This document shows, one piece after another, positions 1 through 64,000 of a DNA stretch of 64,000 nucleotides. Positions within the stretch are counted from its first letter, which is position 1. Each line of letters opens with the position of its first letter. The stretch comes from Candidatus Amesbacteria bacterium. GTDB taxonomy: Bacteria; Patescibacteriota; Microgenomatia; CAZETR01; Amesbacteraceae. Made by a program: the position numbers and the translations under genes. The stretch is from positions 88,050 to 152,049 of the forward strand of contig CAVTQH010000004.1 in assembly GCA_963736875.1 (NCBI GenBank), read 5' to 3'. The notes under the pieces are model-generated. The model did not search any database and had not been told where the DNA came from. It was given only the letters and a program-made list of their open reading frames with translations.

Positions 1-1064
1 TATTCAATGAACCCAATCACGCTAAAGAATGGGGAAATGAAGTTTCCCCGGGGGATTACACCTCAATATTAAACGATGCCAGAGACATATTTTTATCAAG
101 GTCGCCGGATTTCTTTCTTATCTCTGCGGGTTTGGACATGTCGGCCCCCACAAATCAGACTTCGCTTGATGCCTTAAGATTTTACAAAACAATGACAAAC
201 GCCAATCCTTCCTGGTACCGGGCTATAGACGGCCTGGGTGTTCATGCATACCCCAATCCCGGATTTGTCTCATCTCCGTGGTCAAAAAGCAGATTTGGTA
301 TTACAAGTTACCAATATGAAGTTAAATATCTAAAATCACTGGGCTTTTCTTCAAAACCTGTTTTTATCACTGAAACAGGATACCTGGGACAAGAGGATTT
401 TTATACTGTCTCATTAAATAAAATCTGGTTGGATAAAAATATTGTTGCCATTACTCCATTTGTTTTATTTGCAGGTGATGGAGATTTTATTCAATTTTCA
501 CTACTGGATCTTTCACACCAACCCAAAAAAACATATCTTTCCATTCAGAAACTCCCAAAAATTCAGGGAAGCCCGTTGTTAAATGACATAATTGCCCCTT
601 TACCCGTAAATTCATCTGATTTCGTTTCCGCTTCGGTGTCAGCCGCTTCAAAACCCGATATTATTACCCGCTTAAAAAATATCCTCTTTCCTCCTCAGCC
701 TTCACTCTTAATCGGTCAAAATACTGTAAAAGTGGAAATTGTCCGGTCTGCGGAAGATCAAAGTCGGGGTTTATCCAATAGATCCTTCCTACCCTCCGGT
801 TCAGGTATGCTTTTTATATTTGATAAACCGCAAATTCGGTCTTTTTGGATGAAAGATATGCTGTTTCCCTTAGATTTTATCTGGATAAATGACTTACAGG
901 TTGTTCAGATCGACGAAAATGTTCAGCCTCCCGAAAATAAATTTGCTCCGCCTTCTGTAATCAACTCCCGACAGCCTGTTGATTGGGTGCTGGAGGTCAA
1001 TGCCGGATTTGCCGCAGTCAATTCTGTTAAAGTTGGTGACAGGGTTGTGCTAAACTCACCATAA
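1..1064 (+). CDS. Glycoside hydrolase family 5-like catalytic region fused to a C-terminal DUF192 domain; 5' end lies outside the window
   Basis: Frame is open from nt 3. It carries the GH5 acid/base motif FNEPNHAKEWG and nucleophile motif FITETGY. The C-terminal part (MLFIFDKPQ...FPLDFIWIN) is DUF192-like. Confidence 0.5.
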   Translation, partial: FNEPNHAKEWGNEVSPGDYTSILNDARDIFLSRSPDFFLISAGLDMSAPTNQTSLDALRFYKTMTNANPSWYRAIDGLGVHAYPNPGFVSSPWSKSRFGITSYQYEVKYLKSLGFSSKPVFITETGYLGQEDFYTVSLNKIWLDKNIVAITPFVLFAGDGDFIQFSLLDLSHQPKKTYLSIQKLPKIQGSPLLNDIIAPLPVNSSDFVSASVSAASKPDIITRLKNILFPPQPSLLIGQNTVKVEIVRSAEDQSRGLSNRSFLPSGSGMLFIFDKPQIRSFWMKDMLFPLDFIWINDLQVVQIDENVQPPENKFAPPSVINSRQPVDWVLEVNAGFAAVNSVKVGDRVVLNSP

Positions 1065-1073
1065 AGAAAGGGG

Positions 1074-1331
1074 GTGAAATTTGTGACCAATCTCAAAATC
1101 GGATCAGTCTCGCACTATTACCCAAAAATTGGCGTAGCTGTAATTGATTTGGTTTCTTCCGTTCACACGGGAGACAAGATATCTTTTTCGGGTTCAACAA
1201 ATTACGTTCAAACCATAGAGTCTATGCAAATTGAACATGAATCCATCAGCGGGGCCAAAAAGGGCCAAACAATCGGATTAAAAGTTGATCAGCCAGTTCG
1301 TCCCGGAGACGAAGTTAGCAAAGCTTCATAG
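1074..1331 (+). CDS. Small hypothetical protein, possibly a beta-barrel domain
   Basis: 85-aa ORF tightly packed after the upstream gene. No motif recognised. Confidence 0.3.
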   Translation: MKFVTNLKIGSVSHYYPKIGVAVIDLVSSVHTGDKISFSGSTNYVQTIESMQIEHESISGAKKGQTIGLKVDQPVRPGDEVSKAS

Positions 1332-1741
1332 ATTCTTGAAGTCAAAATATGATTTGGCATCAGGCGCCGGATGTATTACGTCGGGTAAAATTCCTTTCAT
1401 CTCACTTAAACTTGGACCACATTATTCCCAGTCAGGTATTTTGCTTCAGAAGTCGGGGTTCTTCCGGCAGGGCGACAGCCCGTATCTGGAGTCTGCCGAA
1501 AATATGGCAGCAGGCGCTAAATGTATCTCCCGGATATTGCCTTGAGGTTATCAGTGAGAAATATGACAGACTTACCGAAGCCCAGAAGGAAAAGGTTGTT
1601 ATTCATGAGTTGTTACACATTCCCGGAACATTTTCCGGCAGTCTCAGTCCTCACCGCAATATTCGCCGCAGGACTTTTCTTCATTATCATGACCAAGTAG
1701 AAAGACTTTTTCACTCTTTAGTTAAAAAATCTTACGAATAA
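1285..1741 (+). CDS. Putative zinc metallopeptidase (HExxH, SprT/DUF45-like); two overlapping ORFs in different frames, apparent frameshift
   Basis: HELLH...H motif in the 1349..1741 ORF. The overlapping 1285..1545 ORF in another frame looks like its N-terminal part. Confidence 0.35.
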
Positions 1742-1744
1742 AAT

Positions 1745-2395
1745 ATGTTGGTAATTCACGGAAAAAATCAGGTTGCTTCAAGAGCTCAATATATTTCTCT
1801 TAAAAAACAGGAAATATTAAAAAATAAACAAATTCTGGAACTGTCGGGGTCCTCAATTACTTTTTCTCAGTTGAAGTTATCAGTGCAATCGGGGACATTG
1901 TTTGGTGATTCCACAGGCATTTTCATTCAGGACTTTTTTTCCTCCAGGCCATCAGCGGAAAAAAAATCAATTATTAAATTTTTGCTCGCTGATCCTGAAA
2001 TCGGAATAGTTTTCTGGGAAGGTAAGGATGTATCAGATCAGTTAAAAGAATTTCCACAAAATATTTATCAAAAATTTGATTTACCAAGAAGTACATTTAA
2101 TTTTTTAAATACGTTTTCTCTTTTGGATTTAACAAATTCATTACAAACATCCCCCCCGGAACAGATTTTGAATTTACTTATTAATCACCTGCATTCCCTG
2201 ATACTTGAAAAAGAGCATCTGGGTGAACCTTCCGGCTGGAAATCAGAAAAACTAAACAAGCAGTCATCAAAATATTCACTATTAAAATTAACGGAGTTAT
2301 ATTTGGATCTTTTAGACCTTGATTACAAAAATAAAACCTCTTCTTTTCCATACAACCTGGTTTCTGGGCTTGAACTTTGGGTATCCAGGCTTTAG
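1745..2395 (+). CDS. holA: DNA polymerase III delta subunit-like protein
   Basis: Size and N-terminal pattern (YISLKKQ...LFGDSTGIFIQ) resemble HolA. Weak. Confidence 0.35.
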   Translation: MLVIHGKNQVASRAQYISLKKQEILKNKQILELSGSSITFSQLKLSVQSGTLFGDSTGIFIQDFFSSRPSAEKKSIIKFLLADPEIGIVFWEGKDVSDQLKEFPQNIYQKFDLPRSTFNFLNTFSLLDLTNSLQTSPPEQILNLLINHLHSLILEKEHLGEPSGWKSEKLNKQSSKYSLLKLTELYLDLLDLDYKNKTSSFPYNLVSGLELWVSRL

Positions 2396-2407
2396 GATTA
2401 ATATTCA

Positions 2408-3424
2408 GTGGATTCTTTAAACGTTTATCAATCGCTTTTGGATTTTCCCAAACAGTGCTCTCAGGTTATCTCTGAAATATCCGAAACGACATTACCTTCT
2501 GATTGTGATTCTGTTAATAATATAGTCGTTTCAGGTATGGGCGGATCGGCATTAGGCGGAAGAGTTATCCAATATCTGGAACGAAACAGTTTAAAAACCC
2601 CCATTGTCATATCAACAGAGTACTTTTTACCGGAATTTGTGAACAAGGACAGCCTGGTAATAATTTCCAGTTATTCGGGTAATACTCAGGAAACAGTTTC
2701 TTCATTTAAAGATGCCATCAAACGCCGGGCAAAAATATTTGTGATAGCTACCGGTGGTGAAATTGCAAAAATGGCTAAGGAGGCGAACATTCCGGGTTAC
2801 ATATTTGATCCCCGTTTTAATTCCTGCTCCGAACCCAGAATGGGTCTTGGTTACAACATTATGTCGATCATCTGTACTTTGGACAGGTGCCGTTTGACAA
2901 AACCATTGGAGAATCTGGAATCTTTAACCGGTTATCTGACTCAAAAGCAATCGGACAATGAAAAATATCAACAACTGGCTGAGGAATTATCAGGAAAAAT
3001 TCCGCTGTTTATTGCCAGCGAGCACCTGACGGGAGCCTTGCACTGTATCAAAAATCAATTTAACGAAACCGCCAAGAATTTTTCCTTGTATTTTGATCTT
3101 CCGGAACTTAATCACCACCTTCTTGAGGGTTTGGCATACCCACCTTCCAATCCCGAAAACCTAATTTTTGTTTTGGTAAATTCAAAATATTATCATCCCG
3201 AAGTAGCCAAAAGATATCCTGTTTCTTTAGAAATTATTCAAAAACAACACTTTATTACCCAAGAGATCAAACTCGATGGTCCTTCCCCGCTTTTTGAAGT
3301 AATGGAGTTGATTCAAATGGGTGCTTTCTGCGCTTATTATCTTTCCCAGCTAAACCAGGTCGATCCGGGGGTTATTCCGTGGGTAGATTATTTTAAGAAA
3401 GCTTTTTCCTCTCCAAGCGGGTAA
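2408..3424 (+). CDS. pgi: Bifunctional phosphoglucose/phosphomannose isomerase (SIS domain, archaeal type)
   Basis: VVSGMGGSALGG SIS motif, 338 aa, GTG start. Confidence 0.8.
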   Translation: MDSLNVYQSLLDFPKQCSQVISEISETTLPSDCDSVNNIVVSGMGGSALGGRVIQYLERNSLKTPIVISTEYFLPEFVNKDSLVIISSYSGNTQETVSSFKDAIKRRAKIFVIATGGEIAKMAKEANIPGYIFDPRFNSCSEPRMGLGYNIMSIICTLDRCRLTKPLENLESLTGYLTQKQSDNEKYQQLAEELSGKIPLFIASEHLTGALHCIKNQFNETAKNFSLYFDLPELNHHLLEGLAYPPSNPENLIFVLVNSKYYHPEVAKRYPVSLEIIQKQHFITQEIKLDGPSPLFEVMELIQMGAFCAYYLSQLNQVDPGVIPWVDYFKKAFSSPSG

Positions 3425-3453
3425 ACAATATTGTATACTTTTCCTACTGCCCT

Positions 3454-5751
3454 ATGAAATTTGTCAAATGGTTTGAAGATTTATCTAAAGAAGATGTCAA
3501 TATTGCCGGAGGCAAAGGAGCAAATCTCGGGGAATTAACCAAGGCTAAAATTCCCGTTCCTCCCGGTTTTGTAGTTCTTTCTTCAGCTTATTTTCATTTT
3601 CTGGAGTTTAATAAACTTCGTCCTCATATCCACCATATTTTATCCAATTGTGATGTTCTGGACCCTAATCAGCTGGAAACCGCCTCCCATAAAATTCAGG
3701 ATCTTTTGGATAAGTCGGAAATTCCGGATGACATTTCTTCTGAAGTATTTGCTTCCTATCAAAAATTGTGCGAGCAAAATCCATTATTTCATTCTACCCT
3801 GCCAGTAGCTGTCAGGTCATCAGCTACGGCAGAAGATTTGCCGGATGCTTCTTTTGCGGGACAGCAGGAGTCATATTTAAACATATCGGGAGACGCTAAT
3901 GTTTTACTTAAAGTTAAAGACTGCTGGACATCTCTTTTTGGTGCAAGAAGTATTTTTTACCGTGAGCAGCAGAAATATGATCATTTCAAAGTAGGTATCG
4001 CCGTTCCTGTGCAAAAAATGGTTCAGTCAGACGTGTCCGGGGTAATGTTTACGGTTGATCCCATATCCCAGGATAAAGACCGGCTGGTGATTGAGGCAGG
4101 ATACGGCCTTGGAGATTATATTGTTCAGGGTGTCATCACCCCTGACCATTACGAGGTATCAAAATCAGATCTCAAAATTGTTAATAAACAGCTTCATAGT
4201 CAGGAAATAATGGAAATCAGAAGCCTGCATGGCGTGAAACAACAAAAAGTTCCTGCAAAAATTCAGTCCAGGCAAAAATTGTCAGACAGTCTGATTGTCG
4301 AATTGTCACAGATTGGAAAAAAAATTCATCATCATTATTTTTTCCCCCAGGATATTGAGTGGGCTTTGGAAAAAGGTAAATTGTATATTACGCAGTCCAG
4401 ACCAATTACCACTCTGGATACTAATTCTCAAACTGCTTTGGCAGGTGCGGTTGTTAAACCAATAATAAATCTCGAAAAAATTCTTTCAGGAGCCCCTGCT
4501 TCACCCGGTGTTGTTGTCGGCCCCGTAAAAATTGTTCCTGATGTCAAACATCTGGATAAGGTTAAAAATGGTGACATTATGGTTACGGACATGACCACGC
4601 CGGATTTTGTGCCGGCCATGAAAAGGGCTACCGGAATCATTACCAACCGGGGAGGTCTGACTTCGCATGCAGCCATCGTATCCCGGGAACTGGGAGTAAC
4701 TTGTGTGGTCGGTACTTCAAATGCCACAAAAATATTAAAGGACGGAATGGTAGTAACTGTCGACGGAGGAAGTGGGGAAATATATAAGGGGGGAGCACCT
4801 AAATCATCCATTTCCGTCATACCTCATCCTGTATATAAGGAAGATAAAAATGTCGATACTGCCACCAAAATATATGTAAACCTGGCGGAAACGGAATTAG
4901 TTAAAGAAATCTCTGAGCGTCATGTCGATGGTGTCGGACTTCTTCGTGCAGAATTTATGATTGCCGGAATCGGTGTCCATCCCAAAAAATTGATTCATGA
5001 CCACAAGGAACACGAATTTATCAATAAACTTGCTCACGATATCTCTATTTTCTGCAAAGGTTTCAATCCCCGGCCTGTCATCTACAGAGCCACTGATTTT
5101 AAAACCAATGAATACCGCGCCCTTAAGGGAGGAGAAAAATACGAACCGGAAGAGAGTAACCCGATGCTGGGATTTCGGGGTGCCTACCGTTATATAAAAA
5201 CCCCTGAAGTGTTTAATCTTGAGTTGGAAGCTATTAAAAAAGTCAGAAACAAAATGGGGTATAAAAATCTTCACCTGATGATTCCTTTCGTATCTACGGT
5301 TGATGAAATGATTGAAGTAAAAAAATTAGTGGCAGCATCCGGACTTTACCGTTCTTCACAATTTAAACTATTTATGATGGTGGAAATACCCGCCAACGTA
5401 ATTCTTTTAGAAGATTTTATTGATATCGGAATTGACGGAGTATCGATAGGCAGTAATGACCTTACCATGCTGATTCTCGGCATCGACCGCGATAACAGTG
5501 AAGTGGCACCGGTATTTAATGAGCGCAATCCGGCAGTCCTCTGGGCGCTGGAAAGAATTATCAAAACCTGTGTCAAGAAAGGCATAGCCTGCGGTATCTG
5601 CGGTCAGGCACCGTCCGAATATCCGGAACTGGTGGAAAAATTGGTCAACTGGGGAATTACCAGCATTTCCGTTAACCCTGATGTTATTGCCAGAACCCGT
5701 GAAATTGTATACCATTGTGAAGAGAGGTTAATAGAAAATGCCAAAAATTAA
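3454..5751 (+). CDS. ppsA: Phosphoenolpyruvate synthase (PEP-utilising enzyme)
   Basis: N-terminal GGKGANLGEL motif, mobile-domain motif GGLTSHAAIVSRELGVTCVVG, C-terminal PEP-utilising TIM barrel. 765 aa. Confidence 0.9.
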   Translation: MKFVKWFEDLSKEDVNIAGGKGANLGELTKAKIPVPPGFVVLSSAYFHFLEFNKLRPHIHHILSNCDVLDPNQLETASHKIQDLLDKSEIPDDISSEVFASYQKLCEQNPLFHSTLPVAVRSSATAEDLPDASFAGQQESYLNISGDANVLLKVKDCWTSLFGARSIFYREQQKYDHFKVGIAVPVQKMVQSDVSGVMFTVDPISQDKDRLVIEAGYGLGDYIVQGVITPDHYEVSKSDLKIVNKQLHSQEIMEIRSLHGVKQQKVPAKIQSRQKLSDSLIVELSQIGKKIHHHYFFPQDIEWALEKGKLYITQSRPITTLDTNSQTALAGAVVKPIINLEKILSGAPASPGVVVGPVKIVPDVKHLDKVKNGDIMVTDMTTPDFVPAMKRATGIITNRGGLTSHAAIVSRELGVTCVVGTSNATKILKDGMVVTVDGGSGEIYKGGAPKSSISVIPHPVYKEDKNVDTATKIYVNLAETELVKEISERHVDGVGLLRAEFMIAGIGVHPKKLIHDHKEHEFINKLAHDISIFCKGFNPRPVIYRATDFKTNEYRALKGGEKYEPEESNPMLGFRGAYRYIKTPEVFNLELEAIKKVRNKMGYKNLHLMIPFVSTVDEMIEVKKLVAASGLYRSSQFKLFMMVEIPANVILLEDFIDIGIDGVSIGSNDLTMLILGIDRDNSEVAPVFNERNPAVLWALERIIKTCVKKGIACGICGQAPSEYPELVEKLVNWGITSISVNPDVIARTREIVYHCEERLIENAKN

Positions 5752-6997
5752 TCGCGTTTACGGCCGGGAGATTATTGATTCCAGAAGTAATCCCACTATT
5801 GAAGCCATTGCGGTTCTGGACGACGGCAGTTTTGGTATGGCCTCGGTCCCTTCGGGCAGTTCTACCGGGGCTTATGAATGCATCGAGTTGCATGACGGCG
5901 ACCCCAACCGCTATTTTGGCAAAGGCGTGCTTAAATCCGTAAATTTTATTAACAACGACATTAATAAAGCTCTTTCCGGACAATCAGCTGATTCTACCCA
6001 GCAGGTAGATAAACTACTTCTGGATTTGGACGGTACTGCCAATAAAAGTCACTTCGGAGCCAATACTCTTCTGGGTGTTTCCATGGCCATCACCAAAGCC
6101 CTGGCACTTTCTCATAAGATGCCCCTTTATAAATATATCGCTGCCTTATCAGACAATAAACAGACCCTTTTTATCCCCACTCCCGTATTTAATATGATTA
6201 ATGGCGGCAAACACGGTGCCGGCAATCTGGATTTTCAGGAATTTCATGTCATCCCTACCAGAAATACTTCTTTTTCTTCCATGCTTCAGACGGGGGTGGA
6301 AATTTATCAAACCATAAAGAATCTGCTCTCCCGTCGCGGTGCCATTCATAGCGTGGGAGATGAAGGCGGATTTGCTCCGAATCTTTTTACTAATCTGGAC
6401 GCTTTGGAAATACTGGTGGAATCCGTAAACGAATGCCACCGAAAGTTGACAATCGACGTTGAGCTGGGTCTGGATGTCGCTGCTAACACATTTTTTAAAG
6501 ATGGAAAATATACCATTAAAGACAGAAGCAGTGCCATGGATACGTCGGAATTTGTGGATTATTTACGTGATCTGAACAAGCAATATCATTTACAGCTTTT
6601 GGAGGATCCTTTACATGAAAATGATTGGAAAGGCTGGTCCAGTCTGACCGCTGAATTGGGGGGCAGTACCATTGTAATAGGTGATGATCTGCTGGCAACA
6701 AACAAGGACAAAGTTACCAAGGCTATCGCTGAAAAAGCCTGTAACGGAATTATTGTCAAACCCAATCAGATCGGAACGGTTACCGAATCCATCGCCGTCG
6801 TCAAACAGGCACACGCCGCCGGATGGAAAACCAATGCCTCCCACCGTTCCGGTGAAACCGTCGATACTTTTATTGCGGATTTTGCTGTCGGTGTGGGGGC
6901 TGATTATGCCAAATTCGGAGCCCCTGCCCGCGGTGAAAGGGTAGTCAAATACAACCGTTTCTTAGCCATAGAATCGGAATTGTCTGCTTCTTCATAA
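5738..6997 (+). CDS. eno: Enolase
   Basis: SHRSGETVDTFIADFAVG and other enolase signature blocks. Start overlaps the ppsA stop by 14 nt. Confidence 0.95.
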   Translation: MPKINRVYGREIIDSRSNPTIEAIAVLDDGSFGMASVPSGSSTGAYECIELHDGDPNRYFGKGVLKSVNFINNDINKALSGQSADSTQQVDKLLLDLDGTANKSHFGANTLLGVSMAITKALALSHKMPLYKYIAALSDNKQTLFIPTPVFNMINGGKHGAGNLDFQEFHVIPTRNTSFSSMLQTGVEIYQTIKNLLSRRGAIHSVGDEGGFAPNLFTNLDALEILVESVNECHRKLTIDVELGLDVAANTFFKDGKYTIKDRSSAMDTSEFVDYLRDLNKQYHLQLLEDPLHENDWKGWSSLTAELGGSTIVIGDDLLATNKDKVTKAIAEKACNGIIVKPNQIGTVTESIAVVKQAHAAGWKTNASHRSGETVDTFIADFAVGVGADYAKFGAPARGERVVKYNRFLAIESELSASS

Positions 6998-7003
6998 GAA
7001 TTT

Positions 7004-8647
7004 ATGCCTTTATCCTCCCGAGCCAAACCAGTAGTTTTGGCCATACTTGATGGTTGGGGTATTGCCCCCTCCGGACCCGGAAACTCCATCTCTCTTGCGT
7101 CAACCCCCAATATCACCTCTTACTGGAACAACTATACCCATACTCAGATTATTGCCCACGGAGAATCTGTCGGTTTACCCAAAAGGGAACCGGGTAACAC
7201 CGAAACCGGACATTTAAATCTCGGTGCCGGCAGTGTGGTTTATCAGGATCTTCCCAGAATAAATATGTCTATAGCTGACGGTAGTTTTTTCCAAAATCCC
7301 AGCCTTTTAGCTGCCGCCAAGCATGTTCTTGAAAATTCTTCTCAAATGCATTTAATGGGATTGGTGGGAGGAGGCGGGGTACATTCCGATCTTTCGCATT
7401 TCTATGCTCTTTTAAGGTTTTGCCATCAACAGCAGTTATCCCGTGTTTTTATTCATATTTTTACCGACGGCCGTGATTCCCCTCCCACATCAGCTTTAAC
7501 TTATATTCATCAGCTGCAATCTGTAATGTCGCGTGAGGGGGTAGGTACAATTGCCACAGTTATGGGTAGGTATTACGCCATGGACCGGGATTTCCGCTGG
7601 GACAGAACCCAGAAAGCCTATCTTTGCCTGACAAAATCGGTGGGTAAGACTGCGCCGAATATCGAAACTGCGGTGCAACAGGCCTACGATCTAAAACAAA
7701 CCGACGAATTTGTTGAACCAACAGTGATACTTGATTCCCAAAATCAGCCAATTTCTTCAATTAAATCAGGCGATGCCGCGGTTTTTGTTAACTTCCGCAT
7801 CGATCGTCCCCGGGAGCTGACCAAGGCATTTGTTCTGGATAATTTTGAAAAAACGGCCAATATTATTGGATTTGATCCCTATTCAATCGAATATCTGAAA
7901 AAGCACGATATCTCGGGTATTCAAATATCACAACAGCCTCCTTTTTCCCGGCCTGAAAAAATCGCAAATTTGTATTTCGTTACTATGACCGAATATGAAA
8001 AAAATCTTCCGGTTCACATTTCTTTTCCACCTCTGGCCGTGGAAAATCCGATTGGAAAAATCATATCCGAACACGGGTTGTCACAACTGCGTGTTTCCGA
8101 ATCTGAAAAAGAAAGATTTGTTACTTATTATTTTAACGGTCTCAAAGAAACTCCTTTTTCCCGCGAAGAACGGATAATCATTCCTTCCCCGAAAGTACCT
8201 ACTTACGATAAAAAACCCGAAATGTCTGCTTATGAAACCACCAAACGCCTGATTGAAGCCATTAAATCAAATAAATACGATTTTATCGTAATTAACTATG
8301 CTAATCCTGACATGGTGGCTCATACCGGAAATATCAAGGCAGCAGTCAAAGCCGTAGAAACAACCGATACCTGTATCGGCCAGCTTGTACCGGTAATTTT
8401 GGAATGCGGAGGAGTACTGCTTATCACCGCCGATCACGGAAACGCTGAGGAAATGGTTAATGTTGCCACCGGAGAGGTGGATACGGAACACAATGCCAAT
8501 CCTGTTCCGCTTATAATTATCGGTAACAATTTTAAGACCGGTGCTCAAATCAGCCAGGGAATTCTGGCCGATATTGCTCCAACGATTCTTAATCTTTTGC
8601 AGATACCCTTACCTTTTACCATGAATGGACGTAATCTTATTCCCTAG
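7004..8647 (+). CDS. gpmI: 2,3-bisphosphoglycerate-independent phosphoglycerate mutase
   Basis: N-terminal ILDGWGIAPSGPGNSI and the C-terminal metal-binding blocks of iPGM. 547 aa. Confidence 0.9.
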   Translation: MPLSSRAKPVVLAILDGWGIAPSGPGNSISLASTPNITSYWNNYTHTQIIAHGESVGLPKREPGNTETGHLNLGAGSVVYQDLPRINMSIADGSFFQNPSLLAAAKHVLENSSQMHLMGLVGGGGVHSDLSHFYALLRFCHQQQLSRVFIHIFTDGRDSPPTSALTYIHQLQSVMSREGVGTIATVMGRYYAMDRDFRWDRTQKAYLCLTKSVGKTAPNIETAVQQAYDLKQTDEFVEPTVILDSQNQPISSIKSGDAAVFVNFRIDRPRELTKAFVLDNFEKTANIIGFDPYSIEYLKKHDISGIQISQQPPFSRPEKIANLYFVTMTEYEKNLPVHISFPPLAVENPIGKIISEHGLSQLRVSESEKERFVTYYFNGLKETPFSREERIIIPSPKVPTYDKKPEMSAYETTKRLIEAIKSNKYDFIVINYANPDMVAHTGNIKAAVKAVETTDTCIGQLVPVILECGGVLLITADHGNAEEMVNVATGEVDTEHNANPVPLIIIGNNFKTGAQISQGILADIAPTILNLLQIPLPFTMNGRNLIP

Positions 8648-9341
8648 GTATATAGACCAATATTGTCACCTCACCTCTGAATGTTTTTTCATCATCCGGA
8701 CCGATATATTCAAATATTTTTGTCATTTCACGGGCTACAACAATCTGCGCACCGGGATATCGGTCTTTTATGTCTGTTAAAGTTATTTTAATTCTTTTTG
8801 GTGATTCGTAAATTATGGTAGTGGTTTCTTCCGGAATTTCCCATTTTTTCGATAAATATCCCAGAAATAAAAATTTGTTTGTCGGCAAACCTGCAGCACT
8901 CAATGCGGCGGTCACAGCCGACGCTCCCGGGATAGGAACAACACTAAAACCATGTTCTTTAGCCGATTTCACAACTTTATAACCGGGATCAGAAATAAGG
9001 GGAGTACCCGCATCCGAGACAATCGCCAGATCGGTCTTTTCCAGGATTTCCAAGACTTTTTGAACTTGACCCGCTTCATTCCAGTCACGTACGGAAATAT
9101 ATTTTGGGTTAATTTGACCCGTAATATTTAATAATCTGGAATATTTCTCTTCTAAAATTGTAATCAACTGGCCTGTCCTTCTGGTATCTTCACAGGCAAT
9201 GACCGGTACACTGAGTAACACTTTTATGGCTCTGATGGAAATATCCTCCAGATTGCCAATCGGAGTTGCTACTACGTATAATGTTCCCATATGGAGATTA
9301 TAAGTTATGTCGTTGATTTTATCCTTCATATCGATATTCAT
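8637..9341 (-). CDS. rsmI: 16S rRNA (cytidine1402-2'-O)-methyltransferase RsmI (tetrapyrrole-methylase fold)
   Basis: GTLYVVATPIGNLEDIS motif. The true start may be the internal Met at ~9290, which abuts the dedA ATG (CATATG). Confidence 0.8.
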   Translation of the reverse strand: MNIDMKDKINDITYNLHMGTLYVVATPIGNLEDISIRAIKVLLSVPVIACEDTRRTGQLITILEEKYSRLLNITGQINPKYISVRDWNEAGQVQKVLEILEKTDLAIVSDAGTPLISDPGYKVVKSAKEHGFSVVPIPGASAVTAALSAAGLPTNKFLFLGYLSKKWEIPEETTTIIYESPKRIKITLTDIKDRYPGAQIVVAREMTKIFEYIGPDDEKTFRGEVTILVYIPRE

Positions 9342-9938
9342 TTAGGGAGTCTGATTTCCGCTTACGGCAATTTCGTATATGCAATTCTGTTTCTGATTAT
9401 TTTTCTTGAAACCGGACTGGTAATTACTCCGTTTTTACCTGGAGACAGTTTGGTATTTGCCGCAGGTGCTTTTTCAGCCTTAGGTTCGCTTAATGTCTTT
9501 CTTGTATTTTTATTACTGTCTTTTTCCGCCATTTTGGGAGACACCGCAAATTACTGGATAGGTTATTTTTTCGGAAAAAAAATTCTCAGCCATCCCAAAT
9601 TACCTATCAATCAGGAACATATAGACAAAACCAATGCCTTCTTCAAAAAGCACGGAGGAAAAACCATTATTTTGGCCAGATTTATGCCTTTTATCAGAAC
9701 TTTTGCCCCTTTCGTAGCAGGTATAGGCAAAATGAACTATAAAAATTTTATCTTTTATAATTTTATCGGTGGTATTTTATGGGTAGGTATGTTCACATTT
9801 GTCGGATATTTTTTCGGCAATGTGCCTTTTGTAAAACACAATTTTTCCCTGGTTATAATCGCGATTATCCTTCTTTCAGTTTCTCCCGCTTTCTATGAAT
9901 TTATCAGACACAAAATTAAAAAAACCTCTAATTACTAA
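9291..9938 (+). CDS. dedA: DedA/SNARE-associated family membrane protein
   Basis: ETGLVITPFLPGDSLVFAAGA motif, multi-TM. Confidence 0.8.
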   Translation: MEIISYVVDFILHIDIHLGSLISAYGNFVYAILFLIIFLETGLVITPFLPGDSLVFAAGAFSALGSLNVFLVFLLLSFSAILGDTANYWIGYFFGKKILSHPKLPINQEHIDKTNAFFKKHGGKTIILARFMPFIRTFAPFVAGIGKMNYKNFIFYNFIGGILWVGMFTFVGYFFGNVPFVKHNFSLVIIAIILLSVSPAFYEFIRHKIKKTSNY

Positions 9939-10569
9939 TACCGTACTTCCGGATTACTCCTACAACTTTTCCCTGAATTCTAACCTTGTCTCCGGCCACA
10001 AAAATCGGTGACATTGTAGAATTTGCAGGTTCCAGCCGTACCCTTGTAGCTTCTTTAAAAAATCTTTTCAGTGTAGCAAAGCCGTTGTCGAGTAACGCCA
10101 CTACCACTTCACCGTTACTGGCGGTTTCCGTTTGTTCGATCACCACATAATCTTTATCAAATATTCCTGCTTCGATCATCGAATCACCTTTTACCTGAAG
10201 AACGAAACAACGTTTCTTGGGATTTACCATACTCGGAGGGACGCTGAATATGGAGTTCGGGTCGGTATAAGGTTCAATTGGTGATCCTGCGGCAATAAAA
10301 CCAAGAACCGGTAATTCTATAGCCGCTTCACTGGAAGTTCTTTCCGCGGCATTTTTGTCCAGTATTTCCAGACCTCTGACAGAACCCTCGTATTTCTTAA
10401 TAACTCCTTTTTTAACCATTGCCTGTAAATGTTCATGTACGGTAGCCAGTGAACTTACTCCCAAAGCCTTGGCAATCTCCTGTAAAGTAGGGGAATACCC
10501 ATTTGCCTGAATATACTGTGCCACAAAATCCAGAATTTGCCTTTGCCTGTTGTATAAAGTTACCGGCAT
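9928..10569 (-). CDS. lexA: LexA repressor (S24 peptidase)
   Basis: N-terminal wHTH (QRQILDFV...LQEIAKALG), and the C-terminal GDSM...K catalytic Ser/Lys dyad. Confidence 0.9.
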   Translation of the reverse strand: MPVTLYNRQRQILDFVAQYIQANGYSPTLQEIAKALGVSSLATVHEHLQAMVKKGVIKKYEGSVRGLEILDKNAAERTSSEAAIELPVLGFIAAGSPIEPYTDPNSIFSVPPSMVNPKKRCFVLQVKGDSMIEAGIFDKDYVVIEQTETASNGEVVVALLDNGFATLKRFFKEATRVRLEPANSTMSPIFVAGDKVRIQGKVVGVIRKYGISN

Positions 10570-10582
10570 ACATATAATCTAA

Positions 10583-10605
10583 CCGAAGAAAACACAAATG
10601 TCAAG
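10583..10605. promoter_or_regulatory. Candidate SOS operator / lexA -35 region shared by the divergent lexA and uvrB promoters
   Basis: CCGAAGAAAACACAAATGTCAAG. On the lexA strand this gives TTGACA-17-TAGATT. The same 23-nt layout (CCGAA-N9-AATGTCAAG) recurs upstream of the Y-family polymerase cassette at 54320..54342. Confidence 0.3.
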
Positions 10606-10608
10606 CCT

Positions 10609-12624
10609 ATGTTTAAACTTAACGCTTCATATAAACCAACCGGAGACCAGCCGGAGGCCATCAAAAAATTAATTTCCGGTATCAAATCAGGGACGAGACA
10701 TCAGGTGCTTTTGGGTGTCACCGGTTCCGGTAAAACGTTTTCGGTGGCAAATGTTATAGCTTCGGTACAAAAGCCCACTCTGATCATATCCCATAACAAA
10801 ACTTTGGCGGCTCAGCTTTACCAGGAGTTTAAGGAATATTTTCCCGACAATGCAGTCTCATATTTTGTTTCCTATTACGATTACTACCAGCCTGAAGCTT
10901 ATATTCCACAAACTGATACCTATATTGAAAAGGAAACCGATATTAATTCAGAAATTGATAAATTACGTCTCGCGGCTACTACCAATCTCCTTACCCGGAA
11001 AGATGTCATAGTGGTGGCATCCGTCTCCTGTATTTACAACCTGGGTTCTCCAGCGGAATACGGTAAAACCATACTAGAACTGGTTACCGGCTTCAAAGTC
11101 TCCCGTCAGCAAATTATTATGCGTCTAAATGACCTTCAGTATTCCAGAAGCGATTATGATTTTCACCGCGGGACATACCGGATCCGCGGTGAAGTTATCG
11201 ACATTTATCCGGCATATGAAGATACCGCGGTCAGGGTTCATCATGATGGTTTAAAAATCACCGGTTTGGAAAGACTCAATGCCTTGACAGGTGAAAATAT
11301 ATCAGAATATGGCAAACAAAATATCGCCATATATCCGACCAAACATTATATAGCTTCCAAGGATAATCAAAATCAGGTTATTTCTCAAATACACAGTGAC
11401 ATGTTAAACCGTTACGCAGAATTACAATCTCAAAACAAACCCCTTGAAGCACACCGGATTAAACAGCGTGTGGAATACGATATGGAAATGATCAGGGAGT
11501 TGGGGTATGTCAATGGTATCGAAAATTATTCCCGTTATTTCGACGGGCGTTCTCCCGGAGATCCCCCGTATTCTCTTTTGGATTATTTTCCCGAAGATTA
11601 TCTTCTAATAATTGATGAATCTCACATTACCGTTCCCCAGATCAGAGGCATGTATAACGGTGACAGGTCCCGCAAACAAACACTTATTGATTATGGATTC
11701 CGTCTCCCCAGTGCGTTGGATAACCGACCTTTAAAATTTCTTGAATTCGAACGTCGTATGGGACAGACTATTTATACATCGGCAACACCTGATGAATGGG
11801 AGATTTCCCAATCGATCCCCTATATTGTTGAGCAGTTAATCCGTCCTACCGGTCTGGTTGATCCCCAAATCGTGGTCAAACCGACAACCGGTCAAATACC
11901 TGATCTGATAACCGAGATTCAAAGCCGGGTTGGGAAAGGCCAACGGGTGCTGGTCACAACCCTAACAAAAAGAATGGCTGAAGATTTATCTGAATTTCTA
12001 AAAGATAAAGGATTAAAAGTTCATTATTTACATTCGGATATCGATACCTTGGAACGGCTGGATATTCTTTCTGATCTGCGAAGCGGAACATATGATGTGG
12101 TTGTAGGTATAAATCTGCTTCGTGAAGGACTGGATTTACCTGAAGTCTCATTGGTAGCAATTCTGGATGCCGATAAAGAAGGTTTTCTGCGTTCCCGGAC
12201 ATCTCTGGTTCAGACAATGGGCCGTGCGGCCAGGCATGTAGACGGGTCGGTCATTATGTATGCAGACCGCATAACCAACTCCATGGAAAAGGCAATTTCT
12301 GAGGTTAAAAGACGAAGAGAAGTACAAATCAAATATAACCATGACCATCATTTAATCCCGTTGTCTATAACCAAACCCATTCGCGAAAGGATTGTAGAAA
12401 AGACAGTGGACGAGCCGGTAAAACTTGACCCCAAACAAATTTTTTCCGGCCATGCTCTGGATGCCTCTGCGGTAGACTCCGATCTTGTTTCTCAGTTAAC
12501 TCCTCAAGATTTATCCAAACTCATTGGTTTGATCACCCGGCAAATGAATGCTGCTTCCAAACAGCTTGATTTCGAGCTGGCAGCCAAACTCCGTGATAAG
12601 ATAATTGAAATCAAAAATATCTGA
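10609..12624 (+). CDS. uvrB: Excinuclease ABC subunit B
   Basis: Walker A GVTGSGKT, helicase motifs, C-terminal UVR domain. 671 aa. Confidence 0.95.
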   Translation: MFKLNASYKPTGDQPEAIKKLISGIKSGTRHQVLLGVTGSGKTFSVANVIASVQKPTLIISHNKTLAAQLYQEFKEYFPDNAVSYFVSYYDYYQPEAYIPQTDTYIEKETDINSEIDKLRLAATTNLLTRKDVIVVASVSCIYNLGSPAEYGKTILELVTGFKVSRQQIIMRLNDLQYSRSDYDFHRGTYRIRGEVIDIYPAYEDTAVRVHHDGLKITGLERLNALTGENISEYGKQNIAIYPTKHYIASKDNQNQVISQIHSDMLNRYAELQSQNKPLEAHRIKQRVEYDMEMIRELGYVNGIENYSRYFDGRSPGDPPYSLLDYFPEDYLLIIDESHITVPQIRGMYNGDRSRKQTLIDYGFRLPSALDNRPLKFLEFERRMGQTIYTSATPDEWEISQSIPYIVEQLIRPTGLVDPQIVVKPTTGQIPDLITEIQSRVGKGQRVLVTTLTKRMAEDLSEFLKDKGLKVHYLHSDIDTLERLDILSDLRSGTYDVVVGINLLREGLDLPEVSLVAILDADKEGFLRSRTSLVQTMGRAARHVDGSVIMYADRITNSMEKAISEVKRRREVQIKYNHDHHLIPLSITKPIRERIVEKTVDEPVKLDPKQIFSGHALDASAVDSDLVSQLTPQDLSKLIGLITRQMNAASKQLDFELAAKLRDKIIEIKNI

Positions 12625-12860
12625 TGGAATAAACTTTTGATGTCTGTAATAATTGAAAGCGAAATCATATTTTCAAAGAAAAATCACAAAAATAATTCTC
12701 AGCCATATCAACGCGCTGAAATACCCAAAAAGATAGTCCCCCCTCCTCCTCACTGTAATAATAATTGCCTCAAAAAACACATACCATCAGACGGAAAGCG
12801 AAGAATAAAATAAGGCCTTATCGGGTCTTGAATAAAACCCGAAACTTCTGGTACAATGGT

Positions 12861-15731
12861 ATGTTTATGAATGACGAAATTGTAGTCCACGGAGCCCGCG
12901 AACATAACTTAAAAAATATTGATGTAACCATTCCCAAAAACAAACTGGTGGTTTTTACCGGCCTCTCGGGTTCGGGTAAAAGTTCTCTGGCTTTCGATAC
13001 TATATATGCTGAAGGACGCCGACGTTACGTGGAATCCTTAAGTTCTTATGCCCGTCAATTTCTTGGGGTGCTTGATAAGCCGGACGTGGATCAGATTGAC
13101 GGTCTTTCTCCGGCCATCTCCATTGATCAAAAATCCGCTTCACATAATCCGCGCTCGACGGTAGGAACAGTCACGGAAATTTACGATTATCTGCGTTTGC
13201 TCTTTGCACGCATCGGCCATCCGCATTGTCAGATTTGTGGTCGTGAAATTTCCCGGTTATCCGTTGAGCAAATTGTAAATTTTATAATTCTCACTCTTGA
13301 AAATTCTATTAAAACCAACAAATCCAAAAATGTCCGTTTTCTGATTCTGTCTCCTGTAATCAGAGACAGAAAGGGTGAATTTATCGATCTTTTCTCTTCT
13401 TTAAGGCAAAAAGGTTACACCCAGGTCAGGGCTGACGGCAAAATAATCGGTCTGGACGAGGACATTTCATTACTTAAAAATAATAAGCATTCGATAGATG
13501 TTGTCATTGACAGAATAATCGTCGATAAAAAATATTTGAATTTTTCTCTTTCTGATTTACGAACCAGATTGTTTGAAGCCGTCGAAAGTGGAATTAAACT
13601 ATCGGACGGATTATGTATCTTTTCCGAAATAAAAGATATAGTATTCGACTTACCCCGGATCCCCAAAATTCTGGAGGACCATTTGTTTTCCGAACGTTTT
13701 TCCTGTCCGATAGATAATCTTTCTCTGCCTGAGATTGAACCGAGGATGTTTTCTTTTAACTCTCCGCACGGAGCTTGCCCCACCTGTACAGGTTTGGGAA
13801 CCCTTCTAAAAATTGATGAGCAGCGGATACTCAGTCCGAATTTAACGATTTCCGAGGGAGGGGTATTGCCTTATGCAAACACTTTTGCCTACGACTCCTG
13901 GTTTGCTCAAAAAGTATCACAATTTATATCTATCCGCATCCCTATTAAAGACTTAACCGACGATCAGCTCCAGATTTTATTATACGGTACTGCAGACGGA
14001 TTTGAAGGTTTGATTCCGAATTTGGACAGAAGATACAAACAGACCGAATCCGATTTTGTCCGGGCGGAAATCGAAAAATATATGCGTAAGGAAATTTGCC
14101 CCACCTGCCGGGGGAAGCGTTTGAAACCGGAAGCCTTAAATGTAACATTGGAAGATAAATCCATTATCGAATTTACCCAGATTCCGATAAGTGAACTGTT
14201 CTCCTTATTAAATAATTTATCTAATTTAAATAACCGGGAAAAATCTATTTCCACCCCTATCCTCAAGGAAATACTGTCCCGTTTGGGTTTTTTGAAATCC
14301 GTGGGCCTGGATTACCTTACTCTGGATCGCGGAGCAAATACTCTTGCCGGCGGGGAAGCCCAGCGTATTCGTCTGGCCAGTCAGATAGGCAGTGGTTTAT
14401 CGGGAGTTCTTTATGTTTTAGACGAACCCTCTATCGGTCTTCATCAGAGAGATAACGGGAGGTTGATTACTACCCTTAAAAGATTGCGTGATCTGGGAAA
14501 TTCAGTCATTGTAGTTGAACACGATCGGGAAATGATGGAAGAATCCGATTGGATCATTGATTTCGGTCCCGGAGCGGGTGAACACGGAGGAGAAATAATT
14601 TCCAGCGGCACACCCGGTCAGATTAAAAAAGACCCCAAATCTTTAACCGGAAAATATCTATCCGGTCAAAAACAAATTCAAATTTCATCTTCAGAAAACC
14701 TTTTTCCGGATCATAATAAAAAACTTGTTCTTACCGGAGCCGGTGAACATAATCTGAAAAATATTAAGGTTGAATTTCCTCTGGGAAAACTGATAGTAAT
14801 TGCCGGAGTTTCAGGATCAGGCAAGTCAACCTTATTAATCGATATTATTTATCAGGCTTTGGAAAGTATTTTGAACACTGAGTATAAGGAAAAACCCGGA
14901 AAATATTCCGATTTATATATAACCGGCCCTGATCAGGAGAAAAATCCTTATATTCCTGACACTATTAATCGCGTAATCCTGGTTGATCAGTCTCCCATCG
15001 GCAGGACTCCACGCTCGAATCCTGCTACTTATACCGGCCTATTTACATATATTCGTGACATATTTTCACTCACTCCCGAATCCCGTGTACGCGGATATTT
15101 ACCAGGACGATTTTCTTTCAATGTCCGCGGAGGCAGATGTGAGAATTGTCAGGGAGAAGGTCAAATAAAAATTGAGATGCAATTCTTACCTGATGTTTAT
15201 GTCACATGCGAAGTCTGTAAAGGATCCAGATATAATTCTGAAACACTTGAGGTTCATTATAAGGGAAAAAATATCAGTGAGGTTCTGAATTTCACGGTAG
15301 AAGAAGCTTTGGAATTTTTTAAAGTCGTTCCTGCAGCTTTGGATAAACTATCTACGTTAAAGGATGTAGGGCTGAACTATATCCGCCTGGGTCAGCCTGC
15401 TCCGTCTTTGTCAGGGGGGGAAGCCCAAAGAGTTAAACTGGCGACGGAGCTTTCAAAAAGATCTACCGGAAAGTCTTTCTATATCCTGGACGAACCCACA
15501 ACCGGCTTGCATTTTGCTGATCTGGAAAAATTGCTAAATGTCTTAAAACGTCTGGTAAAAAGCGGTAATACGGTAGTGGTCATAGAACATAACCTTGATG
15601 TTATAAAAAATGCAGATTGGGTAATTGAGTTAGGCCCCGAAGGCGGAGATAGGGGAGGGCGGATTATCGCTTCGGCTACCCCAAAGAATCTGGCAAAAAT
15701 TTCCAGTTCCCCCACAGGGTCGTTTCTCTAG
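12861..15731 (+). CDS. uvrA: Excinuclease ABC subunit A
   Basis: Two ABC ATPase modules (GLSGSGKSSLAFDT; GVSGSGKSTL) and zinc-finger Cys clusters. The ORF-table start at 12765 is probably 5' extended; the MFMNDEIVVHG start at 12861 fits UvrA. Confidence 0.95.
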   Translation: MFMNDEIVVHGAREHNLKNIDVTIPKNKLVVFTGLSGSGKSSLAFDTIYAEGRRRYVESLSSYARQFLGVLDKPDVDQIDGLSPAISIDQKSASHNPRSTVGTVTEIYDYLRLLFARIGHPHCQICGREISRLSVEQIVNFIILTLENSIKTNKSKNVRFLILSPVIRDRKGEFIDLFSSLRQKGYTQVRADGKIIGLDEDISLLKNNKHSIDVVIDRIIVDKKYLNFSLSDLRTRLFEAVESGIKLSDGLCIFSEIKDIVFDLPRIPKILEDHLFSERFSCPIDNLSLPEIEPRMFSFNSPHGACPTCTGLGTLLKIDEQRILSPNLTISEGGVLPYANTFAYDSWFAQKVSQFISIRIPIKDLTDDQLQILLYGTADGFEGLIPNLDRRYKQTESDFVRAEIEKYMRKEICPTCRGKRLKPEALNVTLEDKSIIEFTQIPISELFSLLNNLSNLNNREKSISTPILKEILSRLGFLKSVGLDYLTLDRGANTLAGGEAQRIRLASQIGSGLSGVLYVLDEPSIGLHQRDNGRLITTLKRLRDLGNSVIVVEHDREMMEESDWIIDFGPGAGEHGGEIISSGTPGQIKKDPKSLTGKYLSGQKQIQISSSENLFPDHNKKLVLTGAGEHNLKNIKVEFPLGKLIVIAGVSGSGKSTLLIDIIYQALESILNTEYKEKPGKYSDLYITGPDQEKNPYIPDTINRVILVDQSPIGRTPRSNPATYTGLFTYIRDIFSLTPESRVRGYLPGRFSFNVRGGRCENCQGEGQIKIEMQFLPDVYVTCEVCKGSRYNSETLEVHYKGKNISEVLNFTVEEALEFFKVVPAALDKLSTLKDVGLNYIRLGQPAPSLSGGEAQRVKLATELSKRSTGKSFYILDEPTTGLHFADLEKLLNVLKRLVKSGNTVVVIEHNLDVIKNADWVIELGPEGGDRGGRIIASATPKNLAKISSSPTGSFL

Positions 15732-15745
15732 GGTAGAATAACCTG

Positions 15746-17071
15746 ATGCGCTATATTCTGCTTTTACTTCCGCTGATTACTATTTCCCTTTTTTCCCCTT
15801 TTTCAGTCGCGGCAAACAAAAATTTCAGTACTCAAGTCCTGGTTACCTACACTTATGACTCTGAGGGAATATGCCTGGTGGAAAAACAATTTACCGTCAC
15901 AAATCTGACATCTGATCAGATGATTTCCAGTTATGAATTATATTTTTTTGGACCGCTTCCCCCCGATCTTCGGGGATTCGACAGCCGCGGTAAACTAAAT
16001 TTTCAGACGGAGCCTTCCGGTCAGGGAACCAGAGTACGCATCATTTTCAATACCGTAGCCGCCGGAAAAAATGAGAAATTATCGTTCAATATATTTTACA
16101 GCGGTACTTCAGCTTCCCAAATCGGAAATCGATGGGAAATGAGTTTACCGAAAACGGACACACTTGAACAGATTGATCAGTCAATATTAAAACTTATTGT
16201 TCCTGATTCATTCGGAAACCTGGTATATTCTTCTTATTCTCCTGATTCGACAAATACCGACGGATCTTCAAGTACTTTCACCTTTTTGAATTTTTTATCA
16301 AACAATGAGGACATCCATTCAATATTCTCCCGTGATAATATTTGGGGATTCCGCATATTCTATGATTTATTACGTTACGAGGTGATAAACCTTCCCTCTG
16401 ACACTTTAAGTCAAAAAGTAATATTCAAATCAATATCTCCCCAACCCGAAAACATTTTCTTAAACGGTACAGGTCAATGGCAGGCTTCATTTATGCCTAC
16501 TCTTAAATATCCGGTAAAAATCATATTAACCGGTCAGTTTCAATTCGCTTCATCGAGTCCTGAATTTAATTATTTTTCAGCAGGTGTCAATCCTTCATCC
16601 CGCGATTATTTTCCGGAACCATTTATCCTTCCGAAAACCAATTTAAGCCTTACTGTAAAAATTCCCTGGCAAATACTGCCAATATATCCCCAAAATATCG
16701 TATTGAAAATCAACAATAACGGTAATGCCGCCGCTTATAAAATTCCTCTGGCGGTATCCTCACATGGTTTTAATTACCTTATTGATACCGACGAAATTAA
16801 TGTTATCCCTCCTGGGGGATACATCAGTATTCCTTTGTCATCTGAATTTCCTCTCAGTTCCATATTTTCGAAGAAATATCTGGTGATAAACGCAGGCGAA
16901 CTGGTTATGACTTATAATATTCCTGCTAATCATTTACTGGTTTTATATGGAACACCTACAATTATCTTCACAGTCTCATTCATCTCTTTTGCCTTCCTTG
17001 CCCACTACGCCTGGAGTATATATCTTCAAAAATCTTCAGGCAAAAGTAATATACATCGGAAAAGCAAATAA
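15746..17071 (+). CDS. Hypothetical secreted protein with signal peptide and C-terminal TM anchor
   Basis: N-terminal MRYILLLLPLITISLFSPFSVAA signal, C-terminal hydrophobic segment. It sits between uvrA and uvrC. Confidence 0.4.
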   Translation: MRYILLLLPLITISLFSPFSVAANKNFSTQVLVTYTYDSEGICLVEKQFTVTNLTSDQMISSYELYFFGPLPPDLRGFDSRGKLNFQTEPSGQGTRVRIIFNTVAAGKNEKLSFNIFYSGTSASQIGNRWEMSLPKTDTLEQIDQSILKLIVPDSFGNLVYSSYSPDSTNTDGSSSTFTFLNFLSNNEDIHSIFSRDNIWGFRIFYDLLRYEVINLPSDTLSQKVIFKSISPQPENIFLNGTGQWQASFMPTLKYPVKIILTGQFQFASSSPEFNYFSAGVNPSSRDYFPEPFILPKTNLSLTVKIPWQILPIYPQNIVLKINNNGNAAAYKIPLAVSSHGFNYLIDTDEINVIPPGGYISIPLSSEFPLSSIFSKKYLVINAGELVMTYNIPANHLLVLYGTPTIIFTVSFISFAFLAHYAWSIYLQKSSGKSNIHRKSK

Positions 17072-18242
17072 CCTCAGGAAACGTATCTCCTCATATTTCA
17101 GGCCTCCGGTAAAACTTGGTCCCAAAACAGAAAAATTAGTGAAAAATATTTCTACCGTTGAATATATTAGTGTAAATTCGGAAATCGAAGCATTGCTTCT
17201 TGAAAGTAGATTAATTAAAAAATTTAAACCTTTTTACAATTTTTTATCAAAGGATGATAAATCACCTTTTTACATCCACATTACCGATGAATTATTTCCC
17301 AAACCTCTGATTAATCATAATCCTCAAAATTCTTTTTCAGGCCCATTTATAAACAGTCTTACTCCGCAAAGAATATTAAAAAGTTTCAGACCTGTTACAC
17401 CGTATTGCGGTTCAACCCGACCGGTTAAAAAACCTTGTTTTTATTCTCATATCGGTTTATGCCGCCCATGTCCAGGATCAGGCGAGTCTGAAGAAATAAT
17501 TCATACCTACCGGGAAAATATATTCCGTCTGAAAAAATTATTAAAAGGAAATTTCTTCGGAGTTACATCCGGTCTTAAGAAAGATATGGTATCAGCCACA
17601 AAAAAGCAGGATTTTGAAAATGCTGCAAAAATTCGTGACCAGTTGACTGCTTTGTCATATATTCTTAAATCTCCCGTCAGGCCGGAAGAATATTTAATTA
17701 ATCCGAATTTAATTGACGACCGGAACCGTGAAGCAGTTACTGAACTTCAAACTATATTAGAACCGTATTTTCCGGCACTCGGAAACCTTTCCCGCATAGA
17801 AGCGTATGATGTATCGCATTTATCCGGCACGTTCGCCACAGCTGCAATGGTGGTTGCCGAGAACGGTTACCTGAAACCGGATGAGTATAGGCATTTTAAT
17901 ATTAAGTATTCTCAATCTGATTCAGATACTGCCATGATGTCCGAAGTAATAATCCGCCGTTTTAACCGCATAGATTGGCACAAACCGGATTTGCTGCTTC
18001 TTGACGGGGGAATACCCCAACTGTCATCGATAACGTCATTAACTTCCGTTCAGATTCCTCCGGTAATTTCATTGTCTAAAAAAATTGAATCTATTAATAT
18101 TCCGACAAAAGCAGGTTTTAAAGAAATTCAATTACCTAAAGATAATCCTGCATTAAAACTATTAATGAATTTGCGTGATGAAGCCCACCGGTTTTGCCGG
18201 CGTCTGCACCATCATGGCCGTGCTAAAATAATCCTGACATGA
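16947..18242 (+). CDS. uvrC: Excinuclease ABC subunit C, short form (GIY-YIG + UVR + central domain; no C-terminal RNaseH-like/HhH region)
   Basis: GIY-YIG block PGVYIFKN...VIYIGKANNLRKRISSYF, UVR domain (ENAAKIRDQLTAL), RDEAHRF motif. Only 431 aa. The start is uncertain because it overlaps the previous ORF by ~125 nt. Confidence 0.75.
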   Translation: MEHLQLSSQSHSSLLPSLPTTPGVYIFKNLQAKVIYIGKANNLRKRISSYFRPPVKLGPKTEKLVKNISTVEYISVNSEIEALLLESRLIKKFKPFYNFLSKDDKSPFYIHITDELFPKPLINHNPQNSFSGPFINSLTPQRILKSFRPVTPYCGSTRPVKKPCFYSHIGLCRPCPGSGESEEIIHTYRENIFRLKKLLKGNFFGVTSGLKKDMVSATKKQDFENAAKIRDQLTALSYILKSPVRPEEYLINPNLIDDRNREAVTELQTILEPYFPALGNLSRIEAYDVSHLSGTFATAAMVVAENGYLKPDEYRHFNIKYSQSDSDTAMMSEVIIRRFNRIDWHKPDLLLLDGGIPQLSSITSLTSVQIPPVISLSKKIESINIPTKAGFKEIQLPKDNPALKLLMNLRDEAHRFCRRLHHHGRAKIILT

Positions 18243-18649
18243 TACGGCTCATACTTCGTTCCTTAGCCATAAATATTGCCAGTGTATATATCACATTCCA
18301 AATACTTTCAGGCATTATTAGCTATGTTGGCGGTGTTCAGACATTAGTCCTGGCTGCTGTATTGATAGCTGTGTCAAATTTACTGGTAAAACCGTTAATC
18401 AATCTTTTTTTGTTACCTATTCATCTTTTAACATTGGGTATTTCCCGCTGGGTGGCAAACCTGATAACTTTATACCTGGTAACTCTATTGATTCCTTCTC
18501 TTTCCATCCACAGTTTTACTTCTCAGAAGTTAGATTTGATATATTTGATTATTCCGTCTATTCACTTTTCAGCTTTCGGAGCTTTTATTGTAGCAACACT
18601 GACATTAACCGCCGTATTTCATTTTCTTTATTGGCTCCTTCAGGACTAA
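18239..18649 (+). CDS. Hypothetical small polytopic membrane protein
   Basis: Hydrophobic 136-aa ORF. Confidence 0.35.
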   Translation: MIRLILRSLAINIASVYITFQILSGIISYVGGVQTLVLAAVLIAVSNLLVKPLINLFLLPIHLLTLGISRWVANLITLYLVTLLIPSLSIHSFTSQKLDLIYLIIPSIHFSAFGAFIVATLTLTAVFHFLYWLLQD

Positions 18650-18678
18650 TATCCGGCATTTAAGGTATAATACACTGG

Positions 18679-18891
18679 ATGAAAAACATCCTGATTATTG
18701 TCCAGATAATTGTAGCTTTAGCTGTTTCCTCTCTGATTTTATTACAGGCCAAAGGTACGGGTTTGGGAAGAGCTTTTGGCCAGTCCACATACCACTCCAA
18801 AAGGGGAGTTGAGTTCATTGTATTTCGTCTTACAATTGCTCTGGCAACAATTTTTGTTTTGGTATCATTAATCAGTCAGATATTGATCTGA
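18679..18891 (+). CDS. secG: Preprotein translocase subunit SecG
   Basis: 70 aa, two TM helices, LLQ-KGTGLG-FG motif typical of SecG. Confidence 0.6.
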   Translation: MKNILIIVQIIVALAVSSLILLQAKGTGLGRAFGQSTYHSKRGVEFIVFRLTIALATIFVLVSLISQILI

Positions 18892-18903
18892 TACCCGTTC
18901 TTC

Positions 18904-20268
18904 ATGTACAAAAAATTCAGATTCTACCTGCGCTTTCTTTCCGCATTTACCTCAAAATATTTATGGTTAATACTTTTCGGTATGTTTTTAGCCGGTTTAA
19001 GTTCATGGCTTGTTTCAAAAAGCTATACTCTAATTCCCCAGCTGAAAACCACTCGTCATATAGGCTTGATTGGACGTTTTACCGTCACCGATCTTCCTTC
19101 TTCGATAATGCAGAAAATCAGTTTGGGTCTGACCACGGTTGACTCTTTCGGTAACGTATCCCCGGGTTTGGCATCATCCTGGGAAGTATCTTCAGATGGA
19201 AAAACATTCATTTTTAGACTGAATGATCAACTCAGGTGGCAAAATGGTGAAATCATTAAAAGCCCGGACATTCAATATCAATTCCGGGATGCAAAGATCG
19301 AATACCCGGATGATCAGACAATTTCCATTAAACTTCAGGAACCTTTTGCTCCTCTTCCGGTACTTCTTTCCCGTCCGGTTTTGAAGATCAAGTCTTCACG
19401 TTTTCTTTCACAGACTAAATTTATCGGTGCGGGAAGTTACGTTCTGTCAAAATTTTATTCTAACGGGTCAACCTTGGAAAGTCTGACTTTAATTCCCGCT
19501 CAATTGAATTCCCAGCTTCCAATTCTTAAATATTACTTTTATCCTTCACCCCAGGCTTCAAGAACTGCGTTTAAATTGGGTTTATTAAACGAAATCGAAG
19601 ATTTACCTGATGTAGGGGATTTGGAAAATTGGCCTAATACCGAAATTTCCGCTCAACCTATATTTAGCCGTTATGTAGGCCTATTTTTTAATACCCAGGA
19701 TAGCCAATTCAGTGGCCAGTCCGGAAAAACATTACGTACGGCACTGTCTTATGCCATAGATAAATTAGTATGGGAAAACCGGGCATTTGGTCCGATAAAT
19801 ATAAATTCCTGGGCTTTTTTCCCCGATGTCAAAAAATATGAATTCGACCTTAAAAAAGCCGGGGATTTACTGAAAAAAGCTGAAAATATACCTGTTATTT
19901 TAAAAATTTCTACTGTTCCTGCATATGTTAATGTAGCCGAACAGATAAAAAAGGACTGGGAAAAGCTGAATATTAATACCGAGATTTCGGTTTCCCCTGA
20001 CATTCCATCGGATTTCCAGATTCTATTAGTTGCCCAATCAATTCCCGTTGACCCCGATCAGTACAGTCTGTGGCATTCGACGCAGGAATCAACTAATTTC
20101 ACCCGCCTCAATAATCCCCGGATTGATAAATTACTTGAAGACGGACGCAAAACCTATGATATTAATGCCCGCAAAAAAATCTACCAGGATTTTCAAAAAT
20201 ATTTGGTTGAAGAAGCTCCGGCTGTTTTTCTATTTTATCCCCATTCTTATACTATAATACGTAAATGA
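18904..20268 (+). CDS. ABC-type substrate-binding protein, family 5 (oligopeptide/nickel type), membrane-anchored
   Basis: N-terminal TM, then a SBP_bac_5-like block LTTVDSFGNVSPGLASSWEVSSDGKTFIFRL. Confidence 0.5.
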   Translation: MYKKFRFYLRFLSAFTSKYLWLILFGMFLAGLSSWLVSKSYTLIPQLKTTRHIGLIGRFTVTDLPSSIMQKISLGLTTVDSFGNVSPGLASSWEVSSDGKTFIFRLNDQLRWQNGEIIKSPDIQYQFRDAKIEYPDDQTISIKLQEPFAPLPVLLSRPVLKIKSSRFLSQTKFIGAGSYVLSKFYSNGSTLESLTLIPAQLNSQLPILKYYFYPSPQASRTAFKLGLLNEIEDLPDVGDLENWPNTEISAQPIFSRYVGLFFNTQDSQFSGQSGKTLRTALSYAIDKLVWENRAFGPININSWAFFPDVKKYEFDLKKAGDLLKKAENIPVILKISTVPAYVNVAEQIKKDWEKLNINTEISVSPDIPSDFQILLVAQSIPVDPDQYSLWHSTQESTNFTRLNNPRIDKLLEDGRKTYDINARKKIYQDFQKYLVEEAPAVFLFYPHSYTIIRK

Positions 20269-20933
20269 ATTTAACCCTTCCGGTAGTCACCACGGCTGCG
20301 CTTCTGGACAGCATTAATCCCTGTGCTGTCTCTGTTTTATTTTTAACCATCGGCTTTCTGATCAGTCTGAATTCTACCCGAAAGAAAATACTATCCATTA
20401 CCGGTCTTTATATTCTGGGCATTTATCTTGTTTACATCATTATTGGTTTGGGTATTCTTAAAACTCTGACATTTTTCGGAGTTCCTCATTTTTTGACCAA
20501 ATTCGGGGCTTTAATACTAATAATATTCGGAGTATTAAACCTTCTGGAATCCTTAATCCCGGATTTTCCTCTTAAACTGGGAATTCCCAAATATATTAAA
20601 CCCCAGATCGCCCGGCATATGTACCAAGCTACCTCTGTCTCTGCCTTTCTGATGGGTATTTTGGTAGGTCTATTTGAATTTCCCTGTACCGGAGGTCCCT
20701 ACTTATTAATTCTCAGTCTTCTTCACGATAAATCGTCCTGGTCGACCGGTTTTTTATATCTGATTTATTACAATTTGATATTTGTTTCTCCTCTTATTGC
20801 AGTTATCCTGATTACTACCAATCCACGGTTAACCTCAAAACTAGCCGTATGGCGCCATGATCATTCGCGCCAGGTTTCAATATTTTCATCTCTGGCTACG
20901 ATTTTTCTCGGTTTTGTGATATTCTTGCTCTAA
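20265..20933 (+). CDS. ccdA: Cytochrome c biogenesis CcdA/DsbD-family thiol-disulfide transporter
   Basis: Two conserved Cys motifs in TM segments (LDSINPCAVSVL; FEFPCTGGPYLL). Confidence 0.75.
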   Translation: MNLTLPVVTTAALLDSINPCAVSVLFLTIGFLISLNSTRKKILSITGLYILGIYLVYIIIGLGILKTLTFFGVPHFLTKFGALILIIFGVLNLLESLIPDFPLKLGIPKYIKPQIARHMYQATSVSAFLMGILVGLFEFPCTGGPYLLILSLLHDKSSWSTGFLYLIYYNLIFVSPLIAVILITTNPRLTSKLAVWRHDHSRQVSIFSSLATIFLGFVIFLL

Positions 20934-20937
20934 ATTT

Positions 20938-21444
20938 ATGTCATCTATTCCGGATTTCCAATCATTGATTACCAAGATTAACCAGATGAAAAATTCTGGA
21001 GCATTGGATTTGTCCCTTGAAGAAGATCTGAGTATTGCAGTGATGAATCTGATTAGCCTCGAAGAACATTTCTTCTTCACATCCCAGAAAACCGGTAAAG
21101 ATACATATCTTGATTTACTCAAACAAATCCGGGAAATCAGGAAAAAACTACTGGCTCGTCTGATTAACAGTCACGAAGGTGAAACCTGGTGTATAACCAA
21201 GCATTTACTGGCTACTACCATGCGCATGATGGAAGTGGCCACAAAGCTTCTCGGAGAGGGTAAAAATAAAGAGGCCAAAGAGATGTTTTCTTTAAGCTAT
21301 CAGGTTTACTCATTATTTTGGGCTCTGCGTCTTAAATTGCTTGATTTAAAAGGACTTAAGTCTCCTGAATTATTCCCCTCAGACGGTAAATCCTGGACAA
21401 TGTCGGATATTGTTACCAAACTGGTTGACTGCTGCAAAGAATAA
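20938..21444 (+). CDS. Hypothetical protein
   Basis: 168-aa ORF between ccdA and the thioredoxin-like gene. Confidence 0.3.
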   Translation: MSSIPDFQSLITKINQMKNSGALDLSLEEDLSIAVMNLISLEEHFFFTSQKTGKDTYLDLLKQIREIRKKLLARLINSHEGETWCITKHLLATTMRMMEVATKLLGEGKNKEAKEMFSLSYQVYSLFWALRLKLLDLKGLKSPELFPSDGKSWTMSDIVTKLVDCCKE

Positions 21445-21820
21445 TATGAACAAAAAGGTGGGTATATCTATTATTGTTGCTACACTACTCTTCACTGTCG
21501 CAGGAATTTTTCTGGTAGCCCGGAGTCAGCAACCGGTTGACACGGGGTTGGACGAGTTTGCCAAGTGTTTAACTGCTAAGGGAGCTGTAATGTACGGTGC
21601 TGCCTGGTGTGCCCATTGTCAGAAAGTAAAAGCTGCTTTTGGATCCTCTTTTAAATATATCGACTATGTTGAATGTCCCGTAAATGCACAAAAATGCGTT
21701 AGTGAGGGAATAACCGGATATCCGACCTGGAAATTTTCGGACGGTTCAAGGCTGGAAGGGGAGCAACCACTGGAAAAAATCTCTGAATTTACAGGCTGTT
21801 CTTTGCCTGTAAACAAATGA
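21410..21820 (+). CDS. Membrane-anchored thioredoxin-like protein (WCAHC active site), resembling the VKOR-associated Trx-like domain
   Basis: N-terminal TM, YGAAWCAHCQK...GYPTW motif. Confidence 0.65.
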   Translation: MLPNWLTAAKNNMNKKVGISIIVATLLFTVAGIFLVARSQQPVDTGLDEFAKCLTAKGAVMYGAAWCAHCQKVKAAFGSSFKYIDYVECPVNAQKCVSEGITGYPTWKFSDGSRLEGEQPLEKISEFTGCSLPVNK

Positions 21821-22470
21821 TTTTTTCTGCTTTATTTATTGTTTCCGCATTAACTCTGGCACCATGGTATTTTCCTCTGGATGATTATTACGCGAGACCG
21901 AGTTTAAAATATTTCAGTCAATATATTGACCGGAATTACTACATCGGAAAAGAAAACCAATTTCCCAATCAGTTTACCGGGTACCATGCAGGCACTGACT
22001 TGGAAATACTTCCGGGAGAAGAAAATATATTAGTTCCTGTCTACGCTATTACGACAGGAAAAATAATATTTTCAGGCCCGGTTTCGGGTTACGGTGGTGT
22101 CATCCTGCAGACTCTTTATAACAACAGTCTTACTGCTTTATATGGGCATATCAAAATTGGTTCATTTAATTTTAGGGTCGGTGATACAATTAATGCCGGA
22201 ACTTTCCTGGCATATCTCGGAGAAGGATTTTCTGATCAGACGGGCGGTGAACGTAAACATCTTCACTTTGGAATATATAAAGGCTCAGAACGGTATTTCC
22301 ATGGTTATGAAACAAATTTAAATCTTTTACAGCAGCGTTGGGTTGATCCGGTAAAATTTCTTAATGATAAATCTGCAATATCAGTTCCCATTCCCGCTTC
22401 TGCAACCACACCATCAGCTTCTTTATTAATATATTTATTCTCGCTCCTGAAAACAATTTTCAGGTTCTGA
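21817..22470 (+). CDS. M23 family metallopeptidase (LytM-like)
   Basis: YHAGTDLE ... GHIKIG ... HLHFGIY motifs. Its ATG overlaps the TGA of the upstream gene. Confidence 0.8.
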   Translation: MIFSALFIVSALTLAPWYFPLDDYYARPSLKYFSQYIDRNYYIGKENQFPNQFTGYHAGTDLEILPGEENILVPVYAITTGKIIFSGPVSGYGGVILQTLYNNSLTALYGHIKIGSFNFRVGDTINAGTFLAYLGEGFSDQTGGERKHLHFGIYKGSERYFHGYETNLNLLQQRWVDPVKFLNDKSAISVPIPASATTPSASLLIYLFSLLKTIFRF

Positions 22471-22474
22471 CCAG

Positions 22475-22545
22475 CTACCGGGCTAGGATTCGAACCTAGA
22501 TACACAGATCCAAAGTCTGTGGTCCTACCATTAGACGACCCGGTA
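22475..22545 (-). tRNA. tRNA-Gln (anticodon TTG)
   Basis: Cloverleaf folded by hand: acceptor TACCGGG/CCCGGTA, anticodon loop CTTTGGA, T-loop GGTTCGAATCC. Coordinates approximate. Confidence 0.8.
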
Positions 22546-22582
22546 ATACACTCAATTTTACCCTAATTTACCAAAAATATAT

Positions 22583-23336
22583 TTATTCTTTTCTATAGTT
22601 TCGTGGCAATTGTGCCCTGATTAGACCATAAACTATTTTATCAGCCCCCTCAAAATCTTCTGCGTTCTTAATCTTCTGTTCTATCAGTAGTTTTTGTATC
22701 TCAGCAGCCGAAATTGGTTCTCCGTATTTTAAAGTATATCCGTAAAAATTTAAATCGTACACGTCCTCGGGATTTTTATCTTTTACCCACATCCCCACAG
22801 GCACCACGTATGGATTTTCATCCTGGGTTAATTTCAATAAAGCTTGCATCGCAATATTTTCCTTACCCGGTTCACCCATAGGCCCCTTTACTCTTGTAAC
22901 CTGAGGCCATATTTCTACAACTCCTCCATTATTTATTATTTTTTTAGATTTTTTTAAAAATTCCAATAATCCTTCGCCTCTTCTACCTTGATATTTCTTC
23001 TCTGAACTTTTCATTTTTTGTTTCAATGTATGGAGTAACCACGGCTGTTATTCCTAAATTTAATTTAAATCTTTTATTTAGAAATTGTACGTATACATAC
23101 AGGTAGTGTGTAACTGCCAGTTCAATATCTCTGTTTCTTATGCTTTTAAATCTTAAAGAATCTCCAACGCCATGTGGCCCGTCCGGTAAACCAAAATGAT
23201 TATGGGCAAATATCAATGGTTTGCCTTCCAGTTTATCAAGATTTTCGTCAGTTTCTGAAAAATTTTCAATTACATCCCATTTACCAAATATCTTACCGAC
23301 AGCCTCCCTGCCTTTAATTGTTTCTTTTGATGGCAT
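22583..23336 (-). CDS. plsC: Lysophospholipid (1-acyl-glycerol-3-phosphate) acyltransferase, PlsC-like; split into two ORFs by an apparent frameshift
   Basis: HX4D motif (HNHFGLPD) in the 22983..23336 ORF; FPEGTR-like block (EIWPQVTR) in the 22583..23026 ORF. The two overlap in different frames at an A6/T6 run. Confidence 0.55.
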
Positions 23337-23366
23337 ATTTTAATAGGCAGGATTATATACTTTTTG

Positions 23367-23438
23367 TGGGCTCGGAGGGAATCGAACCCTCAGTCGTCTT
23401 CTTAAGAGGAAGCTGCTTTGCCGTTAAGCTACGAACCC
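23367..23438 (-). tRNA. tRNA-Lys (anticodon CTT)
   Basis: Hand fold: acceptor GGGTTCG/CGAGCCC (one G-U pair), anticodon loop CTCTTAA, T-loop TTCGATT. One G-A mismatch in the anticodon stem. Confidence 0.75.
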
Positions 23439-23513
23439 TGGCGCCCCTGGGAGGAATCGGACCTCCATCTTATCCTTAGAGGGGATTTGCTCTGTCCATT
23501 GAGCTACAGGGGC
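23439..23513 (-). tRNA. tRNA-Arg (anticodon TCT), CCA encoded
   Basis: Hand fold: acceptor GCCCCTG/CAGGGGC, discriminator G then CCA, anticodon loop CCTCTAA (C at position 33 is unusual). It abuts tRNA-Lys with zero spacer. Confidence 0.65.
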
Positions 23514-23552
23514 TTAGCTGCGATTTTACCTCATCCTGCGGTTTAATCTAAA

Positions 23553-25472
23553 TTATTTCCCCTGAGTCGTACTCAAACTCATCAGAATAATTTGTCTTAA
23601 CTGTTCGGTAGAATAATTGCTTTCAATAATAGATCTTAAGCCTCCGTTACCATCGGATTCTATTCTGAAAGATATACTTAAATTAGCCGGCAGAGGAATA
23701 CCATTAGGTAAATTCTCATTTATTTTGATTTCAAAATCGGAATTATCGGGATTTTCACTCAGGCTTGATGAATTTATGGAAATTTCGTCATTAGGCATCC
23801 CCGGATAATAGCTATGGGGAATCAGACTGACTTCAAAAACGGCATTTCCCCAAATCTCGCTTCCATGAATCTGACGAAGCTTTTCATAAGGCAATCCCAA
23901 TTGATTTGAATAAGCCAGAACGGATCTGTTTAAAAGTGTAGCTACATCACAGGCTCCTCCTCCTACGGGAAAATCGCTGCCGTTAATCCATTCTTCACCG
24001 GAAAAGTAATTATTGGATTTTAAAAACGAGTATTCACTTCCCGGAATTAAATAATTACTTTCAAAATAATTATTGACATTTCTTACAGCCGTATCGACAT
24101 TCTGCAAGGTGCCGTTTTTTATCTCAGTACTTTCGAATGTGGCTGCTAAAAATTCCGATTGCCCCAGTCTTTCAATGCTGACCAGATCGACTGACATGAT
24201 TGTCCTGTGGGTGTGCATTGATACCCCTTCTCCATTTACCATACCTCCGCATACCACAGTATCTATTCCCGGATTCTCCAGGTTGTTATCCTGTATCAGG
24301 CTGGCGATATCCCTCATCATCGGCCTTTTGGGATCTGAAAACACTCTGGCAGCTGAGTTATAATCTTCTACCGTTACGGTATTTAGCGCAACTATTCTAA
24401 AATGGTAAACCTCATTTCCCTGGATAAATGATTTCTCCTCTCCAATCATCAAATCATGGTACCAGGCAGCGTTTTTGACCCAGTTGCAGGGCCATTCTAT
24501 ACCGGCAACTGATCCGCTGTGACAGTAAATAATCGCCCTGCCGTTGTTTCCCTGTTCTACTGCGGTGGTATTCATATCAATATTTAATAACGGATTTTCA
24601 AATCCGTTACCCCAACCGGCTTCCGCTGCTTGCTGGGCATTATTGTATCTGTTGACATCAATATTTTTAGCTTCCAGTTGCAGTTGGTTCCCGTAACCCA
24701 TGACACTTGCGATCTTTTCTGAAGCCTTCATAATAAACGGTTGGCTTAAATCCAGATTACCTCCCAAAGAAGTAGTCGGGTTCAGCCATTCATAATAATT
24801 AATTTTTGTTTCTGTGGGTGTGGGTACGGAGGTTTCTTTTAACCCTGCCGTGGGTAAAATTGTTGGCCTTACTGTAGCTGCGGATTCCCTTACCCCTGTA
24901 TTTTCGAAAGTGTGAATTAAAGTTACCCCGGATGTTTCAACAACCCGGGTATTTTCCTGTTTTAGTATTTCCCGGCCTGAATTATTATCAAAATCTCCCA
25001 ATAGATTCAAACCCAGACAGGCAACAGGTATCACTGATATTAGCGAAGCCGAAAAAGCAAGCTTTACCTCCCTGCTTTTAAGTTTTTTCGAGAAATCTCT
25101 TATTTTGGCAAGTCCCAGACATGCCACAGCCGTAATTTTTTCAATCTCTTCTTTGAACAATAATTCTGCTTTTGGTTGATAATTATCCATCACCGTCTCG
25201 GAAAACTCTATAACTCTTTTTCTTTGCTTTTCTTTATCTTCTGAATCCGGCCATTTTCCAACAGTCAATTGCGTTTGTATAAAATTACGGTAATCCTGCC
25301 GGGCGATCTCCTGTTTTTCTGCTGATTTACATAAATCTCCGGGATTTATTACTTTCAAAGCCATGTCAGACTGCAGTTCTTCCTGCCACCTGATTACCTG
25401 ATGGGCGGCATATATTTTAGCCAGATTTCTTGTTTTTTTCAAACTCCGGAGTAAATTTTCGTTTGTTTCCAT
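23553..25472 (-). CDS. Large hypothetical membrane-anchored protein with a VanW-like C-terminal domain
   Basis: 639 aa, one TM segment. GGGACDVATLL resembles the VanW G.GVCQ.STTL motif. Confidence 0.35.
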   Translation of the reverse strand: METNENLLRSLKKTRNLAKIYAAHQVIRWQEELQSDMALKVINPGDLCKSAEKQEIARQDYRNFIQTQLTVGKWPDSEDKEKQRKRVIEFSETVMDNYQPKAELLFKEEIEKITAVACLGLAKIRDFSKKLKSREVKLAFSASLISVIPVACLGLNLLGDFDNNSGREILKQENTRVVETSGVTLIHTFENTGVRESAATVRPTILPTAGLKETSVPTPTETKINYYEWLNPTTSLGGNLDLSQPFIMKASEKIASVMGYGNQLQLEAKNIDVNRYNNAQQAAEAGWGNGFENPLLNIDMNTTAVEQGNNGRAIIYCHSGSVAGIEWPCNWVKNAAWYHDLMIGEEKSFIQGNEVYHFRIVALNTVTVEDYNSAARVFSDPKRPMMRDIASLIQDNNLENPGIDTVVCGGMVNGEGVSMHTHRTIMSVDLVSIERLGQSEFLAATFESTEIKNGTLQNVDTAVRNVNNYFESNYLIPGSEYSFLKSNNYFSGEEWINGSDFPVGGGACDVATLLNRSVLAYSNQLGLPYEKLRQIHGSEIWGNAVFEVSLIPHSYYPGMPNDEISINSSSLSENPDNSDFEIKINENLPNGIPLPANLSISFRIESDGNGGLRSIIESNYSTEQLRQIILMSLSTTQGK

Positions 25473-26031
25473 CGATATTCTTTTATCCAGGTCCTTCTGT
25501 CCTCAAATCGACTGCTGTTTCCCACACCGTGTGCCAGACATTATTTTCCTGTTTCATATCATTATAAGTTTCTTTAAAGCGAACATGATAGGCACGCGAA
25601 ACCTTCCTCCCAGGGGAGTTTTTTCCACTCTGCATATCTGAAATCTGATTCCATATCATTTTTTTAGTTTTTCGCTCTGCCATAAACTCTGGAGAGCTCA
25701 TCAGTCCGGATTTTCCGGAGAAACTAAGGAGATGGTGCGGTGGTAATTGGGAAAGGATTGGTTGGGGGAAATTTATTTTTTTAGAATAAATTTATAATTG
25801 CAAATGCAATTTCCCTGATCCAACATCACTTTCTTACTTACTCACACACACTCATCTCCTATTAATCCTCATTAAAAACTTTCGGCAATAGCCAAATATG
25901 ATCGCATTGATCAATAGGCGAGTGCCTAAGTTTAAAAATGGGGAAGAGAAGAGAGTTTTTGGGTTCCTCGAGAGGGCGTACATCCTATTAGGATATCTTT
26001 AGCCCCCCCGAGGTTCCTATTTAGTTAAAAT

Positions 26032-27309
26032 TTAACCCACCTTTTTTCGAATTATCGCTTTAACAAAATATATTGGTAAACCAATCACCAGAAATATAAT
26101 CACTCCGCAAACAATAATTATTGGCAGAAGATTATCTTCTACACCTGTATTTGGAGCGGGTTGTACTTCTGGTTTAGGTGTTTCTTGTTGTGTAGGTATA
26201 GCTGTAATCGTTGGATTTGGAGGAGGTGTGCCAGTTTGAGTTGGAGGGGGATTTGTAGCCGTAGGTGTTGGTGTATCAGGAATAGTGCAATTTAGTTCTT
26301 CACTAAAATCTTTTCGAACAATTAATTGCCCCTGATATGAGATTTCTATCCACTCGGTCACAGTACCAACAAACAACTCCGGCATATCCCCTTCAGGTCC
26401 ACCCCACTCACCAGGAGGAACTTCTTGATATTGAGGAGGCACCCTTGATACCAAATAATTTGCGGCCCAAATTTCACCTTCCACGTGTATATCAACCTGA
26501 TTAATGTTTTTTACCCTTAACCATGGCTGGACGCAATTGATATCTTGTGACCATTCAAAGTTCCATCCGGGAGGTTGGGTAACGGTAGGTGTGGGTTGGG
26601 GAGCGCAATTCAATGTTTCAGGTCCAAAAGATTGTGTTTCTATTACCTCTCCATTGAAAGATAATTCTAACTCTCCACCAACGGTTCCCTGAAAATCAGT
26701 AAACCAATCACCAAGAGTTTCCTCTGGTCCGCACCATCCGTCTATAGGGCATACTGATCCTGGAGGCATTTCTCCAATTACTACTTTATCTCCGTCAACC
26801 GGCTGAGCCCACACATTTCCTGAAATACCAATTTCAACATCCGAAAGGTTGTGAGCTTTTGCTCCAACATGTTGACAATTTGCTTGCCATTCAAAATCGA
26901 ATAAAAATGTTGGTGGTTCGGTCGGAGTTGGAGATGGTTCCGGTGTATTAGTTGGGGTTGGTTCTGGGGTTGGACATTGTACTTGGTATACGACTAAGTA
27001 GCTTATATCGGGTATTTGCCCTCCATCATTGGTCCAATCCACATCCCATCCACCGGATAGCCAAAACTTTTCGCTGTTTTCTGTACCTGCTTTAACACAG
27101 ATTTCGGCTTCTCCGTTGGATACCTCCACATGATGTCCTGACCAGTCTATGACGACACCGTCAATTACTTCGTTGCCTTCACCAGAATCGAACTTGGTTC
27201 CGCCTTCAGGGCAATGTTGATCTTCTGGTGGTGCAGCTACTGCAACATTTACAACAAACAAAAACATTATTGTGAATACCAAAACAAATACAATTTTTTT
27301 AGCGTCCAT
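26032..27309 (-). CDS. Secreted Pro/Thr-rich surface protein with two ~100-aa internal repeats and a sortase-like C-terminal sorting signal (APNTG + TM + RKK)
   Basis: Signal peptide. Repeats begin DFEWQANCQ... and NFEWSQDINC... and are separated by PTPEPTPT linkers. The C-terminus is APNTG-hydrophobic-RKKVG. Confidence 0.5.
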   Translation of the reverse strand: MDAKKIVFVLVFTIMFLFVVNVAVAAPPEDQHCPEGGTKFDSGEGNEVIDGVVIDWSGHHVEVSNGEAEICVKAGTENSEKFWLSGGWDVDWTNDGGQIPDISYLVVYQVQCPTPEPTPTNTPEPSPTPTEPPTFLFDFEWQANCQHVGAKAHNLSDVEIGISGNVWAQPVDGDKVVIGEMPPGSVCPIDGWCGPEETLGDWFTDFQGTVGGELELSFNGEVIETQSFGPETLNCAPQPTPTVTQPPGWNFEWSQDINCVQPWLRVKNINQVDIHVEGEIWAANYLVSRVPPQYQEVPPGEWGGPEGDMPELFVGTVTEWIEISYQGQLIVRKDFSEELNCTIPDTPTPTATNPPPTQTGTPPPNPTITAIPTQQETPKPEVQPAPNTGVEDNLLPIIIVCGVIIFLVIGLPIYFVKAIIRKKVG

Positions 27310-27896
27310 TTTTTCCTCTCTTTTGTTTTTTCTCTTTTTCTTTTTTAAACAATTCTCTTACCACATGATTAATACAATGTTGTTTATTTTTTTTACACAT
27401 GGGTAGACTCCTTAAAAAAATGGATTCAATTGCTACATCTCTCCTGGAGAACACAAATGGATAAATTCACAAATGAAAAAGTTCATGAGAGATCAGATTG
27501 GAAACAACATATCCGATTCCATATCCGGCCAAAAATACAAAAACTGTATTCGCTTATCCCTCAACCAAAATTCCCTTGATTGTTGCGAACTGGGTTAACT
27601 TTAAAACTCTCCTGCGTTTATAAGACGCGCAGAAGGCCCGGCACACCAACCCTAGCACAAGATGGTGATAATAAACCCGGACCCTCGACGCGTCTCACAA
27701 CCCACAAGAAAGATTATTATTCAAACTCTCTTACTCTCTGTTTTTAATGTGCTAGAAAACAAAAAGACTTCGGCCAGACAATTGTCTTGCGTTATAAGAC
27801 TATGGCTAGCCAGTCTCGTGAGCAATAATATCGTATTACAGGCCTCCTGTCAACCAGTCTCTGGTACCCGGTGCTTATTGCCTATATAATGAATTT

Positions 27897-30077
27897 ATGG
27901 CTTTAAAAGTCCTGTCTTTGCGTGTACCCCGGGAGTCGGAAAACACTCCCGAGCAAACCGCCCAGCTTCTGGCTTCCCTTGCCCGTGCCACTAAAGGCGC
28001 TGATTTTCTGGGGCGAATCTCCGGTATTAAACCCATCTACCTCTCATTTGAAGTCACCCTGGTTCACGGTCAAATAACTTTTGCCATTGTTTACCCTGAA
28101 CAATTAGCCTCATTTGTGCAGTCCCAGGCTCTCGCTACATATTCCGACGTGGTAATGTCCGAAATCAAAGATTATCTGCCTGATTGGTTTTCTGATGATA
28201 AACAAGTCTATTGCTCCGCCATCCGCCAGTCGTATGCCCCTTATTATCCACTCCGTGATTATGCCGACTACAAAGAAGTCGACCCCATGCTTCCTCTTCT
28301 GGGTGTGCTCTCCAAAGCCGGACCTGACGATAAAATACTCATCCAGTTTGTGGTCAGACCTGCACCCGGAAATATTACCCGTCAGGCATACAACTACCTG
28401 CACCCCAAAAGCCGGGTTGATTCCCAGGGCAGGACAATCAGGGAAGTTACACCTGAAGGCAAGAAAATTATTGAAGACAAACTATCCCATCCCCTGGTAG
28501 GGGTTTCCATCCATTTTGCTGCTACCCGCCGTGAACTTCTTCACGATCTGAAAGGTGCAATTTCTGTTTTGGATCGTCCTGACGGCAATTCTCTGGTACC
28601 CGCCAGAATCAACCCCTGGCGTAAATACCGTCTCCAACACTGTATTATAAGCCGTGAGCCTTTTACCACCTTCTCGGTGCCTTACACGGTCTTAAACGTG
28701 ATGGAATTATCCTCTCTCTGGCACCTTCCCGGAGTCTATACCAAGCTGCCCAATGTCGCCTGGTCAGTCTCTGCGTCTTTTTCCGAAGCTCCTGAAAACC
28801 TGCCTGTCTATGACAGGGGAGCCAAAGACCAGGAACTAACAACTAACGACGAAATAAACTTCTTTGCAGCTACCACCTTTAAAAATCAGCCTGCCACTTT
28901 TGGAATCCGGCTGGAAGACCGGCTCCGTCATATGTATATTCTGGGAAAGTCCGGTACCGGTAAATCCACGCTTCTGGAAAATATGGCAGTGGATGATTTT
29001 AAAAAGGGCAGGGGAGTAGCTTTCATCGATCCTCACGGCGACAGTGCCGAAGTCCTTTTAAACTATATTCCCTCTCACCGGATAAACGATGTTATTTACT
29101 TTAATCCGGCAGATAGGGAAAATCCGATTTCCTTAAATATTCTTGAGGTTTATAACCCTGATCAGGCAGAGCTGGTTACTTCAGGTATTGTGGCCATATT
29201 TCACAAGCTTTACGGACACTCGTGGGGTCCCCGCCTTGAATATATCCTCCGAAATACACTTTTGACACTTACCCAGATTCCCGGCTCAACCCTTCCCGAC
29301 GTGGTCAGAATGCTTACCGACACCGACTTTCGTAAGGGAAATTACAAAAAAATTGCCAATAGCCAGCTTCTGTCTTTTTGGCAGAATGAATACGACAAAC
29401 TGGACGAAAAAACCCGGACTGAACAAATCAGCAGTATTCTCAACAAAGTCGGTCAGTTTGTAAATTCCCCGCTTATTCATAATCTTATCTGTCATCCCAA
29501 ATCATCCATAAATCTTGAGGATCTTTTAAATTCCGGTAAAATCCTCATCGCCAACCTTTCCCAGGGAAAACTCGGCGAAGACAATGCCGCACTTTTGGGA
29601 GCCATGTTTATCACCAAGCTGCAGCTGGCTGCCATGAACCGGGTGGATCTGCCCAAAGAAAGCCGCCGGGAATTTTTCCTCTACGTTGACGAGTTTCAGA
29701 ATTTTGCCACCGAAAGTTTTATCAAAATCCTGTCTGAAGCCAGAAAATTCCATCTGGGCCTGATACTTGCAAATCAGTATATCGCCCAGATCCCCGAACC
29801 GATTCAGAAAGCCATTTTCGGTAATGCCGGCACCACCATCTGTTTTGTTTTGGGTTCGGAAGACGCCCGGGTGATGGAGGCTGAATTCGGTGGTGCCTTT
29901 TCGGCAGCCAATCTTGTCAGTCTGCAGAAATATCAGATCGCTTTAAGAATGACTATTGAAGGAGCTGTTTCCCTTCCCTTTTTAGCAGTTACTCTTCCCC
30001 CTCACAAATCCCAAAATCAAAACCGCGAAAAAGTTCTTCAATCCTCACGCCAAAGATATTCATTAAAAATCAAGTAA
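27897..30077 (+). CDS. P-loop ATPase of the TraG/TraD/VirD4 coupling-protein (TraG-D_C / FtsK-HerA-like) type
   Basis: Walker A GKSGTGKST, Walker B FFLYVDEFQNF, C-terminal LILANQYIAQ block. The N-terminal ~250 aa have unknown function. This gene and its neighbours are GC-richer than the local average. Confidence 0.5.
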   Translation: MALKVLSLRVPRESENTPEQTAQLLASLARATKGADFLGRISGIKPIYLSFEVTLVHGQITFAIVYPEQLASFVQSQALATYSDVVMSEIKDYLPDWFSDDKQVYCSAIRQSYAPYYPLRDYADYKEVDPMLPLLGVLSKAGPDDKILIQFVVRPAPGNITRQAYNYLHPKSRVDSQGRTIREVTPEGKKIIEDKLSHPLVGVSIHFAATRRELLHDLKGAISVLDRPDGNSLVPARINPWRKYRLQHCIISREPFTTFSVPYTVLNVMELSSLWHLPGVYTKLPNVAWSVSASFSEAPENLPVYDRGAKDQELTTNDEINFFAATTFKNQPATFGIRLEDRLRHMYILGKSGTGKSTLLENMAVDDFKKGRGVAFIDPHGDSAEVLLNYIPSHRINDVIYFNPADRENPISLNILEVYNPDQAELVTSGIVAIFHKLYGHSWGPRLEYILRNTLLTLTQIPGSTLPDVVRMLTDTDFRKGNYKKIANSQLLSFWQNEYDKLDEKTRTEQISSILNKVGQFVNSPLIHNLICHPKSSINLEDLLNSGKILIANLSQGKLGEDNAALLGAMFITKLQLAAMNRVDLPKESRREFFLYVDEFQNFATESFIKILSEARKFHLGLILANQYIAQIPEPIQKAIFGNAGTTICFVLGSEDARVMEAEFGGAFSAANLVSLQKYQIALRMTIEGAVSLPFLAVTLPPHKSQNQNREKVLQSSRQRYSLKIK

Positions 30078-30085
30078 CTGATACT

Positions 30086-30766
30086 TTATATTCCCGGGGC
30101 TGTCCAGATCCTGGCTTTCGATTTCAATTCTTCAACCCACTTGTTGGCTTCCGTCTGTAATTTAGATACTTTCAGCATGTCCGTTGCTTCTTTTCTTTTA
30201 GCCTCATCCGTCGCGGAAGTCATCAGACTTTTATTCTGTGACAGATAAGCGTCCAATTCAGTTTCTGAAACCGCAATCTTATCACTCAATATTTTCTCGA
30301 TCCCGATCCTAAGTTCCAGCTGCTTGCGAAAATCCGTCAGATTCGTACCGTTAGCCGCCAAAACCTCTTCCAGATTGCTGTTTTCTCCCAAAGTAGACTT
30401 AATCTCTTCCACTTTGGCATCAATTTCAGACTGCGTAACTTTGATGTTGTTCTTTTTCAATTCACCGTCAATTAATTTCCTGGTAATTAAATCGTCAACC
30501 ACTGCTTTCCCTCCCTGTTTAAACAATTCCTTGGAAACCTCATATCTGGTAATCGGTTTCATGCCGACAATGGCCACAATTGGCCAGGTAGATGTTTTGT
30601 ACCAGAACAACACAAAAACCACCAAAACTGCCAGTACACCAATAATTAAAGATGTTTTCTTATTTTTACCGGGATTTGCGGAATTCCCGAAGACCTCACT
30701 TTTCACAACTTCTCCGAAATCGGGAGTTACGGTTTTTCTTATCCTTTTAACGGCCATAACAATCAT
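30086..30766 (-). CDS. Membrane-anchored SurA N-terminal-domain-like chaperone (no PPIase domain)
   Basis: TM anchor then a helical domain resembling SurA_N/PpiD N-terminus. Weak. Confidence 0.35.
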   Translation of the reverse strand: MIVMAVKRIRKTVTPDFGEVVKSEVFGNSANPGKNKKTSLIIGVLAVLVVFVLFWYKTSTWPIVAIVGMKPITRYEVSKELFKQGGKAVVDDLITRKLIDGELKKNNIKVTQSEIDAKVEEIKSTLGENSNLEEVLAANGTNLTDFRKQLELRIGIEKILSDKIAVSETELDAYLSQNKSLMTSATDEAKRKEATDMLKVSKLQTEANKWVEELKSKARIWTAPGI

Positions 30767-30801
30767 GTTATCATGAGTAAAACCTATCGTCCAGTAGATA
30801 A

Positions 30802-31203
30802 ATGAGCCTCTCAGTACATCCCAATTTCATAGATAAATTTTATTTAAAGATTTATCCTTCGTATCTTTATCCGGGACAGCTCTGCCAGCCGCTTTCCACG
30901 ATTAATGTGGGTATCCTTCATAAATTACCGGATATTACCCCTGTCTGGAAAATAATGGATTACGTATATCTCAAAAAAGAAACCATACTTAAATTTTTAG
31001 GCTTAGCAAAGAAATTGCACTTTAGTGACGATATTCAGCCTGTATTTACCATTCTTGAACTGGTAAACCCGGTCATTGACGAGAGCAAGTCATTCGGCAA
31101 GCATCTCTCTCCGGGAGACATGATCACCTTGACTCCGTTTGACCGTAAGTTTATTATTGCCGCTCCTCCTGCCGAACTTCCCCGGCCTTATATCATTCCA
31201 TGA
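30802..31203 (+). CDS. Hypothetical protein
   Basis: 133-aa ORF. Confidence 0.3.
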   Translation: MSLSVHPNFIDKFYLKIYPSYLYPGQLCQPLSTINVGILHKLPDITPVWKIMDYVYLKKETILKFLGLAKKLHFSDDIQPVFTILELVNPVIDESKSFGKHLSPGDMITLTPFDRKFIIAAPPAELPRPYIIP

Positions 31204-31937
31204 CATTGAACAGACTATTACATAAAAATAATATCACTCTCATACAGGACGTTTATAACGCCTGTAAAGAGGGGATTAGGCTGATGTCAAAAAGCCCTGA
31301 TCCTCTTCACAATCACCACCACATCTTAAACATGCTCAAAGACTTGGATCTGATGCTTTCTAATGATCATGAAATTAATTGGAAAAAAGTAAATTTCAAT
31401 GTTCTTCTTCTGTCTATTACCTGGCACGATATCTGGAAATCACAGCGTTTACCCAAAAGTCGTAAGAAACTGGTTTACCACTGGTTTGCTGAGGGTATCG
31501 GATCCATGCGTTTATTCTCCAAAGAAACCAAAAAGTATCATTTTGACCCGATGATCACCAAAAAAGTCCGTTACGCCATACGCAAACATCCATATTTCCA
31601 ATTACTTCCCAAAAGAACCATTGAATCCAAAATTCTGAAGTCTCTTGATGAGTTGGAAGACTTTTCGATTGACAGATTTAAGGAAGGTTTGAATTCAATT
31701 CACGAACTTTCCGAAGTCAGTCCCCGTCTCGCATCTCTTTTTAGATTCTACTATCAGCATTGGATCAGCCGTAAAAACGGTTACGGCAGTAAATACTCCT
31801 GGTCACGAATCGAATATCAAAAAAGAAAGCACGTCTTTTTCACTCAAATTTGGCCGGTACTTAAAGTGTATTTAAAGGGTTTTTCCAAAACCAAGCCTCT
31901 ACCTCATATGTTTCTGCCTGCAAAGAACCAACTATGA
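31200..31937 (+). CDS. Hypothetical protein, possible HD-domain phosphohydrolase
   Basis: Spaced H...HD...H...D residues (HNHHH, WHDIWK, RKH, LDELED). Weak. Confidence 0.3.
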   Translation: MTLNRLLHKNNITLIQDVYNACKEGIRLMSKSPDPLHNHHHILNMLKDLDLMLSNDHEINWKKVNFNVLLLSITWHDIWKSQRLPKSRKKLVYHWFAEGIGSMRLFSKETKKYHFDPMITKKVRYAIRKHPYFQLLPKRTIESKILKSLDELEDFSIDRFKEGLNSIHELSEVSPRLASLFRFYYQHWISRKNGYGSKYSWSRIEYQKRKHVFFTQIWPVLKVYLKGFSKTKPLPHMFLPAKNQL

Positions 31938-32494
31938 CAACCAATCCTCCTCTTCCTCCCGCCCAAACGACAAATCCCATAACGGATCTGCTGACTCTCA
32001 TCAGTAATCATAAACCTGAAGAACCCAAAATCCCGGCCCCTTTAACTTCCCGTTTCAGGACTTTTTTTGAGTTTTATACCGACGAGCTGCAAAAAGCAAA
32101 ACTTAGTTTTACCCCCATCAACGTTGATGAAATTGCCTCACATCTGTCCCGTTTCTATGAAATGATTCGTAAAGTTATAGATTGGAAAGAAGATAATGCC
32201 CTTAGACGCGGAGCCATTTCCCGTATTCTGAAACGGATTCTTTTTCCGTATCTCTCCGGTCTTACCACGGAACATTTGGAGACTTCGGAAATGGCTGAAA
32301 CCATCACTCTGGAACTGATCCGCGGGGGCCATCTCCCAAATAACGCTATACCTCAGGAAAGAATCGCCTCAGTCGCCGAAGCACTGGAAAAATATCTGAC
32401 CCTGATATCCGGCAGTTCTCTCCGTAAAACGGTTTCCGGAGTCAAAACCAAAATAAACTATACAACTTTCATTCTTGGAAATCGCCGTTTGTGA
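31934..32494 (+). CDS. Hypothetical protein
   Basis: 186-aa ORF with a 4-nt overlap to the upstream gene. Confidence 0.3.
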   Translation: MTTNPPLPPAQTTNPITDLLTLISNHKPEEPKIPAPLTSRFRTFFEFYTDELQKAKLSFTPINVDEIASHLSRFYEMIRKVIDWKEDNALRRGAISRILKRILFPYLSGLTTEHLETSEMAETITLELIRGGHLPNNAIPQERIASVAEALEKYLTLISGSSLRKTVSGVKTKINYTTFILGNRRL

Positions 32495-33659
32495 AATCGA
32501 GGAAATTCTGACCCACCCCGTCAAAGAGTACGCTCTGATGTCGATTATGACCGATCTTTTGGATGACCGCATTAAAATCAAACCTTCCAATGCCGTATCC
32601 GAAGTTAACAAACGTAAATATATTTTCATAGCTGTTTGCCGGACCCTTTATGACCTGGATGACAATTTCATCAGTTACAAGTTGTTAAAGCAGCTTTATC
32701 CGCATTGGCATCATCCTTCCCCGGATCAGATCCATGAATTAGGTCAAAATCTACCCCATTTATGGAAAAAACTTTCCGAAGAGATGGATTCACCCGTACT
32801 TCGGAAATTTGTCGCCGTGGCGGAACGGATAGATACTGCATTTGTCCTGATCGATGATTTTCTGGAAGAATTCAAAGATCATTCCACTGATATTATTCCG
32901 GTTTCGGAGGACAAGGAAAATTTCACCAGGATAATTACTTCCAAATATGAAAAACGCTTCAAAACACTTAAAACCCGCTTGTTTCGCTTGGCCGTCTTTT
33001 CCACCCTTTCGGTATTCCTATCTAACTGGGTTACGTTTTTCATCGTTGAGGTTCCTTTAGCTCATTTATTTTATGAAGGCTTCAATACTTACGCGGCCAT
33101 CGCTGATTTTCTGATTCCCACAATGGTCATGTTTCTATTGGTGGTAATTATTCGGCCTCCTAACAAGAAAAATCTTGCTCGTGTATTGTCTACCACTCTC
33201 GGTTTTGTATATGAAGATGAAAAACAGGAAAACTATCAGATCCGGATGGACAATAACCGCCATATGTTTTTCCGCGTTCTGTCTCTAATCATTTATATTC
33301 TCACGGCTTTAACGGTATTTTACGTTACAGCTTCGGTCTTTATCTGGGCCCGGCTACCGATGACTTCGGTTATCTTTGATACGTTTACCATAGCTCTAAC
33401 GGTTTTTGCGGCAGTTACCATCCGCAACAAATCCAAGGAACTGTCAGTTAATGAACAAACCACTGTATACGACTTTTTCCTTGATATGTTTTCCGTACCC
33501 ATTGCCAAAGTGGGATCCGTTCTGGCTGCGAAATGGAAAGAATATAACGTTGTCGCGATATTGTTTAACTTTTTAATCGAGATGCCTTTCACTCTGATCC
33601 TGAATTTTATTGAACACTGGAGCGAGTTTATAAAAGAACGCCGTGCCGAACTGCACTGA
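32475..33659 (+). CDS. Hypothetical integral membrane protein
   Basis: 394 aa, several TM helices in the C-terminal half. Confidence 0.35.
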   Translation: MEIAVCEIEEILTHPVKEYALMSIMTDLLDDRIKIKPSNAVSEVNKRKYIFIAVCRTLYDLDDNFISYKLLKQLYPHWHHPSPDQIHELGQNLPHLWKKLSEEMDSPVLRKFVAVAERIDTAFVLIDDFLEEFKDHSTDIIPVSEDKENFTRIITSKYEKRFKTLKTRLFRLAVFSTLSVFLSNWVTFFIVEVPLAHLFYEGFNTYAAIADFLIPTMVMFLLVVIIRPPNKKNLARVLSTTLGFVYEDEKQENYQIRMDNNRHMFFRVLSLIIYILTALTVFYVTASVFIWARLPMTSVIFDTFTIALTVFAAVTIRNKSKELSVNEQTTVYDFFLDMFSVPIAKVGSVLAAKWKEYNVVAILFNFLIEMPFTLILNFIEHWSEFIKERRAELH

Positions 33660-33660
33660 A

Positions 33661-33921
33661 CTACTGCGGTTCCGGCTTTTTATATCCTTCAAACTTAACC
33701 GCAGCGTCAGCATTTACCGATTTTAAAGTCTCAATTACCTTCATATGTAAATCATATGATTTAATCATTCCATCCTCGGCTACGGTTGACAGCCACAGTT
33801 CCACCCCTTCGGCCACTTTATCAGCCTCTTCCTGTGTAGCTCCCGAGCTGATCACTCCCGAAATTACTTTTTTCCATTCAAAATCCTGGACACTTCCATC
33901 TTTTTTCAAAACTTTATACAT
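33661..33921 (-). CDS. Stand-alone ATP-cone domain protein
   Basis: MYKVLKKDGSVQDFEWKKV... matches the ATP-cone pattern (xIKRDGxxExFDxxKI). 86 aa. Confidence 0.5.
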   Translation of the reverse strand: MYKVLKKDGSVQDFEWKKVISGVISSGATQEEADKVAEGVELWLSTVAEDGMIKSYDLHMKVIETLKSVNADAAVKFEGYKKPEPQ

Positions 33922-33969
33922 ACTCTTAAAAAGAGCATACAGACAAACTTTTATCGTGTCAAACCGAAG

Positions 33970-34218
33970 TTAAAAGGTTGATGCCAGGCTTAACAGGAAG
34001 ATAAAGGTAAGTATTCCCCCCATGACAAAACCCAAAATAAAACCGTTTCTTTTTTCCCTGAATATAAAGTCTTCATACTGGCGTCTGAATTCCCTCCAGT
34101 TTTTTGATCGTGACGTCTGAATCACGGCTTCATCAAGCTTCACATCCCGCAGCTTCTCTTCTAATGATTTTTTACTTTTTTCTGTTTTACCCTTCATGTT
34201 CGCACTATTGTACAACAA
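33970..34218 (-). CDS. Small hypothetical membrane protein
   Basis: 82 aa with a C-terminal TM. Confidence 0.3.
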   Translation of the reverse strand: MLYNSANMKGKTEKSKKSLEEKLRDVKLDEAVIQTSRSKNWREFRRQYEDFIFREKRNGFILGFVMGGILTFIFLLSLASTF

Positions 34219-34241
34219 TATTTTTAAAATTCTACAAGTTG

Positions 34242-35249
34242 TTAATTCTTCTGTAGTTCCCTTAATTCAAACATTTTCAGAACGGGTATAGCTGCATTTC
34301 GGAATGCGTTTTCAACAGATTCACTTCTCATACCTGATTTCAGGCTGTCTTTTGCATTGCTTACAGGCAATCCGTTTTCGTCAAGCAATACATGGTCAAA
34401 ATTACTTGCCCCCCGGGTATAAGCAAAACCTACTGAAGTTTTATAAGCTTTATTCCACCAGGAAACTACATTACCGGCTGCAATCGATTCCATTGAGGTG
34501 ATAATTACCGTATCTTCGGGTTTTTTCTTCAATAAGTCGGAAGCCATTGTTCTGGCCCGGAGGTCAGATTGAAAATCATGCCAAAACAAATCCCCGGATA
34601 TTTCCATGACATTCCCTCGGCCCCCATACTTTAAAATCCGGATTTATTCTTCCTGACGCAGCATACAATTCCTCAGCCAGTGCGGTATCCATATATAAAC
34701 GGCTGGCCGGGTTGGGATCATCACTGCTCCAGAATTCCGGTTTCACTTCCCGGGTCAAAGCCTGATCTGCGCCATAGTACTGTAAATCGTAATCAGCCGA
34801 AATTGAATTAATACATACATCTCCGATTGCCGCACCTTTATTTGAAGATATTCCCCCGATTCCGCTTAATATCACTTCTTTAATCCGGTTTTGATAAACC
34901 TGCATAATATTTGTCATACAGGCGGTAGTTTTCACTTTACCGATACCGCTGACTACAACCAACACTGGTTGCCTGTGTATATATATCCCATATACCCCTT
35001 ATCGCACAGTGGGATCATTGCACTTACATCAGACTCTTTCTCAATTGTATTCATAAACGGTGCTGTTTCTCCCTGCCATATACCCAAAATATTTTTTGAT
35101 CCGAAAGGAGAGACTATTACCGACACCTGATCCGCCACATCGACTTTTTTCAACGATCCGGGTTTGACTCCGACAAAAATAATCCCTGTAATCAAGGCCG
35201 TAATTAGTAATACAAAAATCCCTACTTTTCTCATATGCAATAGCTTCAT
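34242..35249 (-). CDS. mtnN: 5'-methylthioadenosine/S-adenosylhomocysteine nucleosidase-like (PNP_UDP_1 family) with N-terminal signal/TM; broken into three ORFs in this assembly
   Basis: Three pieces, N to C: 34953..35249 (ILGIWQGETAPF ~ GAMEEE block), 34576..34965 (SGIGKV...SGIGGISS ~ GIGKV/GTAGG) and 34242..34607 (TSMESIAAGNV ~ MEGAAVA). Confidence 0.55.
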
Positions 35250-35333
35250 TATATCCTATAGTAGCATTTATGGCAATTTGTTATCCCATTTACATTGACA
35301 TTACAAAAATCTCGTATATTATAGGACCATAAT

Positions 35334-35846
35334 ATGAATATTGACCATGACAACAGGGTGGAGTTGTTCAGGCAAAGTTCAAATTTCGTCAGTGACGGAG
35401 AGGTCATCAGATGTTCCGGTCTTGATGATAAAAAACAGTGTTCAAGTCCGTATGCACTAATATATTTCGACTGCACGGCTTGCGAAGCGGTGGACATTCT
35501 ATCCACACATTTTAAATACATAGAATTAATTGGACCCGGACTAATCAAATTAACTGAAAAAGGTATTCAGGAAAAAGAGAGGTATTACTATTACGAAAGA
35601 TTTCTTCGAAGAAATCAAATCGCATCTTTATTAAAAGGAACAAAGGATCATCAGAAACAAATATCTAAACTCATGCCTTTATACTCTTCTGTTTTGCTGG
35701 ATTTAGGTAATATGCTTGGGGGAAGAGTAAAACTTGAGGATCAAAATAATAGTCAAGTAAAAGTATTAGTAAATTCTGTTATAGACGACACCCTAAAGAT
35801 CACCAAAATCAGGAATGAAATCGAAAACAGTCCTCGTAAAAAATAA
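35334..35846 (+). CDS. Hypothetical protein
   Basis: 170-aa ORF in an AT-rich region. Confidence 0.3.
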   Translation: MNIDHDNRVELFRQSSNFVSDGEVIRCSGLDDKKQCSSPYALIYFDCTACEAVDILSTHFKYIELIGPGLIKLTEKGIQEKERYYYYERFLRRNQIASLLKGTKDHQKQISKLMPLYSSVLLDLGNMLGGRVKLEDQNNSQVKVLVNSVIDDTLKITKIRNEIENSPRKK

Positions 35847-37214
35847 GGAATTATTGAATTTTTCCTGAATAGACTTTTCTCGTATTAAGAATTTTATAAC
35901 CGATTTCGTTGGCGGATTTATTAATCTCCTCTATTTTCTTTAATATGTCATCGGAAAGAAACGATCCCCAGTAAATTTGCTTAAACCTACCTATTGTCCA
36001 ATCAGTTGATTCATTATTCAATAAATTATTTTTATCTGAGACTATACTTATGAGCATAAAATACTTTCTTTCCTGCATAAGCTTAAGTTACTTCTTAATA
36101 CCCGTTAAATCAATGTCGAACAAGTTTATCTAGCTGGACACCATCTAATTGTCAGACGAAATAGAATCTGATATCAAGGATCACGGGCGAACGACGTATT
36201 GCCCCGGCTTCTATTTCCGCTACATACATAAATACCGTATAGATACGTAAAAAGGTTGATGGAGATAGAATAGGGAATTGCATTAAATATCTTGAGAAAA
36301 TATTACTTTGTAAACCAATAAAACATTAACCACCACGACCCCCATAAAACAAACAAAATTCGAAATAATATTAATATGCCTATCCAACTATAGATAATCA
36401 CTCTTGATAGACTCCACTGTTTCTTAAATCCCACAACTGCCATTAGCCACATTATTATCACCGGTGGTAAGAAGGCTGTTAAAACGTCAAGTCGATAAAC
36501 GAATAAACCGTTAGACAATTTTTTAAAGGACTGGGTAAATCTTTATATATTCGCGTGCATTCAAAATAACTTTCGCTAAAAGAACCTATAAACCTCCTGT
36601 CCAGATAATTAAATAGCCACACACACCCCACACTAAACTTCAATCCTAAATTAGTCCAAATGCACTGCCTAGTCATAATCTTAATATATTGCATGTCCTG
36701 ACATTAATAATTAATCAAATATTGTGAAAAGTAAGAATATTCTTTATCACCTAAACGTACAATTACCTCTGAAAAAAATAATCTTTTCAATATGGGTCCC
36801 TTAGCGGACGATGTTAGGAATTACTTCATGGCCAAAGAGAATCAACCGGAAATAAACCAGACTTAAAATATTTCTCTTACCTGCTTATTCCAAAGTTAGC
36901 GAATTTCCCGAGATCCATGACTCACAAAACCATTGGGGCATAGTTCTGGAATTTGCCTCATGATGATACGATCTTCCTTATAATCTTCATCCGAAGGTAA
37001 CCTTCCCAATTTTGCTTCTAGCTCTGCCGGTGTACAAATTGCATGAAGACCGTCTTTTTCAGTTTTAAATCCTACAGCAGAACAGTTTTCACAGACTTTA
37101 CGTTCCTCCTGGGAAAATCTGCCTAAATCAATTGTCGGAAACATATTGTCGTATTATAGGTTTAAACACTTAAAAGTCAAGTTACGGATCTTTCCATGTT
37201 AGATGTCTAACATC

Positions 37215-37293
37215 TGGGGTGGATGAGCGGATTTGAACCGCCGGCCTCCTCGTCCACAGCGAGGCGTTCTAACCAGGCTGAACTACATCCACC
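37215..37293 (-). tRNA. tRNA-His (anticodon GTG) with encoded G-1 and CCA
   Basis: Hand fold: G-1 plus GTGGATG/CATCCAC acceptor, discriminator C then CCA, anticodon loop CTGTGGA, T-loop TTCAAAT. Confidence 0.8.
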
Positions 37294-37318
37294 ATAAGCT
37301 ATATTTTATCTTATATTG

Positions 37319-37390
37319 CGCCCCTGAGAGGAATCGAACCTCTATCAACTGTTCCGAAGACAGTCACTCTATCCGTTGAGCTACAGGGGC
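37319..37390 (-). tRNA. tRNA-Arg (anticodon TCG)
   Basis: Hand fold: acceptor GCCCCTG/CAGGGGC, anticodon stem ACTGT/ACAGT with loop CTTCGGA, T-loop TTCGATT. No encoded CCA. Confidence 0.8.
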
Positions 37391-37549
37391 TGAATATACC
37401 ATAAATTTTAACACTTAAGCTTGTTTGCAACCCTCTAATATGTATACAATTAGGTAGTGATTTCCATCCTGCCTCTGTTTGTATCATTTTTTGCGCTGTT
37501 AAACATATTCATATTTTCCCCGCCATCCGGCTGTTCCTGCTCTACCGAT

Positions 37550-40500
37550 ATTGCCTCCGGCTGTTCTGGGTATTTCAAATTACGCCCCTACCGTCTATAT
37601 CAGTAATACTTCCGACGGTTACAATGCGGGGGGTGTTTTAAGTCAATCCAGCCTTGATGAACCTGCCATAAATCTCTCCACATACAATTCCACCGGTCCG
37701 GCTTCGCTTGATATTTATCAGGCTTCAATAAATGATGTTTTATCTTTTTTAACCTACGATTCCGAAAGCAAACAAAAACTTATGTTTGATTCTTCTCAAC
37801 TTTCCAAAGTTACTACTTTAACCACCAATATTTCTTCCTCCGGAGACAACCGCCTGCTTTTACCGATACAGGGAGAGGGTATTTGGTTTCTGAAAGATTA
37901 AATTCGGCCAAAACGAAAATTCCGCTTTTTTAATCCGTTCGGAAATCGAAGCCGTTGTAAAAGAAGGCGACAACAAGCTTCTTTTCTGGGTTCAAAATCT
38001 GACTACAAAAAAAACTGTTACCTCCGGTGTCTTAGAATTATTCAACCTTCTTGATTCTCCCCGGTCCCTGATCAAATCCGGTCTGGACGGTAAAGGTGTA
38101 ACAAGCATTTCTTACTCTCCTCAAACTTACGATGTCGCAATACTAACTTCCGATAATCACACCACCCTTATACCCATAAATATGCGTTATTTAAATTTCG
38201 GAGACCGTTACAATCAGTTTCTTCCCAGAAGCCGCATGTCACGGTATTTTATTTTTACCGACCGTCCGCTATATAAACCCGGTGATACGGTATATTACAA
38301 AGCCGTCATCCGGGATGATAACGACGTCCGATATTCCATACCAAAAGGCTTGGCTACAGTCCGGGCTTTTAAAGACTGGAATGTTCAAAGCGCATTTTTT
38401 TCCCAGACTCTCCCCGTCTCCGATAAAGGCACCATTACCGGACAATTCACTCTTCCGGTCGCCCAGGGAACGGGACACTTCCAAATCTCAATCCAAACCC
38501 AAAACCCCGGTGTCACATCCGGTGATTGGGAATATGAATCTTTCGGACAGGACAGTATCGGTTTTCAGGTCGAATATTTCCGAAAACCGGAGTACACCCT
38601 TGACGTCTCAACCCCCTATACTGAATATCGTCGCCGGTGATCAAATCGAGTTTACGGTCTCGGGTGCTTATTTTTCCGGTGCCCCGCTTAACCAGCAAAA
38701 CGTAAAATATTCACTTTACTCATCAAATTATTACGAATATGAATACCTTTTCAATAACCAAAATCTGCCGTCCGGCAGCAAATATTACGGCTACTGGAAC
38801 GGAAATAAAATCCAGGATGGTGAACTGACTTTAAACGGTACGGGACAGGCCAGCTTTTTAGTTCCTTCTTCCGACGGCAGATATAAATCCTCACGTTCAC
38901 AAATATTTTCCTTTGAAGTCCAATTTACTGACGAATCCGGAAATCCCGTACTGGCCAGAAAAAATATTCTGGTCTATCCCGCAGAGTTTAATATTTACCG
39001 CCGGAGTGGCTTTTATACCGGTCAAACAAACCGGCCGTTTGTCCTTCCGATAATTGTAAAAAGTATTCGCGGCAGTCGGATCAACGATCTCCGACTGACC
39101 GCCGGCATTCTCCGTGAAAGCTGGATTGCTCTTCCTTTGACACCAGGTCAAAAATATCCCACTTATGTAAAAGAAACCGAAAATCTTTCCTCATCTGTCC
39201 GCCATCACCAACTCCCTTGGTGAAGCCCAGTTTTCTTTTACTCCGGTAAAGACCGGTTCTTATACCTTTACCATCAGCGGTACTGATCAGAAAGGAAATG
39301 TTGTATCCAAAAACATGTACATTTGGATATCCGATACTACCCGCCCCACCCCAACCGGTCAGTATTATGAGGAGTTAAAGATAGAAACCGATTATCCCTC
39401 CTATCAGCCTGCGGATAAAGTAAATTTAAAAATTTGGTCTGATATCCCGGACCGGGATTTCCTGCTCACCTGGGAACGCGGCCGTGTCAATCGCTGGCAG
39501 ATCGTTAAGCTTTCAGGGCAATCCTCAAGCTTTACGCTGCCTCTGGAATATACCGATATTCCCAATATCTATATCACTGTCTCCGGTTTTTCTGAAAGTT
39601 CTTTCCTTTCGGATACCGTTAATGTAGATGTTTCTCCGGAAAGCCAGCGCTTAAATATCAGTCTTTCTCCCAACCTGAGCAGATACGGCCCCGGTCAGTC
39701 GGTAGTCCTTGACGTTAAGACCACTAATCAGCTTGGCAAACCTGTATCCGCTGACCTTGCCGTTTGGGCTGTTGATAAAGCCATATTCGAGCTTTCTGAC
39801 TCAAACGTCAGCGATATTTTTAATCGTTTTTGGTCAACCAGGGGCAATCAGACCAGCACCGGCCATTCACTTGAAAATATTTTGGTAAACACAGCTGAGG
39901 GAGGCGGCTGTTTTACAGCTGATACTAAAGTTTTAATGTCCGGTGGTTTTACCAGATCCATTGAAGACGTCAAACCTGGTGATACCATCCTGACCCGGGT
40001 ATCGGCAAACGATTCCCGCCTGACAAAAGCCAGGGTTCTGTCCACCCATTCTGCTACCGTTGACGGAATAATTATTTTAAATTCCCGTCTGAAAGTTACC
40101 CCCAATCATCTGCTTTGGGTAAATAATTCCTGGAAGACAGCGTCTCAAATCAAAAAGGGAGATATTCTTTCCAACTTTTCGGGCTCGTCAAACATTGTTA
40201 CTTCCGTTGAATGGCAAGCCGGTAAAATCCCCGTCTACAACTTAAAAATTGCAGATTTCCATACATATTTTGCCGAAGGAATCTGGGTCCACAATGACAA
40301 GGGAGAAGGAAGCGCCCGCTCGATATTTAAAGACACGGCATACTGGAATCCCACAGTTACCACCGACAGACTGGGTCAGGCCCAGGTAGTATTTACTCTT
40401 CCGGACAATCTCACTACCTGGACAATTGCTGCAGTCGGATCCACTGCAGACACCCAGGTGGGTCAGACTACGACGGAAATTATCTCATCAAAGGAAGTCA

Positions 40501-42539
40501 TTGTCAGACCGGTTCTTCCCAACCTGATTCGTATAGGAGACAAACTTCGGATTTCGGCTCTGGTGCACAATTTTACTGATGTTACTCAGGATTTTACCGT
40601 CGGCCTCAATTTTGACTCCGGCCAGATTACTCCTCCAGCCACTCATCAGCCAGTATCCATCTTACCCAATAATTTCCGCAGTTTTAGCTGGATTATTTCA
40701 CCGGATTCCGTAAATCCCGTCCGCCAAACTTACATTTTCGGCCCAAACCGCATCCGGTAAATCCGATTCTGTGCAGTCTGTTCTTGCCGGTCATCCCCTT
40801 CGGTTTTATGGAAACCAGTGCCCGGATCGGAAACGGAAATCAATCATATTCCGTCGAATTTCCCCCTGACGCGGATTTATCCCAATCTTCAATTACTCTT
40901 TCACTTGGCTTCAAACATTTTGGGAACCTTGCCTGCGGCTATGAAATACCTCATCGGTTATCCCTATGGATGTATCGAACAAACCACCAGCCGTCTGGTC
41001 CCGGCCATAATTACCAAAGCCAACCTGGATATTTTTTATGACGCTCTTGATCAGAAAGATATTACAAAAATTATTTCTGCCGGTCTTAACCGGTTATCCG
41101 CATTAAAATCCGTTGACGGCGGTTGGGGTTGGTGGCACTCTGTTCAAAATTCTGATCCTTTTATTACTTCGTATGTTCTGGAATATTTGTTCCTGGCCAA
41201 ATCTTCCGGCATCGAAATACCCGATGAACTTATAAAACCGGCTGTAAATTTTCTCAAGTCTTACAATCCCAAGGACGAAAATTCCCGTGTTTACAAGATT
41301 TACGGACTTAAATATTGCGGGTGAATCGGAAGGAAAAGAAAAATTAACAAATTTCGATGCTTATTCACCGGTATCTTTGGCATATGCCGTTATAAGCAAT
41401 GCCAAAAACGGAGACCAGAATCCCGATACCAACGGTTTAAAAAATCTTTTGTCCCGCTATAAAACCAGCGGGGACAATATTTATTGGGAAGCCGATTCTC
41501 AAAGTACTTTTCCTTCTTTGGAAGCCTCTACCGCCGTTTCGATCCGGGCAATTATCCAAGGAGGAGGGAACAGGGAACTGGCAGTCAAAGCCGCCCGTTA
41601 TCTGTCTGGGCAACCGCAAAAATAATTATTGGGCTAACACCTTCGCCACTGCTCAGATTATCAGAAGTATTACTGATCTTCACCGCACCGGTGGTGAAGC
41701 TGATCCCAATTTTTCTTATACGTTTAAATTTAACGACAGTTTGATAACCTCTGCCCAGATCACTTCCTCTGTCCAGCTTATTAAAGATATCGTTATTCCC
41801 GCCGCTTCAATAAAAATCGGATCAAATAAGTTCGATCTGTCATTCACCGGTACGGGACAAATATACAGTACGTTACTCCAAAATATCTGGCGTACTGATA
41901 AGAATGCCTCTCCCCAATCACATACAATTTCTTTATCCCGAAAATATGTAAACGACAAAGGAGAAGACTACACACTGGGAGTCGGTGACAGTGTTTCGGT
42001 TATTCTGACCGTTATCGGGTTTACCTCCTGATGCCCGTTATTTGGTCATCGAGGACTATCTTCCGTCCGGTTTGATACCTGTAAACACCAATCTCTTAAA
42101 CGAAAAGGCTGATAATGATTATTCCGTTTCCAAAGAGTATACGGCAAACGGTGCAATCATGTTTTCCCCGGTAATCGGTAACACGACATCATATTCATAC
42201 AAAGCCCGGGTAATTTCCCAGGGAGAATCAGTAGCCCCTCCCGCTATGGCGCAATTGATGTATCAGCCTGAAGTAAATGCCCTTAGCGAAACCAGTACTC
42301 TGATTACGGAGGAATTCAGCCGTTCTACCAAAACCCCGGTTGAAAATATCACCCGGTCAATTAAAAAATTCAGCCTTATCATTACCCCAAATTATTATTC
42401 TGGGATTATTAATTATCATTCCCCCTCCCTTCATCTTTTTAGACGATCAGAATCATCAAAAATCGTCACCCACCCCATCCTATTGAGTAAATTGAAAGCT
42501 GTCCAGTATTTTCCCAAAAGGCACCAACTCTTCATCTGA
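37550..42539 (+). CDS. Alpha-2-macroglobulin family thioester-containing protein (~1650 aa) with a Hint/intein-like insertion; reading frame changes ~9 times in this assembly
   Basis: MG-domain motif FIFTDRPLYKPGDTVYYKAV. Post-bait motif FKDTAYWNPTV...LPDNLTTWTI (equivalent to FPETWIW...PDTITEW). Thioester motif YPYGCIEQTTSRLVP. The ORF pieces 37551-37901, 37894-38640, 38282-39223, 39171-40760, 40818-41324, 41287-41625, 41741-42031 and 42042-42539 are collinear with A2M. Confidence 0.7.
39909..40295 (+). other. Hint (intein / bacterial intein-like) domain, 129 aa, inserted in the A2M bait region
   Basis: N-terminal CFTADTKVLM (block A), VTPNHLLWV (block B, TxxH), C-terminal VYNLKIADFHTYFAEGIWVHN (blocks F/G ending HN). 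The +1 residue is Asp, not Cys/Ser/Thr. Confidence 0.7.
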
Positions 42540-43125
42540 TAAACTTCCGTTTCCCATCATATTCACATAATAATTAATTTTATCTTTGATAAACCAGGTG
42601 GTCACACTCCACCAGCTTTGTTTGATATCTTCCGTTACCATATCCACTTCCGCAATTCTCACGGCCGGTAAACCCGCAACTTCTTCATTTTTCAATTTTA
42701 TGGTACCCGTGCCTGAAGCTATTTCATCGGGTTTATACCTCCAATCCATAAATTCACTGTACTTTGAAAAAGGTTGGTTTGCGGCTGGGGGAGGCTACTG
42801 CCGTTACTGATATTTCTCCGATATTTCCTACCAGATGATCTACAGTTCTTTTTATTACAGTTCTGGCTACAAAACCCGCCTCATCACTGGCTTCGACCAC
42901 AAACCACCCCACGGGAACCCTCACACTATAACCGGCTTTCAGATTCTTATAATCCTTGTATTCGATTGTTTTAACCACGTTTGGCTTCTCTTTTTTGAAA
43001 TTTACCCAGACTCCCCATCCCGCAGCAACCGCCAAAAATATTGGGATCAGTATCCAAACCCGCTTTTTCATAATAAAATTATTATAAACAAATTTTAAAG
43101 ATTTGTTATACTCACTGTTATGCAA
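42480..43125 (-). CDS. Hypothetical secreted protein (two ORFs, possible frameshift)
   Basis: MKKRVWILIPIFLAVAAG signal peptide. ORFs 42754..43125 and 42480..42749 are adjacent in different frames. Convergent with the A2M 3' end. Confidence 0.3.
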
Positions 43126-43809
43126 AAGCCTTGGATAGTTGTTTTACTCTCATTATTTGCCGCCGCACTGCTTCTGGGAATTATCATTTTTTCTCTTAAA
43201 CCTGATTCCGCAAATATCGTTAATGATCAGGTCCAAAAGACCGGATTAAATGATACAATTACTCCAACCATAACTATGCCGACTCCCGCAATAAATCCGA
43301 ATATCCAATATTTCGCAACTCTTAATACTTCGGAAGGAAAAATTGAAATAAAATTTAATCTGGGACAAACTCCTCAAACAGTAGGAAACTTTATCAAATT
43401 GGCCAAATCCGGTTTCTATAACAATACCGTTTTTCACAGAGTGATCTCGGGTTTTATGATCCAGGGCGGCGATCCTAAAGGAGACGGCACAGGAGGTCCG
43501 GGGTATACCTTTGCTGATGAACCGTTTACCGGTGAATACACTCGGGGAACTGTAGCGATGGCCAATGCCGGTCCCGATACCAACGGCAGTCAGTTTTTTA
43601 TTATGCATCAGACCCGTCCTCTGCCTAAAAACTATGTTATTTTCGGACAAGTAATTTCGGGTTTGGAAACTGTAGATAAAATTGCTTCCGCACCGGTTAC
43701 TGCCGGAAAATCCGGTGAAAATTCATCACCCGTAAATCCCGTAAAAATTCTTACGATAGATATCTCCGAAAAACCTGTCGCTTCCCCTTCTGCTGCCGTA
43801 TCCCCATAA
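43120..43809 (+). CDS. ppiB: Peptidyl-prolyl cis-trans isomerase, cyclophilin type, membrane-anchored
   Basis: FHRVISGFMIQGGDP...GTGG cyclophilin signature, N-terminal TM. Confidence 0.85.
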   Translation: MQKPWIVVLLSLFAAALLLGIIIFSLKPDSANIVNDQVQKTGLNDTITPTITMPTPAINPNIQYFATLNTSEGKIEIKFNLGQTPQTVGNFIKLAKSGFYNNTVFHRVISGFMIQGGDPKGDGTGGPGYTFADEPFTGEYTRGTVAMANAGPDTNGSQFFIMHQTRPLPKNYVIFGQVISGLETVDKIASAPVTAGKSGENSSPVNPVKILTIDISEKPVASPSAAVSP

Positions 43810-43833
43810 CCGAAAAAGAGTATACTGACACAT

Positions 43834-43992
43834 ATGGCAAAGAGATCAACCGGTGTCGGCAGACAAAAAATGTCCCATCCTCACAAGACCGCGAAACGTC
43901 TTGAAACCAAACGCCAGATGCTTTTACTGAAAAACAGCAAACACCGAAAACACAACAGAACCATCAGTGCCGGAAAGTTGAGACCAAGATAG
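43834..43992 (+). CDS. Small highly basic ORF (52 aa), possibly a ribosomal-protein-like peptide
   Basis: MAKRSTGVGRQKMSHPHKTAKRLETKRQ... Lys/Arg/His-rich. Below the ORF-table cutoff. Not matched to a specific family. Confidence 0.25.
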   Translation: MAKRSTGVGRQKMSHPHKTAKRLETKRQMLLLKNSKHRKHNRTISAGKLRPR

Positions 43993-44005
43993 GACGTTTA
44001 GAAAA

Positions 44006-44076
44006 TTATCCTTGAGCGGGTAAGGGGAATCGGACCCCTGTATTCAGTTTGGAAAACTGACGCCCTGCCATTGAGC
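44006..44076 (-). tRNA. tRNA-Gly (anticodon TCC)
   Basis: Hand fold: acceptor GCGGGTA/TACCCGC, anticodon stem TCAGT/ACTGA with loop TTTCCAA, T-loop TCCGATT. Confidence 0.8.
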
Positions 44077-44114
44077 GATACCCGCAGGTCTTCTGATTAT
44101 ACCTAAAAATATAT

Positions 44115-44825
44115 TTAAAGAAGAATAAAACTCATCAGGCTGGCGTCCAACTGCCCTTGATATTTTTCCCAGGCTGAATTCAAGGCCGTGGCGGTAATTA
44201 CATAAGCCTTACCCTTATCAATAAGTATCAGCTGCAGATTATGTAACGGATATACCCCCATGTCATACCTTGCCTCCAATATGACTCCGTCTTTTCCCCC
44301 GATTGTTTTTCTTTGTTCATTTATCAACTGATAGTTTGAAAATGACTTTGTCAAAACTTCTTTGCTGGCTGCAAGATAATCATCCAAAGTTACATCGACA
44401 GCCGCTTCGGATACGACATTGATATTTACGGAAAATTTATTTCCCGAGTCATCGTCGCTGACTGTATTAGCCACACTCACCAATGTTCCGAAGGACCCGC
44501 TTTCATCAACCCTCCAATCTTTAGGATGAGATATCTTAAATCCTCCCTTGCTGCTGGTAAATTGTTTTAACTCAACATCTCCGGTTACCGTCAAACCGCT
44601 GTCCGTAGCTTCACTAACCGGCGATAACAGTTGATTCTCTCCGGAAGGAAGGGGGGTTTCAACTTTCGATTTCTTAATATTACCCGCGATTAACTTGCTG
44701 ATCATCCATATCCCTGCTATTACGCCGGCCAATCCTACAATCCCCAGAATTATCCAGATTATCATTGCTGATTTTTCTTTGACTTCAGACTTATCGGTTT
44801 TCAAATCATAAGCATTCTTTATCAA
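44115..44825 (-). CDS. Membrane-anchored PsbP/DUF1795-like protein
   Basis: N-terminal TM after a short cytoplasmic tail. The C-terminal domain pattern (F.I.HP.DW...GS) is PsbP-like. Starts with TTG. Confidence 0.35.
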   Translation of the reverse strand: MIKNAYDLKTDKSEVKEKSAMIIWIILGIVGLAGVIAGIWMISKLIAGNIKKSKVETPLPSGENQLLSPVSEATDSGLTVTGDVELKQFTSSKGGFKISHPKDWRVDESGSFGTLVSVANTVSDDDSGNKFSVNINVVSEAAVDVTLDDYLAASKEVLTKSFSNYQLINEQRKTIGGKDGVILEARYDMGVYPLHNLQLILIDKGKAYVITATALNSAWEKYQGQLDASLMSFILL

Positions 44826-45119
44826 AATCCGATTTTGTTTCTGTAATCTCGGCTTTATCGGCTATCCCCAAGTCAAATTTGCTGGTTCCGCTGGCATCAC
44901 CGGTTGTCACAGCGACCGAACCGTCAGATTCCAAACCCGGTACTTTCAGCGCCTGGAATGCCTTTTCAATATCTTCATCTGCCCAACCGCTTTCAGCCAA
45001 TATTTTCCTAATTTCCGGATCAGTTATTCCGGCTTTAAGTTGCTCCCTGATATAGTCTACTAACTCCTGGTTCACTTCCTCAAGTTTATCATGAAAACTT
45101 TCCCAATTCCCGTATTTTG
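44806..45119 (-). CDS. Hypothetical small acidic protein
   Basis: The ORF-table ORF 44806..45222 runs into tRNA-Pro, so the real start must be downstream of 45120 (non-ATG start likely). Confidence 0.25.
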
Positions 45120-45191
45120 TCGGAGACGAGGGAATTGAACCCTCTACCTCTCGGTCCCAAACCGAGCGTTCTACCGATGAACTAGTCTCCG
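45120..45191 (-). tRNA. tRNA-Pro (anticodon TGG)
   Basis: Hand fold: acceptor CGGAGAC/GTCTCCG, anticodon stem CTCGG/CCGAG with loop TTTGGGA, T-loop TTCAATT. Confidence 0.85.
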
Positions 45192-45195
45192 TATG

Positions 45196-45280
45196 TGCCG
45201 AAGGCGGGACTCGAACCCGCATGAAGTGTTATCTTCGGGGGCTCTTAAGGCCCCTGCGTCTACCATTTCGCCACCTCGGC
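45196..45280 (-). tRNA. tRNA-Leu (anticodon TAA), type II
   Basis: Hand fold: acceptor GCCGAGG/CTTCGGC, anticodon stem GGGGC/GCCCC with loop CTTAAGA, long variable arm, T-loop TTCGAGT. Confidence 0.8.
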
Positions 45281-45303
45281 ATATACAAATTATATTATAA
45301 TTA

Positions 45304-45389
45304 TGTCGGTAATGGGCGAGTGCTGAAATTGGTATACAGGCATGCTTGAGGAGCATGTGGCCTTAATCGGCCGTGCAGGTTCAAGTCCT
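45304..45389 (+). tRNA. tRNA-Leu (anticodon GAG), type II
   Basis: Hand fold: acceptor GGGCGAG/CTCGCCC, anticodon stem CATGC/GCATG with loop TTGAGGA, long variable arm. Confidence 0.8.
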
Positions 45390-45391
45390 GT

Positions 45392-45409
45392 CTCGCCCAC
45401 CGCCTGCCG
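45392..45409. repeat. GC-rich hairpin element GCCTGCC-GGCG-GGCAGGC; its exact reverse complement recurs at 63168..63185
   Basis: 18-nt near-palindrome between tRNA-Leu(GAG) and tRNA-Leu(CAG). The inverse-orientation copy lies after rplT. Confidence 0.5.
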
Positions 45410-45425
45410 GCGGGCAGGCCCATCC

Positions 45426-45511
45426 GGGCGGATGGCGGAACGGTAGACGCGCTAGCTTCAGGAGCTAGTGACCTTAAAACGGTCGTGGAGGTTCAAATCC
45501 TCTTCCGCCCA
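45426..45511 (+). tRNA. tRNA-Leu (anticodon CAG), type II
   Basis: Hand fold: acceptor GGGCGGA/TCCGCCC, anticodon stem CTAGC/GCTAG with loop TTCAGGA, long variable arm. Confidence 0.8.
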
Positions 45512-45531
45512 CAGTACAATTGCTATAATAT

Positions 45532-45605
45532 GGACGATTAGCTCAGCTGGTTAGAGCGCCTCTCTTACACAGAGGAGGTCGGGGGTTCGAGCCCCTCATC
45601 GTCCA
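45532..45605 (+). tRNA. tRNA-Val (anticodon TAC)
   Basis: Hand fold: acceptor GGACGAT/ATCGTCC, anticodon loop CTTACAC, T-loop TTCGAGC. Confidence 0.85.
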
Positions 45606-45629
45606 CAAATAAAAAGCAAACAATCTCAA

Positions 45630-45702
45630 GCCGAGATAGCCAAGGTGGTCACGGCGGGCGCCTGAAGAGCGTCAGATTGAGGTTCGACTCCTCATCTCGG
45701 CA
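45630..45702 (+). tRNA. tRNA-Phe (anticodon GAA)
   Basis: Hand fold: acceptor GCCGAGA/TCTCGGC, anticodon stem GGCGC/GCGTC with loop CTGAAGA, T-loop TTCGACT. The D-arm is atypical (3-bp stem, 11-nt loop). Confidence 0.75.
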
Positions 45703-45737
45703 CACCCTAATTTAGCTTTGTTTATGTGTTATATTAG

Positions 45738-46454
45738 ATGTATATGGAAGAGAATACTTCCAGCGGTAGAGAATCTCCAGAAAAGATCAAGAATGATGGT
45801 TGGTTAACATATGTCAAATTAATTTTTCTCATAGCTTTATTCCTAACGATAGGAGGACTAGGAGGCTTCTCATTAGGATTCACTAGCACTAAGAAGTTAA
45901 CAGCTAGTAACCCTGCTATTTCACCCACCCCTGCTCCTTGTCCTTATGTAAGTCATATTAAGAATAATGGGTATTTGATAACAGAAAAAGAAGTTGAGGG
46001 GGGACGAATTGCTGCGTATCGCCTTGGTGATAACTTTTCAGATGATCCAGGTGTGTTCGCAATTATGTTAGATGCCGGCTCATTGCATAAACCCGTTATA
46101 TTTTCCGTCTCAAGTCCAGATTTCTCACAAGATAATTTATTTCAAATAATCGGCAAGGAATTGTGGGTGGTTAACGGCCAAACAAATAATATTGACGTTT
46201 ATTCCTATCAGGTTGAAAAGAGAAGTGGAAACTCCTTACAACTAAGTTCCTTAATCTATTTAAATTCAATAAATTTACCTAAATACAAAATTGGTGTTAT
46301 CTATTCGATATCTTGTGATGAAAAAATCTGTAACATCACTAGTGCTTTCCATCAAGAATCTGGGTGTAGGATGAACTTAAATATAAACACCAGGCAATTC
46401 TCAAATATAAATTGTGGAGGTTTAGGCGGAGACTTTAATCCAGAACCGCTCTGA
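45738..46454 (+). CDS. Hypothetical secreted/membrane-anchored protein
   Basis: 238 aa with an N-terminal TM/signal. It is the only ORF between tRNA-Phe and the duplicated tRNA-Phe 3' fragment. Confidence 0.35.
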   Translation: MYMEENTSSGRESPEKIKNDGWLTYVKLIFLIALFLTIGGLGGFSLGFTSTKKLTASNPAISPTPAPCPYVSHIKNNGYLITEKEVEGGRIAAYRLGDNFSDDPGVFAIMLDAGSLHKPVIFSVSSPDFSQDNLFQIIGKELWVVNGQTNNIDVYSYQVEKRSGNSLQLSSLIYLNSINLPKYKIGVIYSISCDEKICNITSAFHQESGCRMNLNINTRQFSNINCGGLGGDFNPEPL

Positions 46455-46500
46455 TATTAAACTCTTATTTGAATTTCTTATTGTTTTAGCCTCAAAATAG

Positions 46501-46540
46501 GTTCGACCTTACTCCAATTCTCGGCACACCCTAAATTAGA
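46501..46540 (+). repeat. Degenerate direct repeat of the tRNA-Phe 3' end and trailer (att-like)
   Basis: GGTTCGACCTTACTCCAATTCTCGGCACACCCTAAATTAG compared with the tRNA-Phe 3' end GGTTCGACTCCTCATCTCGGCACACCCTAATTTAG. TCTCGGCACACCCTAA is identical over 16 nt. Confidence 0.5.
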
Positions 46541-46614
46541 TTCATTTAATGTAAAATTAACGGGGTATGAAGAAAGGATTGTTCTTCTTCTGCATATTGG
46601 GTATTTGTTTTTGA

Positions 46615-47404
46615 TTAAATTACTTCATTCATCATTCTCTTAGTTATTCTCTATTAAACTCAATTATTTTTCTGCTGGGAATTTGGCAACTTTTTAAGTC
46701 ATCAAATATTATTTATTTACTGGGATTGGCAATAATGCCGATTTTGACATGGTACAGCAGTTCGCTTATTCCCGGTTTGGGGGTTCTTGCTTTTGAAGTG
46801 ATTATGATATGGGGGTCAAAAAGTAAAGGCGTTATCCGGACAAGTCTTCTTACCTTCTCTGCCATGATATTTTTTATATCTATGTTGCTGACCAGCGGCA
46901 TCCTGCGCTATGAGGGTTCAAAATCCGGAACTGTTAACAGAGAACAATTGTTTTTTTATCAGACCGATTCGGTAACTGCGTTGGAAAAAACTACTGGTAC
47001 TTTTCAAACAGATTTATGGGGTAAAGGAATACCTTTTACCAGGTCTAAATACGTTCATAATATGCCTGTGAGTATTTTGAACCGGTTTTTCAGAAACCTG
47101 ACCGAATTTTTATATCTGCCGAATTTTTATCAGACAATATTACTGGCAAATCTTTATCTTATCTTACTGGGAATAATCCGGACAAATAGTATTCAGGCTA
47201 AAGACATAAAAATATTACTGTATGCAGTTTTCGTCCATATTTTTAATCGTCGTGGGAGCATCATTGCACATAGGGAAAAATGCAGCGATTTACCCGCTGA
47301 TTCCCGTACTAATATTTCTTGCAGGACAGGGGAGTGCTAAAAGCAAACTGCCGGTTTATATGGGACTCTTAATATTTCAGTTACTGTTTTTGGGATGGGG
47401 ATAG
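46615..47404 (+). CDS. Polytopic membrane protein, Wzy/O-antigen-ligase-like; interrupted by an in-frame TGA upstream and a frameshift near 47230
   Basis: Hydrophobic ORFs 46615..47340 and 47222..47404. A short MKKGLFFFCILGICF peptide lies upstream in the same frame and ends at TGA 46612..46614. Confidence 0.3.
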
Positions 47405-47407
47405 TTT

Positions 47408-49015
47408 ATGAAATCTAAATTCGTTACTTTGACTTTCATTATATTTATCGTGGCATTATTTATTCGAATTGTCGGAATGGGCAAAGTACCTCCCCACTTA
47501 TCTAATGATGAGATTTCCATTGCTTACGATGCTTACTCCCTGCTTCATACCGGCCGTGACGAACATAACCACTTATTTCCGTTGTCATTTCAGTCACACA
47601 ATACATATAAAGCGCCTCTCACGGCTTATCTGCTGATTCCAACCACGGCTATTTGGGGACCTTCGGAATTGGCATCTAAATTACCTTCAGCAACACTGGG
47701 GTCGTTAACCGTTTTGATGCTGATAATCATGACATGGCAAATATTTCGTTTAAAATCTTTGGCATTATTTTCAGGAACCGTTTTAGCCATAACACCATGG
47801 CATATTTACACTTCACATATGATTTTAGAATCAAATATTGCCTTATTCTTCGTAATCACCGGAATATCATTATTTTTTAAATATCAGGAAAACCGGAAAT
47901 TGAATGTTTTAATATTTTCCATGATTTTCTTTTCTCTTTCGGTTTACAGCTATCATACGGAGTGGCTTTTTACCCCGTTGTTACTGGCGGGGATGGGATT
48001 AATATTCCGGATTAACTTAAAGTTAAAAGATATTATTACGGGAGGTTTGGTTTTCGGAATTTGCATTTTACCTCTGGTAATTGATACATACCGGCAAATC
48101 GGACAGAGCACCCGGGGTAATACCGAAGCCATCATTTACGAACCTACCCTGCAGGAGACACTGAATAATCCGCGACTTTCGCTTACATCAAAAACCCGTA
48201 CTTTGGTAAATGCCGTTATCAGCAATTATGCAAATTATTTTAATTTTGGATATCTGTTTTCGTATGGATTGGATATTCCGCCAAAACCGTTAACCACACA
48301 GTCGGGTCTATTTTTAGGCATTTTTTTACCGTATTTTTGATTGGTTTATATTCTCTATCCAGAATATCCGGGAAAAGAAAAATACTTTTTAATATTATTT
48401 CTTTTACTCGCACCGGTGATACCAGCAATGACTAAGGGCGGATCTAACTTCGTCCGGGCATTGGTGATGGTGTTACCGCTTTCCATGGTTATCGGCTCTG
48501 GGATTAATTATGTCTGGAAAAAAACAAATGATATAAAATTCAAAATCTGTCTGATAGTTCTGCCTATTGCCATCACTTTCGGATATTTCAGCCTGCTATA
48601 TTATTTTCACTATCCAATACATGCCGGTGAGAATTTTGCATATGGTTACAAACAGATAGCTGATTACATTAATTCTCATCCCGGCCAATACCAAAAAATT
48701 GTGGTTGATCCGAAATTCGGTACAAATTACGAATTTGTAGGCGTACCTCACTTATATCTCGCATATTTTACCCATTATGATCCGGAAAGATTTCTCCTTG
48801 AAAGAAAAGATTTACCTACCGGACTTTACTTTTCACCTTTCGAGATCAGGGAAATCAATTGGGGAGCAGAGAAACCCACCGTTAAAGCTTTATACATTTC
48901 TCCAACAGCAAACTTACCTGCAAATAATCGCGGGGATTTATTATCAGTCAAAACAATTTATTACCCCGATGGCCATGCGGCGTTTGAAATATTTGAAGGA
49001 ATTGCGAAGCCGTAA
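47408..49015 (+). CDS. GT39/GT83-family (PMT/ArnT-like) membrane glycosyltransferase; two collinear ORFs in the same frame separated by an in-frame TGA at 48338..48340
   Basis: N-terminal DE..Y motif (SNDEISIAYDAYSLLHTGRDE) and a multi-TM core. 47408..48340 and 48341..49015 are in the same frame (both positions are 2 mod 3), and the combined 534 aa matches the family size. Confidence 0.6.
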
Positions 49016-49020
49016 TTGAA

Positions 49021-50340
49021 TTACTTTGTCAAAATTTCTATCCAGGGTGACCAAACGGAGAGGGCATAGGTAACCGGAGTAGTCAATAAAAACCCTAGTA
49101 CTATCAATGCCATATATCCCTGTCTTACCCATTTACCCCATTTATGCATACCGAATTCGATTACTATCGGAACTAATAAATACCCGCACAATAATGCGGA
49201 AAAATAATGATACATAAAAACAACTCTGCCCACGAATAAAAATGGAACAAAAAATAATATAAATCCCAATATTGCCACTGACAGATGCTCTTTACTAATA
49301 CTCAGCCATTTTTCCCGTCGTGTACCGGACAAGATCACCCACCCGAACAACAATGCCCCCGGAACAGTTAACCATCCGATTTGATTTCCCGACAGTACAA
49401 TCACTGCATTTTTTGCCGAGTTAATAAATATCGGAATTTTTCCCAGACCCAATAACCATTCCCAGGGATGACTTGCTGATTCATGCTGCTGGTAAACTGT
49501 ATTTGCAGCAAACATGTGTACGAAGTGAGCGGGTAAATATTTAATTACATCAAATTTATTATTCATAGCCGGATACTCTATCTGAACGTAAAGTTTTTCA
49601 TAGATCGAAAACGGAATATTTTGCCTGACAGGTAACCTTCCGAAAAATATCATCCAGATTCCTAAATGAACTACCGTAATTACTGCCAGCATGACCAAAG
49701 CCTGTCTGAATTTTTTTTTATTCCCCAGTACTGCCAATGCCATGACCACAAATCCTAAGGCTATCCACTTAACGGAAATCGCAATTCCCAAAAATATTCC
49801 CGCTCCGAACAAAATCCAATTCCTGCGCCGGAATGTTTTTTTTAAAATATACAATAAAACCAGCATAACTCCTGTCATCCCGGTAAATAGCATCAGATTC
49901 TCGGGTAATATTAACCTTGAATATAAGACAAACGCATTATCCCAAGTAATCAACCAGGCTGGTATTAAAGCTAAATAGGTATTTTTATACAGTAATTTTG
50001 CCAGAATAAAAACAACTGCCGGAATCAGACAACCGATCAGTGCATTGACAATTCTCAGCGGTATATACGGAAAGTCACCGAAAATTTCATCACGGTTGAT
50101 TATTTTATTCTGATATGAAGGTGTATTACCGATACCTGCTACGGTAGAAAAAAACATTTGCGCAAAGGGGGGATGAACATCAAAATAGGGTCTTTTATAA
50201 AGATATTCAAGTATAAATGTGACACTCGCTCTCTCGTCAAAAATTATTGAATTCGGGTAATCAATTCTCGGAAATCTCAGACATCCTGCCAAAATCACAA
50301 TTATCAAAATTACTGCATAATCAATTCTTGACCACCCCAT
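49021..50340 (-). CDS. GT39-family dolichyl-phosphate-mannose-protein mannosyltransferase-like glycosyltransferase
   Basis: FDERASV...FDVHPPFAQ (the DVHPP hallmark of PMT/GT39), ~11 TM helices, 439 aa. Confidence 0.7.
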   Translation of the reverse strand: MGWSRIDYAVILIIVILAGCLRFPRIDYPNSIIFDERASVTFILEYLYKRPYFDVHPPFAQMFFSTVAGIGNTPSYQNKIINRDEIFGDFPYIPLRIVNALIGCLIPAVVFILAKLLYKNTYLALIPAWLITWDNAFVLYSRLILPENLMLFTGMTGVMLVLLYILKKTFRRRNWILFGAGIFLGIAISVKWIALGFVVMALAVLGNKKKFRQALVMLAVITVVHLGIWMIFFGRLPVRQNIPFSIYEKLYVQIEYPAMNNKFDVIKYLPAHFVHMFAANTVYQQHESASHPWEWLLGLGKIPIFINSAKNAVIVLSGNQIGWLTVPGALLFGWVILSGTRREKWLSISKEHLSVAILGFILFFVPFLFVGRVVFMYHYFSALLCGYLLVPIVIEFGMHKWGKWVRQGYMALIVLGFLLTTPVTYALSVWSPWIEILTK

Positions 50341-50376
50341 GACTTTTATTATAAATCTGTTCTGTTAAAATATTTC

Positions 50377-50429
50377 TACTGCGGGAGTAGGGGAGATGCT
50401 TCGCATCTTAACTACTCCTCCGGTAAACT
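50377..50429 (+). repeat. Duplicated 5' fragment of tRNA-Gly (CTGCGGGAGTAG) embedded in a nested hairpin upstream of the intact tRNA
   Basis: CTGCGGGAGTAG occurs at ~50379 and again at the tRNA 5' end (~50428). The intervening sequence folds as GGAGTAG...CTACTCC with an inner GATGC-TTC-GCATC hairpin. Confidence 0.45.
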
Positions 50430-50501
50430 GCGGGAGTAGTTCAGCAGTAGAATGTCTCCTTGCCAAGGAGAAGGTCGCGGGTGCGAATCCCGTCTCCCGC
50501 T
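50430..50501 (+). tRNA. tRNA-Gly (anticodon GCC)
   Basis: Hand fold: acceptor GCGGGAG/CTCCCGC, anticodon stem TCTCC/GGAGA with loop TTGCCAA, T-loop TGCGAAT. Confidence 0.85.
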
Positions 50502-50504
50502 CTT

Positions 50505-51087
50505 ATGAAATCGCTTTTACCGGTTTTAGTATTTTTTGCAGTCACGCCTGTTATTATTTTTCTTTCCGCTTCGCTTCTCCTTTCTTACTCTCAATCCGGC
50601 AATTATCCGGTATCACCTTCACCCAATAATGTATTTTCTGCCGTGGACGAAAAACCCTTTCCTGCCACCAATATTTTAGGTTACTTTTCAACGAGTGATG
50701 CCAGAGTATATATAGTAAAAAACTATCTTAAGAAATATTCATCTCCGTTAGAACCATACTCTCAAAACTTAATAAATATTTCTGATAAATATTCACTCGA
50801 TTATCGACTGCTGGTAGCCATTGCCCAACAGGAGTCCAATCTATGTAAAAAAATCCCGGAGTTATCCCATAACTGCTGGGGATATGGTATTTACGGTGAT
50901 AAAATCACCCGCTTTGACAACTATCCGCAGGCAATGGATATTGTCGCAGGTACTCTTAAGTCACAAATATATAGATATTGGGCTGGATACACCGGAAAAG
51001 ATAATGGCTAAATATACCCCGCCGTCTCTCGAAAAGGGCGGGCCATGGGCCAAAGGTGTAAACCAATTTATGAGCGATCTGGAATAA
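50505..51087 (+). CDS. Secreted peptidoglycan-hydrolase-like protein (glucosaminidase/transglycosylase-like AIAQQESN...NCWGYGIYG block); apparent frameshift near 51000
   Basis: Signal peptide MKSLLPVLVFFAV. The ORF-table ORF 50460..51011 starts inside the tRNA. The C-terminal continuation is in the +1 frame (50821..51087). Confidence 0.4.
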
Positions 51088-51095
51088 ATATTCTC

Positions 51096-51711
51096 ATGGC
51101 GGCTCACTACGACGACTCTCTCTTTTCCTACCCCGACTATTGGATCGGACGCGATTATGAACATACAAGTGAAATTCTCGCTCTTAAACATCTGTTAAAT
51201 AAGTGATCATTTTGAGTCTGCTGCAGATATCGGAGGAGGGTATGGACGGTTAATCCCTCTATTACAGAAATACGCCGGAAAAATTTCTTTGGTGGAACCT
51301 TCTCTCAAACAGCGACGTCAGGCTAAAAATTATCTCGACCCCCGAGCCAAAATATCCATTATTTCCGGATCTGCCCAAAAAACAGGACTTAAAGATAATT
51401 CCCAGGATCTGGTCGTTATGATCCGGGTGATGCATCATTTACCCCAGCCCCAGCCGGTCCTTCAGGAACTCCATCGGATTTTAAAACCAGGCGGAAAACT
51501 AATTCTGGAATATGCAAATTCCCATCATTTCAAAGCCCGTCTGAAAAGCCTTATAAACGGGCAGCCTCTGCTTCTTACCCCGATTGAAAAACGCAGTCTG
51601 ATAAATATCAAAAAACATACAATTTCTTTTGTAAATCACAGTCCTGTCTCCATTCAAAAACTGCTTTTTACAATCCGGATTTACCGTTATCACCACTCTC
51701 TCCGTATCTAA
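51096..51711 (+). CDS. Class I SAM-dependent methyltransferase; apparent frameshift near 51200
   Basis: N-terminal piece MAAHYDD...ALKHLLNK ends at a TGA. Motif I DIGGGYGR and the downstream VVMIRVMHHL...LKPGGKLILE continue in another frame. Confidence 0.5.
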
Positions 51712-51839
51712 TCTCAGATCTCCTTTTCTTAAAAAATTTATTCCTTATCCGATTCTTACAAACCTGGAACGGATTATTCAGCCTGTTCTCGGAAAAATTA
51801 ATTTCGGTCCTAGTATCTTTATTCTGGCCAGTAAAAATC

Positions 51840-52775
51840 CTAAACTGAGAATATTTGACTTTTTGGAAGACCCATAGTAATATACGACCAGGTTTCGTAG
51901 CTTAGCTTAACCGCTTTGCTGTGAGATTTTAAAAGCCTCGGCACTGGGCAGGAGCCGGGGCTTTTTTTGTGCCTAAATTTCATACTATAATCAAACTGTG
52001 CGCCTCGTGGTGAAATGGTATACACGCAGGCTTTAGGAGCCTGTCCCAGCGATGGTGGTAGGAGGTTCGAGTCCTCTCGAGGGCACATTACAAACTTACT
52101 TTCCTGGCTTCTTTCCATTACTCTGAAATTATTATTCCCTGGATTATTTACCAAATCAGCCACCCGGTAAGCTTCCATTTTATCCGTTTCATTAGGTTCC
52201 ATTATTTTCTTGAGTCTTTCGATATCAAAAAATTTATTATTCAGCCAATCCTCTTCATCTTCTGTATTTAGTATTACCGGCATCCGGTCGTGAATTTCCA
52301 TCATTGTCTTATTTGCCTTTGTAGTCACAATTGAGAATGTCTTAATCTCAAACCCCTGGGCATCTTTCCAGATATCAAAAATTCCGGCAAAACCGAATAT
52401 TCTTCTTTCAACAAGCCTGATCCAATATGGAATTTTAAGTACTTTTCCCCGATCGGAAACTTTTCTCCACTCAAAAAATCCGCTGGCCGGTACCAGACAT
52501 CGCTGCTGTCTGAAAGCTTTTCTGAAAGCCGGTTTAACTTCTATCTCCTCGCTTCTGGCATTAATTGTGCTGTAGCTGATACGCGGATCCCTGGCCCAGA
52601 ACGGAATCAAACCCCATTTCATTTTTTCCACCTTTTTGGGGCTTTTCATGGTTACCACCGGCATTATCATTCCCGGTGCCACGTTATATTCCGGTGACAT
52701 TTCCACCTCGCGGTTTTCAATTTCAAACCGGTCATAAAAATCTTTTTCCGGTATAAATCCGTATCTTCCGCACAT
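51840..52775 (-). CDS. yedK: SOS-response-associated peptidase (SRAP/YedK/HMCES family) abasic-site processing protein
   Basis: N-terminal MCGRYG (Cys2 nucleophile) and SGFFEWR motifs. The family length (~230 aa) implies an end near ~52100, but the ORF stays open to 51840 and reads antisense through tRNA-Leu(TAG). Confidence 0.75.
   Translation of the reverse strand: MCGRYGFIPEKDFYDRFEIENREVEMSPEYNVAPGMIMPVVTMKSPKKVEKMKWGLIPFWARDPRISYSTINARSEEIEVKPAFRKAFRQQRCLVPASGFFEWRKVSDRGKVLKIPYWIRLVERRIFGFAGIFDIWKDAQGFEIKTFSIVTTKANKTMMEIHDRMPVILNTEDEEDWLNNKFFDIERLKKIMEPNETDKMEAYRVADLVNNPGNNNFRVMERSQESKFVMCPREDSNLLPPSLGQAPKACVYTISPRGAQFDYSMKFRHKKSPGSCPVPRLLKSHSKAVKLSYETWSYITMGLPKSQIFSV
51935..51968 (+). 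terminator. Rho-independent terminator (9-bp GC stem + T7), A-tract on the other side
   Basis: AAAAGCCTCGGC-ACTGGGCAGGA-GCCGGGGCTTTTTTT. Confidence 0.6.
52001..52085 (+). tRNA. tRNA-Leu (anticodon TAG), type II; the first two acceptor-stem pairs are mismatched
   Basis: Anticodon stem CAGGC/GCCTG with loop TTTAGGA, long variable arm, T-loop TTCGAGT. The 3' acceptor CGAGGGC faces 5' CGCCTCG (C1-C72 and G2-G71 unpaired). Confidence 0.6.
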
Positions 52776-52784
52776 ATTCCGATT

Positions 52785-54042
52785 TTAACTCATAACTATC
52801 TCCTCCAGCTCTTTTATCCCTCCGAACGCTATCCGGTCAGGTACCAGATCCGCCGCTCCCAACATCAGAGCCGGAGTCAGCACAAAATTTCCCCATCTTT
52901 CGTTTACCTTATCCACCGCCGCCACCAGACTTTCCTTTTTTGCTACCTCCTCCAAAAATGTTGTTTGCAAAACGCCTTGTTTTACTAAATCAAATCCTGA
53001 TACCGCCAGTGTATGCACGGGTTTCCGATACGGGGAAGAGACCATTATCCGCCTGGCTGCCTTATAAATATCCCTGCTGTCAAAGATCGGATCGGGCTGC
53101 ACCTGCCCATGATGCCACCAGGAAAAATCACGGTACAGCATCCCCACATGCACTCCCCGGGCCCGATACCCGGCCCGCCGCATTCTCATCCCCATCTTAA
53201 AAACCAGTTTGTGCAAAATCGGCGACAATTCTTCAGGGCAGGAAACCGGTTTGGGCAAAGCATAACTGTTCCCGTAGCTTCTCCGGGCAAACACCACATC
53301 GTCAACCTCAAACCCCCTCAGACGTAAATACCAATAGTATCCCAGTACCGAACCAAACGCAGCTTTCAGAACAGTTGCCCGCGCTGCCCAAAAATCAACC
53401 ACGGAAAATATTCCGAAATAATTCAGACGGGCTGCGTTATTACCCTTGATTCCGCACAAATCCGCCAGTTTCAAACCCATATAAATTGTCAGAAAATTAC
53501 CTTTGTCAATCACATCCAGCCCGTCCGGTTTGTGCAGAGAAGCTCCGGTTTTGGCCAGCCACCGGTTGGGAGCAATCCCCACCGACACCCGCAAAAAATC
53601 CCCCACTTCCTCTCTGACCCTTTTTTTAATCTCCGTCGCCACCTCCACCATCCCCCTGCGCCGACAGGGGGCTCCCTCCAAATCCATCACAAATTCATCT
53701 ATCGACTTGGGTGTCACTTTATCGGTATAAGTCCCCAACAAGCTGCTTCAGTTTAAGATGTACCGACCGGTATTTATTCGGATCCGGCGGTATCACTATC
53801 AGTTCGGGTACCAGCATTCTGCCGTCTTTCACCCGCATTCCCACCCGTACCCCCAGCTTCTTGGCTTCCACCGAAGGAGCAATAATGCATCCCCCGGGGG
53901 TCGTATATGCCGCCACCGCCACCGGTTTACCCCGGAGGAGGGGATTGGCCTGCTGTTCCACACTGGCAAAGCAGGAATTCAGGTCCAAATGGATAATCGT
54001 CGGCTCTTTTGAATTAAAAGACAAATCAGTCAGCTTCTCCAT
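52785..54042 (-). CDS. dinB: Y-family DNA polymerase (DinB/UmuC-like, Pol IV/V class); N-terminal 107-aa and C-terminal 318-aa ORFs split by an apparent frameshift
   Basis: N-terminal IIHLDLNSCFASVEQ motif (the conserved DxxxFFAxVE block). C-terminal VGIAPNRWLAKTGASLHKPDG and the little-finger region. Noticeably GC-richer (~57%) than its neighbours. Confidence 0.8.
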
Positions 54043-54286
54043 CGCTTATCTCCTCCAAAGTCCAAAAAAGATTATCCGTATCCAGAACCAGGCGGAAAAA
54101 AAGGCTTTCGGACACTACCGAAAACACATGCAGCAAGGTCCTCCCCTGGCGGAATACGTGGTGATACCCCACCCGGCGTATCAGATAGTCCCGTCCGTCA
54201 AATACCACCCTCACGGGGCCTACCTGCCGTTTCCGGTGATCATAAAGCGTCTCTACTGTCACCGGAACTTTCAACTTTTGTATCAT
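54026..54286 (-). CDS. Hypothetical small protein encoded first in the Y-polymerase/SRAP operon, possibly a polymerase accessory factor
   Basis: 86-aa ORF overlapping the polymerase start by 17 nt. No motif recognised. Confidence 0.3.
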   Translation of the reverse strand: MIQKLKVPVTVETLYDHRKRQVGPVRVVFDGRDYLIRRVGYHHVFRQGRTLLHVFSVVSESLFFRLVLDTDNLFWTLEEISDGEAD

Positions 54287-54319
54287 AGCTACTCTGCTGG
54301 CCCTCGTCTTTATTCATAC

Positions 54320-54342
54320 CCGAATATTACCCGAATGTCAAG
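54320..54342. promoter_or_regulatory. Candidate promoter/operator of the polymerase cassette, sharing a motif with the lexA/uvrB region
   Basis: CCGAATATTACCCGAATGTCAAG. On the cassette strand this gives TTGACA-17-TATGAA with TTCGG elements in the spacer, 34-56 nt upstream of the first start codon. Confidence 0.3.
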
Positions 54343-54393
54343 AGATACAAAACATATCATGGGATTTCTTCATGACATCCGTCTAATAGTCAC

Positions 54394-54792
54394 ATGGAAA
54401 TTCCCCGTCACTGGCGCTTAAAAAAACAAAGATACGCTCTGATCGGAGAAATCTGTCCCCATTGTGATGCCAAACTTTTCCCTCCCCGGGACATTTGTCC
54501 GCAATGCAAAAAGGAGGCAAAAACACCTTTCCAATTTTCCGGAAAAGGAGAAATTTACTCACACACAACCATGCATGAAGGTCTCCCTGACGGTTATCAG
54601 GGTCTTGTTCCGCTTTCTATCGCCCTCATCAAACTGGAAGAAGGTCCTATTATTACTGCCCAACTTACCGATCTGGGGGATAAAAAGCCGGAAATCGGTA
54701 TGCCGGTGGAAATGGTAACCCGCAGGTTACAAGATAACAGTGACGAACAGGGAATTATTGTTTACGGTTATAAATTCCGTCCTGTACTGTAA
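54394..54792 (+). CDS. DUF35-family Zn-ribbon + OB-fold protein (COG1545)
   Basis: CPHCDAK...CPQCKK zinc ribbon followed by an OB-fold-like C-terminus. 132 aa. Confidence 0.55.
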   Translation: MEIPRHWRLKKQRYALIGEICPHCDAKLFPPRDICPQCKKEAKTPFQFSGKGEIYSHTTMHEGLPDGYQGLVPLSIALIKLEEGPIITAQLTDLGDKKPEIGMPVEMVTRRLQDNSDEQGIIVYGYKFRPVL

Positions 54793-54822
54793 ATTCTTCA
54801 TTCCATGTAGTATTATCGGCCT

Positions 54823-55418
54823 ATGAGATTGACTCCTCCCCGTATACTTGCCGCTGTTTTTGTTGTTCTGGCAGTTGCGTTTTATTTAAATTCCCGTCAC
54901 AACCGTCTTCTTCCCACCGGCAAAATATCTCAAACCGAACCTGTAAACCTGGGTGCTTCCGACATTTCCCAGGCGGTTATTTCCGGTCGTCCCCAGGTGG
55001 AAATCACCACATCCAGGGGAAAATTTGTCGTTGAACTCCGGCCTGATCTGGCTCAAAACACTGTTATCAATTACATGCAAAAGTGGGTTGCGGGTTACTG
55101 CAACTCTCTTACCTTTCACCGGGTGGAAGATTGGGTTATCCAGGGGTGTGATCCCAGCGGTAACGGTACCGGTGGGAGAGGATGATCTTCCGACGGAAAT
55201 CTCAAGTCAAAATTTTATCAGCCGGAAGCGTGGGTGTTGCCCGTAAACCTTCTTCCGAAGACAAATCAAATTCTTCCCAGTTTTTTATCGTTAAAAAAGA
55301 CTCATCCTTTCTTAACGGGGAATACACTTACTTTGGTCAGGTAATTTCCGGTATGAATGTAGTAAATTCTATTACATCCGGAGATAGGATTATCTCCACC
55401 GAAATCCTCACAAAATAA
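54823..55418 (+). CDS. Second cyclophilin-type peptidyl-prolyl isomerase; split by an apparent frameshift at ~55185
   Basis: ORF 54823..55185 carries FHRVEDWVIQGCDPSGNGTGG. ORF 55182..55418 carries SSQFFIVKKD...YTYFGQVISGMNVVN. Together they are collinear with the gene at 43120. Confidence 0.7.
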
Positions 55419-55423
55419 CCATT

Positions 55424-56140
55424 ATGCCGGACTCCATCATCCGCCACGATAACGGCACAATATCGCTCAAAATTGTTATTCCCTGGGCACAGATCGATGA
55501 AGCCTATAAAAAACAGGTTTCACAGGCCCTGAATAAAACCGAAGTTCCGGGTTTTCGTAAGGGCAAGGCACCGGAAAAGGTTGCCCAGGAAAAATTGGAT
55601 AAATCACATCTGATGTCCCTGGCTCTCAGCGAACTTCTGCCTCCGGCTTATTCCCAATTGGTCAAAGCCAACAATCTTAAACCAATACTCTACCCCCAAA
55701 TCCAGATCGACAAAGGCGTGTCGGGTCAGGATTTTGAATTTACGGCTACCACCTGCGAGGCTCCTGTTGTTAATTTGCCCGCCAACTTCCGGGACGAAAT
55801 TTCAAAGCTGAAACCCCCGGAAACCGGTCCGAAATTTGATTCCATCGCCCACTATCTCCGGCAGAATTGCCGTATAAACGTTCCCGACATTCTGATAAAT
55901 GAGGAGGTTAACCATCGTCTGTCATTATTGGTGGAAAATCTTACCAAATTAGGCCTCGACATCCCCAAATATCTGCAAACCAAGAAATTATCCCCCCAGG
56001 ATCTTAAGGATCTTACCGCCAAAGAAGCCAGAGCCGATCTTGAGATGGAATTAATTCTGACCGAGATCAAATTACAGGAAAAGTTGCCTGATAAAACCAA
56101 AACCGTCGACTATCTGCTGCACCTCTTGCCAAACGGCTAA
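55424..56140 (+). CDS. tig: Trigger factor, short form (ribosome-binding N-domain + C-terminal arm, no obvious PPIase domain)
   Basis: PGFRKGKAP ribosome-binding signature near the N-terminus. 238 aa. Confidence 0.6.
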   Translation: MPDSIIRHDNGTISLKIVIPWAQIDEAYKKQVSQALNKTEVPGFRKGKAPEKVAQEKLDKSHLMSLALSELLPPAYSQLVKANNLKPILYPQIQIDKGVSGQDFEFTATTCEAPVVNLPANFRDEISKLKPPETGPKFDSIAHYLRQNCRINVPDILINEEVNHRLSLLVENLTKLGLDIPKYLQTKKLSPQDLKDLTAKEARADLEMELILTEIKLQEKLPDKTKTVDYLLHLLPNG

Positions 56141-56161
56141 TATATAATATAATAACCAAAT

Positions 56162-56797
56162 ATGGCTACGACCTATAGTAATTCAAGCAGAGCCGGACGT
56201 CAAAAAGTTCAGTCCCCGGAAAATTTTCTGGAAGCGTTGCGGGGTTTGGGAAAAAGTACCGTTTCCGAAGCTAAATCACAAGCCAGAAAAGCGGTTGTCA
56301 GCGATATCCCGGAATCATTCGGTTTTGGCCCGAGCGGGACCTTAAAACCCAACGAATCGCTTACTGTCAACGATCTGCAAAACGCCCAGGAAAGGGGATA
56401 CCGTGAAGCTGAATCAGACTACTCCCGCCAGCTGTTTCAAATGCGGGAGCGTGAACATTCACATCTCATGCAACAGGAAACTGCTGCCAAACAGCAAATT
56501 ATCGGGATCCAGCAGGAAATTCGGTCTCTGGCCAAAAGCCTGGGTGATTTTGCGCAGGAAGTTGAAGTCGCCACCATCCAGACCCCGGTTAACCCCGGTA
56601 TCTATCACAAAAACTTCTACGCTCATTTACGGTCGGTAATTTCCCTTCTGCGCCAGAAGGTAGAATCATCCAAGAATTGGCTGGCTGCCACTAATACCAG
56701 AGCCCAAAAGAAAGGTTTTTACTGGTCCCAGGTAGGTAAATCCGGAACAAAATTCATGCTTTCCTCGGAAAGATATATGGTTACCAGCACCGGATAG
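56162..56797 (+). CDS. Hypothetical protein
   Basis: 211-aa ORF, coiled-coil-rich middle. Confidence 0.3.
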   Translation: MATTYSNSSRAGRQKVQSPENFLEALRGLGKSTVSEAKSQARKAVVSDIPESFGFGPSGTLKPNESLTVNDLQNAQERGYREAESDYSRQLFQMREREHSHLMQQETAAKQQIIGIQQEIRSLAKSLGDFAQEVEVATIQTPVNPGIYHKNFYAHLRSVISLLRQKVESSKNWLAATNTRAQKKGFYWSQVGKSGTKFMLSSERYMVTSTG

Positions 56798-56883
56798 TAT
56801 CCGCTTGCACTCAAACCCGATTCCGGGATAGAATAAATTATCAATATCAAGCCTTATTTATTCATATGATAAATATAATTTCC

Positions 56884-58275
56884 GATGAACCTCCCCTTAA
56901 ACGTTCTTACCGATTTTTTACGGATTCCTTCCGTTTCCACCCAGCCTGAACAGGCGGGTGAATGTCTTCGGGCTGCAAATTATATTTCAGATCATCTTTC
57001 TTCTCTTGGGTTTCTCTTCCCGGCTTCTTCCCGGTAAAGTCCATCCCTCAGTCTTTGCCCAACTAACATCCGCAGCGGAAGACATCCGACAGTCTTAATT
57101 TACGGCCACTACGATGTCCAGCCGGCAGGAGCTCCCAGCCAATGGACTACCCCTGCTTTTGAACCGGATATCAGAAAAGGACGTATTTATGCCCGGGGAG
57201 CCACCGATAACAAAGGTCAGCTGATGGTTCAGATTCATGCGGTCAGCCAACTTATTAATAAGTACGGTCAAAATAATTTACCTCTGAATATTAAATTTCT
57301 GATTGAAGGTGAAGAAGAAATCGGCAGCCCGAGCGTTATGGATCAACTGACCGCATATCCCGAACTGTTTCGATACCGACTATGTAATTATTTCAGACAC
57401 CGAAATGCTGGGAGCCAACCGGCCGACTCTTGACGTCTCGTTAAGAGGTGTTATGGACATAGAAATTTCTGTTCAGACCGGATCTCATGATATCCATTCC
57501 GGCCAATTCGGAGGTTTGGCACCAAATCCGGCTTTTATTATGTCTCACTTATTGTCGCTTCTGAAAAATGGCCGTGACCGGGTATTAATTTCGGAATTTT
57601 ATTCGGATATTATTCCACCTACACCCAAAGAACTCGACGATCTGCGCCGTCACGCTCCCGATGTCAAAGATGTTCTTAAAGAAGGTCATTTTTTCTATCT
57701 TGGAGGCGGAGAACCTCATTTACCCATCAATCGTCGCCGTTGGTATGAGCCGACTCTGGACATTACCGGTCTCGATTCCGGTTATACCGGACATGGTACC
57801 AAAACAATTATTCCCGGCCGGGCCGATGCCAAACTTTCAATCCGACTTGGTCCCGTACCAGAATCCGCAAAAAATCTACTCCAATTTGGTTAATTTCCTG
57901 CAAAAACACGTCTCCAAAAATGTTGTTTTATCAGTTTCCCGTTCGGAAATTGCCCTGCCGTACCGGGCTCCTATAGAACATCCGGTTTACCACTTGGCGG
58001 GTCAGTGTCTGGAAAGCATTTTCGGCCACCCGGCAGCCTTTGTCGGTCAGGGCGGATCCATAGGTTTCGTCCCGGTTTTGGCTAAATCTTTAAACGTTCC
58101 CTGTGTCCTGATTGGTTTTGGTTTACCCGATGAAAATCTTCATGCCCCCAATGAACACTTTTCATTGTTCAACTTTTCCAGGGGTATTGAAGCTATGACT
58201 TTGTTTTACTCCCGTCTCGCCGATTTAAAACCTGTAGCATTAAAAAATCAGGAGACTAACAACTCACCCGAATAA
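56884..58275 (+). CDS. M20-family metallopeptidase (ArgE/DapE/dipeptidase-like); fragmented into at least five frames in this assembly
   Basis: PTVLIYGHYDVQPAG...WTTPAF...GRIYARGATDNKGQ metal-binding block, plus later M20 dimerisation and C-terminal blocks spread over ORFs 57224..57433, 57405..57893 and 57661..58275. Confidence 0.65.
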
Positions 58276-58313
58276 CCGCTCTGATGATATAATTTAACCG
58301 CCTTACCGGGCGC

Positions 58314-58390
58314 GGACTCGTAGCTCAGTTGGCTAGAGCGTCGCATTGACATTGCGAAGGCCACAGGTTCGAATCCTGTCGGGTCCACCA
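58314..58390 (+). tRNA. tRNA-Val (anticodon GAC), CCA encoded
   Basis: Hand fold: acceptor GGACTCG/CGGGTCC (one G-U), anticodon stem TCGCA/TGCGA with loop TTGACAT, T-loop TTCGAAT, discriminator A plus CCA. The final A is the A of the downstream ATG. Confidence 0.85.
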
Positions 58391-59363
58391 TGAAAAAAGC
58401 TTGGTTTGCGGTGCCGGAGGATTTATCGGCAGTCACCTGGTCAAAAGGTTAAAAAAAGAAGGATATTATATCCGGGGAGCGGATCTGAAAAAACCGCAGT
58501 ACAGCCCGACTGCAGCTGACGATTTTTTACTTCTCGATTTAAGAATCAGAGTCAATTGTAAAAAAGCTTTGACCATTCCCGGCGGATTTGACGAAGTTTA
58601 TCAGTTGGCAGCCGACCGCGGGGGAGCCGGTTACATGATTCCCGGCGAATGCGACATGATGGAAAATAACGCCCTGATTAATATTTATATGATTTCCGAA
58701 GCCGTAAAACTGCCTGAACTTCCCGAATATTTCTTTTCCTCGTCTGTCTGTGTTTACAAAGATATGTCTGTCGGAGCACCTGCCATTAAAGAGAGCAGTG
58801 CCTACCCCGCTAATCCTGAAAATGAATACGGCTGGGAAAAACTTTACACTGAAAGAATGCTCTCAGCTTTCAGCCGCCGTTTCCGTATACCTGTAAGAAT
58901 TGCTAGGTTTCATACCACTTATGGTCCGGAGACCAATTGGGAAGGCGGGCGGGAAAAAGCCGCTGATGCAATTTGCAGAAAAGTAGCTTTAGCCGAAAAC
59001 GGTCAATCAGTAGAAGTCTGGGGAGACGGAAAAGCTGTCAGGGTATTTACATATATCGATGACCTTATTTCCGGTATCAGAAAACTTATGCAGTCGGATC
59101 TAAAAGGTCCGACAAATATCGGCAGTCCCCAATATGTCACTGTTGACGAACTGGCAAAAACCATCATCAGGGTTTCAGGAAAAAATCTGAAAATCAAACA
59201 TGTCTCCGGACCGGTTGGTGTTCATGCCAGGAATTTCAGTAATCAAAAAATCTACACTACGGGTTGGAGGTCAAAATATTCCCTTGAAGACGGTGTTAAA
59301 ATCCATTATCCGTGGGTCAGATCACAAGTCGAAAAAAAATATTTCAAAATGAAAGGTAAATAA
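58390..59363 (+). CDS. NAD-dependent sugar-nucleotide epimerase/dehydratase (SDR family)
   Basis: GAGGFIGSHLV Rossmann motif and a Y..K catalytic region. The ATG at 58390 (MKKA) is in the +1 frame relative to the body; an A7 instead of the observed A6 would give MKKSLVCGAGGFIGSHLV. Confidence 0.8.
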
Positions 59364-60190
59364 TGCACCTTGGAGCTCATGTTTCCATTGCCGGAGGTCT
59401 TTATAAAAGCCTGGATCGGATAACCGATCTCGGGGGTAATACCCTGATGACTTTCGCTTCCTCTCCGCGTTCACTTCGTACAAACAAACATATGACAAAT
59501 GAAATTCAGAAATACCTGCAAAAGAAAGCAGAACTAAACCTTGGACCGCACTTTTTTCATGGAGTTTACTTAATTAATCTGGCTTCCGATTCCAAAAGTC
59601 TTCTCAAAGCCGGCATGGATTCGCTCATTTACTATCAGCAACTGGCCGGAGAAATTGGAGTTGTAGGAACAATATTTCATATCGGAAGTCACAAAGGCCA
59701 GGGACTTGCTGAAACGCTCAACCAAATTGTGGCCTCAATTAATTTTATCCTCGACAGTTCACCCAAAGGTACCAGGTTGATTCTGGAAAATGCCGCCGGT
59801 CAGGCCGGAACCATCGGCCAGACTTTTGAAGAACTGTCTCAAATAATCAGCCGTATCGGGGATAAACCTAAAATCGGCGTCTGTCTGGATACCCAGCATG
59901 CATTCGCCTCCGGATATCCTTTGGACACCGTGCTTGATAAATTTGACAGGGCTATAAATTTAAAACACTTATCTGTTATTCACCTCAACGATTCTTTAAC
60001 GGATTTCAATTCTCACATCGATCGTCATGCAAATTTGGGTAAGGGAAAGATCGGTTTGGATGCCATTAAAAAATTTTTAAATGATCCCCGTCTCAAAAAT
60101 GTTCCGGTTATTTTGGAAACGCCTGGAGAAAACAATTCCGGTCCCCGTAAACAGGACATTGCTTTACTCAAGTCCCTGGTAGTACAATAA
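59363..60190 (+). CDS. nfo: Endonuclease IV (AP endonuclease family 2)
   Basis: MHLGAHVSIAGG N-terminus, HxxxD/E metal sites of the xylose-isomerase-like TIM barrel. 275 aa. Confidence 0.8.
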   Translation: MHLGAHVSIAGGLYKSLDRITDLGGNTLMTFASSPRSLRTNKHMTNEIQKYLQKKAELNLGPHFFHGVYLINLASDSKSLLKAGMDSLIYYQQLAGEIGVVGTIFHIGSHKGQGLAETLNQIVASINFILDSSPKGTRLILENAAGQAGTIGQTFEELSQIISRIGDKPKIGVCLDTQHAFASGYPLDTVLDKFDRAINLKHLSVIHLNDSLTDFNSHIDRHANLGKGKIGLDAIKKFLNDPRLKNVPVILETPGENNSGPRKQDIALLKSLVVQ

Positions 60191-60310
60191 ATAAAATTAA
60201 TCCGGTCGCAGACCTCACCAATCTGCCCCAAAACCGGAAAATATATAATTAAGCCACCATAGTAGTCAGATGGAACCCCGGGTCTGACGAAGAGGTGGAT
60301 TTTTGTTTAT

Positions 60311-62059
60311 ATGAATTACCAAGATTCAGAACATCTCAACCATTCCTGCTCGCATTTGCTGGCAGCTGCAGTCATTAATCTTTGGCCTCACGCGTTACCC
60401 ACCCTCGGACCGGCTATCGAAAACGGCTTTTATTACGACTTTGATTTTGGCCAAACTAAAATTTCGGAAGAGGACTTTCCCCAAATTGAATCCAAAATGC
60501 ACGAAATTTCGTCTTCCTGGAAAAAGTTTGAAAAAATTGAAATCACACCGTCAGATGCCAGGAAAAAGTTTACCAAAGATCCCTATAAATTAGAGTTGAT
60601 AGATGAAATTATTAAAAGAAAGGAATCTTTGACTTTTTACCAATCCGGTGAATTTGTTGATCTTTGCCGCGGTGGTCACGCGGATTTAACAACCCAACCT
60701 CTCAATCATTTCAAATTGCTTTCTGTTGCCGGGGCATATTGGCGTGGAAATGAAAAAAACAAAATGCTGACACGTATTTACGGCACCTGCTGGCCTACTC
60801 AAAAAGAGCTTGACGATTATTTACATCTTCTCGAAGAAGCCAAAAATCGCGACCACCGTAAACTTGGTAAAGCCCTCGATTTGTTCACCTTTTCCGATCT
60901 TATCGGTTCCGGTCTTCCTCTTTATACTCCCAAAGGAGCGCTTCTTCGCCGTCTTGTAAACCAATACGTAGAAGACGTCCAATCTAAAAATGGTTACCTG
61001 CAAGTTTGGACACCCCAAATAGCCAAGGCCGCTTTATTTAAGGTTTCCGGACATTACGACAAATACAAAGACGATATGTTCCGCGTTTTTTCCCATTACT
61101 CCGACGAGGAATTTTACTTAAAACCCATGAATTGCCCCCAGCATACCCAAATTTATGCCGGTCAACCCCGAAGTTATCGTGATCTGCCATTGCGCTATAC
61201 CGATTTTGCCATGCTTTACCGTGACGAAAAACCGGGAGAACTGAATGGTCTGGCCCGGGTCAGATCTTTCTCCCAGGATGATTGTCATATTTTCTGCCGT
61301 GAAGACCAGGTGGATGCCGAAATAGATATGGCTTTGTCCATGATCAAAGAAATTATGTCTACTTTCGGCTTTAAATACCGTTACCGTCTTTCCACCCGTG
61401 ATCCGGCTCATCCCGAGAAATATTTAGGCCATCCGGAAACCTGGGATAAAGTAGAAAAATGGGCTGTAGAGATAATGGAGCGAAATCACATTGATTACTA
61501 TCCTGCACCCGGTGAGGCAGCTTTTTATGCTCCTAAAATGGATCTTATGGCTACCGATGCTTTAGGTCGTGAATGGCAACTGTCTACAATCCAAATCGAC
61601 TACGTTATGCCGGAGCGTTTTCAGCTTGCGTTTATCGATCGTGACGGTCAAAAGAAGACTCCGATCATGATTCATCGGGCAATAATCGGTTCGCCTGAAA
61701 GATTTTTAATGGTCTTAATCGAACAATTTGCCGGTGCCTTTCCCACCTGGTTATCACCCGTTCAGGTCAAAGTATTGCCTATTACCGACAAACATTTGGA
61801 TTATGCCCGATCTATCCACCAAAAACTGCTTGAAGCCGGCATCCGATCCGAATTGGATGAGCGGAATGAACCCCTAACCGGCCGGATTCGCGATGCCCAG
61901 TTGGAAAAAGTTTCCTATATGTTGGTGGTGGGGGATAAGGAAATAGCATCTAATACTGTAACTGAGCGTGCCAGAAACGGTAAATCCGACGGACCATTTC
62001 CGATCGAAACTTTTATTTCTAAAATCAAAAAGGAAATAGACGGTAAATTAATTGTTTGA
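60311..62059 (+). CDS. thrS: Threonyl-tRNA synthetase lacking the N-terminal TGS domain
   Basis: Starts at the editing-domain block HSCSHLLAAAV. Class II motifs follow, then the anticodon-binding C-terminus. 582 aa. Confidence 0.9.
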   Translation: MNYQDSEHLNHSCSHLLAAAVINLWPHALPTLGPAIENGFYYDFDFGQTKISEEDFPQIESKMHEISSSWKKFEKIEITPSDARKKFTKDPYKLELIDEIIKRKESLTFYQSGEFVDLCRGGHADLTTQPLNHFKLLSVAGAYWRGNEKNKMLTRIYGTCWPTQKELDDYLHLLEEAKNRDHRKLGKALDLFTFSDLIGSGLPLYTPKGALLRRLVNQYVEDVQSKNGYLQVWTPQIAKAALFKVSGHYDKYKDDMFRVFSHYSDEEFYLKPMNCPQHTQIYAGQPRSYRDLPLRYTDFAMLYRDEKPGELNGLARVRSFSQDDCHIFCREDQVDAEIDMALSMIKEIMSTFGFKYRYRLSTRDPAHPEKYLGHPETWDKVEKWAVEIMERNHIDYYPAPGEAAFYAPKMDLMATDALGREWQLSTIQIDYVMPERFQLAFIDRDGQKKTPIMIHRAIIGSPERFLMVLIEQFAGAFPTWLSPVQVKVLPITDKHLDYARSIHQKLLEAGIRSELDERNEPLTGRIRDAQLEKVSYMLVVGDKEIASNTVTERARNGKSDGPFPIETFISKIKKEIDGKLIV

Positions 62060-62077
62060 TATAATTAAGCCCACTCA

Positions 62078-62596
62078 GTGAGCGTTCAACTCTACCGCAT
62101 CAATCATCAAATCAAGGCTAATGAAGTTCGCCTGCTTCGCGAAGATGGAACCCAAATCGGAATTGTCCCTCTCCAGGATGCTCTGACTCAGGCCAGCAGT
62201 CAGGGTGTTGATGCCGTCGAAATCGCTCCCCAGGCAAATCCGCCGGTGGTAAAACTTATTGATTACAAAAAGCTTTTATATCAGATTGCCAAAAAGGAAC
62301 GGAAAGAAAAAGCCGCAGCTAAAAAAGTTGATATCAAGGAAATCCGCCTGACTCCTTTTATGGCCGAGAATGATTTTCAGGTCCGTCTTAACCGGGGCCG
62401 TGAATTTTTATCGGAAGGTAATAAACTCCGGGTAACCGTCAAATTTGTCGGCCGCCAGCTTTCCCGCAAGGAATTTGGTGCCGTCATGATGGAAAAAACT
62501 ACCACTGCCCTGGCAGATTTCGGCACCATTGAGCAATCAGCCAAGTGGATCGGTCGTCAGTACACCGCAACTCTTACTCCTACCAAGAAAAAGTAA
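62078..62596 (+). CDS. infC: Translation initiation factor IF-3
   Basis: INHQIKANEVRLL...VDYGK-like N-domain and C-domain. GTG start. Confidence 0.85.
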   Translation: MSVQLYRINHQIKANEVRLLREDGTQIGIVPLQDALTQASSQGVDAVEIAPQANPPVVKLIDYKKLLYQIAKKERKEKAAAKKVDIKEIRLTPFMAENDFQVRLNRGREFLSEGNKLRVTVKFVGRQLSRKEFGAVMMEKTTTALADFGTIEQSAKWIGRQYTATLTPTKKK

Positions 62597-62617
62597 TTTC
62601 TTGTATAATTCACTTCT

Positions 62618-62815
62618 ATGGCCAAAGCCAAATCTCACAAGTCAGCTGTACGTCGTTTCAAAATCACCTCTACCGGTAAGGTAATGCGCCGGGTAGCTTT
62701 CGGCCGTCATCTCCGCCGGAAAAAATCCGCATCACAATTACGCCGCTACAGAAAAAATGTTCTGGTCACCGGCAAAATTGCCCGCCGGATTAAGCGTCGT
62801 ACCGCATTATCCTAA
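62618..62815 (+). CDS. rpmI: 50S ribosomal protein L35
   Basis: MAKAKSHKSAVRRFKITSTGKVMRR... bL35 signature in the infC-rpmI-rplT arrangement. Confidence 0.85.
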   Translation: MAKAKSHKSAVRRFKITSTGKVMRRVAFGRHLRRKKSASQLRRYRKNVLVTGKIARRIKRRTALS

Positions 62816-62816
62816 T

Positions 62817-63167
62817 ATGCACGTCAAATCCCCCCGCCGTCAGAGGCACAACAAAATTCTCAGGCTCGCCCGTGGCTATCGTATGACCAAGCACCGGTTG
62901 TATAAAGTCGCCCATGAAGCCGTAGTTCATGCCGGCCAGTATGCCTTTGCCGGTCGCCGGCTTCGCCGTCGGGATTTCAGGGCTTTATGGATTGTCCGCA
63001 TCAACGCCGCTCTGGATTCATTCGACATTAGTTATTCGCTATTTATCTCAGCTCTCAAAAAAACCAAAATCCAACTCGACCGGAAAATTCTTTCCGAATT
63101 AGCCACTAACCAGCCTGAAGTTTTCAAAACTATTGTCAAAACCGCAGGCTTTAAACTCCCGAAGTAA
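62817..63167 (+). CDS. rplT: 50S ribosomal protein L20
   Basis: MHVKSPRRQRHNKILRLARGY...RDFRALWIVRINAA. The ORF-table start at 62757 is 5' extended; the ATG at 62817 gives a 116-aa bL20. Confidence 0.9.
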   Translation: MHVKSPRRQRHNKILRLARGYRMTKHRLYKVAHEAVVHAGQYAFAGRRLRRRDFRALWIVRINAALDSFDISYSLFISALKKTKIQLDRKILSELATNQPEVFKTIVKTAGFKLPK

Positions 63168-63235
63168 GCCTGCCCGCCGGCAGGCGGGGGAGTAATCCAG
63201 TATTTACCGGCTCCCCGAAAAGGGAGCTTTTTTCA
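63168..63235 (+). terminator. Tandem hairpins after rplT: GC-rich element (inverse copy of 45392..45409), then a rho-independent terminator GGCTCCC-CGAAAA-GGGAGC-T6
   Basis: GCCTGCCCGCCGGCAGGC at 63168..63185, then GGCTCCCCGAAAAGGGAGCTTTTTT at 63209..63235. Confidence 0.6.
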
Positions 63236-63253
63236 TATATAATCGATTAAAAT

Positions 63254-64000
63254 ATGCGCGACAAACTTCAATATCTCAAAAATGAAGCATTGGCTCAGAT
63301 TATTGGCTGTTCAAGCGCCGAAGATCTGGAAAGAATCCGGATCCAGTATTTGGGTAAAAGCGGCCAATTAAATGAAATCGCCAAATCCTTCAAAGATCTT
63401 AAACCTGAAGAAAAAACCGAAATCGGAGTTCTTTTTAATGATGTCAAATCCTCCATATCCAACGCCATATCCTCCTCCAAGCTTATAACTTATAACTCAT
63501 CAAAAATAATCGATTTCGATCCTACCTTCCCCGGCAAAAAACCTGTTATCGGCCATCTTCACCCGGTAACCCGGGCCATTTCGGAAATCAGTGATATTTT
63601 TTCCCGGATCGGTTTTACTCGTGTCCGTTATCCGGAAGTTGAATGGGACTGGTACACTTTCGGAGTATTAAATTTTCCCGAAAATCATCCGGCCCGCGAC
63701 GAATGGGAAACTTTTTGGATTGATACCAAAGAGGACAAAAAATTCGGCCGGATGCTTTTAACCCCGCATACCAGCAGCGGTCAGGTCAGAGAAATGGAAA
63801 GAGTGGGAAAACCGCCTGTCAGGATGATAAACATCGCCAAATGTTACCGCCGCCAATCCGATATTTCACATACCGTAATGTTTCACCAGTTTGAGGGTCT
63901 GGTCATCGACAAAGGCATCAGTATTGTCCATCTGCGGGGAACCATCGAGTATTTCGTAAAAAGTTTTTTTGGTCCGAAGCGCACTTCCCGACTCCGCCCG
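63254..64000 (+). CDS. pheS: Phenylalanyl-tRNA synthetase alpha subunit; 3' end outside the window
   Basis: N-terminal helical arm and class II motif region (FPENHPARDEWETFWI, TPHTSSGQVR). Open to the window edge. Confidence 0.9.
   Translation, partial: MRDKLQYLKNEALAQIIGCSSAEDLERIRIQYLGKSGQLNEIAKSFKDLKPEEKTEIGVLFNDVKSSISNAISSSKLITYNSSKIIDFDPTFPGKKPVIGHLHPVTRAISEISDIFSRIGFTRVRYPEVEWDWYTFGVLNFPENHPARDEWETFWIDTKEDKKFGRMLLTPHTSSGQVREMERVGKPPVRMINIAKCYRRQSDISHTVMFHQFEGLVIDKGISIVHLRGTIEYFVKSFFGPKRTSRLRP

Follow-up and report, generated by a model that had tools for sequence, protein, structure and literature searches.

Two in-frame TGA codons in adjacent accessory genes of a Microgenomates-type genome: probable gene decay, or less likely sequence error, rather than recoding

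Two adjacent accessory genes in the 64-kb window (the whole stretch of Candidatus Amesbacteria DNA that was analysed) are each interrupted by a TGA codon beyond which the reading frame stays open, and the cause is gene decay of an ordinary kind, or else sequence error, with no need for a new reading of the code. We consider it probable that each TGA arose independently by common ORF-breaking mutation and that both genes are decaying in a Microgenomates-type (CPR) genome, with pseudogene lesions the favoured explanation and assembly errors less likely. The analysis removes a candidate recoding signal and provides an example of two compensating indels that pass for an in-frame stop. The first-pass annotation reported TGAs at 46612-46614 and 48338-48340 with the frame kept beyond each, and the bases at both positions are as it described. 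The first (site 1) is codon 16 of a frame opened by the ATG at 46567, which is then open to 47340, and the second (site 2) is codon 311 of a PMT_2 glycosyltransferase frame starting at the ATG at 47408, which is then open to the TAA at 49013-49015.

The upstream membrane-protein gene

The gene containing site 1 (46567-47404, plus strand) encodes a small membrane protein unassigned to any family, and is disrupted twice. Its extent is defined by alignment with P0121, a full-length relative of 278 aa (72% identity, 100% coverage) that aligns from Met1 to the final residue once the two lesions are bridged. The gene also lies directly 5’ of the glycosyltransferase gene in the relatives L001, L034 and L036. 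The window sequence around site 1 is TGT TTT TGA TTA AAT, against TGT TTT GGA TTA AAT in L036 and TGT TTC GGA TTA AAT in L035; the reading frames of both relatives are the same as that of the window on both flanks, and P0121 has Gly at this position. With an in-frame GGA in both of these close relatives, the TGA at 46612-46614 (plus strand) appears to be a plain G-to-T nonsense change of GGA (Gly), with TGA as the derived state.

A further lesion in this gene was missed by the first-pass annotation. An extra G at 47233 (plus strand), outside any homopolymer and placed to within 1-2 bases, is absent from L034, L035 and L036 (TTC G TCC in the window, as compared with TTC-TCA, TTC-GGC and ATC-GGA, respectively). 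The last 57 codons are shifted by +1 at approximately this point, and the true C-terminus continues in the frame of the ORF at 47222-47404, which matches the C-termini of the relatives.

The product had been labelled Wzy-like, and the profile searches lend this no support: Pfam gives no match for the window protein or for its intact relative P0121, and the only NCBIfam match of the window protein is at chance level (E 0.34). The protein family is small, with only five members in a search of 5.8 billion proteins. Profile–profile comparison with the glycosyltransferase family gives no relation (probability 0.2%), and the AlphaFold model (pLDDT 38.9) is unusable for fold comparison. A methyltransferase gene lies beside P0121 in L035 and was considered as an ortholog of a window methyltransferase; comparison shows that the two are not orthologs.

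The glycosyltransferase gene and its shifted segment

The gene containing site 2 (47408-49015, plus strand; 535 codons) is a GT-C glycosyltransferase gene of the PMT_2 / GT39-like type, assigned by a PMT_2 profile match (E 9.6e-07; 29.6 bits against a cut-off of 26.1) and by its homologs, and disrupted by a pair of frameshifts. The GT39-like label of the first-pass annotation holds, the match being above the gathering score and the invariant N33-D34-E35 acidic motif of the N-terminal loop being kept. A total of 185 homologs were found, and among the 120 listed nearly all are single proteins of ~500-650 aa covering 94-99% of the query. It had been allowed that homologs might prove to be two separate genes, ending and starting at the break; those of the joined query are instead single proteins of ~530 aa. 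Because such homologs are single proteins covering 99% of the joined query, both disrupted loci appear to be broken single genes.

The TGA at 48338-48340 (plus strand) has the character of an out-of-frame stop exposed by a deletion, and not of a mutated sense codon. Read from the adjacent T run, the -1 frame encodes F-L-I-G-L-Y-S-L and matches a profile built from 119 full-length homologs, whereas frame 0 (*LVYILY) does not. The -1 frame 8-mer scores +9.3 bits against this profile and tops each of the 982 off-frame 8-mers from the rest of the gene (maximum 8.9), and the frame-0 8-mer scores -21.1 and falls under all 491 in-frame 8-mers (minimum -5.1). Codons 311-317 match in the -1 frame only, and the segment at 48337-48357 (plus strand; L I G L Y S L) is thus predicted to have had an ancestral frame of -1 relative to its flanks. 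This frame restores Gly313, and Gly is present in 118 of the 119 homologs. The profile column under the TGA is L/I/F/V, with a Leu supplied in the -1 frame by TTG at 48337-48339. The run of five Ts at 48334-48338 (plus strand) is best read as a run of six that has lost one base, giving a -1 frameshift; when one T is added, the sequence CCG TAT TTT TTG ATT GGT TTA encodes P Y F L I G L, which matches P0001 (PFFLIGL), the closest glycosyltransferase homolog (66% identity), and P0011 (PMFLIGL). Homolog DNA carries the same ATT GGT TTA codons. The evidence at site 2 comes from protein profiles and more distant DNA, as the closest relative with DNA across the site is 57% identical: the DNA of L034 ends before it, that of L037 (84% identity) begins ~40 codons past it. 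In a scan of a genome collection the nearest species is ~50% identical.

By frameshift-aware alignment the return to frame 0 falls between codons 318 and 324, and for seven of seven homologs the shifted path outscores the in-frame one, despite two penalties of -12. The interval predicted to hold the compensating +1 insertion is 48358-48376 (plus strand), and as G-K is read in both frames at 48370-48376 the exact inserted base is not fixable. We interpret site 2 as an out-of-frame stop produced by a compensating pair of single-base indels, and not as a point nonsense mutation. The earlier argument, by which one indel alone could not leave the frame preserved, is sound in its logic, but two compensating indels do explain this site; likewise, the nonsense mutation suggested for both positions accounts for site 1, where relatives have GGA, but not for site 2, where no frame but -1 fits codons 311-317 to the profile. 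Indels can be present even where the frame is kept, and the segment just 3’ of such a stop should therefore be compared with homologs in all three frames.

The same observations raise the question of programmed frameshifting, in which ribosomes would slip -1 on U_UUU_UGA at site 2, read LIGLYSL, and return to frame 0 by a +1 slip near AAA_AGA. On the U UUU UGA sequence, tRNA-Phe could re-pair perfectly after a -1 slip while a slow stop codon occupies the A site, and the conserved sequence is indeed encoded by the -1 frame. In these respects (a slippery homopolymer directly before UGA, and an alternative frame carrying conserved protein sequence) site 2 resembles the programmed sites of prfB (CUU UGA, +1) and dnaX (A AAA AAG, -1). 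It differs from them in needing a second, opposite shift, so that two efficient programmed shifts would be required 7-12 codons apart; a stimulatory structure is absent, and the arrangement occurs in no homolog, all of these being unshifted. The mechanism is also inapplicable to site 1, where the frame never changes, and we regard its probability as vanishingly small.

Phase variation of surface-glycan genes had also been proposed, which here would proceed by slipped-strand changes within the T tract, and a change in T-run length inside a glycosyltransferase gene is what site 2 presents, much as homopolymer length changes switch the frame of surface-glycan genes at the contingency loci of Campylobacter, Haemophilus and Neisseria. 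Known contingency tracts are usually 8 or more bases long, however, and the tract here is only five or six. Restoration of T6 alone would not restore the glycosyltransferase gene, as a second, fixed indel lies downstream, and site 1 is a base substitution and not a change in tract length. The longer runs found elsewhere in the window show no association with breaks. The proposal finds no support in these data and seems to us scarcely credible.

We also considered that the gene might be split and yet functional, with translation stopping at the TGA at 48338 and restarting either at the adjoining TTG (TGATTG) or at the ATG at 48428, two polypeptides forming an active GT-C enzyme, and the upstream gene restarting after its codon 16. 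A TTG start codon does abut the stop (ORF 48341-49015), and the catalytic N-terminal loop motif NDEISIAYD and other invariant residues are kept. Against this, all of the full-length homologs found are single chains, with no split relative among them; the segment with the invariant Gly313, which is part of a transmembrane region, is lost at the break; and the upstream gene has a second, uncompensated frameshift. We judge this arrangement to be distinctly improbable.

TGA as a terminator in the window

The first-pass annotation stated that TGA is a normal terminator elsewhere, and this is borne out by uvrB (model positions 2-652 of 653) and thrS (2-564 of 565), which are covered by their models over the full length and end on TGA, and by 20 of the 65 long ORFs, which end on this codon, several within overlapping gene junctions. 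Readthrough or recoding had nevertheless been put forward, and decoding of UGA as an amino acid (as glycine in genetic code 25, by near-cognate readthrough, or as selenocysteine), promoted by the TTTTTGATT context, has some points in its favour: the codon of the relatives at precisely site 1 is GGA (Gly), site 2 is followed two codons later by an invariant Gly, and UGA-to-Gly decoding is known within the CPR (PMC8629427). We find this very improbable. Reassignment would leave UGA unused as the terminator of conserved genes, and both uvrB and thrS stop at it; a UCA anticodon is absent from all 15 tRNAs of the window. The homolog columns under the in-frame UGAs (two sites only) are Gly at site 1 and L/I/F/V at site 2, the latter being neither G, W nor C, and the -1 frame explains site 2 without gaps. 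There is no hairpin or SECIS-like structure 3’ of either TGA (folding z 0.06 and -0.49) and no Rfam match after either, and with Gly or Leu/Ile/Phe in the homologs these positions do not have the features of selenocysteine insertion. A U after the stop codon is reportedly an efficient context for bacterial termination.

The two TGAs do share the same TTTTTGATT context, as had been pointed out, but the context itself is unremarkable. The 9-mer occurs six times in the window against 3.9 expected, and six or more occurrences are reached in 18 of 100 shuffles. The identity of the two contexts is a coincidence in T-rich membrane-protein coding sequence.

Code 25, in which UGA is reassigned to Gly, is known in the CPR lineages Gracilibacteria and Absconditabacteria, and no reassignment is known in the Microgenomates-like lineage to which this genome belongs (PMC8629427). 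The present case is similar in that the host is also a member of the CPR and that relatives have Gly for the codon replaced at site 1. It differs in that TGA ends uvrB, thrS and ~30% of the long ORFs, that tRNA-Gly(UCA) is not seen among the 15 tRNAs of the window, that site 2 is not aligned to Gly in frame, and in the lineage itself. Partial decoding, in which some UGA would be read as glycine as an ambiguous or context-dependent intermediate toward code 25 while UGA still serves as a terminator elsewhere, would explain the GGA of relatives exactly at the site-1 TGA, and strikes us as exceedingly doubtful.

Gene decay and sequence error

The two genes are not alone in being broken. At least three further accessory genes of the window, and probably a fourth, are affected: an alpha-2-macroglobulin gene at 37.5-42.5 kb with at least eight frame changes, an M20 peptidase gene spread over three frames, a dinB-like polymerase gene split in two, and probably a methyltransferase gene. 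At least five, probably six, accessory genes are thus broken in 64 kb of a normally streamlined CPR genome (~9% of the genes in the window), almost wholly by single-base indels, with ~17 frame changes to one nonsense codon and ~1.5 indels per kb in the broken genes. At this density a compensating pair within 40 bases is not unlikely, the estimate being ~0.3-0.4 across ~17 indels. The genes uvrA, uvrB, PEP synthase, enolase and thrS are full length, and ~45 kb of housekeeping and other genes are without lesion. An apparent split of uvrC at 18239 was dropped, the ORF that follows being an unrelated membrane protein.

Under the gene decay that we favour, a G-to-T substitution would have changed GGA to TGA at codon 16 of the small membrane-protein gene, which would also have gained a +1 insertion near its 3’ end, and the glycosyltransferase gene would have lost one T from its T6 run, such that TGA follows at once in the shifted frame; 20-38 bases further downstream, a second indel (+1) would then happen to restore the frame and make the stop look ‘in frame’. 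Both TGAs would terminate translation through release factor 2, as at other genes, and neither full-length protein would be made. The lesions are like those of bacterial pseudogenes annotated as ‘internal stop’ or ‘frameshifted’, in that a sense codon of relatives has become a stop, single-base indels break well-conserved single genes, and several accessory genes of one stretch are hit with the housekeeping genes intact. The homologs of both genes are single uninterrupted ORFs across the break, and the derived state of the lesions is indicated by GGA in L035 and L036, by the lack of the 47233 G in the three relatives compared there, and by the -1 frame profile at site 2. They differ from such pseudogenes in the unusually high ratio of indels to nonsense changes (~17:1) and in the compensating pair that mimics an in-frame stop.

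These differences are what would be expected if the consensus or polishing of a metagenome-assembled genome had introduced the lesions and the genes of the organism were intact, a reading that we regard as possible although rather unlikely. The excess of single-base indels is more skewed than in typical bacterial pseudogene decay and resembles residual consensus errors, two lesions are at the edge of a homopolymer (at site 1 TTTTT-G would stand for TTTT-GG, and at site 2 T5 for T6), and compensating pairs as close as this one (within 40 bases) do occur among consensus artefacts. The glycosyltransferase gene keeps nearly all of its conserved residues; outside the shifted segment it departs from five of the 91 columns that are at least 90% conserved, where the homolog median is three, and it is otherwise so well preserved that any real inactivation must be recent. 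Relatives of the locus assemble only as 1-3 kb contigs, a sign that the region may vary between strains and be difficult to assemble. For a CPR genome, usually compact, a proportion of ~9% broken genes in one window is high.

Sequence errors would be expected to fall without regard to gene boundaries, but here broken genes give way to intact ones, and the reverse, within 5-10 bases. An intact PMT gene (49024-50340) begins five bases after the broken glycosyltransferase gene, and an intact SRAP gene has the probably broken methyltransferase gene on one side and the broken dinB on the other; such alternation within a few bases fits selection, and not regional sequence quality. The ~45 kb of lesion-free genes likewise argue against errors, as do the positions of the indels: several frameshift intervals, including that of the +G at 47233, are without a homopolymer of 4 or more, and the many A/T runs of 7-9 in the window fall for the most part elsewhere, no run within a frameshift interval exceeding 5. 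The lesions are more plausibly real mutations than consensus errors, and translation probably stops at both TGAs. If reads confirm the pattern of broken genes, it would point to recent relaxed selection or to an indel-prone mutation spectrum. A disruption of the upstream gene is also present in one of the relatives: in L034 the 5’ part of the gene is lost and the remainder is fused to a truncated DUF3368 (PF11848) gene, and this event is independent of those in the window.

Probable compensating frameshifts in the glycosyltransferase gene

The downstream gene of the pair (47408–49015, + strand) is, by profile match, a GT-C glycosyltransferase of the PMT_2/GT39-like type. A search of 5.8 billion proteins returned 185 relatives, which come almost entirely from Microgenomates lineages of the CPR such as Shapirobacteria, Daviesbacteria and Amesbacteria. 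Of the 120 relatives listed, all but a few are single proteins of ~500–650 aa covering 94–99% of the joined query; the source genome's public record has the two halves as separate proteins, P0003 (310 aa) and P0126 (195 aa). The reading frame from the ATG at 47408 meets a TGA at codon 311 (48338–48340) and is then open until TAA 49013–49015, and that of the upstream membrane-protein gene, from ATG 46567, has a TGA at codon 16 (46612–46614), after which the same frame is open until 47340. The first-pass annotation had described both in-frame stops in terms that agree with the sequence, including the context TTTTTGATT common to the two. This 9-mer is not enriched: the window has six copies where 3.9 are expected, and 18 of 100 shuffles contain at least six. 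The shared context carries no weight.

When 119 full-length homologs are aligned, the columns around the glycosyltransferase stop are F (310), L/I/F/V (311), I/V/F/W/L/Y (312), G in 118 of 119 (313), L/I/F (314), F/V/L/I/Y (315) and I/L/V (317). Frame 0 of the window reads F*LVYILY and mismatches nearly all of these, whereas the -1 frame entered from the T run reads FLIGLYSL, which agrees with all of them and restores the invariant glycine; the nearest homologs have FFLIGL (P0001) and MFLIGL (P0011). Against the homolog profile, the -1 frame 8-mer scores +9.3 bits, more than any of the 982 off-frame 8-mers from the rest of the gene (maximum 8.9, mean -20), and lies inside the range of in-frame 8-mers (mean 14.8); the frame-0 8-mer (-21.1 bits) falls under all 491 in-frame 8-mers (minimum -5.1). 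A frameshift-aware alignment outscores the in-frame one with 7/7 homologs despite two penalties of -12, and homolog DNA has the same codons as the -1 frame, for example ATT GGT TTA in contig L018.

Since the -1 frame, and not frame 0, fits the profile, the alignments and the homolog codons, the ancestral sequence must have been CCG TAT TTT TTG ATT GGT TTA, with a T6 run; the T5 of the window slips the frame and gives an immediate TGA. From GKEKYF onwards frame 0 agrees with the homologs again, which requires a compensating +1 insertion somewhere in 48358–48376; the exact base is not fixable because both frames read G-K at 48370–48376. The earlier argument that a single indel cannot explain the preserved frame is correct for one indel, but two do explain this site, which is not a nonsense substitution. 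At roughly 1–2 indels per kb in the broken genes of the window (there are none in ~45 kb of other coding sequence), a single compensating pair spaced within 40 bases is unremarkable. Programmed slippage by -1 at U UUU UGA would also yield the conserved LIGL, but a further +1 slip would be needed a few codons on, and this layout is absent from the homologs. Phase-variable expression of the glycan genes, another earlier proposal, is unlikely: the T tract is only 5–6 T, restoring T6 alone leaves the downstream indel in place, and the upstream stop is a substitution.

A second GT-C gene, intact and of the mannosyltransferase type (PMT and PMT_4TMC domains, 439 aa), lies at 49024–50340 (- strand), convergent to the broken gene and 5 bases from it, and may render it dispensable.

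The upstream membrane-protein gene

The label Wzy-like given previously to the upstream gene (46567–47404, + strand) could not be demonstrated. Neither its protein nor the intact relative P0121 matches a Pfam family, and the best NCBIfam match of the window protein is at chance level (E 0.34). Only five members of its family are present in the protein database searched, profile comparison gives no relation to the glycosyltransferase family, and the AlphaFold model (pLDDT 38.9) is unusable. The gene directly adjoins the 5' side of the glycosyltransferase gene in three relatives' contigs (L001, L034 and L036), so a joint function is probable. Shortly before the locus, eight tRNA genes (Gly, Pro, Leu x3, Val, Phe) are densely clustered on both strands at 44014–45703.

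P0121, a full-length relative with 72% identity, reads MKKGLIFTAIWVVCFGLNIYIHHS around the stop, where the window reads MKKGLFFFCILGICF*LNYFIHHS. The codons are TGT TTT GGA TTA AAT in L036, TGT TTC GGA TTA AAT in L035 and TGT TTT TGA TTA AAT in the window, and DNA alignment of the three gives an identical frame on both sides. The stop is thus a point nonsense lesion, one G-to-T substitution converting GGA (Gly) to TGA; the nonsense mutation suggested earlier holds here but not at the glycosyltransferase stop, where the -1 frame fits the 119 homologs. A second lesion, missed in the first-pass annotation, consists of one surplus G at 47233 (TTC G TCC), outside any homopolymer and absent from L034, L035 and L036; past it, the true C-terminal 57 residues are in the frame of ORF 47222–47404. 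In L034 (25–672; a relative ~85–90% identical) the gene lacks its first ~130 codons and the remainder is joined, in the same frame, to the initial ~69 codons of a gene for DUF3368 (PF11848), representing either an independent disruption or a chimeric contig.

TGA as a terminator

Readthrough or recoding of the two stops is unsupported. TGA is a working terminator elsewhere in the window, as had been noted: it ends uvrB (model positions 2–652 of 653), thrS (2–564 of 565) and 20 of the 65 long ORFs, several inside overlapping gene junctions. The window encodes 15 tRNAs, none with a UCA anticodon. Folding of the 70 bases 3' of each TGA is at the level of shuffled sequence (z 0.06 and -0.49) and Rfam gives no match; neither stop is followed by a SECIS-like or frameshift-stimulating element. 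The bacterial reassignments of UGA on record are of two kinds only, Gly in Gracilibacteria and Absconditabacteria, and Trp in Mycoplasma-like lineages and some endosymbionts; none is known in Microgenomates (PMC8629427). Ambiguous decoding of UGA as Gly in the Microgenomates lineage is the only reading with real novelty; it draws on a single coincidence, the GGA of the relatives at the upstream stop, and is extremely improbable. By the tests that define them, UGA reassignment, selenocysteine insertion, programmed frameshifting and phase variation of a contingency locus do not describe these stops. Both lesions match ordinary bacterial pseudogene formation, and neither is new in kind.

Broken neighboring genes: probable decay or possible assembly error

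The first-pass annotation saw the two frame-preserving lesions and overlooked many frame-breaking ones; the broken genes noticed all lie within 37.5–58.3 kb, with none seen in 1–37 kb. The alpha-2-macroglobulin gene (37503–42536, + strand) is broken into nine or more open segments whose frames alternate, with the MG2, bait-region, A2M, thioester (TED; GCIEQT) and MG10 domains on different pieces; there are additional same-frame stops at TAA 40758 and TGA 41322. Between its bait-region and A2M domains is a Hint/intein-like domain of ~135 aa (~39894–40298, + strand) spanning CFTADTKVL to GIWVHN; the next residue is Asp and not Cys, Ser or Thr, and the domain is more like the bacterial intein-like domains than like a splicing intein. 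An M20-family peptidase (57038–58272, + strand) occupies three frames (Peptidase_M20 1–84, the dimerisation domain and Peptidase_M20 115–203), and a dinB-like Y-family DNA polymerase (52788–54045, - strand) has one frameshift near 53722–53747, with IMS domain positions 1–79 and 83–145 in different frames. A class I methyltransferase (51012–51708, + strand) has its complete domain in the open segment 51199–51708, and since there is no start codon ahead of the SAM-binding motif and a different frame (51084–51203) holds a plausible N-terminus, the gene is probably frameshifted.

On balance we favor, with some reserve, the view that both lesions mark real pseudogenes. Broken and intact genes alternate at few-base spacing, which selection explains and regional sequence quality does not: the SRAP gene between the methyltransferase and dinB is intact, and cyclophilin, uvrA, uvrB, PEP synthase, enolase, phosphoglycerate mutase and thrS are each full length. 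Several lesions are not in homopolymers, the runs of 7–9 A or T found elsewhere in the window do not fall in frameshift intervals, and the separate 5' loss in L034 also counts toward decay. Assembly error in genes that are really intact seems rather doubtful on these grounds, although it would fit the lesion spectrum (~17 indels to one nonsense codon), the two lesions at homopolymer edges and the good preservation of the glycosyltransferase outside its shifted segment (5 of 91 strongly conserved columns deviate; homolog median 3). A split-but-functional gene, recoding, programmed frameshifting and phase variation share the remaining probability. The SRAP (SOS-response peptidase) ORF (51843–52775, - strand) continues ~100 codons beyond its domain and overlaps tRNA-Leu(tag) (52001–52086) in antisense, which points to loss of a stop codon or to a run-on ORF.

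Follow-up and report, generated by a model that had tools for sequence, protein, structure and literature searches.

A tandem direct repeat upstream of a translesion-polymerase cassette is a probable LexA operator of the Patescibacteria type

We analysed a 64,000-nt stretch of DNA (hereafter the window) from an uncultivated bacterium of the Microgenomates (Patescibacteria/CPR) and found a tandem repeat in the promoter of an operon that encodes an 86-aa protein, a Y-family polymerase and SRAP. The pair of TTCGGGT units, spaced 11 nt apart, is probably a LexA operator of the Patescibacteria type that would repress this operon, with weaker copies at lexA/uvrB and at uvrA; from the sequence, we put the probability of this reading at about 85%. 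The anatomy of the site, its statistics, its conservation across many genomes and the synteny of the locus were observed directly and are described below. The original prediction had proposed a small LexA regulon with a non-canonical operator. The regulon stood, in that lexA, uvrB, the polymerase/SRAP operon and probably uvrA appear to belong to it, but the boundaries drawn for the operator had to be moved.

The gene calls on which the prediction rested held for LexA, the polymerase and SRAP (Table 1). Judged from its translation, the LexA of the window is a full-length equivalog in which both the DNA-binding and the autocleavage domains are present: it contains the Pfam LexA_DNA_bind and Peptidase_S24 domains and shows the motifs FIAAGSP, GDSM and LKRF as well as an Ala-Gly cleavage site and a Ser/Lys dyad. 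Its top match was a protein from a Microgenomates metagenome-assembled genome (79% identity), and proteins of Bacillota formed the next tier (39-46%). Using the LexA protein, a scan that took one genome per species retrieved 38 Patescibacteria loci. As in the window, lexA and uvrB diverge in many of these loci, and uvrA often follows closely downstream. The 86-aa/polymerase cassette was sought within the 38 lexA loci and was absent; only uvrB and uvrA were found there.

Table 1. Positions of the predicted operator matches, promoter elements and genes, counted from the first letter of the window.
Feature	Coordinates	Strand	Score	Sequence	Remark
Operator match, rank 1	54317-54335	-	27.6 bits	TTCGGGTAATATTCGGGTA	cassette promoter
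Operator match, rank 2	10580-10598	-	14.6 bits	TTTGTGTTTTCTTCGGTTA	lexA promoter
Operator match, rank 3	2674-2692	+	14.1 bits	TTCGGGTAATACTCAGGAA	within phosphoglucose-isomerase-type gene
Operator match, rank 4	12825-12843	-	12.9 bits	TTCGGGTTTTATTCAAGAC	over uvrA -35 box, opposite orientation
Cassette -35	54336-54341	-		TTGACA	read from sequence
Cassette -10 (probable)	54313-54318	-		TATGAA	17 nt after -35; inferred from sequence
First cassette gene, 86 aa	54026-54286	-			probable diverged standalone ImuB-C (DUF6504-like)
DinB-type Y-family polymerase	52785-54042	-			Pfam IMS and IMS_C
SRAP (YedK/HMCES-type abasic-site protein)	51840-52775	-	E 9.5e-68		Pfam SRAP, residues 1-212
tRNA-Leu(tag)	52001-52086	+			crossed by SRAP ORF on opposite strand
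lexA	9928-10569	-	209 bits (cut-off 111)		213 aa; TIGR00498
lexA promoter	10576-10604	-		TTGACA-17-TAGATT	promoter scan; -35 10604-10599, operator 10598-10580, -10 TAGATT 10581-10576
lexA-uvrB intergenic gap	10570-10608				39 nt in all
uvrB -10 (candidate)	10573-10578	+		TATAAT	inferred from sequence; ATTATA kept in L001 and L002
uvrB	10609-12624	+			divergent from lexA
uvrA promoter	12828-12857			TTGAAT-18-TACAAT	CCCGAAAC within spacer
ChsH2/DUF35-type protein	54394-54792	+			zinc ribbon and OB fold; divergent from cassette
130-aa ORF	1349-1741	+	E 5e-22		'putative phage metallopeptidase', PF18894

On its coding strand, the cassette operator consists of two perfect TTCGGGT(A) units, at 54335-54329 and 54324-54318, and it is the only place in the 64 kb where TTCGGGT-N4-TTCGGGT occurs with zero mismatches. 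The -35 hexamer stands immediately upstream, and the first 2 nt of the probable -10 box are the final 2 nt of the operator. The same order is found in relatives, where nearly all lexA and cassette promoters have TTGAC(A) at 0-3 nt before the repeat and where the -10 at the cassette position reads TATTAA, TATATA, TACAAT, TATCAT or TATACA. At the window's cassette -10, a poor box, a strict promoter scan called no promoter because TATGAA lacks the final T. The cassette and lexA promoters of the window have identical geometry: TTGACA is followed at once by a 19-nt operator that takes up the 17-nt spacer and 2 nt of the -10 box.

On the other side of the cassette promoter lies a divergent gene for a ChsH2/DUF35-type protein, whose start is 59 nt from the operator, a distance that places the operator outside the likely core promoter of that gene. 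In the syntenic contig L101, about 440 nt of uncalled DNA occupy the place that this gene has in the window.

This geometry also accounts for the 23-nt motif that had been described as having the same length and conserved ends at the two loci. Both instances are real: CCGAATATTACCCGAATGTCAAG was found at 54320-54342, in the 107-nt gap upstream of the 86-aa ORF on the minus strand, and CCGAAGAAAACACAAATGTCAAG at 10583-10605, inside the lexA/uvrB gap. The ends, however, mix the -35 box with part of the repeat. The conserved end AATGTCAAG joins TTGACA, the -35 hexamer (TGTCAA on the other strand), to the first TT of unit 1, and the CCGAA of the motif represents only the core of unit 2. The two 23-mers share their length and their ends because the promoter/operator geometry is identical at the two sites.

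To define the operator we turned to the lexA promoters of relatives. Their upstream regions have in common TTGAC(A) followed by TTCGGGTWWTRTTYGKKTA, and de novo expectation maximization on 37 of these regions, none of them from the window, gave TTGACA followed by TTCGGGTATTATTCGT and converged as TTGTCAACTTCGGGTATTATTCGT. A 19-nt matrix that starts after the -35 box was built from 30 lexA-promoter sites in other Patescibacteria genomes. Its columns correlate with each other at offset 11 (mean correlation 0.79), whereas every palindromic register stays at or below 0.33. The operator is thus built as a direct repeat in tandem, TTCGGGT-N4-TTCGKGT, whose two units are spaced by 11 nt, one helical turn.

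When the window was scanned with this matrix, three of the four matches with at least 12 bits fell in the lexA/uvrB, uvrA and polymerase-cassette promoters. With these three repair-gene promoters excluded, 1 of 127,400 window positions reached at least 12 bits. This was the match ranked third, which was taken as chance, being inside a coding region in a glycolysis cluster. Adjoining that cluster of glycolysis genes is the 130-aa ORF of Table 1, which matches a phage metallopeptidase family.

Because the original prediction had itself named a null, that the similarity reflects just two sigma-70 -35 boxes, we weighed the corresponding alternative: two strong sigma-70 promoters would have a CTTGACA -35 in common and TTCGG by chance, and there would be no operator. 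Of the 14 positions that the two instances of the 23-nt pattern have in common, 9 indeed fall in CTTGACATT, the -35 box with 3 flanking bases, the lexA site of the window is weak, and the pattern is no rarer than chance. With up to 2 mismatches allowed, 0.62 matches were expected, and at least 2 matches were found in 12 of 100 shuffles; this test carries no information, since the pattern came from its own two sites. A search for TTCGGGT-N4-TTCGGGT with up to 3 mismatches likewise found 10 matches in the window against 6.6 expected, so a loose consensus cannot support the lexA and uvrA sites. The matrix, however, has no -35 columns and still gives the cassette site a score above the maximum over 200 shuffles (22.3 bits), which refutes the null for this site. 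As described next, the repeat also stands in 12 of 14 cassette promoters and in about 30 lexA promoters whose sequences are otherwise different, and is nearly absent elsewhere. We therefore consider it extremely unlikely that the resemblance comes from the -35 boxes and chance alone.

The comparative evidence came from relatives that were collected with the 86-aa protein, comprising 14 metagenomic contigs and 53 database homologues, plus added gene contexts. In 12 of 14 distinct regions upstream of the 86-aa/polymerase pair, we found TTGAC and then the tandem repeat, at 16.7-28.4 bits and at a distance of 29-88 nt from the ATG. Of the other two regions, one ends at a contig edge and one has a variant with a weak first and a strong second unit. 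As background, the 38 lexA loci outside their lexA promoters had 3 of 570,462 positions above 16.7 bits, and one of the three is a uvrA promoter. In the contig L100, a single row of genes behind GTTCGGTTTTGTTCGGTTATAAT consists of lexA, an 82-aa homologue and the polymerase. A second tandem repeat was seen 1-30 nt upstream of the 86-aa gene in L087 and L088/L089, for example TTCGCTAAATATTCGGGTAAC-ATG, which suggests that some lineages have two operators per promoter.

Could a different regulator bind the repeat? OmpR/PhoB-type proteins classically bind direct repeats that recur every 11 nt, and a winged-helix response regulator of this type could in principle recognise the units, in which case lexA would be co-regulated and not autoregulated. 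The 11-nt spacing, typical of such proteins, is what speaks for this. The position of the site does not fit, since it lies between -35 and -10, where a repressor would sit, whereas OmpR/PhoB activator sites replace or precede the -35. LexA boxes are classically recognised by an autoregulated lexA together with a translesion polymerase; the repeat is found before lexA in about 30 genomes and before the lexA/small-protein/polymerase row of L100, which is the mark of autoregulation. The genes concerned, namely lexA, uvrB, uvrA, a translesion polymerase and SRAP, are also the textbook SOS set, and LexA of Patescibacteria is reported to recognise direct repeats in papers that cite the original study. 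A regulator other than LexA is thus very unlikely, and a LexA operator is the reading that we follow here.

We then examined the weaker copies. The lexA site shows the repeat in degenerate form, with 3 mismatches to the ideal, and its score is attained by no background position in the window. Its register matches that of the sites in L001, L002 and L010 and that of strong sites in relatives further removed; stronger operator sites stand at the same place in the lexA promoters of about 30 related genomes. The lexA mRNA is probably leaderless because the -10 ends 6 nt before the ATG (10569). More generally, the start codons of lexA and uvrA are 6-9 nt past the -10 boxes, a hint that mRNAs of this organism have no leader or almost none.

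On the uvrB side of the gap, the candidate -10 was not called by the strict scan because its -35 is weak. It overlaps the -10 box of lexA, so that the two divergent boxes lie back to back. The operator would lie a short way downstream of this candidate box, and a single site could control both lexA and uvrB. Upstream of lexA in two of the relatives (L009 and L011, about 30-60 nt before the gene), inverted TTCGGG-N9-CCCGAA elements were observed besides the direct repeats. In some lineages LexA may be able to read the half-site in either orientation, and the inverted uvrA site of the window would fit this.

The uvrA promoter TTGAAT-18-TACAAT was confirmed where it had been predicted, together with the element in its spacer. 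Its operator match, too, departs from the ideal repeat at 3 positions, and it is a weak candidate. The site is conserved in L002 at 12.0 bits, and in L029 a 23.8-bit site lies upstream of uvrA in the same orientation as in the window. Since 8 of 11 related uvrA promoters are without a site, regulation of uvrA is not general among the relatives. By sequence the lexA and uvrA sites are weak, and they rest mainly on position and on conservation in L001, L002 and L029. What counts against the operator reading is the weakness of these two sites in the window, the lack of a site in most related uvrA promoters, the poor -10 box of the cassette and the frameshift in its polymerase gene.

A separate feature was noticed in the uvrA leaders of eight more distant Microgenomates/Woesebacteria relatives, L029 among them. 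It is a hairpin-like element, CC[GA]YCGG-TAAWCC-GRYGGG, that comes directly after the -10 and about 15-75 nt before the start codon and is often followed by TTTGCGTG. The element is missing from the window and from L002. It matched no Rfam family, and the RNAalifold consensus was weak with almost no covariation.

The mechanism that we infer involves LexA binding, promoter occlusion, leaderless starts and control of uvrB and uvrA. A bound LexA dimer would fill the whole spacer between -35 and -10 of the cassette promoter, and we propose that RNA polymerase would therefore be blocked. Upon DNA damage, RecA would stimulate the self-cleavage of LexA, for which the window protein appears to have the required Ala-Gly site and Ser/Lys dyad, and the cassette promoter would be freed. 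The operon could then be transcribed, giving the 86-aa probable ImuB-C-like subunit, the DinB-type polymerase and SRAP. The weaker operator copy in the lexA promoter has the same geometry and would provide autoregulation of lexA; since it lies within the 39-nt gap that lexA has in common with uvrB, uvrB is probably controlled as well. The third copy, weak and inverted, might act over the -35 box of uvrA.

Next, we asked what the first gene of the cassette encodes. Its 86-aa product matched no model in Pfam or NCBIfam, including the S24 peptidase domain and the SH3-like YolD family. In every context the Y-family polymerase gene directly follows the small gene, usually with an overlap at its start, and SRAP comes next after the polymerase in the window, L083 and L101. 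The description of standalone ImuB-C by Aravind et al. (PMC3765255) gives a beta-rich protein with a conserved C-terminal tryptophan and basic residues, mostly encoded beside DinB and often with LexA and SRAP; the orders LexA/ImuBC/DinB/SRAP in Pelobacter and SRAP/LexA/ImuBC/DinB in Geobacter are listed there. An ImuB-C of 80 residues is reported from Deinococcus deserti (PMC8072749), and ImuB-C has been described as a beta-barrel without close relatives in the PDB (PMC12926913). The 86-aa family agrees with this description in having about 80 aa, a beta-rich composition, a C-terminal tryptophan, basic residues and no known fold.

Scores of the 86-aa family against DUF6504 were all below the Pfam cut-off, the best (E 0.002; 18.8 versus 24.2 bits) being that of a distant member. 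An hhalign comparison with five Deinococcus ImuB-C proteins gave a probability of 47.5% (P 1.9e-4, 53 columns), with the match in the N-terminal region P-x-R-x-x-W-x-G-R-x-Y-x-I. In D. deserti, an operon has lexA, a Y-family polymerase, a 'DUF6504 family protein' and dnaE2 in a row. The standalone ImuB-C of this species passes the Pfam DUF6504 model at 30 bits, so the names ImuB-C and DUF6504 are linked through it. Homology searches for ImuB/DUF6504, started from the distant member and from a widened alignment, returned only small proteins of Patescibacteria. A tblastn search of plasmids with the distant member gave a match in Rhizobium, which was rejected as chance.

From these likenesses in sequence, the 86-aa protein is probably a diverged standalone ImuB-C, a small polymerase subunit, and the cassette would thereby correspond to the known ImuB-C/DinB/SRAP architecture. 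A broader proposal, which we regard as somewhat doubtful, is that the protein is an undescribed, obligatory partner of the SOS-induced DinB-type polymerase throughout Patescibacteria, either an ImuB-C that has diverged too far for any curated model to detect or an unrelated small beta fold, and that with the polymerase it forms a minimal two-subunit mutasome at the conserved core of the CPR SOS regulon. This polymerase partner is the best remaining lead of the analysis. Being widespread and without a Pfam or NCBIfam model, it is a sensible subject for structural and biochemical studies of accessory subunits of translesion polymerases.

The present state of the cassette bears on whether the regulated genes still function. 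In the window the polymerase is split into ORFs of 107 aa (53719-54042) and 318 aa (52785-53741) by an extra base near 53742, and the gene thus has both domains without a single intact frame. The 94%-identical L081 has no extra base and reads in one frame; intact relatives are 405-418 aa long, and Pol IV models score best with them. With the polymerase frameshifted, part of the regulated operon may be without function in this genome. The SRAP ORF has 311 aa and stays open as far as 51840, whereas its relatives align only to about residue 215-227 and the gene of L101 has 218 aa. Where the window has the tRNA-Leu gene, L101 has a gene for a CAP-domain protein.

Frame changes are clustered in this part of the window. 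Compared with the syntenic L101, four genes are broken between 50505 and 55415, with five frame changes in all: a 195-aa hypothetical protein (2 frames), a methyltransferase (3), the Y-family polymerase (2) and a cyclophilin (2). Genes from 55.4 to 62.6 kb are intact. Local consensus errors or local gene decay could explain the frame changes.

On the second explanation, the operator might be a relic in a decaying cassette, with no working translesion system under its control. The single extra base that splits the polymerase relative to L081, the three further split genes between 50.5 and 55.4 kb relative to L101 and the SRAP ORF that runs over a tRNA gene would all suit a locus in decay. Against this, neither the operator nor the 86-aa gene is damaged, and both are almost the same as their counterparts in L081 and L094; moreover, frameshifts that are clustered next to 7 kb of intact genes fit consensus or assembly errors as well as decay. 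We think a relic unlikely. It would in any case concern the function of the genes at present and not the identity of the site, and the reading as a LexA operator is the one we retain.

The finding indicates that a classical damage-inducible circuit persists in an uncultivated bacterium of small genome size, where it is reduced to a handful of promoters, and by sequence the LexA of this circuit would use an unusual direct-repeat binding mode. As the geometry of the two promoters is identical and the cassette site is perfect, this site offers a clean substrate on which to study the reading of tandem half-sites by a LexA dimer. Current knowledge is not overturned by the operator finding.

Several known systems resemble the cassette. 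UmuD'2C (Pol V) and YolD/YqjX-PolY2 likewise appear to have a small gene directly upstream of a Y-family polymerase, co-transcribed and repressed by LexA; here the two genes overlap, and the 86-aa protein is without the S24 peptidase domain and without a match to SH3-like YolD. The lexA/imuB-C/polY(/SRAP) operons of Geobacter and Pelobacter (PMC3765255; PMC6511836) are alike in gene order, with a small beta-rich protein first, an active DinB-type polymerase next and SRAP last, and in their control by LexA. The Geobacter operon is reported to be damage-induced (PMC3765255; PMC6511836), and L100 likewise has lexA in the row. In the window, by contrast, lexA is 44 kb away beside uvrB, and the small protein is marginally ImuB-C/DUF6504-like. 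The Geobacter operator, GGTT-N10-AACC, is also unlike the repeat found here.

Among LexA operators, the Cheo box of Firmicutes and other Gram-positive bacteria is the palindrome CGAAC-N4-GTTCG. The window LexA is 39-46% identical to LexA of Bacillus, Clostridia and other Bacillota, and TTCGGGT contains the TTCG of GTTCG. The Cheo box is palindromic, however, whereas the units in the window point the same way and the palindrome test was negative. The alphaproteobacterial LexA box is GTTC-N7-GTTC (PMC8565304). It is alike in being a direct repeat with an 11-nt period bound by a canonical LexA, and its core resembles the unit of the window (TTCG/GTTC); its unit is 4 nt against 7 nt here, it belongs to another phylum, and an evolutionary link would be speculation.

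The Patescibacteria LexA operator of Sanchez-Osuna, Barbe and Erill (Environ Microbiol 2017, PMID 28618189) is alike in clade (Microgenomates) and repressor family. According to a paper that cites this study, LexA has independently evolved recognition of direct repeats (PMC7739468, citing PMID 28618189), and the LexA proteins of Ca. Collierbacteria (Microgenomates) and Parcubacteria from the same work are listed as experimentally validated in Table S2 of PMC8565304. The likeness, drawn through these citing papers and not by consensus, extends to the direct-repeat architecture and to the location at lexA and translesion-polymerase promoters. The window genome differs as a new instance whose own lexA site is degenerate. 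As far as these citing papers convey it, the direct-repeat type of LexA operator was already reported for Patescibacteria, and the window is a new example of it, not a new system.
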